Virus record (IMG/VR): IMGVR_UViG_3300046779_000460
Location: 1-32,944 of that record
Origin: a virus
Taxonomy: Duplodnaviria > Caudoviricetes
DNA length: 32,944 nt
Strand: one strand, 5' to 3'
Part shown: one piece after another, positions 1-32,944 of the stretch
How the letters are laid out: each line of letters starts with the position of its first letter
How positions within the stretch are numbered: position 1 is the stretch's first letter
Program-made: the position numbers and the translations under genes
The notes under the pieces: generated by a model
Seen by the model: the letters and a program-made list of their open reading frames with translations, nothing else
Told to the model about the DNA's origin: nothing
Databases searched by the model: none

Positions 1-102
1 ATAAGCAGAAGCACTAGACCGAAAGCGTAGGGAGTTGGTTAGGTTATAACCGCCACCTTGACCAGATGCACCAGCAAGGATATTAGAACCGATAACTGAC
101 AT
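1..102 (-). CDS. N-terminus of a probable tail fibre/LamG-type virion protein (runs off the window)
   Basis: Manual translation MSVIGSNILAGASGQGGGYNLTNSLRFRSSASAY; ATG just after the stop of 111..821; the SLRF motif is typical of the start of phage LamG-like proteins. Confidence 0.6.
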   Translation of the reverse strand, partial: MSVIGSNILAGASGQGGGYNLTNSLRFRSSASAY

Positions 103-110
103 TATTAGCC

Positions 111-821
111 TTAACTATAGTTAGCTGTAAATACACAATGGATAGAGCCTGTAGTACGAACTACATAGTCTATTCTATCGACTGCGGATGCAGTAGTAGA
201 AAGTGTTGGTGCTGTGCCACCAGCAAAGTCATAGTAAGAACCATAAGCTAGAGTCCTAGAACCTGTGCCATCTTGCGTAATAAAGAAAGAACCTGATTGA
301 CCCGCAGTTAAGTTGCTAGGATTTGCTAGTGTTCTGTTACCACCAAGTGTAACGGAGAAGTTATTAGCGACTGCAAAGTCTGGAGTAATTGTAGCACCAT
401 CAGTCAATGCAGAGATAGCACCACGCTGTGCGGCAGAGAAAGACTGTGCTGTGTCTGTTCTAGCTACTAAAGAGCCTACTGTTAAAGTTGGATTACCAGA
501 AACACCGTCACCATTCGTTACTGTGATGACATTAGTTGTTCCAGTAATTGTACGAGATGATGCTGTTCCAGCACCAGTTCTAGCAATAATTCCATTTGTT
601 GATAATCCTGCTACAGCTCCTAAGTCAGCATCATATGCCTGTACGGATACACCGATGTCACTAGACCGTAAACCAGTTAACTCAACAACCGTACCGCCGG
701 AGTCTTTTGTATAAAGTTTCTTATCGGTGACATTGACTGCCAGTTCACCTTGTGTTAGCGAACCAGCAGATGGTACTGCCGAAGCAGTAGAGCTGTTCTT
801 AGTTACGATTGTGGTTGGCAT
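111..821 (-). CDS. Tail fibre protein
   Basis: 236 aa, rich in T/G/S/A; N-terminal GELAVNVTDKKLY motif typical of fibre N-terminal domains; beta-rich C-terminal module; located among fibre genes. Confidence 0.75.
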   Translation of the reverse strand: MPTTIVTKNSSTASAVPSAGSLTQGELAVNVTDKKLYTKDSGGTVVELTGLRSSDIGVSVQAYDADLGAVAGLSTNGIIARTGAGTASSRTITGTTNVITVTNGDGVSGNPTLTVGSLVARTDTAQSFSAAQRGAISALTDGATITPDFAVANNFSVTLGGNRTLANPSNLTAGQSGSFFITQDGTGSRTLAYGSYYDFAGGTAPTLSTTASAVDRIDYVVRTTGSIHCVFTANYS

Positions 822-1711
822 TAATATGTTCCTCCGTCAAGTGTTCCTGTGATTTTGCTACCCGCTAAAGATGTTATCCACGACGGATTAGCATATGAAC
901 CGCCTAGCGCAACATAAGTGCTGGCAGCGGTAGATGAAGTTAAATAACTCGATAAATCTAATGTACTCCATTGAGTAGCATAATTGGTATTTGATGATTT
1001 TACTAAATACTGTCCGGTAGTACCGCCTGAAGGAACACCAACACCATCAGCACCAGCAGGACCAGTTGCTCCAGTCGGTCCTGTAGCACCTTGCGGTCCA
1101 GTTGCTCCTGTAGCGCCTTGCGGACCTGTATCACCAGTATCGCCTTTAAGACCTTGTGGACCAGTCGCTCCTGTAGCGCCAGTGGCTCCTGTAGCGCCTT
1201 GAGCGCCTGTTGCTCCAGTCGGTCCTGTTGCTCCTTGAGGTCCAGTAGCGCCAGTTGCGCCGGTCGCTCCAGTTGCGCCTGTTGCGCCTGTAGCACCAGT
1301 AGGAATACCTAGACTAACAATTAAATCATTTGAATCGTAACTGACTGTTGCGGAAGAACCAGCAGCTAAAGTCGTTGCTTGAAATACTACATTGTCAGCA
1401 AAGTTTAAGGTTGCGTCTCTTGCTGCTTCTGCGTTGGTTTCTGCTGTTTCGGCATTAGTTTCTGCCACCAAAGCAGCATCTCTTGCTGACTCAGCAGAGT
1501 TCTTTGCATTAGTTGCTGTAGTAGCAGAACTTGATGCTGAAGACGCTGAACCACTTGCTGCAGAGGCTGAACTCGATGCAGAGGTTGCACTGTTTTGTGC
1601 TTGGTTTTTGAAGTTCTCGGCTTGTTGGGCATATTGTTGTGCTACGACGGCTTGGTTATTTGCATCGTTAGTAGCATCACCTGCTCCGCCGGGTCCACGA
1701 TAGATTGACAA
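821..1711 (-). CDS. Collagen-like tail fibre protein
   Basis: TTG start with AAGGAG RBS; Ala/Ser coiled-coil region, 28 consecutive Gly-X-Y triplets, C-terminal DGGTY. Confidence 0.85.
1046..1297 (-). repeat. Collagen Gly-X-Y coding repeat (28 triplets, mostly Gly-Ala-Thr)
   Basis: Counted directly in the translation. Confidence 0.95.
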
Positions 1712-1755
1712 GGCTTATCTCCTTATTTGTTTAAATACACTCGTTGAATGCACTT

Positions 1756-1784
1756 AAACAAACTCCCTAGCCGAAGCTAAGGAG
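1756..1784 (-). terminator. Intrinsic terminator after the major capsid gene
   Basis: CTCCTTAGC-TTCG-GCTAGGGAG 9 bp stem with cUUCGg loop, followed by TTTGTTT. Confidence 0.85.
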
Positions 1785-1799
1785 CTTGAGTAGCCTATA

Positions 1800-2756
1800 T
1801 TAGGCGTTTACTGCGAGTACAAAGCCAGCTTCTGGGCGAACTACTTTAGTACCGAAGAGGGTATCAGCGGTATAAAGAGTCGACAAGTATTCTTGCTTGT
1901 ACTGAGTCTGTGAACGAACACCGAGTTGCTCTGCAAATACCAATGTATCGGTATGGAACAAGAGAGCAGCTTTGATGGCATCGCCAACAGAGTTGTCGCC
2001 AGCGGTTTCAATGATAGGCATATTGCTTGATACATAAACATCAATACCATATAGCTTACCGATTTGACCGTTGTTTACACCACGACCATCAACGAAGTCA
2101 GAGCTATTGTAACGGTCAATGCCCATGATTGCGTTGCGGAGTGATGGAGGAATAGCAAACTTACGACCATCCATTGGAACATCAGCGTCGTCCATCAACT
2201 GGATGAGCTTACGGAAACCAGCATCGGTGAATACATCAGATGTGGTAACAGTGTCTAATGCGTAGGCGGTTAAGCCAGTGGAAGCATCGATAAAGTATGC
2301 GTTGCTATGAACCCAGTCAGAAGCGTCACCGTCGCCGAAGGACTTGCCACCAGCGATGAGGGTGTCATCAACTTTCTTAGCCAAAGCGTAACCAGCATCT
2401 TCAGTGTAGAACGAACGCAAAGAAGACAATGCTTGAGTTTCGACGATGTCTTCGATGAAACGGCTATACTCAAAGTGTTGGTCGATGAGAACTTGTACTT
2501 CGCTCTCCACATTCGCCTGAATGGTAACTGCAGTGTTAGCTGCTTTAGCTGCTGCTACGCCACGAGTTGGCTTAGGAATATGCAGTGTGTCGCCTTTTTT
2601 GCCTTTAAAAGACATTTTACGGACGAGGTTTGCAAGAACTAAGTTTGCCTTGTACGCAGCGATAACTTCATCAGACCAAATTTCTGGTATGAACTTATCT
2701 GCGTTTGTTTTGTTGACGATAGAACTACTACCGCCGGGGTATGTTACTGCTGCCAT
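1800..2756 (-). CDS. Major capsid protein (HK97 fold)
   Basis: 318 aa; FIPEIWSDEV and GDTLHIPK motifs typical of podovirus coat proteins; follows the scaffold gene and precedes a terminator. Confidence 0.92.
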   Translation of the reverse strand: MAAVTYPGGSSSIVNKTNADKFIPEIWSDEVIAAYKANLVLANLVRKMSFKGKKGDTLHIPKPTRGVAAAKAANTAVTIQANVESEVQVLIDQHFEYSRFIEDIVETQALSSLRSFYTEDAGYALAKKVDDTLIAGGKSFGDGDASDWVHSNAYFIDASTGLTAYALDTVTTSDVFTDAGFRKLIQLMDDADVPMDGRKFAIPPSLRNAIMGIDRYNSSDFVDGRGVNNGQIGKLYGIDVYVSSNMPIIETAGDNSVGDAIKAALLFHTDTLVFAEQLGVRSQTQYKQEYLSTLYTADTLFGTKVVRPEAGFVLAVNA

Positions 2757-2790
2757 GATTAATTTCCTTTATGAATTATTAAGTCTAAAA

Positions 2791-3612
2791 TTACTTAACT
2801 CTCCCCTCAGCGTATGCGGCTAGGATTTCATCCTGTAAATCTGCATAACGATTAGGGTCGGTCAGTTTCAATTTAATTAGGTCTGCTCGACGATATACTT
2901 TCCTGCTCGTCTCTCCAGCACCACCAACATCAACAGAGGCAGCCTTCATTGCTTGTTCTTGAGCTTTGCTTTCTACTGCTGCAGTTTGAGTCGTTTGCGT
3001 TTGCTGTTTAATTTGCTTTAGTTCTTTGTAAGTACTAAGCAACTCATCGGCGGCATCAAAGTCAAACTCTGCATCAGCTTTAGCAAACAAGTTCAGTCGA
3101 ATCTTAGAAGATTTAACCCAATCTTGGAATCCAGTATCTTGTGCGATAGTGGTAAAATCAGGATGTTTAGCCGACAGTTGTTGTGCCGTCTTCATCTTCT
3201 TCATTTCTAATGCTGCTTGTCTAGCTTCAATTACAGCAGGGTGCTTCTCTACTTGTCTGTTGACAGCCTGTTTAGGGTCTACAAAAAAGTCTTCTTCAAG
3301 CGATTCTTCAATAGGCGCTGTTTCTTTTGTTCGAGCTTCGAGTTGTTGTTTTAAAAGCTGGTCTGCAAGACTTCGTACCTCATGAACCTCGTTTGCTTGA
3401 CGACCAATGAGCTTCTCAGCCTCTTGATGCATCTTTGCAATTTCTATTGCGGACTTACCTCTGTACTTCTCTGGTAAATCTTCTACTGGTTCTTGTGGTT
3501 TAGCTTCAGGTTGTGCGTCTGTTGTTGACGCTTCTGGAGTTGTAACATCTTGTACTACTTCTGTTTCATTGCTTTCAAACAGTTCGTCTTCTTGAATAAA
3601 TGTTGCTGCCAT
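2791..3612 (-). CDS. Capsid scaffolding protein
   Basis: Acidic helical 273 aa protein with PEKYRGKS motif and C-terminal AYAEGRVK; directly upstream of the capsid gene; AGGAG RBS. Confidence 0.82.
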   Translation of the reverse strand: MAATFIQEDELFESNETEVVQDVTTPEASTTDAQPEAKPQEPVEDLPEKYRGKSAIEIAKMHQEAEKLIGRQANEVHEVRSLADQLLKQQLEARTKETAPIEESLEEDFFVDPKQAVNRQVEKHPAVIEARQAALEMKKMKTAQQLSAKHPDFTTIAQDTGFQDWVKSSKIRLNLFAKADAEFDFDAADELLSTYKELKQIKQQTQTTQTAAVESKAQEQAMKAASVDVGGAGETSRKVYRRADLIKLKLTDPNRYADLQDEILAAYAEGRVK

Positions 3613-3686
3613 TTAAAGTCTCCTGTCACCGAATCAAGTGATTTTAGGATTAATAATCTGAGGCTCTATTTCCCAATAAAGGTATC

Positions 3687-3917
3687 TCAGGCGTTTTGCT
3701 TTGCTTCTTGCTTCTGTTTGTCTTCGTGCCTTTTCGCCCATCTATCATAGGCGGAGACGAAGACTGGGTCAGTGCCATCCAAACTAATTCTTATAGGAGA
3801 AATAATTCGGTTAGCAACTAAACCACATTCACAAAGAATCGTTGTTGTTTCATCTCCAACAAAACTCTCTGTGATATGTTCCTCTGAGCATTTAAAGTCG
3901 TATAACTTCCTACTCAT
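3687..3917 (-). CDS. Small FmdB-like zinc-ribbon protein
   Basis: Start moved to MSRKLYDFKC (GGAG RBS upstream); YDFKC..H and CEC metal ligands; 76 aa. Confidence 0.7.
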   Translation of the reverse strand: MSRKLYDFKCSEEHITESFVGDETTTILCECGLVANRIISPIRISLDGTDPVFVSAYDRWAKRHEDKQKQEAKQNA

Positions 3918-4161
3918 TCGCCGTGTCTCCCGACAAGAGCTGTTCGTAGGACTGCTCGGATACATCTTTAAGACTGAGAAGCCATTGGAGGATATCCAAC
4001 TGTCCTCGCTTCAGATGCAAATCTGCTTCAGTTTGGATTGGTAAGACATTGTTTAAGGAAGTGAACATTGTCTGTGCATCTTCCATTAAATCTTGCCAAC
4101 CTTGAGTAGCCGTCATTGAAAAGCGGTTCTCGTAGTATTCTTGTAATTTTTTATCTATCAT
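3910..4161 (-). CDS. Hypothetical protein between portal and scaffold
   Basis: 83 aa helical ORF downstream of a sigma70 promoter, with AAGGA RBS. Confidence 0.75.
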   Translation of the reverse strand: MIDKKLQEYYENRFSMTATQGWQDLMEDAQTMFTSLNNVLPIQTEADLHLKRGQLDILQWLLSLKDVSEQSYEQLLSGDTANE

Positions 4162-4213
4162 TCTTTATCCTTGTGGAGAATGTTTGTAAGCACTTACTTA
4201 CATTTATAGCGGT

Positions 4214-4242
4214 ATTTTACCACAACTTCGGTAAAAAGTCAA
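4214..4242 (-). promoter_or_regulatory. Sigma70 promoter for the scaffold/capsid operon
   Basis: TTGACT-17 bp-TAAAAT with extended -10 TG. Confidence 0.8.
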
Positions 4243-4249
4243 GTGTTTT

Positions 4250-6250
4250 TTATTGTGTTCGTTGTTTTTGCATCTGTAGCTCTACAATCTTGCCTTTATT
4301 CTTAATATCGGCTTCTTTGAGCATCAATTCAGCAATCTTGGCTCTCTTTTCAAACTCAGATTCCTTGTTCTTACCATCAATATTGGTAGAAAGTGAGCTA
4401 ATTACCTTAGCACGAAGCTCTTCAGGCATCAATTGGGTCTCTACAACAGTCTTAGCCGCCTCTGCAGAGTCTCTTTGCGCCCTAGCCTGTAGCGACTGGG
4501 TGGTTGCTTGAGCCTGTTCCATCTGCAATTGCTGGGTCATCTGAGCCATTTGAGCCTGTTGTGGGTCTGGTTGACTCATTTGGGTCAATGCTTGCTCTAA
4601 TTCAGCCCTATTGGATAGGCTAGAGTTACCGATGATGCCTTTGAGGATGATTGGCAGTACTGGAGTATTAGGTCCTAATGTCTGTAACAAGCCAATGAGC
4701 TGTTGTTGTTCGTACTCACGAGCCATGATACCCAATGTAGCGGTAGGAATGAACTTCATATCTACCGATGGATAACGCTCAGGGTCAAACTGCATATAAC
4801 GAAAGGCTGCTTTCTTGATTAACGGAACCATAAAGTCTTCTTGGAAGTTCGTTAAGGTGCGTTTGTACTTCTTGATGATGCCAGCCATTGCCATAGACAT
4901 ACCAGCGCCGGAGGCATCACGAGAAGCCTGTGTAACAACGCCTTGGCTATCTAGGGTTCCAGTTGCCATGAGGAGCATACGCTCGAACTCTTTCGAGGTA
5001 GCGAAGTTCTCAGGGCTAGTCTGACCGAACTTAAATGGCATCATAATCTCAGCAGGATTGCCATTGGTTAAGAGTGCTTTACCGGGTTTGACTTCAAACT
5101 TAGAACCACGAGGTAAGCGAGTAGCGTCAATCGCAATCATTGGTGCAGTAGTCAGTGCCAAGCTGTCTAGGTGACTGCGTAGCTGTGCGTCGATAGCCTT
5201 TTGCATATTATAGGCTTTCTCTACTGTACCACGACCCCAGAAGCGATTAGGAACTGTATCGTCTTGGTAGGCGATAACAGGTCGGTCTTGCATCATGTAG
5301 GGGTTCTTCTCAGCCTTGAGGAGGAGTCCATCGTTAGCAATCACAACAATAGCCTCTACGAGGTCGCTATAACTATCAGCAGTGCTGTCTTCAGGGAAGA
5401 GGTCAACTACTTCTTCACCTTCGTTCTCAAGCTGTTCAATGTACTCTCGTGGTACTAAACCGTAGTAGGTTAAGAGTTTGACTTTGTCGTCTTGGTACTG
5501 GACTACCTCTTGAGTAACTTCTAAGTCATCGTCATTGCCAGCAGGTCCGATGTCTACCTTACGATAGATACCCTTCTCCATGCCTTCCACAACTTTGTGA
5601 ATAGACACAAACTTCTCAACAGCGCAGCCCATTGCATCCTCAATCGATGTGGCGTTGGGGTCAATGAGGAAGTTCTTAGGATTGACAGGAACAACCTTAA
5701 CGCAGAAGTATTCTTTCTCTTGTACGCCATAGGCTGCTTGGGTACTGCCCGGCATTGGCATCGTTGCAGGAATAAATTCTTTCTCTTGCTTAACGATAAT
5801 CTCACCGATACCAGTACCATAAATCTCTGCCATCAATTCTACTTGGTCAACAGCCTTACGAATCTTATGTCGCTCAAGGTCTTCTTTGAGTTGCACCTTG
5901 ATTGCTTCAACATCCATTGGATTGTTGTTGTAATCCCGTACATCGTCCTTGATGTCGAAGAACTCTCCGTTACCAAAGATTGCTTCCATGATTTCAGCAT
6001 GGCGGGTCTCTACTGCCTGTTGTGTCGCTGGTGAAATTAGACGACTACGCTCAGACTCTCGTGTCTTGTCTTCGTCTGCCCAGATTCCACGGAAGATTCT
6101 TTCGTACTCTTTCCAGTCTTCGAGGTAGTTCTCATCACGAGAATCTCTCCAGCGGTCACAATGTTGTATGACGAATGCGGTAAGTTCTTTATCCGCCTCA
6201 GATGGTTCTTCCCATTGAGTGCCTTCGTTCATGTCCATATTTTCAGCCAT
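4250..6250 (-). CDS. Portal protein
   Basis: 666 aa immediately after TerL; YGTGIG and FWGRG motifs; Gln-rich coiled-coil C-terminus. Confidence 0.9.
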   Translation of the reverse strand: MAENMDMNEGTQWEEPSEADKELTAFVIQHCDRWRDSRDENYLEDWKEYERIFRGIWADEDKTRESERSRLISPATQQAVETRHAEIMEAIFGNGEFFDIKDDVRDYNNNPMDVEAIKVQLKEDLERHKIRKAVDQVELMAEIYGTGIGEIIVKQEKEFIPATMPMPGSTQAAYGVQEKEYFCVKVVPVNPKNFLIDPNATSIEDAMGCAVEKFVSIHKVVEGMEKGIYRKVDIGPAGNDDDLEVTQEVVQYQDDKVKLLTYYGLVPREYIEQLENEGEEVVDLFPEDSTADSYSDLVEAIVVIANDGLLLKAEKNPYMMQDRPVIAYQDDTVPNRFWGRGTVEKAYNMQKAIDAQLRSHLDSLALTTAPMIAIDATRLPRGSKFEVKPGKALLTNGNPAEIMMPFKFGQTSPENFATSKEFERMLLMATGTLDSQGVVTQASRDASGAGMSMAMAGIIKKYKRTLTNFQEDFMVPLIKKAAFRYMQFDPERYPSVDMKFIPTATLGIMAREYEQQQLIGLLQTLGPNTPVLPIILKGIIGNSSLSNRAELEQALTQMSQPDPQQAQMAQMTQQLQMEQAQATTQSLQARAQRDSAEAAKTVVETQLMPEELRAKVISSLSTNIDGKNKESEFEKRAKIAELMLKEADIKNKGKIVELQMQKQRTQ

Positions 6251-6259
6251 AGTTTTCCT

Positions 6260-7519
6260 TTAGTATCCTGAAACCACATCTAATGCTTGCCAATCGTCTT
6301 CTTCGTTGTCAATACTGTAACTTGTTATCGCTAGTTGGTCGATATAGCTTAGAGCATCGGGTAAGTCGTCATGCACCTGTGGGGTAGGGAACATGAGCAA
6401 CTGGTCAACAAACTCTTCAAAGTCTTCATCGGCATTCAGTACCACTCGTCCATGCTCAAAGCGACCCTGTAATGCCCAAACAATCCTATCTACTTTTTTC
6501 TTGTTGCCATGCGTTAAATCTAAGATATGAGCGTAACAGTTGTTCTTTCGCATCAAATCACTGAGATAAGGCAATACTGCATTCTTTAGCGCCCCTCGCT
6601 CGATGCCAACTGCTAGAGGTTCATACTCTCTAATATTCTTTAAGATATTGAGTGCGGTAGTCTGAATATCCCAGCGACCAGCTTCAATCTTTTCTACAAA
6701 CCAAGTACCATCATCGGTGACTTTGACAATCGCTATAGCGGATTGGTCTAGTCTCTTCTTGGTAGCGTTAGCGCTTTTAGCGACATCCTCAAAGCCAGCT
6801 AAGTCTACTGCGATGTACCAAGACCCACTCTCAGGTTCTTCACCAAACTTAATCCACTCTTCTTTAAATAATCCTGCACCAGCATTATTGAAGGAAGACA
6901 GGTATTCTTGTCCGAATGCAAAGGAACTTAGTGTTCGCTTTGCAGCCTCAATCTCTTTCGGGTCAATCGTTTCATTGTCAGCGGTGGTAAAGTGCCACGA
7001 CTTCCAATCCTCATCTGTACCACTCTGTCCTAATTGAAACCACTCATAAAAGTGGTTACGACCAGAAGGAGTAGAGATAAACATGGCTCTACCTTTTTTA
7101 TCCGATAGAGCAGCACGAAGCACTCGTTCCCAAATCTCTGACTTGATAAAGGCAACTTCGTCCATTACCAAGTACGACAAAGACACACCACGCAATGAGT
7201 CTTGGTTGTCAGCGCCTCGAATGAGGATTTTTCTGCCGTTCACCAAACTAATCTCAAGGTTGTTGATGTGAGCAGATTTGATGACAGGCTTACCTAAGTC
7301 CATCAACAAGTCCCACATAATCGTTCTTGCTTGTCCGAGGGTTGGTGCAACATACATTACACTAGAACCTTCAGGACAGTTTAACCCTTCAATCAATAGG
7401 GTTACTGCAGACAACCTAGACTTTCCACAGCGACGACCAGCAGCAATCACTTTGAATCGAGTCTGGTCCTTAAATACAGTTTGTTGCCACTTGAGCAGTT
7501 TAAAGTCAAGATTCATCAA
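6260..7519 (-). CDS. terL: Terminase large subunit
   Basis: Walker A AGRRCGKS, Walker B LVMDE, coupling motif ISTPSG, nuclease motifs AVDLA and HDDLPDA. Confidence 0.96.
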   Translation of the reverse strand: MMNLDFKLLKWQQTVFKDQTRFKVIAAGRRCGKSRLSAVTLLIEGLNCPEGSSVMYVAPTLGQARTIMWDLLMDLGKPVIKSAHINNLEISLVNGRKILIRGADNQDSLRGVSLSYLVMDEVAFIKSEIWERVLRAALSDKKGRAMFISTPSGRNHFYEWFQLGQSGTDEDWKSWHFTTADNETIDPKEIEAAKRTLSSFAFGQEYLSSFNNAGAGLFKEEWIKFGEEPESGSWYIAVDLAGFEDVAKSANATKKRLDQSAIAIVKVTDDGTWFVEKIEAGRWDIQTTALNILKNIREYEPLAVGIERGALKNAVLPYLSDLMRKNNCYAHILDLTHGNKKKVDRIVWALQGRFEHGRVVLNADEDFEEFVDQLLMFPTPQVHDDLPDALSYIDQLAITSYSIDNEEDDWQALDVVSGY

Positions 7520-7988
7520 TGTCCTTAATTGTTACATCGGTGACATCGTTATCAATCACTTCTTCTGCTTCTATCGTTGGACTAGTCAGTCCACTAATGT
7601 TAATACTAATCTGCGGAGTACCACCACCGTTCTTACCTTCAAAGCCTGAGAGTGGTAACAATCGTTCTCCACAGAACTTTAGCATTGCTCCCTGTGCTGG
7701 GTGTCCATCTTGTAGCGCAGTCGTGATAATCTTCTCAATCACACTATCGCCATGCGTTGCCAACAGCCTTGCTCTAAACTCTGCAATTCTTGCTGCGTCG
7801 CCGGGCGGTCTGCCCACCACGCCGGGATTCTTCTTCTTGGCGAGAGCCTTGTTGGAGGGACGACCACGAACAGGTTTGCCATCGACTACTTTGCGTCTAA
7901 CCAACTTTGGTCGCTTCTTCTTTAAGACAGAACCATCGTCTAGTGACTGTGCATCTTCGGTAGATAATTGTTTTTCAACTTCTAACAT
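7506..7988 (-). CDS. Probable terminase small subunit
   Basis: Overlaps the TerL start; basic N-terminus with RGRP/GRPP motifs; C-terminal ISINISG strand. Confidence 0.65.
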   Translation of the reverse strand: MLEVEKQLSTEDAQSLDDGSVLKKKRPKLVRRKVVDGKPVRGRPSNKALAKKKNPGVVGRPPGDAARIAEFRARLLATHGDSVIEKIITTALQDGHPAQGAMLKFCGERLLPLSGFEGKNGGGTPQISINISGLTSPTIEAEEVIDNDVTDVTIKDIDES

Positions 7989-8212
7989 AACGCCTTTTTA
8001 TCCTTTAAGGAAAGACAAAGAAAAGAAAAAACTCAAAGCCCTATTAGTACTATAGTGCGCTGCCGTCAGGCTAAGCTGTTCGCTATCAGAGGGTTTCTTG
8101 GTAATTGTTTTTCACCAAGTGGTTTAGCGGTGGTTTAGTGCGCTATAATAAATCCGCTGCTTGCAGGGCTTATATGTTTCTTTATAGTGTGTGTCGTTTA
8201 ACTTGTAAGGCG

Positions 8213-8241
8213 ATTTTAGCACATTTTTGCTATTTTGTCAA
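8213..8241 (-). promoter_or_regulatory. Sigma70 promoter for the terminase/portal operon
   Basis: TTGACA-17 bp-TAAAAT with extended -10 TG and AT-rich upstream region. Confidence 0.85.
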
Positions 8242-8353
8242 GCATTATTTTCATAGTAGGGTTATTGTGTCGTCTGCGACTGAGCGGGTCTGCACTGGCG
8301 ATATAGGTCTCCGCTGGGGACAATTCCGACCTCCTACGGAGTGAGCATTTCCA

Positions 8354-8420
8354 TTGACTGTGTCCCTATTTTATTCTACCTTATTAATCAATGACATACA
8401 GCATTGTTGACTGTGTCCCT
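8354..8420. repeat. 14 bp direct repeat TTGACTGTGTCCCT, two copies
   Basis: Exact copies at 8354-8367 and 8407-8420. Confidence 0.9.
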
Positions 8421-8550
8421 TTTTTCTTAATTATCATAGTCCTATTTTACTCTTTTGTATGCTATGGAGGCTCCGCCAACATTACACAACATAGTCTACC
8501 CCACCCCCCCTATGTTAGTTAGCACTTACTTACATCTATATCGGTCTGTG

Positions 8551-8606
8551 CGAATATACGCATATACGAATATACGCATTGACGCATATACGCATTGACG
8601 CATATA
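8551..8606. repeat. Seven tandem 8-mers (CGAATATA/CGCATATA/CGCATTGA)
   Basis: Read directly in exact 8 bp phase. Confidence 0.92.
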
Positions 8607-8672
8607 TCATAGACCAATATAGAAAAACTATTGAGCCTGTGTTGGCAATAGAGAATATGTATGGGTCGATGA

Positions 8673-8731
8673 TGCACCTATTTAGTGCAACCTAATGCAC
8701 CAATCCAGTACACCTGCACCAGTATAGTGCA
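8673..8731. promoter_or_regulatory. Three tandem NtrC-like boxes (TGCAC-N7-GTGCA)
   Basis: TGCACCTATTTAGTGCA, TGCACCAATCCAGTACA, TGCACCAGTATAGTGCA; matches the known NtrC consensus TGCACC-N5-GGTGCA with 1-2 mismatches each. Confidence 0.6.
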
Positions 8732-8741
8732 GCATCATCCA

Positions 8742-8842
8742 ATAGCGCCAAGCTATTAAGAAACTACAATTGATAGTGTTTACCTATCAGGGCCGTGATA
8801 GTGTTTGCCTATCGATTCCGGGAACTCATAGGCAGCACCTAT
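8742..8842. promoter_or_regulatory. Four ATAG-N7-CTAT boxes (OxyR/LysR-type)
   Basis: Perfect copies start at 8742, 8773, 8798 and 8828; two one-mismatch copies lie at 8617 and 8648. Confidence 0.6.
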
Positions 8843-9015
8843 TGTCACCCAGTACAAACCCTTAGATACTGTTTAGACTGCATTAGAGGGTCATAGAGGC
8901 GTTTTTACCTGTTTTGATAGTTTAGTATTAAGAGGATGCCATGCTCTGGTTTCGAGGGTAAACCCTAATATATAAAGCATGAGCAAATCATAACTAAATT
9001 GTATAAAGAAAAGTG

Positions 9016-9044
9016 TTGACATACTATATAGAACTGTCAGACTA
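9016..9044 (+). promoter_or_regulatory. Possible early sigma70 promoter
   Basis: TTGACA at 9016 with A-rich upstream element; the -10 is weak (TG-T-CAGACT); lies upstream of the first plus-strand gene. Confidence 0.45.
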
Positions 9045-9089
9045 GAGTCAGTTGTACATTTTCAACAGTAGATAAGAAAGGCAATAACC

Positions 9090-9299
9090 ATGAAGATTAC
9101 ACATCATTGGAATGTAGAACGGGAAGACGGCACAAACTATACAAGATTCTTTCTTGATGATGGTAAAACACTACAATTAGAATCAAGCGATGATTCTTGG
9201 ATTTTAAGAGGTCAAACAGGTCGTAAAATCAGCAGTAAAACATCAGTATTAAATGCAATTAAACTAGTATCAACATACTTTGACGAGGTAAACGCATGA
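9090..9299 (+). CDS. Early hypothetical protein
   Basis: 69 aa, GAAAGG RBS, first gene of the plus-strand block. Confidence 0.75.
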   Translation: MKITHHWNVEREDGTNYTRFFLDDGKTLQLESSDDSWILRGQTGRKISSKTSVLNAIKLVSTYFDEVNA

Positions 9300-9583
9300 A
9301 AGGTTTAGAGCGTAAATTAGAGCAATATTCATCATTAACAGTAGAACAGGAGAATAGAACCATGAAAACATTGACAGATTACACAATTGAAGAGTTTCAT
9401 AACTTGGGCCGTGATAGTTTGCTGACACTCTTGGCAGACCATGACAGAGATGGTGAGTACACTGATGTCCATCGATTGGCATTGGGTGAAGAGTGTTTGA
9501 ACCATCAAGAGGCACTAGAACTCTGTGTTTATCATTTAAATGAGTATCTTGACGATGTAGTTAATTTTTATCAAAGGGGTTAA
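9296..9583 (+). CDS. Early hypothetical protein (alternative in-frame start at 9362)
   Basis: ATGA overlap with GAGG RBS; a second ATG at 9362 has an AGGAG RBS. Confidence 0.7.
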   Translation: MKGLERKLEQYSSLTVEQENRTMKTLTDYTIEEFHNLGRDSLLTLLADHDRDGEYTDVHRLALGEECLNHQEALELCVYHLNEYLDDVVNFYQRG

Positions 9584-9585
9584 TA

Positions 9586-9777
9586 ATGTTTTTATATCAC
9601 ACCAAATCTACTCACGCATTGGTCCGTCAGGGTTTCACAGAATTAGACACATGGCGTAAAGCATTGGGCGATAGTGAGCCGTTATTAGTATTTGCCGAGC
9701 GTTTGCCTATGCTTGATGCACCTGAATATTTAGCATCCGGGCACACATCTAAACACAATTTTATTGTCAGGGGATAA
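9586..9777 (+). CDS. Early hypothetical protein
   Basis: 63 aa, AAGGGG RBS, tightly packed with neighbours. Confidence 0.65.
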   Translation: MFLYHTKSTHALVRQGFTELDTWRKALGDSEPLLVFAERLPMLDAPEYLASGHTSKHNFIVRG

Positions 9778-9779
9778 TT

Positions 9780-9920
9780 ATGACTAAATCAGAATTCATT
9801 GCAATTTGCACAGAAAAAACCATTGACCCATCATTAGCATTAGAGAATGAAGAAGTAAGAGAGGCGATTAAACTTGATGATGTTTATTGGTTGATTGCTA
9901 TACTTGATAATCAGTTTTAA
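9780..9920 (+). CDS. Small hypothetical protein (46 aa, not in the ORF track)
   Basis: MTKSEFIAICTEKTIDPSLALENEEVREAIKLDDVYWLIAILDNQF; AGGGGA RBS. Confidence 0.7.
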   Translation: MTKSEFIAICTEKTIDPSLALENEEVREAIKLDDVYWLIAILDNQF

Positions 9921-9922
9921 CA

Positions 9923-9975
9923 GTCAATCTGATGATGGGATTAATTCCCGAAACACTCGCAAGAGTGTCATTGAC
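9923..9975 (+). ncRNA. Type I hammerhead ribozyme
   Basis: Stem I GTCAAT/ATTGAC; core CTGATGA; stem II GGGA-TTAAT-TCCC; GAAA; stem III CACTC-GCAA-GAGTG; GTC cleavage triplet, with the cut predicted after 9969. Confidence 0.92.
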
Positions 9976-10005
9976 AACGCAGTATCCTAACTTGGAGGTA
10001 TTAAC

Positions 10006-10347
10006 ATGAAACAAACTATCAACCTTAACGACTTCCGCAATGCGTTCCAGAGCATTCGCCCAAATAATTTCTCTTATGAGGGATTGGAAGTTTTGTTCGA
10101 TTATTGTGAAGATTTAGAAGTATCTTGCAATGAAGAAATGGAACTAGATGTTATTGCTTTATGTTGCGATTATGCCGAATCTAGTTTTGAAGAACTAATT
10201 CACCAATATGACATCGATGTCAAAGGTGTTGCAGAAATAGAAGAGTTTGTATTAGACTTTATGAATGATAGAACCATCGTTTTAGGTGTTGGTGACACTC
10301 CTAAGAATTCATCATATAGTTGCTCTATCGTTTATCAACAATTTTAA
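10006..10347 (+). CDS. Acidic early hypothetical protein
   Basis: 113 aa, strong GGAGGT RBS. Confidence 0.85.
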   Translation: MKQTINLNDFRNAFQSIRPNNFSYEGLEVLFDYCEDLEVSCNEEMELDVIALCCDYAESSFEELIHQYDIDVKGVAEIEEFVLDFMNDRTIVLGVGDTPKNSSYSCSIVYQQF

Positions 10348-10357
10348 GGAGATAATT

Positions 10358-10813
10358 ATGACTAAAATTAACATTGAACAAGTTTACACAGGCGGAGGTT
10401 GTGAACATCTCTCTATTCAGTTTATTGATTATGGGGTGCAGTTTGACATCATGAACGCAAACGAATATTCCACCAATGATTTGCCAGAAAATGGGGAGCC
10501 GTTTTGTTTCAATCTCTGCAAGATTCAAGACGGTATCGATGGGGATTATTTAGAAATCTCTGACCGGATTGACAATTACAACAGTGAAACCATTCAGGAT
10601 TTCTGTTTGGGGTATCTCGCGGCCCGCAAAATGAAACCGATTATTAAGGCAGAACCTGAGCCATACGACATTGAGGGATTGTTTTTATCGATTAACGACA
10701 TCCATCAACAATATGATGATGGCATTATTGACAGAGATGAGGCAAATCGCATCGCTAAGTTATGTTGCGAGGCATTCATTGATTGGAATGAACTATTTAA
10801 CGAGGATAAATAA
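10358..10813 (+). CDS. Acidic early hypothetical protein
   Basis: Start moved to MTKINIE, which has an AAGGAG RBS; 151 aa. Confidence 0.8.
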   Translation: MTKINIEQVYTGGGCEHLSIQFIDYGVQFDIMNANEYSTNDLPENGEPFCFNLCKIQDGIDGDYLEISDRIDNYNSETIQDFCLGYLAARKMKPIIKAEPEPYDIEGLFLSINDIHQQYDDGIIDRDEANRIAKLCCEAFIDWNELFNEDK

Positions 10814-10815
10814 TT

Positions 10816-10983
10816 ATGAAAGAAATTAAACTAGAAACAATTGCGGACGATATTCAAACCAATAATGTCATTGTGTTCGATGTCATTTCTTTCATTGATG
10901 AATGGTCTACGGACCATGACAAACAATGGAGGCAATATGCTTTGGAATTGATTGAAGAAATTGAAGAAAGGCTAATAAAATGA
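10816..10983 (+). CDS. Small acidic hypothetical protein (55 aa, not in track)
   Basis: MKEIKLETIADDIQ...EEIEERLIK; GAGGA RBS. Confidence 0.7.
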   Translation: MKEIKLETIADDIQTNNVIVFDVISFIDEWSTDHDKQWRQYALELIEEIEERLIK

Positions 10984-11057
10984 AATCATTACTTCTGACT
11001 GGTTTTGCACTCTATAGCAGTTTGTTTGCGTTGGTATATATTGTTTTCTATTTATGA
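10980..11057 (+). CDS. 25 aa single-helix membrane peptide (not in track)
   Basis: MKSLLLTGFALYSSLFALVYIVFYL; ATGA overlap, GAAAGG RBS. Confidence 0.6.
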   Translation: MKSLLLTGFALYSSLFALVYIVFYL

Positions 11058-11067
11058 AAGGAACTCT

Positions 11068-11229
11068 ATGACACGCTCAGAAATGCAGTATCAAATATGG
11101 ACCGACCTAGGATATCTTGAGGGTAAGACTGACCCACAATATCAGAAACACCTGTGGCGTTTATCTGATGATGAACTGTTTAAACTATGGATGAATATTC
11201 ACAATGCTAGAGAGGCATACAAACAATGA
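11068..11229 (+). CDS. Early hypothetical protein
   Basis: Start moved to MTRSEMQ, which has an AAGGA RBS; 53 aa. Confidence 0.7.
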   Translation: MTRSEMQYQIWTDLGYLEGKTDPQYQKHLWRLSDDELFKLWMNIHNAREAYKQ

Positions 11230-11327
11230 AAACCTTAATCTTTTGGTGCATGACATACCTAGTTTTAGCTTATGTTGTCTATCACCTTGTTGGAGTGCTG
11301 CTGTGTTATACTTGGGAATACCTTTAA
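11226..11327 (+). CDS. 33 aa membrane peptide (not in track)
   Basis: MKTLIFWCMTYLVLAYVVYHLVGVLLCYTWEYL; ATGA overlap, GAGG RBS. Confidence 0.6.
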   Translation: MKTLIFWCMTYLVLAYVVYHLVGVLLCYTWEYL

Positions 11328-11418
11328 AACGCATTTAAACTGCTTTGGTGAGGTTTTCTTAAAGGTGTTGGTGTCTGGGTATTACTTAATCAATTTAAAT
11401 TGAATAGAGAGGCTTTTT

Positions 11419-11676
11419 ATGAATTACAACAATAATCGATATTATGAACCAGAAGACGGAGATTTTGATGAAGATGCTTTTAATGAATCTGTGGATTGTC
11501 TATTAGCATCCGATGGGGAGTGTTATTGGGCCAATGAATCCAATTGGTATGAGGCATTAAGTCAATTGGAATTGGATGAAGACTATGAACCTAATACCGC
11601 ACCTGCGGAAGTCATTGACAAAGTCAAAGCATATTGGAAAGACATTGCTGAGAATATTGCGGAAGGGGAATTTTAA
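11419..11676 (+). CDS. Highly acidic hypothetical protein
   Basis: 85 aa, GAGG RBS, over a quarter Asp/Glu. Confidence 0.8.
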   Translation: MNYNNNRYYEPEDGDFDEDAFNESVDCLLASDGECYWANESNWYEALSQLELDEDYEPNTAPAEVIDKVKAYWKDIAENIAEGEF

Positions 11677-11936
11677 TGAGATGCCAATGTTGCAACGCCA
11701 TGTTGACCGATTATGAGGCAACAATTAAACACGCCATCACCCGGAAATATGTGGAAATATGTACCGATTGTCTAAAAACAATTGATGCTTATATTCCAAT
11801 ACAGGTAAGGCAAGATTTAATGAATGAATCTGACACTACACTGCCTGAGCAGTTGGCTGACGGTGATGGATATATTGATGGTGGTTTAGATGCGGAAGAC
11901 CCTGAAGACTATTGGACAGATTGGGACAATCGATAA
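11676..11936 (+). CDS. Zinc-finger protein with acidic tail
   Basis: CQCC and CTDC motifs; TAATG coupling to the upstream gene. Confidence 0.75.
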   Translation: MRCQCCNAMLTDYEATIKHAITRKYVEICTDCLKTIDAYIPIQVRQDLMNESDTTLPEQLADGDGYIDGGLDAEDPEDYWTDWDNR

Positions 11937-12058
11937 TGTTCACGCTTGCGGGTAATATAGGTATCGGTATAGTTAATATAGTCTATGCCATACTGTGAAT
12001 ATAGACTACTAACAATTAACATCAAACAACAATCAACGATAGTCTATGTTGTAAAAGC

Positions 12059-12087
12059 ATTATACTCAATTTTGTAAATGTTGTCAA
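12059..12087 (-). promoter_or_regulatory. Perfect-consensus sigma70 promoter, antisense to the early genes
   Basis: TTGACA-17 bp-TATAAT on the minus strand. Confidence 0.85.
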
Positions 12088-12110
12088 GTCTTTTATTTTT
12101 GTCTTATGTA

Positions 12111-12138
12111 TTGACTTTTTATGGTTATGTCTTATGAT
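12111..12138 (+). promoter_or_regulatory. Sigma70 promoter for the methyltransferase/replication block
   Basis: TTGACT-16 bp-TATGAT, back-to-back with the antisense promoter. Confidence 0.65.
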
Positions 12139-12166
12139 TGTATTGTCTTTTAACTAGGGGGTGTTT

Positions 12167-12337
12167 ATGAATCAAAGCCACAACGAAGAAGCTCGGTATC
12201 ACTTTATTATGATGGACTTTGTTGATTTAATTGGTGATTATGGCTATGACAAGGTCATGGACGATTTGTCTACGGCAATCGCTGACAAGGTTAATCGTTT
12301 AGTAGGTAGAGCAGTTATGGAAGATATCAATGATTAG
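12167..12337 (+). CDS. Small hypothetical protein (56 aa, not in track)
   Basis: MNQSHNEEARYHFIMMDFVDLIGDYGYDKVMDDL...; AGGGGGT RBS. Confidence 0.7.
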   Translation: MNQSHNEEARYHFIMMDFVDLIGDYGYDKVMDDLSTAIADKVNRLVGRAVMEDIND

Positions 12338-12554
12338 GGATGCAATCTTTGTTGGAGTGTTCGCACTAGGTCTATTGTGTGGTTGGGTTGCAAACAAAGT
12401 TGAGTTTGACCACACTGGCTGCGATGATTTTACAGGCAAACATCAACGCTATGAGGCTTGGCTTAGTGTTCGTGACGGCGTGTATCGTTGCTTTTGGATT
12501 GAGAAAGATTACCCACACAGAGTGCGTGTACAAGGTGTTATTGATGTTAAATAA
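12330..12554 (+). CDS. Hypothetical protein with N-terminal membrane anchor
   Basis: Hydrophobic segment AIFVGVFALGLLCGWVA; 74 aa. Confidence 0.7.
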   Translation: MIRDAIFVGVFALGLLCGWVANKVEFDHTGCDDFTGKHQRYEAWLSVRDGVYRCFWIEKDYPHRVRVQGVIDVK

Positions 12555-12565
12555 AAAGGAATCAT

Positions 12566-13930
12566 ATGAACTATCTTAGTGTTTGTAGTGGTGTTGAGGC
12601 GGCGACAGTAGCGTGGCATTCGTTAGGATGGCAACCTGTTGCATTTTCTGAAATTGAGTCATTTCCATCAGCAGTACTGGCTCATCATTATCCAAATGTT
12701 CCTAATCTTGGGGACATGACTAAATATAAGGAGTGGAATTTAAATGAATCAATTGACATTCTTGTTGGAGGAACTCCCTGCCAATCATTCTCAGTCGCAG
12801 GACTTCGTAAAGGACTTGAAGACCCACGAGGAAACCTCGCACTCACCTATGTTGGAATTCTTGACCGATTTAGACCCAAGTGGTTCATTTGGGAAAATGT
12901 GCCGGGTGTCCTCAGTTCAGGCGGTGGACGGGATTTTGGAGCCTTCCTCGGGGCGGTGGCTGAACTCGGGTATGGGTTCGCATACAGAGTGCTTGATGCT
13001 CAAAACTTCGGAGTCCCACAAAGGCGCAGAAGAGTGTTTGTTGTCGGACATCTTGGAGACTGGAAACCTGCAGCAGAAGTATTATTTGAGTCCGAAAGCC
13101 TGTCAGGGGATTTTAAATCGGGCCGCAAGACGAGGAAAAGTGTTACCGGTTTTGTTGAAAGTAGCTTTGGACAATATCGTGAAGATGTCATCGCAGGAAC
13201 AACCAAAGCCAGTGGAGGAGTCTTAGGTGGTGGTTCGGAAACATTCTATGTTGAAGACATTGCAAATTGTTTACAGACTACTTGTCATGAATGGAGCAGA
13301 GCAGATGGTTTTAACATGATTGCGTATGAAAACCATCCATCCGATAGCCGTGTTCAAGAGATGGGCGAAACCTGTCAGACTGTTACATCTACATGGGGAA
13401 CTGGCGGTGGTAACATTCCGTTCGTGCAGAATGTTTCGTATGCTTTACAGGGTGCAGGCGCAACAAGTCAAACTGGAAATGGGATGGGATATAAGGAAGA
13501 GCAGTCCTATACATTAAATACGACAGATGTACATGGTGTTGCGTTCGGTTGGCAAAACAGTTCCAACCAAAGTATGTCGGTGGATACTATTTCACCAACA
13601 TTGGATAAAAGCAAAACACCTGCGGTTGCAGTTCCATTGACAAATATTGTTGCACCAACTCTGACGGCATCCAATAACCCAAGTCGCTCACCGCAATCTA
13701 CTGAAGTCACTAATCAAGTGGCATCTGTCTATGCTGCAAGCACCGCAGTTCGTCGATTAACGCCTATAGAATGCGAACGATTACAGGGATTTCCTGATAA
13801 CTACACACAGATTCCTTGGAATAAGAAAGTTTCTGCTGACTGCCCGGATGGTTTGCGTTACAAAGCAATGGGTAACTCAATGGCTGTGCCTGTGATGAAC
13901 TGGATTGGCACACGCATTAATAATCTGTAA
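12566..13930 (+). CDS. C5 cytosine DNA methyltransferase
   Basis: Motif I variant SVCSGVEA, catalytic GGTPCQSFS, ENV, QRRRRVF, RRLTPIECERLQGFP and GNS; long variable region. Confidence 0.95.
   Translation: MNYLSVCSGVEAATVAWHSLGWQPVAFSEIESFPSAVLAHHYPNVPNLGDMTKYKEWNLNESIDILVGGTPCQSFSVAGLRKGLEDPRGNLALTYVGILDRFRPKWFIWENVPGVLSSGGGRDFGAFLGAVAELGYGFAYRVLDAQNFGVPQRRRRVFVVGHLGDWKPAAEVLFESESLSGDFKSGRKTRKSVTGFVESSFGQYREDVIAGTTKASGGVLGGGSETFYVEDIANCLQTTCHEWSRADGFNMIAYENHPSDSRVQEMGETCQTVTSTWGTGGGNIPFVQNVSYALQGAGATSQTGNGMGYKEEQSYTLNTTDVHGVAFGWQNSSNQSMSVDTISPTLDKSKTPAVAVPLTNIVAPTLTASNNPSRSPQSTEVTNQVASVYAASTAVRRLTPIECERLQGFPDNYTQIPWNKKVSADCPDGLRYKAMGNSMAVPVMNWIGTRINNL
12744..13226 (+). CDS. Overprinted +1-frame methyltransferase partner polypeptide (beta-subunit-like)
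   Basis: 160 aa with its own AAGGAG RBS at 12728-12733; contains LSDILE...KYYLSPKACQGILNRA, resembling a segment found in C5 methyltransferases. Confidence 0.75.
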   Translation: MNQLTFLLEELPANHSQSQDFVKDLKTHEETSHSPMLEFLTDLDPSGSFGKMCRVSSVQAVDGILEPSSGRWLNSGMGSHTECLMLKTSESHKGAEECLLSDILETGNLQQKYYLSPKACQGILNRAARRGKVLPVLLKVALDNIVKMSSQEQPKPVEES

Positions 13931-13986
13931 CATAAATGATACATAAAGTAGGGTTATTGTAAATAATACGATACATTAGGAATGTT

Positions 13987-14160
13987 ATGACTAAGAAAAC
14001 CAGAGCAATGCTTGAGGCTGAGAACGATGAATTGCGTAGAGGAATAATACCCGATGGTTATGTTTTCCTTTGCATTCACTGTGCAAAAGAGTTAAAATTG
14101 TTTGAAGGGACTGAAGATGGCATGGAAGTGTCCACCACTAAACCTAGTGAATTGGAATAA
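13987..14160 (+). CDS. Small hypothetical protein (57 aa, not in track)
   Basis: MTKKTRAMLEAENDELRRG...CIHC...; AGGA RBS. Confidence 0.65.
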   Translation: MTKKTRAMLEAENDELRRGIIPDGYVFLCIHCAKELKLFEGTEDGMEVSTTKPSELE

Positions 14161-14182
14161 CTTTTGGAAATGGAGAAAACCA

Positions 14183-14353
14183 ATGACAACTTTTACCAGC
14201 GAGGATAGAGAATTATGCGAACACGATTTGATGAAACAAATCAAAGCATTACAGGACGAACTAGTCAAAACACAAACCGAACTAGTTATGGCACTGGCGG
14301 AGGTGCAGGCACTTCGATGTCAACTCATTACGGCAGAGGGGTCAAGGCATTGA
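14183..14353 (+). CDS. Small coiled-coil protein
   Basis: Start moved to MTTFTSED, which has a GGAG RBS; heptad pattern. Confidence 0.65.
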   Translation: MTTFTSEDRELCEHDLMKQIKALQDELVKTQTELVMALAEVQALRCQLITAEGSRH

Positions 14354-15936
14354 CTGAGAGTAAATTTTTATATCACATGGCTTGCGACGAGTGCGGTTCA
14401 AGCGATGGTAACGCTATGCACAGCGATGGACACACTTACTGCCATGTATGCCACACATACAAGGCTAGGACAGGTGAAATTACGAAAGATTACAAAAAAC
14501 CAATGAACAAGGAACTAAACTTTTATGACAATGCTTCTTCTCGTAGTATCGTTAATCGTGGTATTACTTCGGCTACTTGCGTAGCTTACGGCGTTAAACA
14601 GGATGATGGTAAACACTACTATCCCTACTACGACATTGATGGCAAGATGGTCGCTATTAAGACTAGATTGGTAGAAACCAAATCATTTAGCATTGCCGGT
14701 GACTTCAAAGAAGCCACACTCTTTGGGCAGAATTGTTTTACCAAATCAGGTCGATACTTAACTATCTGTGAGGGTGAACTAGACGCTCTGGCTGCTTATC
14801 AGATGCAAGGTAGTAAATATCCTTGTGTCAGTATCCGCAGTGGCGCTAGTGGCGCTCTGAAGGACTGTAAAGCAGAATACGAATGGATTGATTCTTTTGA
14901 GAATATTATCTTATCGTTTGATGCTGATGAACCCGGACAGAAAGCAGCACAGGCTGTCGCCGAGTTGTTTGGTGGCAAAGTTAAAATCATGAAACATAAG
15001 ACAGGATACAAAGATGCCTCTGATTATCTTGAAAATGATGCTAGTAAGGAATTTGTTGATACTTGGTGGGCTGCTGAATCTTACATACCTGATGGAATTA
15101 TTCAAGGTAACACCCTCTGGGAATTGGTATCGTCTCCTATTGAGAAAGCTGATTGTGACTATCCGTATGACGGCGTTAATAAACTCACATACGGCATTCG
15201 CAAAGGGGAACTTGTCATGGTCACAGCAGGCTCTGGTCTTGGCAAATCTCAGTTCTTACGAGAAATCGTTTGGCATATCCTTAACAAGACTAGTGACAAT
15301 GTCGGACTTATGTTTCTTGAAGAGGGAGTCCGCAAGACTGCTAGGTCGCTTATGTCTTTGGCGGTGAACAAACCCATTCACTTACCTGATGTTGAAGTTA
15401 CTTCTGAGGAGTTAAAAGATGCTTTTGATAGAACTTTGGGAACTGACCGCCTGTATTTGTTTGACCATTTTGGCAGCACTTCTTTGGAAAACATTGTCAA
15501 CCGAGTACGATATATGGCTAAAGGTCTTGGTTGTGGTTATGTCTTTCTTGACCATATTAGCATTATCGTTAGTGGCGGTGATGTTGGTGATGAACGGAAA
15601 GCTCTTGATGCCATCATGACTAAGCTACGCATGATTGTGCAAGAGACTGGCATCAGTTTGATTTGTGTCTCCCATCTCAAGCGTAACGAAGGTCGTGGAC
15701 ACGAGGAAGGCGCTGTTACATCCTTGGCACAGTTGCGTGGCTCAGGCGCTATTGCACAGCTCTCTGACATCGTCATAGGACTAGAGCGTAATGGACAGGC
15801 TGAAGATATGATTGAACGCAATACCACTAGTGTCAGGGTGCTGAAGAATCGATTTAGTGGATACACTGGCAATGCTGGCTCTTTGCTGTATAATGGACAA
15901 ACCGGAAGAATGTTAGAGATAAAGGACACACTATGA
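14350..15936 (+). CDS. T7 gp4-like DNA primase-helicase
   Basis: Zn finger CDEC...CHVC, TOPRIM motifs CEGELD and FDAD, Walker A AGSGLGKS, LDHIS, LRGSGAIAQLSD, KNRF; likely TTG start overlapping the upstream TGA. Confidence 0.95.
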   Translation: MTESKFLYHMACDECGSSDGNAMHSDGHTYCHVCHTYKARTGEITKDYKKPMNKELNFYDNASSRSIVNRGITSATCVAYGVKQDDGKHYYPYYDIDGKMVAIKTRLVETKSFSIAGDFKEATLFGQNCFTKSGRYLTICEGELDALAAYQMQGSKYPCVSIRSGASGALKDCKAEYEWIDSFENIILSFDADEPGQKAAQAVAELFGGKVKIMKHKTGYKDASDYLENDASKEFVDTWWAAESYIPDGIIQGNTLWELVSSPIEKADCDYPYDGVNKLTYGIRKGELVMVTAGSGLGKSQFLREIVWHILNKTSDNVGLMFLEEGVRKTARSLMSLAVNKPIHLPDVEVTSEELKDAFDRTLGTDRLYLFDHFGSTSLENIVNRVRYMAKGLGCGYVFLDHISIIVSGGDVGDERKALDAIMTKLRMIVQETGISLICVSHLKRNEGRGHEEGAVTSLAQLRGSGAIAQLSDIVIGLERNGQAEDMIERNTTSVRVLKNRFSGYTGNAGSLLYNGQTGRMLEIKDTL

Positions 15937-16256
15937 ACAATGATTTAATTGAAAAAGCAAAGCGCTATGCACAGACTGACGATTACCATGTCACTCGTAA
16001 AATCATTACTGATTTATGCACCGAGATTGACCGATTGAAGGAACTAAACAAGAATGTGTTTAGTCGCATTCAGGACAATCAGGAAGTATTTAAGAATGCA
16101 GAGCGATACAACTGGCTACGCAGTGCATCATGGGATGTCAATCCTGAGATTGCAGCGCCATCAGTAATCCTATGCAACGGCGATATGACCAAGTGGCAAT
16201 GGATGCTCGGTCAAGAGATTGATGAAGCGATTGATAAGTATTTAGACAAGGAGTAA
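15933..16256 (+). CDS. Hypothetical protein
   Basis: 107 aa, ATGA overlap, AAGGA RBS, AERYNWLR motif common in phage proteins. Confidence 0.8.
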   Translation: MNNDLIEKAKRYAQTDDYHVTRKIITDLCTEIDRLKELNKNVFSRIQDNQEVFKNAERYNWLRSASWDVNPEIAAPSVILCNGDMTKWQWMLGQEIDEAIDKYLDKE

Positions 16257-16258
16257 GC

Positions 16259-16525
16259 ATGACTACGAAGACTGTTAAACTAGATAGCTTTATTTGGATT
16301 GCCGAGAATGGTAGCCTAGAATATGGGTTTTACATCGGTGATGGCGATGACCCCATTACATTCAAAAGCACACTCAAGGAAATAGTGCGTCAAACATTGG
16401 ATATGTATTTTGTTCGTGGTGTTATTTGTCCTGACCATCGTGGTGATGTGGAACAACTGATTAAGAGTTTGAAAGCTGCTGTAACATTGGCAGAGAACGA
16501 ACTGGAGCGCATGGGCGATGAATAA
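16259..16525 (+). CDS. Hypothetical protein
   Basis: 88 aa, AAGGAG RBS. Confidence 0.8.
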   Translation: MTTKTVKLDSFIWIAENGSLEYGFYIGDGDDPITFKSTLKEIVRQTLDMYFVRGVICPDHRGDVEQLIKSLKAAVTLAENELERMGDE

Positions 16526-16724
16526 ACTAGTCAATATTAATGGTCGTTTAATCAATCCCGATTCAGTTACTTACATTATTGATAGGGAGATTGTGTTTAA
16601 CAACGGGCATCGTTGGGTTGCTACTGAACCTGAGATACAGGAACTATTGGCAGTGATGTTTGAGACACCGAGACCAGTATCAACTACGCCAGTCGTTGCC
16701 AAGAAAGCAGTTAAGAAGAAATGA
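16518..16724 (+). CDS. Hypothetical protein with basic tail
   Basis: 68 aa, overlapping start, GGAG upstream. Confidence 0.7.
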   Translation: MNKLVNINGRLINPDSVTYIIDREIVFNNGHRWVATEPEIQELLAVMFETPRPVSTTPVVAKKAVKKK

Positions 16725-16870
16725 CTCTAGAACACTACATTGTCGGAGCCACTGGCATTGGCTATTTAGTTGTAGGTGTCTTGCAACTTAGCAAAGGCAG
16801 TATGTCTAACGCATTGATTTGGATAGGCTATGCTGCAGCGCAGATTGGACTCTGGATTAATCTTAAATGA
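16721..16870 (+). CDS. 49 aa two-helix membrane protein (not in track)
   Basis: MTLEHYIVGATGIGYLVVGVLQLSKGSMSNALIWIGYAAAQIGLWINLK; ATGA overlaps at both ends. Confidence 0.7.
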   Translation: MTLEHYIVGATGIGYLVVGVLQLSKGSMSNALIWIGYAAAQIGLWINLK

Positions 16871-17241
16871 AACTGAATAACGATAATCGCTTTGATATTG
16901 ATTTGGAATATGGACAAATCTTTGAACAAAAGATTGCTGATATATTTCAGAGCAGTAAGATTGAAGTTAAAACTGAGCGAGATAAATGGAATTCTACCGG
17001 TAACATTGTGATTGAATTTGAGAGTCGTGGACATCCTAGTGGGATTGCTGTAACACAATCAGATTTCTGGTTTCATAATCTAGCATTGAATGGCGAACTA
17101 ATTATGACACTCGTGTTTCCTGTGGCGGTGCTAAAACGATATATCAAACAGAACAAACCAAGAGTGGTGCGTGGTGGTGATGATAATACTTCTAAATTAT
17201 ACTTGATTAATCTTGCAGACTTGTTTACAATAATAGAATGA
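16867..17241 (+). CDS. Putative PD-(D/E)xK nuclease-fold protein
   Basis: IEVKTE and TGNIVIEF motifs; immediately upstream of DNA polymerase. Confidence 0.6.
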   Translation: MKLNNDNRFDIDLEYGQIFEQKIADIFQSSKIEVKTERDKWNSTGNIVIEFESRGHPSGIAVTQSDFWFHNLALNGELIMTLVFPVAVLKRYIKQNKPRVVRGGDDNTSKLYLINLADLFTIIE

Positions 17242-18965
17242 GAATCGTTCTTGATATTGAAACCAACGCAGCACACGATAAGATTTGGTGTGTCGTTACT
17301 CGTAACATTGACAATGCGGAGGTGAAAGTATGGAAACATCCAGAAGGACTACAAAAGTATTTGGACTCTTGCACTTTGATTATAATGCACAACGGCATAA
17401 ACTTCGACGGTCCTGTTCTCAAGAAGAATTGGAAGATTACTATGAAGAAGACGCAAGTGTGCGATACGCTCGTAATAAGTCGTTTGTTTTCGCCAAGCAT
17501 CGAGTCTGGGCACTCACTACAAGCATGGGGTGAGCGTTTAGGATATTACAAAGCACCTTATAAAAAGATATGGTCTTGGATGACTAATAAGGCTTTAATT
17601 GTTGAAGATATTAAAGGTAAGAAAGTTGACCAAAGCAATTTAGCTTTTGACGAGCCTGTAATGTCAGCACTAGTGTGGTATTGCATACAGGACACACTAG
17701 TAACTCAAAAACTGTATGAACATTTAACCAAGGAGATGTCACATGACTATTCACAAGAAAGTATCAAACTCGAACACGAAGTCGCATTCATCATCGCAGA
17801 GCAAGAGCGAAATGGATTCCGATTCAATGAAGCTAAAGCTCTACAATTATTATCTGTTCTTAAAACTAAGCTGGACGCTATTTGCGTTGAAATGCAGAGC
17901 ATCTTTCCTGCCAAAGTCACATCTGGTCGCACCCATCAAACACATGGTAGACCCCTTCCCGACATCGTGGAAAACTTCAATCCCGGAAGCCGCAAGCAAA
18001 TCGCCGAAAGGCTCATCGAGAAGGGTTGGAAGCCGAGCAAGCTCACAGAAAAAGGCAGCATCATTGTCGACGAAACAACGCTCGAAGGCATCGACATCCC
18101 AGAAGCGAAAGCCATCGCTGAATACTTGATGTTACAAAAGCGGATAGCACAGGTTGAGAGTTGGATTGATGCTATTCAAATCGATGGTCGTGTGCATGGA
18201 CAGGTTATTACTAACGGCGCAGTTACTGGTCGTATGACCCACCACAGTCCTAACATGGCACAGGTTCCCAATAGTGGTAGTCCTTATGGACCAGACTGCA
18301 GAGAACTTTGGACAGTTAATAAAGGATATAAATTAGTTGGCATTGATGCAAGCGGTTTAGAGTTGCGAATGTTGGCTCATTATATGAAAGACGATGCGTA
18401 TACTACTGAAGTTGTATCAGGCGACATACACACAGCGAACCAAAAAGCAGCAGGGCTTGAGACAAGGAATCAAGCTAAGACTTTTATCTATGCATTCCTC
18501 TATGGTGCGGGAGCTGCCAAGATTGGGTCAATTGTTGGAGGTTCATCGAAAGAAGGACAAGCACTCATTACTCGTTTTCTACGCAACACGCCGGGGCTTA
18601 GAGCATTGCGGGAAAAAGTATCTCGTCTCTACTTTCAGAAAGCGTGGCTACCGGGTCTGGACGGACGCAAGTTACTCGTTCGCTCGGAGCATTCAGCGCT
18701 CAACACGCTATTGCAAGGCGCAGGTGCGATAGCAATGAAACAGGCACTGGTGATATTCAACAAGCGTTTACGCCAGTCAAAGATTGATTATAAGTTTGTA
18801 GCCAATGTCCATGATGAATGGCAGGTTGAAGTGGAAGAGAATCGTGCAGACGAAGTCGGTAAACTAGGTGTACAATCAATTACCGATGCTGGTGTAGTAT
18901 TAAAGATGCGCTGTCCGTTAAGCGGCGAATATCGTGTAGGTAACAACTGGAAAGAGACCCATTAA
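17238..18965 (+). CDS. Family A DNA polymerase with 3'-5' exonuclease (T7 gp5-like)
   Basis: Exo motifs LDIET, HNGINFD and YCIQD; motif A DASGLELR, motif B RNQAKTFIYAFLYG (Tyr at the Pol I 762-equivalent position), motif C VHDE. Confidence 0.97.
   Translation: MRIVLDIETNAAHDKIWCVVTRNIDNAEVKVWKHPEGLQKYLDSCTLIIMHNGINFDGPVLKKNWKITMKKTQVCDTLVISRLFSPSIESGHSLQAWGERLGYYKAPYKKIWSWMTNKALIVEDIKGKKVDQSNLAFDEPVMSALVWYCIQDTLVTQKLYEHLTKEMSHDYSQESIKLEHEVAFIIAEQERNGFRFNEAKALQLLSVLKTKLDAICVEMQSIFPAKVTSGRTHQTHGRPLPDIVENFNPGSRKQIAERLIEKGWKPSKLTEKGSIIVDETTLEGIDIPEAKAIAEYLMLQKRIAQVESWIDAIQIDGRVHGQVITNGAVTGRMTHHSPNMAQVPNSGSPYGPDCRELWTVNKGYKLVGIDASGLELRMLAHYMKDDAYTTEVVSGDIHTANQKAAGLETRNQAKTFIYAFLYGAGAAKIGSIVGGSSKEGQALITRFLRNTPGLRALREKVSRLYFQKAWLPGLDGRKLLVRSEHSALNTLLQGAGAIAMKQALVIFNKRLRQSKIDYKFVANVHDEWQVEVEENRADEVGKLGVQSITDAGVVLKMRCPLSGEYRVGNNWKETH
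17743..18129 (+). CDS. Probable overprinted +1-frame protein inside DNA polymerase
   Basis: AAGGAG RBS 7 nt before the ATG; local switch in polymerase codon usage matches the ORF boundaries. Confidence 0.55.
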   Translation: MTIHKKVSNSNTKSHSSSQSKSEMDSDSMKLKLYNYYLFLKLSWTLFALKCRASFLPKSHLVAPIKHMVDPFPTSWKTSIPEAASKSPKGSSRRVGSRASSQKKAASLSTKQRSKASTSQKRKPSLNT

Positions 18966-19150
18966 TGGATAAAAACAAAGAAGACATATTAGGGATGACT
19001 GTTGTTACTGCTTACAAGAACGGTACTTACAGTTTAGAATCCTCTTTTGACCTTGAAGAAACCTACGAATTATTAAAGGATGCTTTACTTGATATTGAGG
19101 ATGGTACACTAGAGGCTAGTCTTGATTACTCAACACAGACATTGCAGTAA
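18965..19150 (+). CDS. Small acidic hypothetical protein
   Basis: 61 aa, TAATG coupling to the polymerase gene. Confidence 0.7.
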   Translation: MDKNKEDILGMTVVTAYKNGTYSLESSFDLEETYELLKDALLDIEDGTLEASLDYSTQTLQ

Positions 19151-19239
19151 CTATTTCATATTGTGGAATAGAGTAGTTAGAAGTTGTTGTATAATAGCAA
19201 TTGCAGTATTTCTAAACCGTTGTAGATAAGGAGAGTATT

Positions 19240-19656
19240 ATGGAAATGAAACCAGTAAAAATACAAGCTGAAGTTCAATGGGCTTCTTTTGATAAAGTCA
19301 ATGAGATGAGTGGCAAGTTCCAATGTGACTTAGCCAATCTTTCGGACAATGCTGTACAGGCGTTGGAGTCTATTGGTCTTACACCACGCAAGCGTGAGGA
19401 CAAACCTGAGAAGGGTTGGTTCTTGACTGTGAAGTCAAACTACGCTATCCAGCCATACGACAAAGACGGCAATGAAATCAAAGATATTGTCGGTAATGGT
19501 TCTAAAGCAGTTGCACTCATCAAGCCTTACGAGTGGAAGTGGAAGAACAAGAATGGTGTCTCGGCTTCATTAGCAAAGATTGTTATTACTGATTTAGTTA
19601 AGTACAGCGCCGAGGGCGTTGATGCTGACGAAAACATGGATGACGACATCCTGTGA
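19240..19656 (+). CDS. Single-stranded DNA-binding protein (T7 gp2.5-like)
   Basis: VGNGS motif, acidic C-terminal tail DADENMDDDIL, AAGGAG RBS, position in the replication module. Confidence 0.8.
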   Translation: MEMKPVKIQAEVQWASFDKVNEMSGKFQCDLANLSDNAVQALESIGLTPRKREDKPEKGWFLTVKSNYAIQPYDKDGNEIKDIVGNGSKAVALIKPYEWKWKNKNGVSASLAKIVITDLVKYSAEGVDADENMDDDIL

Positions 19657-20333
19657 TAACAGCGCTGATTGACGCTGATTCGTTAATCTATGCAGTAGGC
19701 TTCTCTAGCAACGATGTAGAGGAGTCTATTGCAGTTTCACGACTTGAGCAGACAATGGTTGAGTTGTGCATGAATTTAGACTGTGAAGACTATAAAGGAT
19801 TCCTGACTGGTAAAGGCAACTTTCGAGATGAATTAGCCGTTACTGCGCCCTACAAAGGACAACGCATATCAGAGAAACCTGTTCATTTTCAAGCACTTAG
19901 ATGTCATTTAGTCACATCATGGGGCTTTACTGTCGTTAAAGGAATTGAAGCCGACGATGCCGTTGGCATTGCTGCGTATGCACTACCTGAAGACGAAACC
20001 ATCATGGTGCATATTGATAAGGATTTAAACCAGTTTAGAGGCTGGCATTACAACTATCGTAAACAACAGAAGTATTATGTCTCAGAGTTTGAAGGCTTGG
20101 TAGCTTTCTACACACAGATACTGACTGGCGATAGGATTGATAACATCATTGGATTAAAAGGCATTGGTCCTGTTAAGGCAAAGAAGATACTAGCGGAATG
20201 CACCAATGAAACAGAATTGTATAAAGCCGTTCTAAAGGCGTATGACGGCGATGAAAAGCGTGTATTAGAAAATGGACAACTACTGTGGTTACAACGAAAG
20301 GAACACGAACTGTGGCAACTCCCCCAGATATAA
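19653..20333 (+). CDS. 5'-3' exonuclease (T7 gp6-like)
   Basis: IDADS, EADD, DKDL and helix-3-turn-helix GDRIDNIIGLKGIG motifs. Confidence 0.92.
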   Translation: MITALIDADSLIYAVGFSSNDVEESIAVSRLEQTMVELCMNLDCEDYKGFLTGKGNFRDELAVTAPYKGQRISEKPVHFQALRCHLVTSWGFTVVKGIEADDAVGIAAYALPEDETIMVHIDKDLNQFRGWHYNYRKQQKYYVSEFEGLVAFYTQILTGDRIDNIIGLKGIGPVKAKKILAECTNETELYKAVLKAYDGDEKRVLENGQLLWLQRKEHELWQLPQI

Positions 20334-20713
20334 TTCAAATCTCATGGATTGATGCCGTCGCTGATTCAGGATGGGAAGAGAAAGTAAAAGCAGAGATTCA
20401 CCAGTGCATTACTGTTGGGTTTCTAGTCCATGAAACCGATGAAGCCATCTGCATTGCATCAACTTGGTCGGACACCGAAACCAACGCCCGGATGCACATT
20501 CCCAAAGCATGGATTAAAGATAGAAAGGTATTGAATGAAGCCACAGTCAGCGAAAGCAAAGGGACGAAACCTGCAAAAGTGGGTAGTAAGCGAGTTGCTA
20601 AAAAGGTATCCGCAACTAAGCGAACTCGACTTACGCAGTTGTCCGATGGGCAGCCATGGGGAAGATATAGTAATGTCTCAGTTGGCGAAGGACGAAATAC
20701 CAGCCTCAATTGA
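20312..20713 (+). CDS. Hypothetical protein
   Basis: Likely GTG start after AAGGA; ISWIDA...TVGFL...IPK pattern seen in small phage proteins; overlaps both neighbours. Confidence 0.65.
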   Translation: MATPPDIIQISWIDAVADSGWEEKVKAEIHQCITVGFLVHETDEAICIASTWSDTETNARMHIPKAWIKDRKVLNEATVSESKGTKPAKVGSKRVAKKVSATKRTRLTQLSDGQPWGRYSNVSVGEGRNTSLN

Positions 20714-20870
20714 ATGTAAATCATTAGCCAAGGTTGCAGTGTACAAGTATTATGAACAGGCAAAATCGCATGGCAATTATGAACCAATTGTAATTGTCAA
20801 GCAGAACGGCAGTAAACCTTTAGCAGTAATCGATGCAGAAGTATTATTTAATTTAATGGCAAGACCTTAG
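20535..20870 (+). CDS. Holliday junction resolvase-like PD-(D/E)xK endonuclease
   Basis: SAKAKGR, GED, IECK and YYEQA motifs; AAGG RBS. Confidence 0.8.
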   Translation: MKPQSAKAKGRNLQKWVVSELLKRYPQLSELDLRSCPMGSHGEDIVMSQLAKDEIPASIECKSLAKVAVYKYYEQAKSHGNYEPIVIVKQNGSKPLAVIDAEVLFNLMARP

Positions 20871-20879
20871 AAAGGAAAT

Positions 20880-21173
20880 ATGATGGACGACAATACTTAT
20901 CGTTTTAGTTTTGAGTCAGGATATGACAACAGAGACGATGGCTACGGCTATCCTAAACAGCGCACAGTTGAGGTTAGTGTGTCTCATGACGAGACGGCAG
21001 AGTGGACTTCGGTCATGCTTGACTTTGCAGACTTCCTTAGCAGCATTTATGGCTATGATGTTAAGAACAAACTAAGGTTTGTAGATTATGGTGGTGGTTC
21101 AGTACGAGCGCAAGAATATAGCATTGACCCACCACAGTCAGAGTTTAAGTTTGATGACGAGGAATGGTCTTGA
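20880..21173 (+). CDS. Hypothetical protein
   Basis: 97 aa acidic ORF, AAGGA RBS. Confidence 0.75.
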   Translation: MMDDNTYRFSFESGYDNRDDGYGYPKQRTVEVSVSHDETAEWTSVMLDFADFLSSIYGYDVKNKLRFVDYGGGSVRAQEYSIDPPQSEFKFDDEEWS

Positions 21174-21907
21174 AAATCCTACTGCTTGATATTGAGTCAA
21201 GTCCGAACACAGCTCATGTGTGGGGTCTTTGGCAACAGAATGTCAGCATCAATCAGTTGATGGAGTCTTCTTATGTCCTATGCTACGCAGCCAAGTGGTT
21301 AGGACAAAAAGAAATACTGTTTGATTCTGTACACCAATCACGACCCAAGACAATGCTGAAAGGAATTCATGGGCTTCTCAACGATGCAGATGCTGTGGTT
21401 CATTACAATGGTACTAAGTTTGATATTCCTACTCTTAACAAGGAATTCTTACTACATCGTTTTAATCCACCATCGCCTTATAAACAAATTGACCTATTGC
21501 GTGTTGTTCGTAGCAACTTTAGGTTTCCTAGTAACAAGTTGGACTATGTAGCACAGCGTTTAGGACTCGGTAAGAAACACGAACACGAAGGACATGAGTT
21601 GTGGGTCAAGTGCATGAACGGAGATAAAGATGCTTGGAAGCGTATGGAAAAGTACAATATACAAGATGTCGTTTTACTTGAGTCGTTGTACAGCACTCTT
21701 CTTCCTTGGGTTAAGTCTCATCCTAATCACAATCTCTTCTTGGATGGACATCATTGCCCTAACTGTGCTTCGGAGAATCTGCAAAGACGAGGCACTGCTA
21801 TATCTACTACAGGAGCGTATCAACGCTATCAATGCCGGGATTGCGGAACTTGGTCGCAAGGAACGAAGTCAATTAAAAAGTCAGCAGAGGTAAAGTATCA
21901 TGGATAA
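21164..21907 (+). CDS. DnaQ/RNase H-fold 3'-5' exonuclease with C-terminal zinc ribbon
   Basis: LDIE, HYNGTKFD and YNIQDV exo motifs; CPNC...CRDC. Confidence 0.85.
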   Translation: MVLKILLLDIESSPNTAHVWGLWQQNVSINQLMESSYVLCYAAKWLGQKEILFDSVHQSRPKTMLKGIHGLLNDADAVVHYNGTKFDIPTLNKEFLLHRFNPPSPYKQIDLLRVVRSNFRFPSNKLDYVAQRLGLGKKHEHEGHELWVKCMNGDKDAWKRMEKYNIQDVVLLESLYSTLLPWVKSHPNHNLFLDGHHCPNCASENLQRRGTAISTTGAYQRYQCRDCGTWSQGTKSIKKSAEVKYHG

Positions 21908-22181
21908 TAACCCAATAGCAATGCCAGCTCATTACGGATATGAAGCAGGTATGGAAGACTCTGGTGATGTGCTTGCTAGACAGGTCGGTGGCGACCACTA
22001 CAAACGAGCGCATCAGCCTTGGGAAATCATTGAAGAATGGGGACTTGACTACTGGGCAGGAAATGTGGTAAAATATGTCCTTCGCTATAAATTTAAGAAT
22101 GGAGTTGAAGACCTAGAAAAAGCCCGACACTACTTAGACTACCTTATTCAGAAAGAGAAAGATGCCATTACTGCTGCATGA
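21900..22181 (+). CDS. DUF3310-family protein (T7 gp1.7-like nucleotide kinase family)
   Basis: QVGGDHY, GNVVKYVLR and KNGVEDLEKARHYL motifs. Confidence 0.85.
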   Translation: MDNNPIAMPAHYGYEAGMEDSGDVLARQVGGDHYKRAHQPWEIIEEWGLDYWAGNVVKYVLRYKFKNGVEDLEKARHYLDYLIQKEKDAITAA

Positions 22182-22317
22182 AATTAAAGAGCGTCTTAAA
22201 GAAGTGGACGAAATCACACTACTAGAGTTGTTAGACATCAGTAGTGAAGAAATCGTCCAAATGTTTTCTGATAGAATTGAAGAATACGCCGATAAACTAG
22301 AACAGGAAGTTAAATAA
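22162..22317 (+). CDS. Small acidic protein (51 aa, not in track)
   Basis: MPLLLHEIKERLKEVDEITLLELLDISSEEIVQMFSDRIEE...; fills the gap before the RNR gene. Confidence 0.7.
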   Translation: MPLLLHEIKERLKEVDEITLLELLDISSEEIVQMFSDRIEEYADKLEQEVK

Positions 22318-22319
22318 TA

Positions 22320-24227
22320 ATGACAGAATATAAGATGAGTCCCTACAATACCTTTATTGCTAAATCACGATACAGTCGCTATCTTGACGATAAAGGTCGC
22401 AGAGAACACTGGAGTGAAACAGTAGCACGATACTTTGACTTTATGACAGAGCATCTCAAGACCAAACAGAACTACACACTATCGCCTGAGTTACGCAAAG
22501 AATTAGAAACTGCTGTTGTTAATCTTGAAGTAGTGCCGTCTATGAGAGCTGTGATGACAGCAGGACCAGCACTAGAGCGTCAGAATGTCGCAGCATTTAA
22601 CTGTTCATATTTACCAATCGATGACCCCAAAGCCTTTGACGAAGCAATGTACATTCTTCTCTGTGGCACTGGTGTCGGCTTTTCTGTGGAGCAGCAATAT
22701 GTTTCTAAACTACCTGAAGTCCCAGAGCAGTTGTTTGCTAGTCAGACTACTATTGTGGTGTCGGATTCTAAAGAAGGATGGGCTAAATCACTTAGACAGC
22801 TCATTGCTTTACTGTATTCTGGTGAAGTTCCAAGGTACGACTTATCCAAAGTTAGACCTGCCGGAGCTAGACTCAAAGTATTCGGAGGTCGTGCTTCTGG
22901 ACCCGGACCTTTGGAAGAGCTTTTTAAGTTCACTATTGCCAAGTTTAGAGGGGCAGTTGGTCGTCGTTTGTCGTCCATTGAGTGTCATGATATTCTGTGC
23001 AAAATCGGGGAAGTTGTTGTTGTGGGTGGAGTCAGACGGAGTGCAATGATTTCCTTGTCTGATTTGTCAGACGACAAGATGGCACACGCTAAAGCAGGTA
23101 ACTGGTGGGACGGTCAAGGACAACGAGCCTTAGCCAATAACTCTGCTACCTATGCTGAAACACCTAGTATCGGTCAGTTTATGCGTGAATGGTCAAGTAT
23201 CTATGAATCACACTCTGGAGAGCGAGGTATATTTAATCGTGAAGCATCTCAGAAACAGGCAGCAAAGAATGGTCGCAGAGACGAAACCTATGCTTTTGGC
23301 ACTAACCCTTGTAGCGAAATCATTCTTCGTCCTTATCAGTTTTGTAATCTTTCCAGTTGTATTGTGCGTAGCTACGATACTGTATCTACCTTGGAGAATA
23401 AAGTCCGCTTGGCAACGATTTTGGGAACCTTCCAAGCATCGCTAACAGAGTTTCCTTACCTGCGTAAGATTTGGGAAAAGAACACCAAAGAAGAGGCGCT
23501 ATTGGGTGTGTCTATGACCGGTATCTGTGACAATGAACTACTGAATAATCCTGATGATGAAGACTTACCTGCTCGATTGGAGAGACTAAGAGATGTTGCT
23601 ATCACTACTAACATTGAATTTGCTGCAACTATTGGTATTAATCAGTCTGTGGCGGTTACTGCTATCAAACCAGAGGGAACAGTTTCTCAGCTTTGCAGTA
23701 CTGCTTCTGGGATTCATCCTCAACATAGCAAGTATTACATACGCCGTGTTCGGGCTGATAACAAAGACCCATTAACACAGTTTATGCTCTCCTCTGGCTT
23801 TGTCGGTGAGCCTTGCTATCTAAAACCAGACTCTACTACTGTCTTTAGCTTTCCTGTAAAGGTAGACGATGGTGGACTATTGCGTGAAGACTTAACTGCG
23901 ATTCAGCACTTACGGCTTTGGTTATTGTTCCAACGGCATTACTGTGAACATAAACCATCTGTTACCATCTCAGTGCGTGAAGATGAGTGGATGGATGTTG
24001 GGGCGTGGGTGTATCGCCACTTCGATGAAGTAACTGGAGTGTCTTTCCTACCAATGGATGGTGGCACTTATAAACAAGCGCCTTACGAGGAATGTGATGA
24101 GGAGACTTATAACAAGTTAAAAGCCTTGGTTCCCAATGCCGTAGACTGGGAGAACTTCAAAGAGTATGACGATAATGTGGAAGGCGCTCAGACTTTGAGC
24201 TGTACTGCAGGCGGATGTGAGATTTAA
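22320..24227 (+). CDS. nrdJ: Class II (adenosylcobalamin-dependent) ribonucleotide reductase, monomeric RTPR type
   Basis: FNCSY, TNPCSEI, FCNLS, IKPEGTVSQL and C-terminal CTAGGCEI; no beta-subunit gene adjacent. Confidence 0.93.
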   Translation: MTEYKMSPYNTFIAKSRYSRYLDDKGRREHWSETVARYFDFMTEHLKTKQNYTLSPELRKELETAVVNLEVVPSMRAVMTAGPALERQNVAAFNCSYLPIDDPKAFDEAMYILLCGTGVGFSVEQQYVSKLPEVPEQLFASQTTIVVSDSKEGWAKSLRQLIALLYSGEVPRYDLSKVRPAGARLKVFGGRASGPGPLEELFKFTIAKFRGAVGRRLSSIECHDILCKIGEVVVVGGVRRSAMISLSDLSDDKMAHAKAGNWWDGQGQRALANNSATYAETPSIGQFMREWSSIYESHSGERGIFNREASQKQAAKNGRRDETYAFGTNPCSEIILRPYQFCNLSSCIVRSYDTVSTLENKVRLATILGTFQASLTEFPYLRKIWEKNTKEEALLGVSMTGICDNELLNNPDDEDLPARLERLRDVAITTNIEFAATIGINQSVAVTAIKPEGTVSQLCSTASGIHPQHSKYYIRRVRADNKDPLTQFMLSSGFVGEPCYLKPDSTTVFSFPVKVDDGGLLREDLTAIQHLRLWLLFQRHYCEHKPSVTISVREDEWMDVGAWVYRHFDEVTGVSFLPMDGGTYKQAPYEECDEETYNKLKALVPNAVDWENFKEYDDNVEGAQTLSCTAGGCEI

Positions 24228-24247
24228 CCCCTAGGTAGTATCTTTAT

Positions 24248-24273
24248 AGCCCCGCTTCGGCGGGGTTCTTTTT
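24248..24273 (+). terminator. Intrinsic terminator between convergent genome arms
   Basis: AGCCCCGC-TTCG-GCGGGGTT followed by CTTTTT. Confidence 0.9.
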
Positions 24274-24315
24274 GTTATAAAGTATCAATAAATACCGACA
24301 AAAGGTTACACTTCA

Positions 24316-24750
24316 CTAAGCAAACGGACGAGTGCCATTCTTGTCAATAATTAGGGCTTGTCTACGAGGCTTATCAGCAATAGCGTTAGGAACGCTTATA
24401 TGAGTCCAAGAGCCGAATTCTTCAATGATTTGGTCAAAGGGTATGTCCGATGCCAAACACGCCTCTACGACCTGTTTAGGGGTCATTCCGGGGACTCTTA
24501 AATCAGCAGCACAACCTATCCTATGTTGGCTAGTATCCTTGCTACCGACGGAGTCATTGACTGGTTTAGACCTAAAGCCTGAGTTAATCATAATAGGCTT
24601 GTTTAGGAGACTTCTAACTTGCTCTAGCAAGGCTGCCAATCGGGTTAGATTAGCAATCTCGGTAGCGTTAGGAGTATTATCTAGGTTCTTTCGCTCTGCT
24701 ACTTCAGAGTGGGTTAGTTCTTCTAAGGTGAAATTAGGGCTTAGGTTCAT
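24316..24750 (-). CDS. Endolysin, peptidase M15 family
   Basis: INSGFRS, SQH..G.AAD and WTHIS zinc-peptidase motifs; next to the holin. Confidence 0.88.
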   Translation of the reverse strand: MNLSPNFTLEELTHSEVAERKNLDNTPNATEIANLTRLAALLEQVRSLLNKPIMINSGFRSKPVNDSVGSKDTSQHRIGCAADLRVPGMTPKQVVEACLASDIPFDQIIEEFGSWTHISVPNAIADKPRRQALIIDKNGTRPFA

Positions 24751-25147
24751 CTTTGCCTTTCTTCATATCCATTATCTTCTCTAGCGTACGCCCACCGAAA
24801 TAGAAGGACATAATCAACATTCCCCATTGACCTAGGAGTTCAACATAGTTGTTGTTGACTTCTATATCCCACGCTGACATCGTAGCGAATGCTGAGTAGA
24901 CAAACAGAATAAATACTAAAGTCATGGGTCTTATGTTTTTAGACAACCAAGAGTCCGAAGCCATGTCTGCTTCATGTCGCTTAGTGAGTTCCTGTGCCTC
25001 AATGTTATCAGCCTGTAACTCAGCTAGTTTGCCTTCTTGTTGCATCTGCAGTAACTCTTTCTGAGCCTTAGCCTTTGCTTCAGGGTCAGGAATGAACTTA
25101 TCCAAGACCTTCATACCTACATCGAACAGCGCCATTAATGGTAACAT
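24734..25147 (-). CDS. Holin (GTA holin 3TM-like)
   Basis: DKFIPDP, SWLSKNIRP, two hydrophobic helices and FYFGGRTLEK. Confidence 0.8.
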   Translation of the reverse strand: MLPLMALFDVGMKVLDKFIPDPEAKAKAQKELLQMQQEGKLAELQADNIEAQELTKRHEADMASDSWLSKNIRPMTLVFILFVYSAFATMSAWDIEVNNNYVELLGQWGMLIMSFYFGGRTLEKIMDMKKGKDEPKP

Positions 25148-25599
25148 TATTGTTTATACCCCCAAGTTAAATACCAAGCAATGACCGCAGCCACCGCATA
25201 GCACATGAACATTGCTCTACGAACCTTTGCCAAATCATGGTGAAACTCTTTAGTAAGTTCATTATCTTGTTTCTCTATCTTTTGTTTAATGGATTCAATC
25301 TCAGACCAGCGTTTAGCGCCGTGTTTCTTAATGAAATCAGCCTTGACTTTAGCTTCCTCGACACGGATGGATTCTTGGTGTTGCCATTCCATCATGGCTC
25401 TTTTGAAGTACTGCTCTTTAAAGACCTGTGATTCCCGTATTTGCCGTCTACGCTCTAAGTCTTTCTGCTGGGCTACTGCTCCAGCGTCCTTCTGTACATC
25501 AATAATGCTCTTGGTAATGGACTTACTAGCCTCACGACTAGCATCCATGCTACCTGTTACGGATTTTGCTCCTTCGATAAAACCAAATTGGTCGGACAT
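25147..25599 (-). CDS. Coiled-coil protein with C-terminal transmembrane helix
   Basis: 150 aa; AMFMCYAVAAVIAWYLTW; coupled to the holin start. Confidence 0.7.
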   Translation of the reverse strand: MSDQFGFIEGAKSVTGSMDASREASKSITKSIIDVQKDAGAVAQQKDLERRRQIRESQVFKEQYFKRAMMEWQHQESIRVEEAKVKADFIKKHGAKRWSEIESIKQKIEKQDNELTKEFHHDLAKVRRAMFMCYAVAAVIAWYLTWGYKQ

Positions 25600-25610
25600 G
25601 GCTCATGTTC

Positions 25611-27176
25611 TTATTGTCCCGGAGGATTTAATCCACCAGTTAGTAAACCTACATACCCTAAGTTAGGGGCGGGTGCTTGTGCGCCTGAAGCAATTTGCTT
25701 AACTGCTTGCTGGGCTGCTCTACGGCGTAATGCACCTTGTAATAAATCTGCAGTTAAACCAGTACCGGCAACTGCAGTTGTAGCGACAGGCGCTTGAGTC
25801 AAGGCGTAAGCACCGCCAGCGGCGGCTAATTTAGAACGAAGAGGACTAAACTGTGCTGCTAAAGTTAATACTGGGTCTAAAGTTCCACCTTGAGCAACAG
25901 ATTTAATGATGTTCTGTTCTGTTTTATTAAACAGATTCATCTTATCTTTATTAGCAGCAATATTAATAAACCCTCTACGGATAAGTTCGCTTTCTGATGC
26001 TTTAGGGTCTAGTTTTTTTACTTCAGCTACATTCAAAGCATCATCTAATACCGACGCACGACTAGCATTTCTCCAATCTTTTCTAGCAGACATGACATTT
26101 TTAACAGCAGCGTCTAGCCCAGCTTTGCCTGCAAGAATATCTTTACCAGATAAATTACTAATGTAATCATCTACTTTAGAAACAGCTAGACCACCTAAGC
26201 GACTAATATCAGCATCGCTGCTCATGCGTAAATCATTAAGAGTACTGCGTATTTTCTCTAATGCAGTAAAAGAAACACCTTGTGGTTGTTGATTGATAAT
26301 TTTAGTAACTTGCGCTAGGGTTGCATTCACTGAATTGGCTTGGTCTGTTGCTGGAATCATTCTTCCTTCAGTGTCTAAAGCAACTTTAATATCATCAACT
26401 AGTTTAAGTGTTGACTTAGGTTGAATGGAGACACCTTGACTGTCCATCTTATTATAAGAATCAGAGGCTCTTTTCTTTACTTCTTCCATTGTAAATAATG
26501 GAGCTTTGCCGGGTGCGGTAGCACTTAATACTTTACCAGTTGTTGCAGCACCTACTGTACCAAAACCAACACCAGCAACTAAAGCTGCTAAATCGCTGCC
26601 AGTAATGTCCTTGACTTTCTCAGCTACAGGTTGACTGACTAAACCAGCAACAGCAGCAGATGGTATTTGACGAGCCATATCAGACGCTAAGGCAGGCACA
26701 CTTGGTGCTAATTTAGCTAGACCAGCAGTACTAGCCATTGCTTGTGTACCAGCCTGAACTGCTCTTTCTGTTGTTGTTTCAGGTGTTGGTAATACCTGAC
26801 CTAACATTTGGCTTTGTGCTTGAGCAAAAGATGGTATTCTACTTTCAGAACCTAATGCTTGAGCGCCTAAGTTATATGCACCACGCCCAGCTTCTAAGAC
26901 AGCAAGTGCTGGAGAAGTAAATGCTTCATAGGCTGCTCTACCTGTTAGTCCTATCTGACGACCAAGCTCATCAACCACAGAGCGTTTTTGTGGCGTGGCT
27001 TGAGGTTGTGCTGTTGGCTGTGGGGCAGCTACCGCAGGGACATCCGTTGGAGCAACCGCTGTCGGTTGTGGTTGTGGAACACCGCCACCTAACTGTTGGG
27101 ATAATTCTAATAAATCATCTTCCGATAACGGAACAGGAGAATTAACTGTTTGTCCACCAATTGTATATTTAGGCAT
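25611..27176 (-). CDS. Probable internal virion (ejection) protein
   Basis: 521 aa, Ala/Gly-rich and helical with hydrophobic segments; third of three such genes after the nozzle. Confidence 0.65.
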   Translation of the reverse strand: MPKYTIGGQTVNSPVPLSEDDLLELSQQLGGGVPQPQPTAVAPTDVPAVAAPQPTAQPQATPQKRSVVDELGRQIGLTGRAAYEAFTSPALAVLEAGRGAYNLGAQALGSESRIPSFAQAQSQMLGQVLPTPETTTERAVQAGTQAMASTAGLAKLAPSVPALASDMARQIPSAAVAGLVSQPVAEKVKDITGSDLAALVAGVGFGTVGAATTGKVLSATAPGKAPLFTMEEVKKRASDSYNKMDSQGVSIQPKSTLKLVDDIKVALDTEGRMIPATDQANSVNATLAQVTKIINQQPQGVSFTALEKIRSTLNDLRMSSDADISRLGGLAVSKVDDYISNLSGKDILAGKAGLDAAVKNVMSARKDWRNASRASVLDDALNVAEVKKLDPKASESELIRRGFINIAANKDKMNLFNKTEQNIIKSVAQGGTLDPVLTLAAQFSPLRSKLAAAGGAYALTQAPVATTAVAGTGLTADLLQGALRRRAAQQAVKQIASGAQAPAPNLGYVGLLTGGLNPPGQ

Positions 27177-27184
27177 TTTTATCC

Positions 27185-28267
27185 TTAATCTTCTACAGTT
27201 ACAACTGTGCCATTTTTAAGAGTGATAGTCTTGGTCTTCTTTTCACCTGAAGGAGTTTCCGAAGTACCAAAACCATATTCTTCAATACCTTGTGATTTTC
27301 TACGAGATTCAACACGAGTCTTGGTTCTGTTTTCAGCATCAACAATTGATTTCTGATAGCGTTTTAATGCTTGGAAAGTAGCTTCACTATCGTTACGACC
27401 ATAAGCAGCAATTAACGCTTGAGCAAAACGCAACACATCCTTGTCAGTCTGTACGCCTTTTTCAGCACTAACTTGTAAGTTAACAGCAGTATCAACGGCA
27501 GATTTTAATGCTTCATAAGCACGACTTTCTGGAGTAGAATTACCAGCAGCGTTTCGTGCTAGGTATTCAGCATTCTTTATTGGTCCAAGTTCTAATGACC
27601 TAAGACCTTTTTCATTAGGTGTTAATGCTTGAATAGATGAATTCAAGGCACTTCGTTGAGCAACATAACTATCAATCGTTTCTAAGTCTTTACCTTCGTC
27701 TTTCTGCAGACTTGCTGGTAATACTTTAGGACCTTTTAGAGACGCTGTTAACTGAGCAATATCACGCCGTCCTTCAGATAAAATTCTAGCAATCTCTTTC
27801 TGGTCAGCCCCACGCTGAATAGCAGCATCTAATTGACCTTGTATTTTCTCACGAGCAATTAACAATTGTGTATCACGAGTTGCTTGCTTTTCTTCTATTT
27901 TAGTTCTAATATCTAATGCTCTTTTTGCTAAAGCATCGGCAATATCAGGACGACCTGCCACCGTTGCTTGTTGTGCGCCTTTGGTTAGTGATTCTAAGTC
28001 TGTAAAGTCAACACTACTTAGTAGCTGTTGCTGTTCAGATACTCTTTGCATTAGTGGGTCTTGAACACCAAAGACACCGCCTAGTTCCCGAACTCCTCTA
28101 GCGCCCATTACATTAGCACCTAAGACAGAACCTAAGCCGGGTTGTTGTCCTTCTGCAGTTGCAACCTTGCTTGCAAAGTCTAGCATTTGTTGCTCACGAG
28201 CAATATTCAACGCTTCTGGAGAAGCTCCAAATAGACCACCTACAATACCATCAAACTGTTGTGCCAT
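27185..28267 (-). CDS. Probable internal virion (ejection) protein
   Basis: 360 aa, helical, Ala/Gln-rich; position in the module; AAGGA RBS. Confidence 0.65.
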   Translation of the reverse strand: MAQQFDGIVGGLFGASPEALNIAREQQMLDFASKVATAEGQQPGLGSVLGANVMGARGVRELGGVFGVQDPLMQRVSEQQQLLSSVDFTDLESLTKGAQQATVAGRPDIADALAKRALDIRTKIEEKQATRDTQLLIAREKIQGQLDAAIQRGADQKEIARILSEGRRDIAQLTASLKGPKVLPASLQKDEGKDLETIDSYVAQRSALNSSIQALTPNEKGLRSLELGPIKNAEYLARNAAGNSTPESRAYEALKSAVDTAVNLQVSAEKGVQTDKDVLRFAQALIAAYGRNDSEATFQALKRYQKSIVDAENRTKTRVESRRKSQGIEEYGFGTSETPSGEKKTKTITLKNGTVVTVED

Positions 28268-28276
28268 GATTATTCC

Positions 28277-29998
28277 TTATGCTAACCAATTCTGAATTGC
28301 TGGGATTTGGCTAAAGATACCGCCCATTGTGTTACCAACACCAGTCGCTACTTGTCCTAATTGATTATAAGTGCCTTGCATTGCTGCTTGACCTAATAAT
28401 GAACCTTCGGCAGCTAGTTGAGCAGCTTGTCGTTGTCCTGTCAATCCAAGTTGTCCAGCGTATGCACCAGAAGCGGCTTGAGCTTTAGCTAAGTCTGTTG
28501 ACAATGCTAATGGTTTCTGTGCCATTGCTTCTAAAGCACCTGCTTGTCCAAACAATCCTGTGCCAGTAGCAATTTGCTGATTCAATAGATTCTGAGCATA
28601 AGTAGGCGCATTAGCCCGTAAAGCAGCGTCTTCTCTAGCGAGTGCATTATAGTATGCCGCCATCTCAGGATTTGTCTGCATTAGCCCAGCAGCGCCGGGA
28701 GCGTATCCCGCTACAGTTCCGCCAGTAGCAAGACCAGTAGTGCCACGCTGGAACTGACGATTACGCAACTGTGCTAGTTGTTGTTCACGGCTTGGTGCTA
28801 GTAATCCTTGTTGCTGTGCAATATACTGTTCTTGTAATGCTTGTGTGTCTGCAGTTGTTGGCAACGCTTGTGCACCTAGACTGAACAAACGCTGACGCTG
28901 TGCAGCGACTTCAGGAGTCTCGGTATATCCAGCCGATACTAACTGACCTGTAGTTGGGTCTACTTGGAACTGTGACTGACCGAAAGCGGTAGTAATACCA
29001 ATTGGTTTAAATGTTGCTTGCTGTTGCGCTCTAGCGGCAGCTAGTCCAACTTGCTGTGCTTGTTGATTATAGGCATTCTGAATTGCTTGGCGTTGCTGTG
29101 CGGATAAATAAGCATTTACACCGCCACCTAATAATCCGCCTAGTCCTGTATTACCGCCAGCAGTTCCGCCTGCGCCTGAACCGCCTCGGCTTGTCAGTAA
29201 CGAGCGTAATGCTTGTGTACCAAACTGTTTAGCATAATCAGTTAATGTTTTAGTATCAAAGCCAAGGGACTGTGCAGCTTGGATGTCAGCACCAGAAGAC
29301 AAGACAATGTTACCTTGAGCATCTTGAATAATATCACCTAGTTCGCCGGGAATGATGTTAGGGTTGCCACCCATATTGAAGTCTTCACCAGTGCCGCTAA
29401 ATATGCCGCCCATGTTAAAGTCTTCGCCAGTAGTATTAAATAGTTCATCCATACCTGTACTTCCTGTATTTGTTTGATTGAATAATCCTGCTCCTGCATC
29501 TACGGCTGCATTGACACCTGAACTAATACCAGCACCAGTAACACCTGAGATTAAACCTGTTACTGGGTCTCTTCCAGACAATAATGCACTGGTTGCACCG
29601 CTAGTTCCGCCTTGTGCTAAGTTACCAGCTAACTGTGAGCCTGTCTCTCCTGCTACTGCTCCGCCTACTTCTCCGCCTACTTGACCAGCAGCGTATGATA
29701 TTGCAGCATCTCTAGCAATGTCTTCAATATCGTTGCCTTGTGCTGCAGAGATACCAGCACTAGCTGCTGCACTTCCTAGTGGACCACCAACATAGTAAGC
29801 CCCTAGTTTGATGGCTGTATTAACAGGGTCATCAATAACTGGTTGAATGACTGCATTGTCAATGATTTCACCAGCATCACCGATAAAGCCACCAACATCT
29901 TCTACAGCGCCTAATAGACCACCATCACCGCCTGAAGTACCTAGTACATCAGAGATTGGGTCTGTTATTGCCGATACAAATCCGCCTCCGCCGCCCAT
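28277..29998 (-). CDS. Probable internal virion (ejection/pilot) protein
   Basis: 573 aa, very rich in Gly/Ala/Gln, with glycine-zipper-like segments. Confidence 0.65.
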   Translation of the reverse strand: MGGGGGFVSAITDPISDVLGTSGGDGGLLGAVEDVGGFIGDAGEIIDNAVIQPVIDDPVNTAIKLGAYYVGGPLGSAAASAGISAAQGNDIEDIARDAAISYAAGQVGGEVGGAVAGETGSQLAGNLAQGGTSGATSALLSGRDPVTGLISGVTGAGISSGVNAAVDAGAGLFNQTNTGSTGMDELFNTTGEDFNMGGIFSGTGEDFNMGGNPNIIPGELGDIIQDAQGNIVLSSGADIQAAQSLGFDTKTLTDYAKQFGTQALRSLLTSRGGSGAGGTAGGNTGLGGLLGGGVNAYLSAQQRQAIQNAYNQQAQQVGLAAARAQQQATFKPIGITTAFGQSQFQVDPTTGQLVSAGYTETPEVAAQRQRLFSLGAQALPTTADTQALQEQYIAQQQGLLAPSREQQLAQLRNRQFQRGTTGLATGGTVAGYAPGAAGLMQTNPEMAAYYNALAREDAALRANAPTYAQNLLNQQIATGTGLFGQAGALEAMAQKPLALSTDLAKAQAASGAYAGQLGLTGQRQAAQLAAEGSLLGQAAMQGTYNQLGQVATGVGNTMGGIFSQIPAIQNWLA

Positions 29999-30396
29999 TA
30001 TTTAAACTCCAGTGACCATGCAAACGACTTACCCTTCTTCTTTACTTCTACAGGTAAGTTCATCTTTTGCATCATGGTTATTAATTTATAGTTATCTGTC
30101 TCAGATACTAGCTTCTTGATACCAGCTTTCTTTACCGCATCAATACCGACCTTCATTGCGCCTAGCAGCATATTAGGAGTATCTAGTGTATACATATGCA
30201 CTTCTAATACGCCGGGTTCTTTCCGAATACCGATAAACACAGTGTTATTGTGCCGTACAACAACAGCTTTGTTTTGTTGAATCATAATGGCTAAGCTCTT
30301 GAAGAACTTCTCTTCTTGTTTGCTTAGACCACCACGCTCTAGGTCTTTACGGATAATCTCCGTAGCAGACATCTGTTTGTCAATAATCTCTGCCAT
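29998..30396 (-). CDS. Hypothetical protein, possibly GNAT-like virion assembly factor
   Basis: 132 aa alpha/beta ORF at the position where podoviruses often carry an acetyltransferase-fold gene; function inferred from position only. Confidence 0.5.
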   Translation of the reverse strand: MAEIIDKQMSATEIIRKDLERGGLSKQEEKFFKSLAIMIQQNKAVVVRHNNTVFIGIRKEPGVLEVHMYTLDTPNMLLGAMKVGIDAVKKAGIKKLVSETDNYKLITMMQKMNLPVEVKKKGKSFAWSLEFK

Positions 30397-30398
30397 GA

Positions 30399-30668
30399 TT
30401 AGTATGTACCGCCATCAATAGTTCCGCCTGTTAGCGTACCTGTTAGAGTCATACCGCTAGAAGCAGTTAAAGTACCAGAAACAGTTAAATTAACGGCTGT
30501 AGCAGTTCCAGTCAAAGCAGGACTTGCTAAGTCAGCTTTAGTGGTTACTGCTGTAGCAATATTATTGAATTCAGTATCGAACTCTGAACCACGAATAATC
30601 TTATTCGTATTACCAGTAGGTAACGAATCTTTCGCAGTAAAGTTAGTTGTTTTTGTGTAATTAGACAC
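30399..30668 (-). CDS. Short tail needle/fibre-like virion protein
   Basis: EFDTEFNNIATAV and KADLASPALTG motifs; ends in DGGTY. Confidence 0.65.
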   Translation of the reverse strand: MSNYTKTTNFTAKDSLPTGNTNKIIRGSEFDTEFNNIATAVTTKADLASPALTGTATAVNLTVSGTLTASSGMTLTGTLTGGTIDGGTY

Positions 30669-30670
30669 GA

Positions 30671-32251
30671 TTAAGCCACCCTTCCTAATTTAATATAAGC
30701 ATCCAATTTCTGTACGGATACTGCATTACCATTAATATCACACTCTAATCCAATCTGTAATACTCGTCCTGTACCAGAAGTTGGGACATCTAATCGACTA
30801 ATAACGGCACCGCCGGCAAACTTACCAATGTTGTATTCAGCAATACCGTATTCAGAAATTGATAACGCATCTAAAGTTCTGATTTCTGATTCGTAACTAC
30901 CTTCGTAATCAAAGTCCCATTTAATTGCAACTGTTTGCGACGCACCGCCAATAATATAAAAGTCAGCCTTTTTAAATATCTTTAAGGTTGTTGGTGTTTG
31001 ATAATCAAAATAGTTAGTAAAGTAAGCCATTAAATAATCTACACCATTATCTTGGTATCCTGTATACTTACCAACATAACCAGCTACGCCTAGATAAACT
31101 TCTTTGTCTTTTGTTAAAGCAAAACTATGCGGAACTAAGCTAGTCCAAGTTGTAGTCCGGGCTGCGCCGTCTTGCATCATTACTCTAGTGTCAAAACAAT
31201 AGACAATAGACTGAGATGGTAACGATAATAAGTAGAAAGCATCGGTTGGGCTGTAAACAGACTTAATCGTCTTGGCTACAGTGCCATTTACATAGCTAAT
31301 TAAATCATCACGAACATTCTTTGACAAGTCTCTAAATGGTGCAGACTTCTCTTGAATTGTTCTCGTTAAAGACCGAACACCGGTATCAGATAAGAAAATA
31401 ACATCCGAACCAGTTGTTTGTACCGAATCTCTTGCCACACAACCAACGCCATTAATCACATCGGACAATGCCATTGTGGATGGGTCCTGTGCGCCAGCAT
31501 AGACAACAATATGCTTCGTACAGAAGATTATCAAGAATCCATTATGCGAAGCCAATGCAACGATTGGGTCCCCGTCGCCAACTACTTCTGATATATCTAA
31601 GCGACCGGCAGTCCCTGTCGTGTAGTTAGTAGCGTCTAACAGGTCACTAAAATACACAGTCTGTCTATCACCAGAAATATCTGCCAACCAAGTTCTACCG
31701 TATGCTGCAATAGCACAATTTGGCATAAAGGTTGATGTGGTATACGACGCTGGTAAACTACCTAAATCGCCTAAACGCTGAAAGCCAAAAGCACTTGTTA
31801 AGTAGTTAAGAATCAATACCGGATGTCCTTCTTGGACAATTGTCGCATACGACTTTGTTTCACCGGTTTGCTGTATATTAGCGACTTGCCAGTGGTCGTC
31901 ACTGATTGTAACCGTTACATCGGCAGAATCAGCAGCATTGCGGACATTCTTCTTAACTAAAGCACCTGATTCTTCAATAAACAGTTTATTGTTACCAGCA
32001 GCAAACAGAACTGTATTGTTATCAGGTCCTCTGACATCTGCAATTGTTTTAACGACTGCAGTAGATAAGTCAGCATTGGTTGCATGGACATTGTCCCAGC
32101 CCTTACGGGAACCAATACGACCAAACTTATCGATGATGCAGTTATTGGCAACTAAGGCAAATCCAGACTCAAGGGTTACGCTACTATCCTGCGTATTTAA
32201 CCCCATGAATCCGGGAGCTGCAATAGTTGCTGCTTGTAGTGGCTTGCTCAA
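30671..32251 (-). CDS. Tail nozzle/hub (tubular protein B, P22 gp10-like)
   Basis: 526 aa beta-rich protein with VYFSD, GVGCVA and FLSDTGV patterns; follows the adaptor with a TTGA overlap. Confidence 0.75.
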   Translation of the reverse strand: MSKPLQAATIAAPGFMGLNTQDSSVTLESGFALVANNCIIDKFGRIGSRKGWDNVHATNADLSTAVVKTIADVRGPDNNTVLFAAGNNKLFIEESGALVKKNVRNAADSADVTVTISDDHWQVANIQQTGETKSYATIVQEGHPVLILNYLTSAFGFQRLGDLGSLPASYTTSTFMPNCAIAAYGRTWLADISGDRQTVYFSDLLDATNYTTGTAGRLDISEVVGDGDPIVALASHNGFLIIFCTKHIVVYAGAQDPSTMALSDVINGVGCVARDSVQTTGSDVIFLSDTGVRSLTRTIQEKSAPFRDLSKNVRDDLISYVNGTVAKTIKSVYSPTDAFYLLSLPSQSIVYCFDTRVMMQDGAARTTTWTSLVPHSFALTKDKEVYLGVAGYVGKYTGYQDNGVDYLMAYFTNYFDYQTPTTLKIFKKADFYIIGGASQTVAIKWDFDYEGSYESEIRTLDALSISEYGIAEYNIGKFAGGAVISRLDVPTSGTGRVLQIGLECDINGNAVSVQKLDAYIKLGRVA

Positions 32252-32901
32252 CTTGGAACCCAGTTTGTATCTTCAAGATAACGATTAGACTCTAAAGAGA
32301 TATAATCAGCCATTAAGTTACGAGCTAAAGCGTATGCTTCGGAAGATTGCAATCCACCGTCTTCGCCACGCTCTACTAATGCTCTTGCATAAGCATTTAG
32401 AATAACAACATCGGCAGGGACTTTAATAACGGTACTGTCAGAGGTTAAATCTGCTTGAGGTAATATGACATTAAACCGTAATGTATAAACACCGTCAGGG
32501 ATGGGGAATACATCAACTAATGTATCTCCGTTATTATCTTGTCCGTTGAAGTTATAGTAATTAGGAGAACCCTTCTGTGGGCTAGACGACATAAACTGCT
32601 GATTCATCCATGTCGTAGGCGCCAGACGCATTACAGTGTCTTTGCTGTCGTTTAGTACATCCACAATACGGAAGCGTACACCAGAACCAGTTAAGACATA
32701 ACTAAACAAATCAGCCGTAGTCGTAGCCGTTAGCGTATCCGACAAAGCATTCCAATTATAGGCAGATTCGACAGAAGACTTAGCATCGTTAACGAAATCG
32801 CCAATTAGCTTAGAATATGAGGTAGAAGCAACAGTAGCTACTTCGGTTTCTCTTAACCGTCGTAGCACACTATTAACTGCTTGTAAATATGTTGTAGCCA
32901 T
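32248..32901 (-). CDS. Head-tail adaptor (tail tubular protein A-like)
   Basis: N-terminal TYLQAVNSVLRRLRE and FPIPDGVY motifs; 217 aa upstream of the nozzle. Confidence 0.75.
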   Translation of the reverse strand: MATTYLQAVNSVLRRLRETEVATVASTSYSKLIGDFVNDAKSSVESAYNWNALSDTLTATTTADLFSYVLTGSGVRFRIVDVLNDSKDTVMRLAPTTWMNQQFMSSSPQKGSPNYYNFNGQDNNGDTLVDVFPIPDGVYTLRFNVILPQADLTSDSTVIKVPADVVILNAYARALVERGEDGGLQSSEAYALARNLMADYISLESNRYLEDTNWVPS

Positions 32902-32906
32902 GCGCT

Positions 32907-32935
32907 ATCCTATCATAGTTTGACTATTTTGTCAA
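32907..32935 (-). promoter_or_regulatory. Sigma70 promoter for the tail/ejection/lysis operon
   Basis: TTGACA-17 bp-TAGGAT with extended -10 TG; shares CTTGACAAAATAG with the promoter at 8213-8241. Confidence 0.7.
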
Positions 32936-32944
32936 GTAAAATCT

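Follow-up and report, generated by a model that had tools for sequence, protein, structure and literature searches.

In the genome of an uncultured podovirus, a strip of about 450 bp is tiled by blocks that look like binding sites for several different host proteins. We put the probability at roughly 45% that this strip loads host proteins onto the end of the genome with which entry is predicted to begin, to aid entry or to anchor the DNA. That the binders are host proteins, whatever the purpose, is very probable in our view. The array itself (positions 8515-8966 of the window, by which we mean the whole stretch of 32,944 nucleotides that was analysed) is real, as every block beats dinucleotide shuffles. 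A sequence-only reading had described this tiling by distinct motifs ahead of the early genes, and each block lies where that reading had placed it.

The window covers most of the phage's genome, which has two divergent gene arms with the strip between their promoters (Table 1). On the minus strand, the structural arm encodes the capsid, the portal, the large terminase subunit (TerL), and a probable small subunit (TerS) for which PHROG and Pfam gave no match. On the plus strand, the early arm begins with small ORFs and continues with a methyltransferase, a primase-helicase, a DNA polymerase, exonucleases, and a ribonucleotide reductase. Among the 49 ORFs of the window, PHROG gave no match to an RNA polymerase, an integrase, or a regulator family. 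Complete-looking relatives are 36-39 kb, so about 4-5 kb of the genome is missing from the window, and the sequence indicates a lytic podovirus of about 37 kb. The phage was found in freshwater and estuary metagenomes. A DNA search with positions 7900-9200 gave no match to cultured phages, and searches with TerL, capsid, polymerase, and portal reached only distant ones (the best portal hits were at 22-26% and the best polymerase at 49%), so there are no mapped termini to borrow. In RNA runs, at most 10% of the window's words were matched. We also note that the phage encodes its own DNA methyltransferase (454 amino acids, 12566-13930) and ribonucleotide reductase (22320-24227), and that a perfect sigma-70 consensus at 12087-12059 faces left, opposing the direction of the early genes, with a rightward one at its back (the two are within 12059-12138).

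Table 1. Features of the window in and around the array.
Feature	Position	Strand	Basis or remark
Second SlmA site, perfect	4186..4197	.	Just downstream of a leftward promoter-like pair (4242-4237, 4219-4214; by eye), ahead of head genes
Terminase large subunit gene (TerL)	6260..7519	-	PHROG phrog_2, E 5e-41
Probable terminase small subunit gene (TerS), first gene of the structural arm	7506..7988	-	Position only; conserved in relatives
Sigma-70-type promoter of the structural arm, directed away from the array	8213..8241	-	11/12 consensus match plus extended -10
Two copies of the G motif, left of the array; inside the array in other relatives	8354..8428	-	
C-tract and TATG, rich in G if read on the strand of the terminase genes; the array's constant anchor on the left; candidate signal for packaging or a genome end	8499..8514	.	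Relatives
SlmA-type site, 12-bp core 8518-8529, one mismatch to the published rule	8514..8533	.	Rule match
Seven tandem 8-mers, likely ArsR-family (sulfur-sensing repressor type) operator array	8551..8606	.	Host gene context
LysR-type box pair 1, 31 bp apart	8617..8662	.	Box pattern
Lineage-wide conserved core, overlaps the first NtrC box	8659..8678	+	Loose pattern in 30/42 relatives
Three NtrC-type boxes	8673..8731	.	Box pattern and host matrix matches
LysR-type box pairs 2 and 3, 31 and 30 bp apart	8742..8842	.	Box pattern
Block common to several relatives, e.g. L007	8860..8945	+	Sequence comparison
A palindrome, host-type intergenic motif, sole block near the early promoter	8955..8966	.	Host matches and position
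Predicted first early promoter: perfect -35, extended -10, 16-bp spacer	9016..9043	+	Absent from a stricter promoter scan
First early ORF	start 9090	+	ORF list

The SlmA-type site contains TTAGCACTTAC at 8519-8529. Six ATAG-N7-CTAT boxes start at 8617, 8648, 8742, 8773, 8798, and 8828 (the first two with one mismatch) and form three pairs, and three TGCAC-N7-GTGCA boxes start at 8673, 8696 (with one mismatch), and 8715. The perfect boxes of the entire 32.9-kb window, four of the first kind and two of the second, are all inside the strip, and the palindrome at 8955-8966 is unique within the window. When 8515-8966 was shuffled 1000 times with dinucleotides preserved, the counts of 8-mers (seven units are in register; six in register were used for this count), LysR-type boxes, NtrC-type boxes, and the palindrome were never reached, and the count of the single SlmA-type site was reached 15 times. 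Because the patterns were drawn from the same sequence, this test alone flatters the blocks, and the independent check comes from relatives and from host genomes. The sole listed ORF inside the strip is a GTG ORF of 52 codons on the minus strand (8519-8677), and relatives interrupt its DNA by indels of whole blocks.

To collect relatives, we took 80 of 265 viral TerL loci and added 19 from a motif search; a TerS match was obtained for 85 of the 99. We removed 7 duplicates and a further 28 loci that lacked the C-tract or the first ORF (mostly at contig ends), which left 51 strips, including the window's, and dereplication at 85% gave 42 (L086 and L087 of these came from the motif search). The strips run from the conserved C-tract to the first early ORF and are 182-684 bp long. 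The family names that we use for their motif patterns are our own assumption, save those tied to a cited paper. The counts, given as sites, phages, and shuffle mean, are 45, 30, and 0.1 for SlmA-type T; 23, 16, and 0.03 for its V variant; 27, 18, and 1.1 for LysR-type; 28, 14, and 0.03 for NtrC; 15, 11, and 0.3 for LexA; 21, 21, and 0.07 for the A palindrome; 14, 8, and 0 for the G motif; 18, 5, and 0.3 for IclR-like; 8, 4, and 0 for Fur; 5, 5, and 0 for SdhR; and 7, 4, and 0.5 for the 8-mer, where related phages are not independent and several patterns come from these same sequences. All motif types are rare in the flanks apart from G, IclR-like, and Fur, some of whose sites are to the left of the C-tract as well. 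Patterns for FNR, CRP, NrdR, PhoB, ArgR, and a first-try HexR gave no sites in the 42 strips. A loose DnaA pattern was not above shuffles (4 vs. 3.3); DnaA boxes are present in 2 of the 42 and, by eye, stand in tandem in L027 and L049; they are absent from the window's strip. At least three kinds of site were found in 32 of the 42 strips and an SlmA-type site in 35, while 2 had no recognised site.

The sequence-only reading had suggested comparing this region in related phages for conserved or swapped motif blocks, and swapping is what we see. Blocks are gained and lost whole, they differ between phages whose TerL is 98-99% identical, and block content does not follow a quick TerL tree. For example, L002, the nearest relative by TerL among the matches listed (99%), has different blocks and lacks the 8-mers and most of the LysR pairs. 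The strip of L015 (TerL 95%) is nearly equal to the window's. Some arrangements seem worth recording. In L002 and L011, the A palindrome recurs between early genes, as if it were part of a repeated promoter unit. A further group (L515, L592, L608, L612, L616, and L643) also has the C-tract, with two SlmA sites, LysR boxes, and 8-mers after it, but the sequence upstream is different. In another phage lineage (L355, L358, and L387), a gap of 0.6-1.2 kb holds mixed arrays of SlmA, NtrC, A, IclR-like, and Fur sites.

Which bacterium would supply the binders? Of 22 candidate stretches in our genome collection, one was a 4.5-kb contig (TerL 96%) within a Burkholderiaceae MAG, which is possibly a binning accident. 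The genus of this MAG has genomes of 1.6-2.8 Mb, and a protein of one member, G005, has Polynucleobacter homologs at 93-98%. These clues point, weakly, to Polynucleobacter as the likely host. We ran 20 matrices built from the phage sites on G005 (2.0 of its 2.02 Mb), using our own gene calls; comparisons of site strength are based on these phage-derived matrices and on published rules. The top three sites of the LexA-type matrix lie before umuD, recA, and mraZ (24.8, 22.3, and 19.6 bits; the best control site had 17.1). The top four of the NtrC-type matrix are at an ATP-grasp gene, at glnA twice, and at an amidohydrolase (25.4-18.7; control 17.4). The top five of the Fur-type matrix are all intergenic, two of them at feoAB (28.7-17.7; control 12.0). 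Also, the SdhR palindrome, a published site (PMC4494728), is present in 11 of 13 genomes and never in the control, and precedes genes that we read from their translations as aceA, mdh/sdh, and acnB. So several of the motifs do match host regulons, in keeping with the earlier view of the strip as a set of look-alikes of different host sites. For most of the other 17 matrices, including LysR, IclR-like, and 8-mer, G005 offered no clear target; those without one were I, H, C, R, W, Y, Z, K, J, U, O, and 8. In host genomes (L256, L258-L262), 6 of 7 matches of the G motif show it as two inverted copies, 50 bp apart, in the gap that separates a Y1 transposase (RAYT-like) gene from gltB; in the phages, its copies are repeated directly. 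Rather than a regulator site, the motif may be an element of the REP type.

Two of the motifs had been likened to OxyR/LysR and NtrC sites. The NtrC reading of the 17-bp dyad boxes holds, given the host nitrogen genes, and NtrC exceeded the cut-off in 4 of 5 candidate-host genomes. The LysR family is supported by shape, as the boxes would make pairs for a tetramer: among the 27 perfect boxes in the relatives' strips, 20 are followed by another box at a distance of 30-31 bp. A spacing of 31 bp between paired boxes is that of the apo form of LysR-type regulators. Both the T-N11-A pattern and paired sites are described for this family in the accessible text of PMC11495319. OxyR itself was not established. 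In the genus, the LysR-type/OxyR motif is not enriched over controls, a composite matrix of the pair has no good site in G005, and 1 of 9 pair matches in the host is at an ahpC/dps promoter. Furthermore, the dyads of 17 host ahpC promoters are 22 bp apart, as opposed to 30-31 bp in the phage strips. The 8-mers are likely an operator array of the ArsR family. Tandem 8-mer arrays occur in 8 of 41 genomes, at 11 distinct places, and the reversed control is equally frequent, mostly in the same genomes, so gene context is the one guide to their identity: 4 of the 11 places are before an ArsR gene (3 confirmed with Pfam), the others are by cytochrome bd, sulfur-transport, or soxC-like genes, and 1 is coding. 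At least 15 of 17 host places of the A palindrome are intergenic, often before a formate-dehydrogenase-like, GNAT, or coxB gene; in the genus it has 25 strand matches vs. 15 for the control, which is not a clear excess.

The motif nearest the C-tract had been called an operator. It matches instead the nucleoid-occlusion site of SlmA, for which a 12-bp rule was derived from E. coli chromosomal sites (PMC3020112). Exact matches to this rule number 31, in 24 of the 42 strips, with 0.0 in shuffles and 0 in the flanks, and the flanks of the phage sites resemble those of SBS12 and SBS17 (as given by the primers in PMC4117426). What differs is the setting: the E. coli sites are chromosomal, while these are on phage DNA and mixed with other predicted sites. 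The published rule supersedes two other explanations that we considered, a TetR operator and, because 8 of 10 host matches are inside priA, a coding artefact. SlmA is over the NCBIfam cut-off in all 5 candidate-host genomes. In the terminus region of G005 (0.8-1.2 Mb), there were 0 of 28 matrix hits vs. 6 of 36 for the control, and across 16 genomes the central fifth had 2 of 59 sites (these sites are not independent, and the origin was assumed). The total number of sites in the host is no higher than in the reversed control. For the V variant, 8 of 14 host matches are at one conserved intergenic spot. That SlmA is encoded and that its sites avoid the terminus suggests that Polynucleobacter has nucleoid occlusion of the E. 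coli type.

SlmA sites are not confined to such strips. When about half of the collection was covered, the extended SlmA pattern was found in 124 viral stretches, from which we estimate about 240. Of 80 matches that we examined, 77 are between ORFs, a share that is biased because the pattern holds stop codons; most are single sites, and 3 have at least three kinds of site nearby. In unrelated phages (L083 at 2250-2530, L398 at 1050-1330, and L357), a G-tract and the terminase genes are immediately preceded by SlmA-type sites, numbering from 3 to about 10. The window's own second site precedes the ORF at 4161-3910 and the head genes; the five closest relatives shown have a similar site there, and so do L407 and L425 before the homologous ORF. 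It is possible that SlmA is used as an operator there.

We favour a role tied to the genome end because the array is anchored on the C-tract, because its blocks are interchangeable, because some of the predicted binders are not transcription factors, and because SlmA arrays in unrelated phages flank a G-tract on the matching side, ahead of the terminase genes. In E. coli, SlmA is reported not to act in transcription (PMC3020112). DnaA is also among the binders for which strips have sites, even though the phage encodes its own polymerase and primase-helicase. SlmA sites are 9-14 bp from the C-tract in 18 of 47 cases. By analogy with the T7-type layout, we infer that the genome end is at or near the C-tract and enters first. 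Packaging that starts at the G-tract and proceeds into the terminase arm would make the strip the last DNA to be packaged and the first to be ejected. The blocks (SlmA, NtrC, the LysR-type tetramer, and the likely ArsR-family repressor) would then load host proteins onto the first-entering end, and these would hold the DNA or help to draw it in until the task passes to the host's RNA polymerase at the promoter near 9016. Any host protein that binds tightly would serve, which would account for the interchangeable site types. As to the ends themselves, only contigs exist: depth was flat and no ends were found, and contig ends did not pile up at the C-tract in a scan in which 109 of 162 C-tract matches were outside the lineage filter.

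Some observations argue against this reading. If any binder serves, then low-copy regulators of the ArsR or IclR type would be an odd choice. Also, 7 of the 42 strips lack an SlmA-type site, and the 2 strips in which no site was recognised, the LysR-type and A sites close to the promoter, and the matrices without a clear host target weigh against it too. And not all SlmA sites can serve entry, given the perfect site at an internal late promoter (4186) and the mostly single sites between ordinary genes in other viral contigs.

The strip could instead act once it is replicated. As a multicopy decoy, it would titrate host repressors (LexA, Fur, SdhR, and ArsR-type) and so derepress genes for repair, iron, the TCA cycle, and respiration, while DNA-bound SlmA would inhibit FtsZ rings and block division. 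We regard this as possible, if doubtful. Of the models, this alone is directly paralleled by an experiment: in E. coli, a multicopy plasmid with two SlmA sites causes filamentation and lowers the excess of SlmA that is needed to block colonies from 40-fold to 4-fold (as described in the accessible part of PMC4117426). Two SlmA cores are present in 17 of the 42 strips, sites come in near-consensus multiples, and the sites that match in the host are found ahead of recA, umuD, feoAB, aceA, mdh/sdh, cytochrome bd, and sulfur genes. On the other hand, a decoy could titrate proteins from any position, yet this strip keeps its anchor at the C-tract; the effect in E. coli was obtained with plasmid-expressed SlmA; and NtrC is an activator, so that its titration would seem to bring no plain benefit. 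The two models can hold together, as the decoy effect, above all the activation of SlmA, would be a later side effect that is compatible with a role in entry. Tentatively, we also entertain a broader idea: a mix-and-match cassette across this lineage of freshwater podoviruses might be an accessory function without genes, which would capture host proteins that bring in the genome and then, once amplified, would stop division via SlmA and titrate chosen repressors (so as to retune repair, iron, sulfur, and TCA metabolism), with a menu that evolves as a variable gene module does.

Besides a decoy array and protein anchor points on the first-injected DNA, the sequence-only reading had proposed a multi-input sensor, in which host regulators tune the early promoter so that lytic growth follows the state of the host. 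Our promoter calls are crude and are wrong in some relatives, and we counted a site as proximal if it was within -60 to +20 of the predicted early promoter. By this measure, 8 of 27 LysR-type sites and 8 of 23 A palindromes are proximal, which is to say that they abut the promoter in about a third of cases. The other types usually lie 100-500 bp upstream, in an order set by the C-tract: proximal sites were 0 of 47 for SlmA, 0 of 29 for V-type, 0 of 4 for DnaA, 0 of 13 for IclR-like, 0 of 14 for G, 0 of 10 for the 8-mer, and 1 of 8, 1 of 8, and 1 of 6 for LexA, Fur, and SdhR. In the window, only the A palindrome is near the early promoter, 77 bp from its -10. Furthermore, no sigma-54 promoter pattern was found in the window and just one among the 42 relatives, so the NtrC boxes lack a cognate promoter. 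Spacing is not fixed, and the repressor sites do not overlap the promoter. A sensor is thus improbable for most blocks. What speaks for one, besides the proximal sites, is the operator-like position of the SlmA site at 4186, the final few bases and the -35 hexamer that several phage LysR pairs share with host ahpC promoters (by eye), and precedent in other phages, where sites for CtrA (proposed) and Spo0A (shown) are described (in the accessible text of PMC9437464). A sensor role may apply to the promoter-proximal A and LysR blocks only.

It is highly unlikely, we think, that the blocks are packaging or replication signals for the phage's own proteins that resemble host sites by chance. T7 does have short repeats beside its terminal repeat, and the strip adjoins the terminase genes. 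The C-tract and the lineage-wide core, which had 0 matches in G005, may well be signals of this kind. However, blocks change while TerL stays 98-99% identical, some match published SlmA and SdhR sites and host promoters exactly, and no transcription-regulator family was seen among the window's ORFs (49 with PHROG, 9 with Pfam), which leave out the missing 4-5 kb. We give very little credence to a structured non-coding RNA or a neutral repeat expansion: the strand folds better than shuffles (z -3.4), but palindromic sites alone give such folding, the covariation term across five relatives is unfavourable (+3.88), Rfam gave no match near the gathering score, and blocks are gained and lost whole, and on the first three of these grounds we rejected RNA structure.

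The closest known counterpart of the strip, and a precedent for a role in entry, is the injection stop signal of phage T5, which has eight DnaA boxes in early-entering DNA and a proposed role in DNA entry (bioRxiv 10.1101/866236). Like our strip, it is non-coding, rich in repeats and palindromes, and has boxes for a host protein. In the accessible text of that preprint, one type of box is described, in a fixed order and about 9 kb into the genome, with paired DnaA boxes in fixed inverted repeats. In contrast, our strip has many types that are freely swapped, spans about 450 bp ahead of the first promoter, and has no such paired boxes. Sites for host regulators are known from other phages, including CtrA in alphaproteobacterial phages, Spo0A in phi29, and LexA in GIL01 (accessible text of PMC9437464). 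These too are clusters of host-factor sites in intergenic gaps or in terminal repeats, but each case described there involves one regulator that acts at promoters, whereas this lineage has many kinds of site that are mostly distal to promoters and are interchangeable.

The left end of T7-like podoviruses has a terminal repeat, short repeats, and promoters for the host's polymerase. The window resembles it in having a non-coding lead before sigma-70 promoters and small early genes; it differs in that no phage RNA polymerase was seen, in that the lead is built of look-alikes of host sites, and in that there is no cultured close relative. In the literature that we covered (mostly outside of subscription journals), we found no description of mixed arrays, decoys, or SlmA sites in phages. 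What our analysis contributes is a swappable cassette that extends across a lineage and whose blocks were checked against host regulons.

These findings bear on how the DNA of podoviruses passes its first few hundred bases into the cell, and on whether phages manipulate their hosts with DNA sites instead of proteins. Dozens of versions of one short cassette exist naturally in this lineage, for which candidate binders are named and host regulons are identified, and the likely host is an abundant lake bacterium that can likely be cultivated. The menu of sites may also serve as a signal for predicting the hosts of uncultured phages.

Follow-up and report, generated by a model that had tools for sequence, protein, structure and literature searches.

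A stretch of phage DNA of 32,944 nucleotides (hereafter the window; IMG/VR record IMGVR_UViG_3300046779_000460) carries a C5 cytosine DNA methyltransferase gene that appears to code in two frames: the main frame for the methyltransferase proper (alpha chain), and the +1 frame, which is under selection at the protein level, probably for a second polypeptide (beta chain) that would bind alpha and complete an orphan phage enzyme. Our comparisons demonstrate, at the level of sequence, that the locus is dual-coding, that the nested product is homologous to a beta chain of the EcoHK31I type, and that a segment present in the nested product is missing from alpha.

A putative beta-chain gene nested in an orphan phage methyltransferase gene

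The window encodes a primase-helicase, a family A polymerase, a class II ribonucleotide reductase (RNR), terminase, portal and capsid, and hence is phage DNA. Alpha belongs to the C5 methyltransferase class (PF00145/dcm) by its motifs I-X, catalytic Pro-Cys and methyltransferase fold: it matches Pfam PF00145 (E 1.9e-58), scores above the cut-off of TIGR00675 (dcm) and, in a fold search with its predicted model, aligns to M.HhaI over 221 residues (Z 24.5, rmsd 2.3). Its neighbours are the primase-helicase gene and short ORFs, none longer than 86 aa, with no cognate restriction endonuclease alongside, and the enzyme is therefore an orphan. The features of the locus, by position in the window, are:

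12566..13930 (+), alpha chain of the C5 cytosine DNA methyltransferase (454 aa), comprising motifs I-VIII, a long variable region and motifs IX and X
12728..12733 (+), candidate Shine-Dalgarno sequence AAGGAG, 10 nt upstream of the nested ATG (weak evidence)
12744..13226 (+), nested +1-frame gene with an ATG start, predicted beta chain (160 aa, P0001)
12770..12784 (+), motif IV of alpha with the catalytic Pro-Cys, inside the overlap with beta
12890-12901, motif VI, inside the span of the nested ORF
12954..12974 (+), beta motif RWLNSGM, matching R36-M42 of the EcoHK31I-type beta chain
13019..13033 (+), alpha motif VIII (QRRRR)
13041..13169 (+), C-terminal core of beta (LSDILE...YYLSPKACQGILNRA...LP), the segment that follows motif VIII in single-chain enzymes, here moved to the +1 frame
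13118..13678 (+), alpha variable region, residues 185-371, with five short Thr-Leu-type repeats
13751..13798 (+), motif IX, read in the frame of alpha (RRLTPIECERLQGFPD)
13859..13879 (+), motif X, likewise in the frame of alpha

The nested ORF, which contains LSDILETGNLQQKYYLSPKACQGILNRA, lies wholly within the 454-codon ORF at 12566-13930, one base out of register with it, and runs across motifs IV, VI and VIII and then ~60 codons beyond VIII, bearing out the original prediction of a 160-codon +1 ORF inside the methyltransferase across motifs IV-VIII. Length alone proves little here, since the RNR gene of the window also has a 157-codon open +1 stretch, and we dropped it as proof of coding. 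P0001 has no family match in Pfam, NCBIfam or PADLOC; it does match PHROG families named DNA methyltransferase. A predicted model of beta alone is poor (pTM 0.30), with residues 1-99 mostly at pLDDT <50 and confident helices (pLDDT ~90) only at 117-130 and 136-151, and a search of PDB sequences with the beta profile brought up no methyltransferase at E values up to 10.

Relatives were retrieved with the first 175 residues of the main protein, the best 80 of at least 596 confirmed stretches being taken; removal of an incomplete locus, exact duplicates and sequences at least 95% alike left a non-redundant set of 58, including the window, with a median nucleotide identity of 72%. In all 58 a start codon (ATG, GTG or TTG) lies 11-13 codons upstream of the catalytic PC (41 ATG, 2 GTG and 5 TTG at -11, and 10 TTG at -12 or -13), usually directly after a +1 stop. 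The AAGGAG claimed as the ORF's own ribosome-binding site is present where it was said to be but is not conserved: a word of the Shine-Dalgarno kind occurs in 37 of the 58, little above the ~46% expected from Lys codon use (AAG in 151 of 327), and AAGGAG encodes Lys-Glu in the main frame. We dropped it as proof of translation, the word being near that expectation and AAGGAG being rarer than expected in the window (11 seen, 15 expected).

In alpha, motifs IX and X together align to M.HhaI 265-318. Of 160 viral loci examined, 121 distinct and complete ones remained once 35 duplicates and 4 incomplete loci were dropped, and in 120 of these alpha holds motif IX. The repeats in its variable region are likely target-recognition modules; together with the range of alpha lengths among close relatives (290-575 aa), they suggest modular target-recognition units. 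Such modular units are a feature of multispecific phage methylases.

The +1 frame is kept open and is selected as protein

Over 130 codons from the catalytic PC, the +1 frame has no stop in any of the 80 loci (the best 80 of at least 596; one of them, L103, is incomplete), and the +2 frame has 5-13 stops over the same span. Stop codons in the +1 frame of close homologues, the observation that would have told against the original prediction, are thus absent. The nested frame contains 0 stops against 401 expected in the 58 non-redundant relatives, a count that overstates independent events because the sequences share ancestry, and the 57 codons ahead of the nested start hold 4.7 +1 stops per sequence. 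When the codons of the main protein were resampled synonymously, none of 20,000 trials kept the frame free of stops, the mean being 8.7. The +2 frame, the alpha-only region and single-chain enzymes serve as valid negative controls.

Codon-position variability in alpha (positions 1/2/3) is 0.17/0.11/0.51 before the overlap and 0.46/0.30/0.27 after motif VIII; given this flip, it is the wobble position of the nested frame that varies most past motif VIII. Across motifs IV-VIII, pN/pS is 0.23-0.24 in the main frame and 1.1-1.35, not under 1, in the +1 frame; past motif VIII it is 0.41 in the +1 frame versus 1.02 in the main frame; outside the overlap the +1 value is 1.71. By these measures, selection changes from the main to the +1 frame after motif VIII, where alpha evolves near-neutrally. 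Among beta residues, R71 is found in 100% of sequences versus 9% expected from alpha, G76 in 95% versus 5%, G78 in 97% versus 5% and G122 in 100% versus 11%, and a few (such as G47, G50 and G107) are simply forced by alpha. Judged in this way, many beta residues are conserved far beyond what alpha imposes.

A conserved main protein and codon bias could in principle hold a frame open with nothing expressed from it, as the three forced glycines and the existence of long +1 stretches in the window might suggest. The missing stops, the residues conserved far above alpha's forcing, the passage of selection to the +1 frame after motif VIII and the stops found in single-chain controls (see below) nevertheless largely refute such a shadow of alpha, which we consider extremely improbable.

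Beta carries a segment that single-chain enzymes have after motif VIII

The segment of the nested product that had been singled out at the outset begins at 13041, directly after motif VIII. In Dmt of Bacteroides phage BT528P2, a match to beta 90-127 (E 1.1e-5) lies in frame, directly after motif VIII. The 80 loci retrieved with this protein comprise 65 distinct proteins, 30 of which are matched in frame by the beta profile; in the 64 whose motif VIII could be recognised, the +1 frame contains 3-14 stops, and in none is it free of them. A profile built from the single-chain region after motif VIII matches beta 97-134 with an HH probability of 90.7 (E 1.3e-6), whereas against the alpha alignment the probability is 0.2 (E 0.27), and the best match of the beta profile among 49 alpha chains reaches only E 0.33. 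The proposal that the +1 frame holds the segment following motif VIII, and that the main frame lacks it, is upheld by these values, on which the beta C-terminal core is the segment that single-chain enzymes carry and alpha does not.

Single-chain BT528P2 Dmt and M.HhaI share the fold and order of motifs of the window enzyme, and have an LxDILE...YYLS-type segment after motif VIII; in contrast to the window, single-chain enzymes hold this segment in the main frame and their +1 frame is closed. HMMER places the BT528P2 segment at M.HhaI 161-200, a placement that is not significant on its own. We take this segment to begin the small domain of M.HhaI and to pack near motif IX. No intact single chain joining motifs I-VIII to the beta segment occurs among the 124 longer or Pfam-bearing proteins that we classified.

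Beta is related to the EcoHK31I beta chain but differs in layout

An EcoHK31I-type locus was located with a published primer (PMC2836561, supplementary data), which matches 80 of 5,426 E. coli genomes and has no match in plasmids. In one such E. coli locus (L171), a gene for a 309-aa methyltransferase with a nested 176-aa +1 ORF lies beside that for a 318-aa NotI-family nuclease. All four primer ends tested fall in it, and Met residues stand at 17 and 26, in agreement with PMC2836561; one residue differs from a primer, so that it is a near-identical allele and not certainly the type gene. P0001 shares 37% identity with the L171 beta chain over 106 aa (BLASTP E 6e-14), and the profile comparison gives E 8.6e-23, so that the profile search against the EcoHK31I beta chain proposed as a check finds the two homologous; the alpha chains are 39% identical over 193 aa.

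M.EcoHK31I (E. coli, YGGCCR), as represented by L171, thus has in common with the window enzyme a beta chain nested in the +1 frame of alpha and the motifs RWxNSGM and LSxxLE. The layouts differ. The 176-aa EcoHK31I-type beta starts after motif IV and the window beta before it; the former ends with motif IX, which is missing from its alpha, whereas the latter is without it, and in the window both IX and X are retained in alpha (15 of 22 residues of alpha motif IX are identical to the motif IX that ends the EcoHK31I-type beta). L171 adjoins a restriction endonuclease, while the window enzyme stands as an orphan within the replication module of a phage. Because its beta lacks motif IX, the window enzyme is a variant relative to the only tested enzyme, EcoHK31I. 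The two-chain reading modelled on EcoHK31I therefore holds for the homology of the nested beta but not for the layout, in which motif IX belongs to the main chain.

In PMC2836561 and PMC3404938, motif IX of EcoHK31I is assigned to beta and is absent from alpha, and is given as the reason why the enzyme needs beta. According to PMC2836561, the EcoHK31I beta chain is made from internal starts; alpha with these starts silently removed gives no methylation, which is restored by beta supplied in trans; beta deletions reduce protection from deletion 37 on, with weaker association; and in zinc-finger fusions protection drops sharply between deletions 65 and 70. In our alignment, W37 of the EcoHK31I beta chain corresponds to W72 of P0001, and L65-E70 to L100-E105. 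On this alignment, the motifs common to the two beta chains coincide with the places where EcoHK31I deletions lose association and activity. RWLNSGM is likely an anchor by which beta would bind alpha. The part of beta common to EcoHK31I and the window is not motif IX, since in the window alpha holds it.

As motif IX, the published reason for the EcoHK31I beta chain, sits in alpha, beta may be less essential here. It could then be an accessory: alpha, with motifs I-X, would methylate alone, and bound beta would adjust stability, activity or the choice of target. We regard this as unlikely. Retention of IX and X, which sets the window alpha apart from that of EcoHK31I, would agree with it, as would the alpha-only model, in which the catalytic domain and C-terminal motifs fold with good confidence; but the same model leaves residues 185-371 at pLDDT <50, alpha is without the segment that single-chain enzymes retain, and the frame has been lost in 0 of 80 relatives (the best 80 of at least 596). 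Moreover, in the published account of EcoHK31I, activity collapses on deletion into the shared LSxxLE with motif IX still present.

M.AquI (CYCGRG) is a two-chain C5 methyltransferase split after motif VIII, according to PMC3404938. Its small chain consists of the distal variable region and motifs IX-X, unlike the window beta, which stops at 13226 and leaves IX-X in alpha. A phage-borne counterpart with the layout of the window is known from annotation: in Streptococcus phage MM1 (DQ113772), orf13 and orf14 are annotated as 'C5 methyltransferase alpha subunit' and 'beta subunit', with a nested beta free of motif IX and with IX in alpha. The MM1 beta is 34% identical to P0001 (E 1e-5; profile E 1.1e-26) and ends earlier, without the last predicted helix. 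The window has the same arrangement: its phage C5 methyltransferase retains IX-X, and the beta homologue nested in it is without motif IX. Given the MM1 annotation, a two-chain enzyme of this kind is not new for phages.

Nested beta homologues are widespread and mostly absent from phage annotation

In a profile search, beta has matches in 5,981 protein clusters (50% identity), 4,433 of them at E 1e-10, and tblastn found beta matches in 318 of 50,697 phage records. Among the 60 tblastn matches listed, only the three MM1 records show a second CDS. Ten records were examined individually: the beta homologue lies in the +1 frame of the annotated feature in nine (MM1, P1 dmt, Omega, Vibrio K453, CRP-821, Mm5, Schatzie, NatCom_42228 and Saumur, the annotated frame of the last looking irregular) and in frame in one, and beta is annotated only in MM1. 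In phage P1 (AF234172, L162), dmt (1576-3840) has an unannotated, open +1 frame of 163 codons homologous to beta (E 1.4e-33). The expectation that standard annotation misses beta is accordingly right for most GenBank phage records but not for metagenome gene callers, which sometimes find it (nested beta called as a protein in 246 cases). Within literature coverage that takes in few subscription journals, we found no paper on widespread nested beta chains in phage methyltransferases or in P1 dmt, and the accessible parts of PMC11855218 and PMC3706429 do not mention a nested beta.

Pattern matching sorted the 124 longer or Pfam-bearing proteins into 81 in which beta is followed by the variable region and motif IX, 8 joins of the alpha N-terminus to beta, and 35 others. 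The first form, which is AquI-like, is found in 1 of the 121 complete loci (L156). There, ~135-165 codons past the catalytic PC, a run of 11 G moves the variable region and IX-X into the beta frame; this AquI-like split may be an assembly error or phase variation. We did not accept the form as real, since its sole locus switches frame at that run and could be misassembled. In Omega (L163, genes 127-128) and Schatzie (L169, gene 116), alpha ends early, and the variable region and IX-X are found further downstream in a frame of their own, with the nested beta alongside; the Schatzie locus is also interrupted by an HNH gene. These two loci may be broken genes or three-chain forms.

The 8 joins bear on whether the +1 segment is reached by ribosomal frameshifting, giving a fusion of the alpha N-terminus to the beta C-terminus. 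The joins and the weak Shine-Dalgarno sequence would fit such a fusion; the joins, however, fall at differing places, as expected of indel errors or mutations, and every one of the 58 relatives has an in-register start, usually just behind a +1 stop. The +1 frame is, besides, already open ahead of motif IV, and the EcoHK31I beta chain comes from internal starts (PMC2836561). We therefore hold frameshifting to be quite improbable, and favour a separate beta chain begun at the internal ATG.

Open +1 frames in other replication genes

Avoidance of stops is not special to the methyltransferase gene, as three other replication genes of the window show it too. The polymerase gene has a +1 ORF at 17743-18129 (+) of 128 codons, with AAGGAG at 17730 and a conserved Leu/Trp-rich stretch; its +1 frame has 0 stops versus ~179 expected over 17778-18077 in 38 non-redundant relatives, and a +1 pN/pS of 1.03. 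It is a probable overprinted gene. The same gene contains a second +1 ORF of 112 codons at 18394-18732 (+). In the RNR gene, the +1 frame at 22699-23049 (+), within a listed ORF that begins at 22585, stays free of stops across 116 codons in 68 of 72 relatives (25 stops in all versus ~374 expected), with Met at 22699 in 97% and, in the window, GGAG 8 nt upstream; its product is hydrophobic and under weak sequence constraint (+1 pN/pS 1.29). The primase-helicase gene has a 117-codon +1 ORF at 15014-15367 (+), whose start Met is the same in the relatives displayed, with 3 stops versus ~164 expected over 15040-15339 (38 relatives), and a second stop-poor +1 stretch at ~15460-15579 (7 versus 71 stops). 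We take the position of this ORF to resemble that of T7 gene 4.2 inside gene 4. None of these +1 ORFs (both in the polymerase gene, and those in the RNR and primase-helicase genes) has a PHROG match. Being themselves conserved open, the polymerase, RNR and primase frames were dropped as negative controls.

Beta might likewise be one of several overprinted genes of the replication module, with a function separate from the methyltransferase, and the open +1 frames just described are in keeping with this. Yet the two of these frames for which it was determined have +1 pN/pS values of 1.03 and 1.29, and none matches a PHROG, whereas beta matches DNA methyltransferase PHROGs, the EcoHK31I-type beta chain and an in-frame segment of single-chain enzymes, and 81 of the 124 longer proteins have it joined to the variable region and motif IX. 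An unrelated overprinted gene is thus very improbable. What is special to the +1 frame of the methyltransferase gene is the switch in selection together with these homologies.

A proposed two-chain mechanism and its implications

We infer that alpha and beta form a heterodimer and that activity depends on beta. In the mechanism that we propose, ribosomes would start at the internal ATG to give the beta chain, and the N-terminal half of beta, with RWxNSGM, would grip the alpha catalytic domain. The LSDILE/YYLS helices would then stand in for the missing segment, which opens the small, target-recognition domain next to motif IX, and the assembled alpha/beta enzyme would methylate phage DNA, most likely as protection against host restriction. 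The arrangement could plausibly have arisen from a single-chain ancestor by two compensating frame changes on either side of the segment, with an internal start as the rescue.

A nested beta of this kind was already known from EcoHK31I and is annotated in MM1; the gain lies in breadth and mechanism. Tentatively, and with considerably less assurance than for the two-chain reading of the window itself, we suggest that dual-coded two-chain C5 methyltransferases could be a major phage class (~6,000 clusters at 50% identity, P1 Dmt included) in which the invariant job of beta would be to scaffold the target-recognition domain and not to supply motif IX. A separate scaffold might free the alpha variable region to gain, lose or swap modules, and single indels past that region might toggle the gene between EcoHK31I-like, AquI-like and window layouts without killing the enzyme.

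If so, methyltransferases of phages and prophages that are now annotated as one protein, P1 Dmt among them, would in thousands of cases have two chains. A subunit would then be lost on cloning with codon optimisation, in in-frame deletions, or when structures are predicted from the annotated protein only, which would bear on the testing of orphan phage methylases as anti-restriction factors. The published view that motif IX is the contribution of the EcoHK31I beta chain would be revised, and the locus would show cleanly how an overlapping gene can arise when a piece of an enzyme is shifted to another frame.

Follow-up and report, generated by a model that had tools for sequence, protein, structure and literature searches.

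The E gene of phage phiX174, which is embedded out of frame in gene D, encodes a hydrophobic product. In T7, genes 4.1 and 4.2 are +1-frame ORFs of 40 and 112 aa inside gene 4, the primase-helicase gene, and both are annotated as hypothetical (NC_001604). The Rz1 gene of lambda is nested in Rz, and the spanin-less podophage phiKT produces gp28, a cationic amphipathic peptide of 56 aa, according to one report (10.1101/515445). The beta chain of M.EcoHK31I, as described in PMC2836561, is encoded wholly in another frame of the enzyme gene, supplies motif IX, and is required. Overprinted proteins of eukaryotic viruses are characterized, in PMC8227390, by a distribution restricted in comparison with the widespread ancestral frame, richness in disorder, accessory roles, and deviant codon usage. 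The nested frame considered here, designated ORF1, lies within the DNA polymerase gene of a tailed phage and, judging from the sequence comparisons described below, very probably represents a real, translated gene.

The window, i.e., the whole stretch of DNA analyzed, is a virus record of 32.9 kb whose minus strand carries podovirus-type structural genes and whose plus strand carries a replication module comprising genes for a C5 methyltransferase, a primase-helicase, a family A DNA polymerase, an SSB, exonucleases, and a class II ribonucleotide reductase. The T7-like family A polymerase, a protein of 575 aa with a 3'-5' exonuclease part, is encoded at 17238-18965 (plus strand) and matches PF00476 (E 7e-50) and phrog_17. 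When it is aligned with T7 gp5 (1skr), the thioredoxin-binding insert proves to be mostly missing, and the ORF1 span maps to the thumb and the end of the exonuclease part of gp5. A role of ORF1 as a substitute for the basic loop of the T7 thioredoxin-binding domain was considered and dropped: the polymerase keeps a loop-like segment and has relatives without ORF1. T7 gene 5 (L334:2954-5068) itself contains a +1 open stretch of 116 codons (258-373) over the thioredoxin-binding domain. Sequence near-identical to the window is contained in freshwater sequencing runs. The closest match from a bacterial bin is a Burkholderiaceae MAG contig (80%), in which ORF1 is intact, and another bin match is assigned to Terrimicrobiaceae; mis-binning is possible in both cases. 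Contigs from RNA libraries also span the ORF1 region (X3, 17731-18744, with 72 of 1014 letters different), from which strand, level, and translation are not readable.

ORF1 occupies 17743-18129 of the plus strand, wholly inside the polymerase gene and in its +1 frame (polymerase codons 169-297), and encodes 128 aa with a pI of 10.6, 25 Lys plus Arg residues, and 28 Ser residues. A Shine-Dalgarno (SD)-like AAGGAG at 17730-17735 (+), coinciding with polymerase codons K165-E166, stands 7 nt upstream of the nested ATG, exactly as the earlier note on this DNA had read it. The product begins with a Ser/Lys-rich arm predicted to be mostly disordered (residues 1-28; 17827 being the first position beyond it, with the arm at 17743-17826, +), continues with an aromatic amphipathic helix that is its most constrained part (residues 29-55, polymerase codons 197-223; 17827-17907, +), and ends with a Ser/Thr/Lys-rich arm, also predicted to be disordered (17908-18126, +), whose end falls at codons 275-297 depending on the clade. 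The earlier note had further described a switch to C-ending codons, and every element of that description was reproduced: the Ile codons within ORF1 are ATC in 11 cases of 13 and ATT in 2, compared with ATT 9, ATA 4, and ATC 2 downstream; third-position C amounts to 0.35 within ORF1 versus 0.17 on either flank; a T-rich stretch occupies the center (codons ~193-225); and the shift stops at the nested stop codon, beyond which T-ending codons resume. When synonymous codons were resampled over polymerase codons 181-274, which served as the null for +1-frame stops, none of 2000 resamplings of the window gene was stop-free, 5.8 stops were expected, and C3 was elevated (z = +5.0). The longest +1 open run in the window polymerase extends over 133 codons, whereas the median under the null is 50 (P = 0.003). 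Taken by itself, the AAGGAG motif of the window does not significantly exceed what the polymerase residues would lead one to expect (P = 0.13), and the weight of the SD match therefore comes from the cross-clade comparison.

Relatives were collected by scans that each gave the best 80 of ~2000-2400 stretches, and the starting set of 100 loci, minus 7 duplicates and 2 rows missing the core, gave 92 genes including the window. Among the matches listed, 61 of these 92 genes lack any +1 stop between codons 181 and 274, although 5.2 stops are expected in each and the highest probability of finding none is 0.0115; the remaining 31 have 4.9 stops versus 5.4 expected. Fifteen of the open loci were retrieved with the nested protein itself, and when only loci retrieved with the polymerase are considered, 45 of 76 among the matches listed are open. 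One clade of 53 rows (SH-aLRT 99) is entirely open, and two more open groups are found in the sister clade amid closed lineages. An enlarged set contained 243 distinct genes, 234 of which cover the core; among these listed matches, the frame is open in all 57 genes with a polymerase identity of at least 65%, in 11 of 93 at 55-65%, in 2 of 37 at 50-55%, and in 5 of 47 below that, leaving 159 of the 234 closed. The counts are not independent events because the loci are related. The five open genes below 50% identity are GC-rich and lack the helix, and L279-L281, which are open but without the aromatic helix, were excluded from the ORF1 set. Twenty-nine ORF1-bearing representatives of <90% identity, to be compared with 48 closed genes, contain no stop across 381 at-risk cells. 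The null is calibrated, since structural genes and all other polymerase regions except that of ORF2 (see below) show stops at about or above expectation, and the loss of stops has sharp borders. The frame is closed in HTVC103P, CRP-804, HTVC019P, and T7.

The start of ORF1 occupies three positions depending on the clade, an ATG at codon 169, a TTG at codon 178, and an ATG at codon 180 directly after a stop. The protein varies from 103 to 128 aa across clades, and with a start at codon 178 or 180 the N-terminal arm is 9-11 residues shorter. In every clade the start is preceded by AGGAG or AAGGG at 7-10 nt. Of 60 open loci, 59 possess a start whose pairing to a generic anti-SD motif is at least as strong as -5 kcal/mol; of 31 closed loci, 3 do. 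For single loci, the significance of the SD site given the polymerase residues reaches P 0.00-0.04 in some clades and is absent in others. The frame and its start are thus kept in the close relatives, in which the earlier note had proposed to look for their loss.

Apart from these counts, L057, L148, and L078 (codons 160-244) contain shortened frames that have lost the tail and keep the aromatic helix up to codon 240-244; the probability of a stop-free frame is ~0.05 for each, and three unrelated closed loci score equally low, which makes these frames only a hint. Another clade, comprising L159-L166, L239-L256, and kin (32 loci), has a +1 open stretch of 66 codons (codons 192-258), in which 2.6 stops are expected; with a median identity of 88% and having been chosen for being open, it was excluded from the counts. 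Some of its loci have GAGGAG upstream of an ATG, and the stretch may represent a short nested gene of its own.

Selection on the product can be followed at the polymerase wobble base, which falls in the middle of each nested codon and so determines how hydrophobic the nested residue is. This base is fixed or nearly fixed as T in the helix and is predominantly C in the arms. At codon 201 it is T in 29/29 representatives versus 19/48 closed genes, and at codon 210 it is T in 28/29 despite a variable polymerase residue. C is found at codon 255 in 25/29 versus 0/48 and at codon 259 in 25/29 versus 3/48. Measured against resampling that already forbids stops, hydrophobicity of the helix is raised in 27 of the 29 representatives, the two others being L038 and L042 (z -0.3 and -0.5); Ser/Thr in the arms is above the null in all 29 (mean z +3.4), and hydrophobic residues in the arms are above it in none (mean z -3.2). 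Closed genes display none of these shifts. When synonymous divergence is expressed as a fraction of that in free regions, ORF1-bearing genes show 0.05-0.72 in the helix and 0.25-0.82 in the core, as against 0.83-1.58 and 0.99-1.40, respectively, in genes without ORF1. Synonymous-site constraint, which the earlier note had named as a check, is accordingly present where the nested frame exists and absent where it does not.

The AlphaFold (AF2) model of the ORF1 protein contains a single helix at residues 19-54, with pLDDT >90 at 31-50, followed by a short turn, and the rest is mostly low-confidence coil. On a helical wheel, aromatic and aliphatic residues form a continuous hydrophobic face at 0-80 degrees with a Lys/Arg edge at 100-140 degrees, and codons 210, 214, and 217 form a second, smaller hydrophobic stripe. 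The Wimley-White interface sum is -3.7 versus +1.3 in closed frames and is favorable in 25 of 29 representatives versus 13 of 48 closed frames; the hydrophobic moment of the window copy is modest (0.21, versus a mean of 0.32). The residue class is conserved in the helix as Phe, Tyr, Trp, and Leu interchange, but such swaps are not free evidence because the polymerase fixes the first and third bases of the nested codons. The helix is no conserved transmembrane segment: the best 17-residue Kyte-Doolittle mean is 0.97 in the window and 0.87 on average. The first Cys is located at residue 51 after a hydrophilic N terminus, and a lipobox scan did not pick ORF1.

Searches for relatives of the protein, whose sensitivity is limited by its low complexity, returned only the overlap itself. 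When 1.84 billion representatives were searched with a profile, 10 proteins matched, and 5.8 billion clusters yielded two called proteins; all of these fit the +1 reading of polymerases (P0009 via the tail only), and no stand-alone or named homologue was among the profile-search hits. Pfam and PHROG contain no family for ORF1 or for the nested frames ORF2 and ORF3 described below, the ESM Atlas yielded nothing for the whole ORF1 protein or its residues 20-65, Foldseek against viral models found nothing at E <=0.001, and neither ORF1 nor ORF2 had a tblastn match in cultured phages. None of the Pfam, PHROG, ESM Atlas, Foldseek, and profile searches supplied a homologue of known function in support of any mechanism. 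A literature search, in which few subscription papers were covered, found no publication describing ORF1, and the word “overlap” is absent from the main text of 10.1101/2019.12.14.876532. Because every database hit is the same nested frame, ORF1 is considered to have arisen by overprinting, and the polymerase frame, as the ancestral one, is more widely distributed than the ORF1 frame. The de novo origin suggested in the earlier note agrees with both observations.

With middling confidence, we propose from the predicted helix that ORF1 encodes an accessory protein that binds the surface of the inner membrane, and the earlier suggestion of a membrane-associated product fits an amphipathic surface helix of this kind. 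The gene would have been born de novo via overprinting of the polymerase gene. Ribosomes would initiate internally on the replication-gene mRNA at the ribosome-binding site of ORF1 itself, so that the protein would be made together with the polymerase. The helix would lie against the host inner membrane on its cytoplasmic side, its aromatic face inserted in the lipid interface with Lys/Arg at the edges, and the arms, soluble and disordered, might serve as spacers. Once bound there, the protein might act as a non-essential host-takeover factor that counters, e.g., superinfection or some host process tied to the membrane.

A chain that is disordered apart from one hydrophobic helix could equally bind a protein, and the second hydrophobic stripe suggests burial on two sides. 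In the main rival reading, which is rather less likely, ORF1 is a real gene but its helix binds one protein partner. This would be either a host target, the protein then being an inhibitor or anti-defence factor like products of small class II genes of T7, or the phage replication proteins, in the way that the M.EcoHK31I beta chain attaches to the alpha chain. A single folding helix in a disordered chain, as predicted for ORF1, is the usual shape of a binding motif. ORF1 also lies among replication genes, where T7 has the inhibitors 5.5 and 5.9, and the same window holds a nested methyltransferase partner chain. Eleven viral overlaps have directly interacting products, according to PMC8227390. 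On the other hand, the aromatic residues, the flanking Lys/Arg, and the free swaps among them fit a lipid interface. As to the polymerase, relatives with the same short-thumb enzyme are without ORF1, and the enzyme therefore does not need it. Complex prediction of the polymerase, with an alignment of the window and ORF1-lacking relatives, and ORF1 residues 15-70 gave a score of 0.01 versus a mark of 0.32, a result that counts neither for nor against an interaction.

The surface-binding reading should also be weighed against a role in lysis, at which the earlier note had hinted. The lysis cassette of the window (24316-25599, minus strand) comprises genes for an M15 endolysin, a holin of a three-TM family, and a protein of 150 aa whose C-terminal part includes a hydrophobic segment, and no spanin is evident in it, in agreement with the earlier note. 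In relatives, a lysozyme and another holin are exchanged into the cassette. An outer-membrane disruptor that replaces spanins in the manner of phiKT gp28 would suit the predicted cationic amphipathic helix, and a crude scan found no convincing lipoprotein in 10 ORF1-bearing genomes; the same scan, however, found none in 10 ORF1-lacking genomes either. Moreover, ORF1 resides in the replication module, outside the lysis cassette, and the same cassette is present in phages with and without it (G003 versus G004 and G005; the window versus G019), which weakens the case for lysis. Such a disruptor appears improbable, and the hint at lysis, with no lipobox in ORF1 either, has fared poorly.

It is quite improbable that the main job of the protein is to bind or condense nucleic acids through its basic arms, nucleic-acid binding being the other function offered in the earlier note. 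The pI and the excess of 25 Lys and Arg over 5 Asp and Glu would favor it, as would the preference for Lys over Arg at columns 189, 254, and 279. The net charge, however, is below the null (mean z -1.2) and higher than it in only 5/29 representatives, and the +1 frame of closed genes is almost as basic (+12) as that of ORF1-bearing genes (+14); the basic charge is the default of the frame and is not selected. In addition, the tail differs by 22 residues in length, and the constraint is centered on the helix. The overprinted gene of the earlier note thus stands, whereas neither of these two functions gained much ground.

A single-pass membrane lysis protein or holin resembling phiX174 E is very improbable. 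On the octanol scale, the best 19-mer in the clade of the window attains a borderline -8.7 kcal/mol, but other sums range up to +0.2, the 17-residue Kyte-Doolittle mean reaches 1.6 in none of the 29 representatives, codons 200-217 hold 1-5 charged residues in every one of them, and the phage already has a holin and an endolysin.

We regard it as equally remote that there is no second gene and that the codon shift is due to chance, to a patch acquired by recombination, or to a signal in the RNA or DNA. Recombination within the region does occur, as L010:2970-3320 and L012:2970-3308 encode a middle segment of the nested protein that matches the clade of the window and not their own, and ORF1-bearing rows group more tightly in a tree of the overlap only (28 tips) than outside the overlap (40 tips). 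A GC-richer donor, which the earlier note had put forward as a possible cause of the shift, is excluded because G3 decreases (0.18 versus 0.23) as C3 increases (0.27 versus 0.17). The pattern also recurs down to 58% polymerase identity, the stop loss is sharply bordered with observed stops at or above expectation elsewhere, the start has no strong RNA structure (z 0.64), and a promoter scan found no excess (9 sites versus 9.0 expected). A programmed +1 shift that yields a fusion of the exonuclease and the tail is the least credible reading, since every clade has its own start and SD-like site, often directly after a +1 stop, and the single record that would suit it, a polymerase piece joined to the C-terminal part of ORF1 (P0007), is more easily accounted for by a frameshift introduced during sequencing or assembly.

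ORF1 is accompanied by other nested frames. ORF2, a second +1 ORF of 112 aa in the polymerase gene (18394-18732, plus strand; codons 386-497) that the earlier note does not mention, is free of stops in all 29 ORF1-bearing representatives (5.3 expected) and open in 29 of the 48 ORF1-lacking ones, which average 1.35 stops versus 5.7 expected. Among the matches listed, it is open over codons 390-480 in 164 of 241 genes, including that of the cultured phage HTVC103P. It is more widespread than ORF1, and the profiles of the two are unrelated to each other. Eighty-eight unnamed gene calls match the ORF2 profile, all being +1 readings of polymerases. The copies are basic in the freshwater type and acidic and helical in the HTVC103P type (e.g., L101:2615-2911); the ribosome-binding site is weak in the clade of the window, synonymous divergence is not reduced in ORF1-lacking genes (1.02-1.23), and the predicted model is of low confidence (mean pLDDT 47). 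A third nested +1 ORF (ORF3; 22699-23049, plus strand), Leu-rich and 116 aa long, lies in the class II ribonucleotide reductase gene, where codons 126-225 contain 3 stops versus 40 expected in ~10 representatives, with an ATG at codon 127, GGAG upstream of it, and a stop at codon 243 in 13 of 14 covering rows. The sole genome with this reductase frame closed, G017, is also the only one that has an i-spanin-like gene beside the endolysin (L324:5235-5702), which is a single case. A nested +1 ORF at 12744-13226 (+) in the C5 methyltransferase gene (12566-13930) matches methyltransferase PHROGs 16143 and 1008 and represents the alpha/beta arrangement of M.EcoHK31I in a phage. A +1 ORF of 117 aa in the primase-helicase gene (15014-15367, +) is open in the window, L020, G007, G001, and G021 and closed in most relatives, and is doubtful or clade-limited. 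The RNase H-like exonuclease gene contains out-of-frame hydrophobic ORFs at 21630-21893 and 21369-21551 (+) that are common to 5-6 ORF1-bearing genomes. One tentative, and on the whole unlikely, view is that the +1 frames of core replication enzymes act as a gene nursery in which nested frames form a hidden, membrane-acting toolkit. ORF2, in the fingers region, would then be older, ORF1, in the thumb region, younger, and the reductase frame a third member, all three escaping gene callers, and the toolkit, locked to essential genes, might serve host takeover and possibly outer-membrane lysis in spanin-less phages.

The locus allows the birth of a gene by overprinting to be studied comparatively in tailed phages: the start sites have moved between clades, the protein family is without an outside homologue, and sister lineages that have or lack the gene provide controls. 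About 42% of the polymerase gene (240/575 codons) is apparently read twice, which bears on viral ecology wherever codon statistics and synonymous rates of family A polymerases are taken as neutral markers. Approximately 2400 stored stretches match the polymerase patterns, and because gene callers miss nested genes (two called in 5.8 billion clusters), an abundant phage group may carry several unannotated accessory proteins. No cultured phage carrying ORF1 was found by tblastn against cultured phages; the idea of nested genes is directly testable because ORF2 is open in the cultured HTVC103P.

Among the systems described at the outset, M.EcoHK31I beta resembles ORF1 in being encoded wholly within another frame of an enzyme gene, but the polymerase is complete alone, and 31 of 92 related full polymerases among the matches listed lack ORF1. 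As with the overprinted proteins of eukaryotic viruses, ORF1 is restricted in distribution, rich in disorder, accessory, and deviant in codon usage; it differs from them in belonging to a tailed dsDNA phage, in being one of two nested frames in a single polymerase gene, and in showing no sequence relation. ORF1 is small and has a predicted cationic amphipathic helix in a phage without evident spanins, as does phiKT gp28, which in contrast is a separate gene in a lysis cassette; ORF1 encodes 103-128 aa, is predicted to be mostly disordered, is nested in a replication gene, and is missing from relatives having the same lysis cassette. Full embedding out of frame and a hydrophobic part in the product are shared with phiX174 E and Rz1, but ORF1 has no lipobox, signal peptide, or conserved transmembrane segment, and its host gene is a polymerase. 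An o-spanin of the Rz1 type would carry a lipobox Cys signal and be embedded in or beside an i-spanin gene, and ORF1 has neither property. T7 4.1 and 4.2 likewise are +1 ORFs of a T7-like phage, nested in a gene that is essential for replication, although the host gene of ORF1 is the polymerase gene and T7 4.2 extends beyond the end of gene 4. ORF1 has no similarity to T7 4.2 (E 9.5), and T7 gene 5 has +1 stops in both of the regions that are open in the window polymerase. That replication genes of T7-like phages can harbor nested +1 genes is thus already known from T7 4.1 and 4.2, and what is new in comparison with these systems is the ORF1 protein family, its location in a family A polymerase gene, and the doubling of the nested frames.
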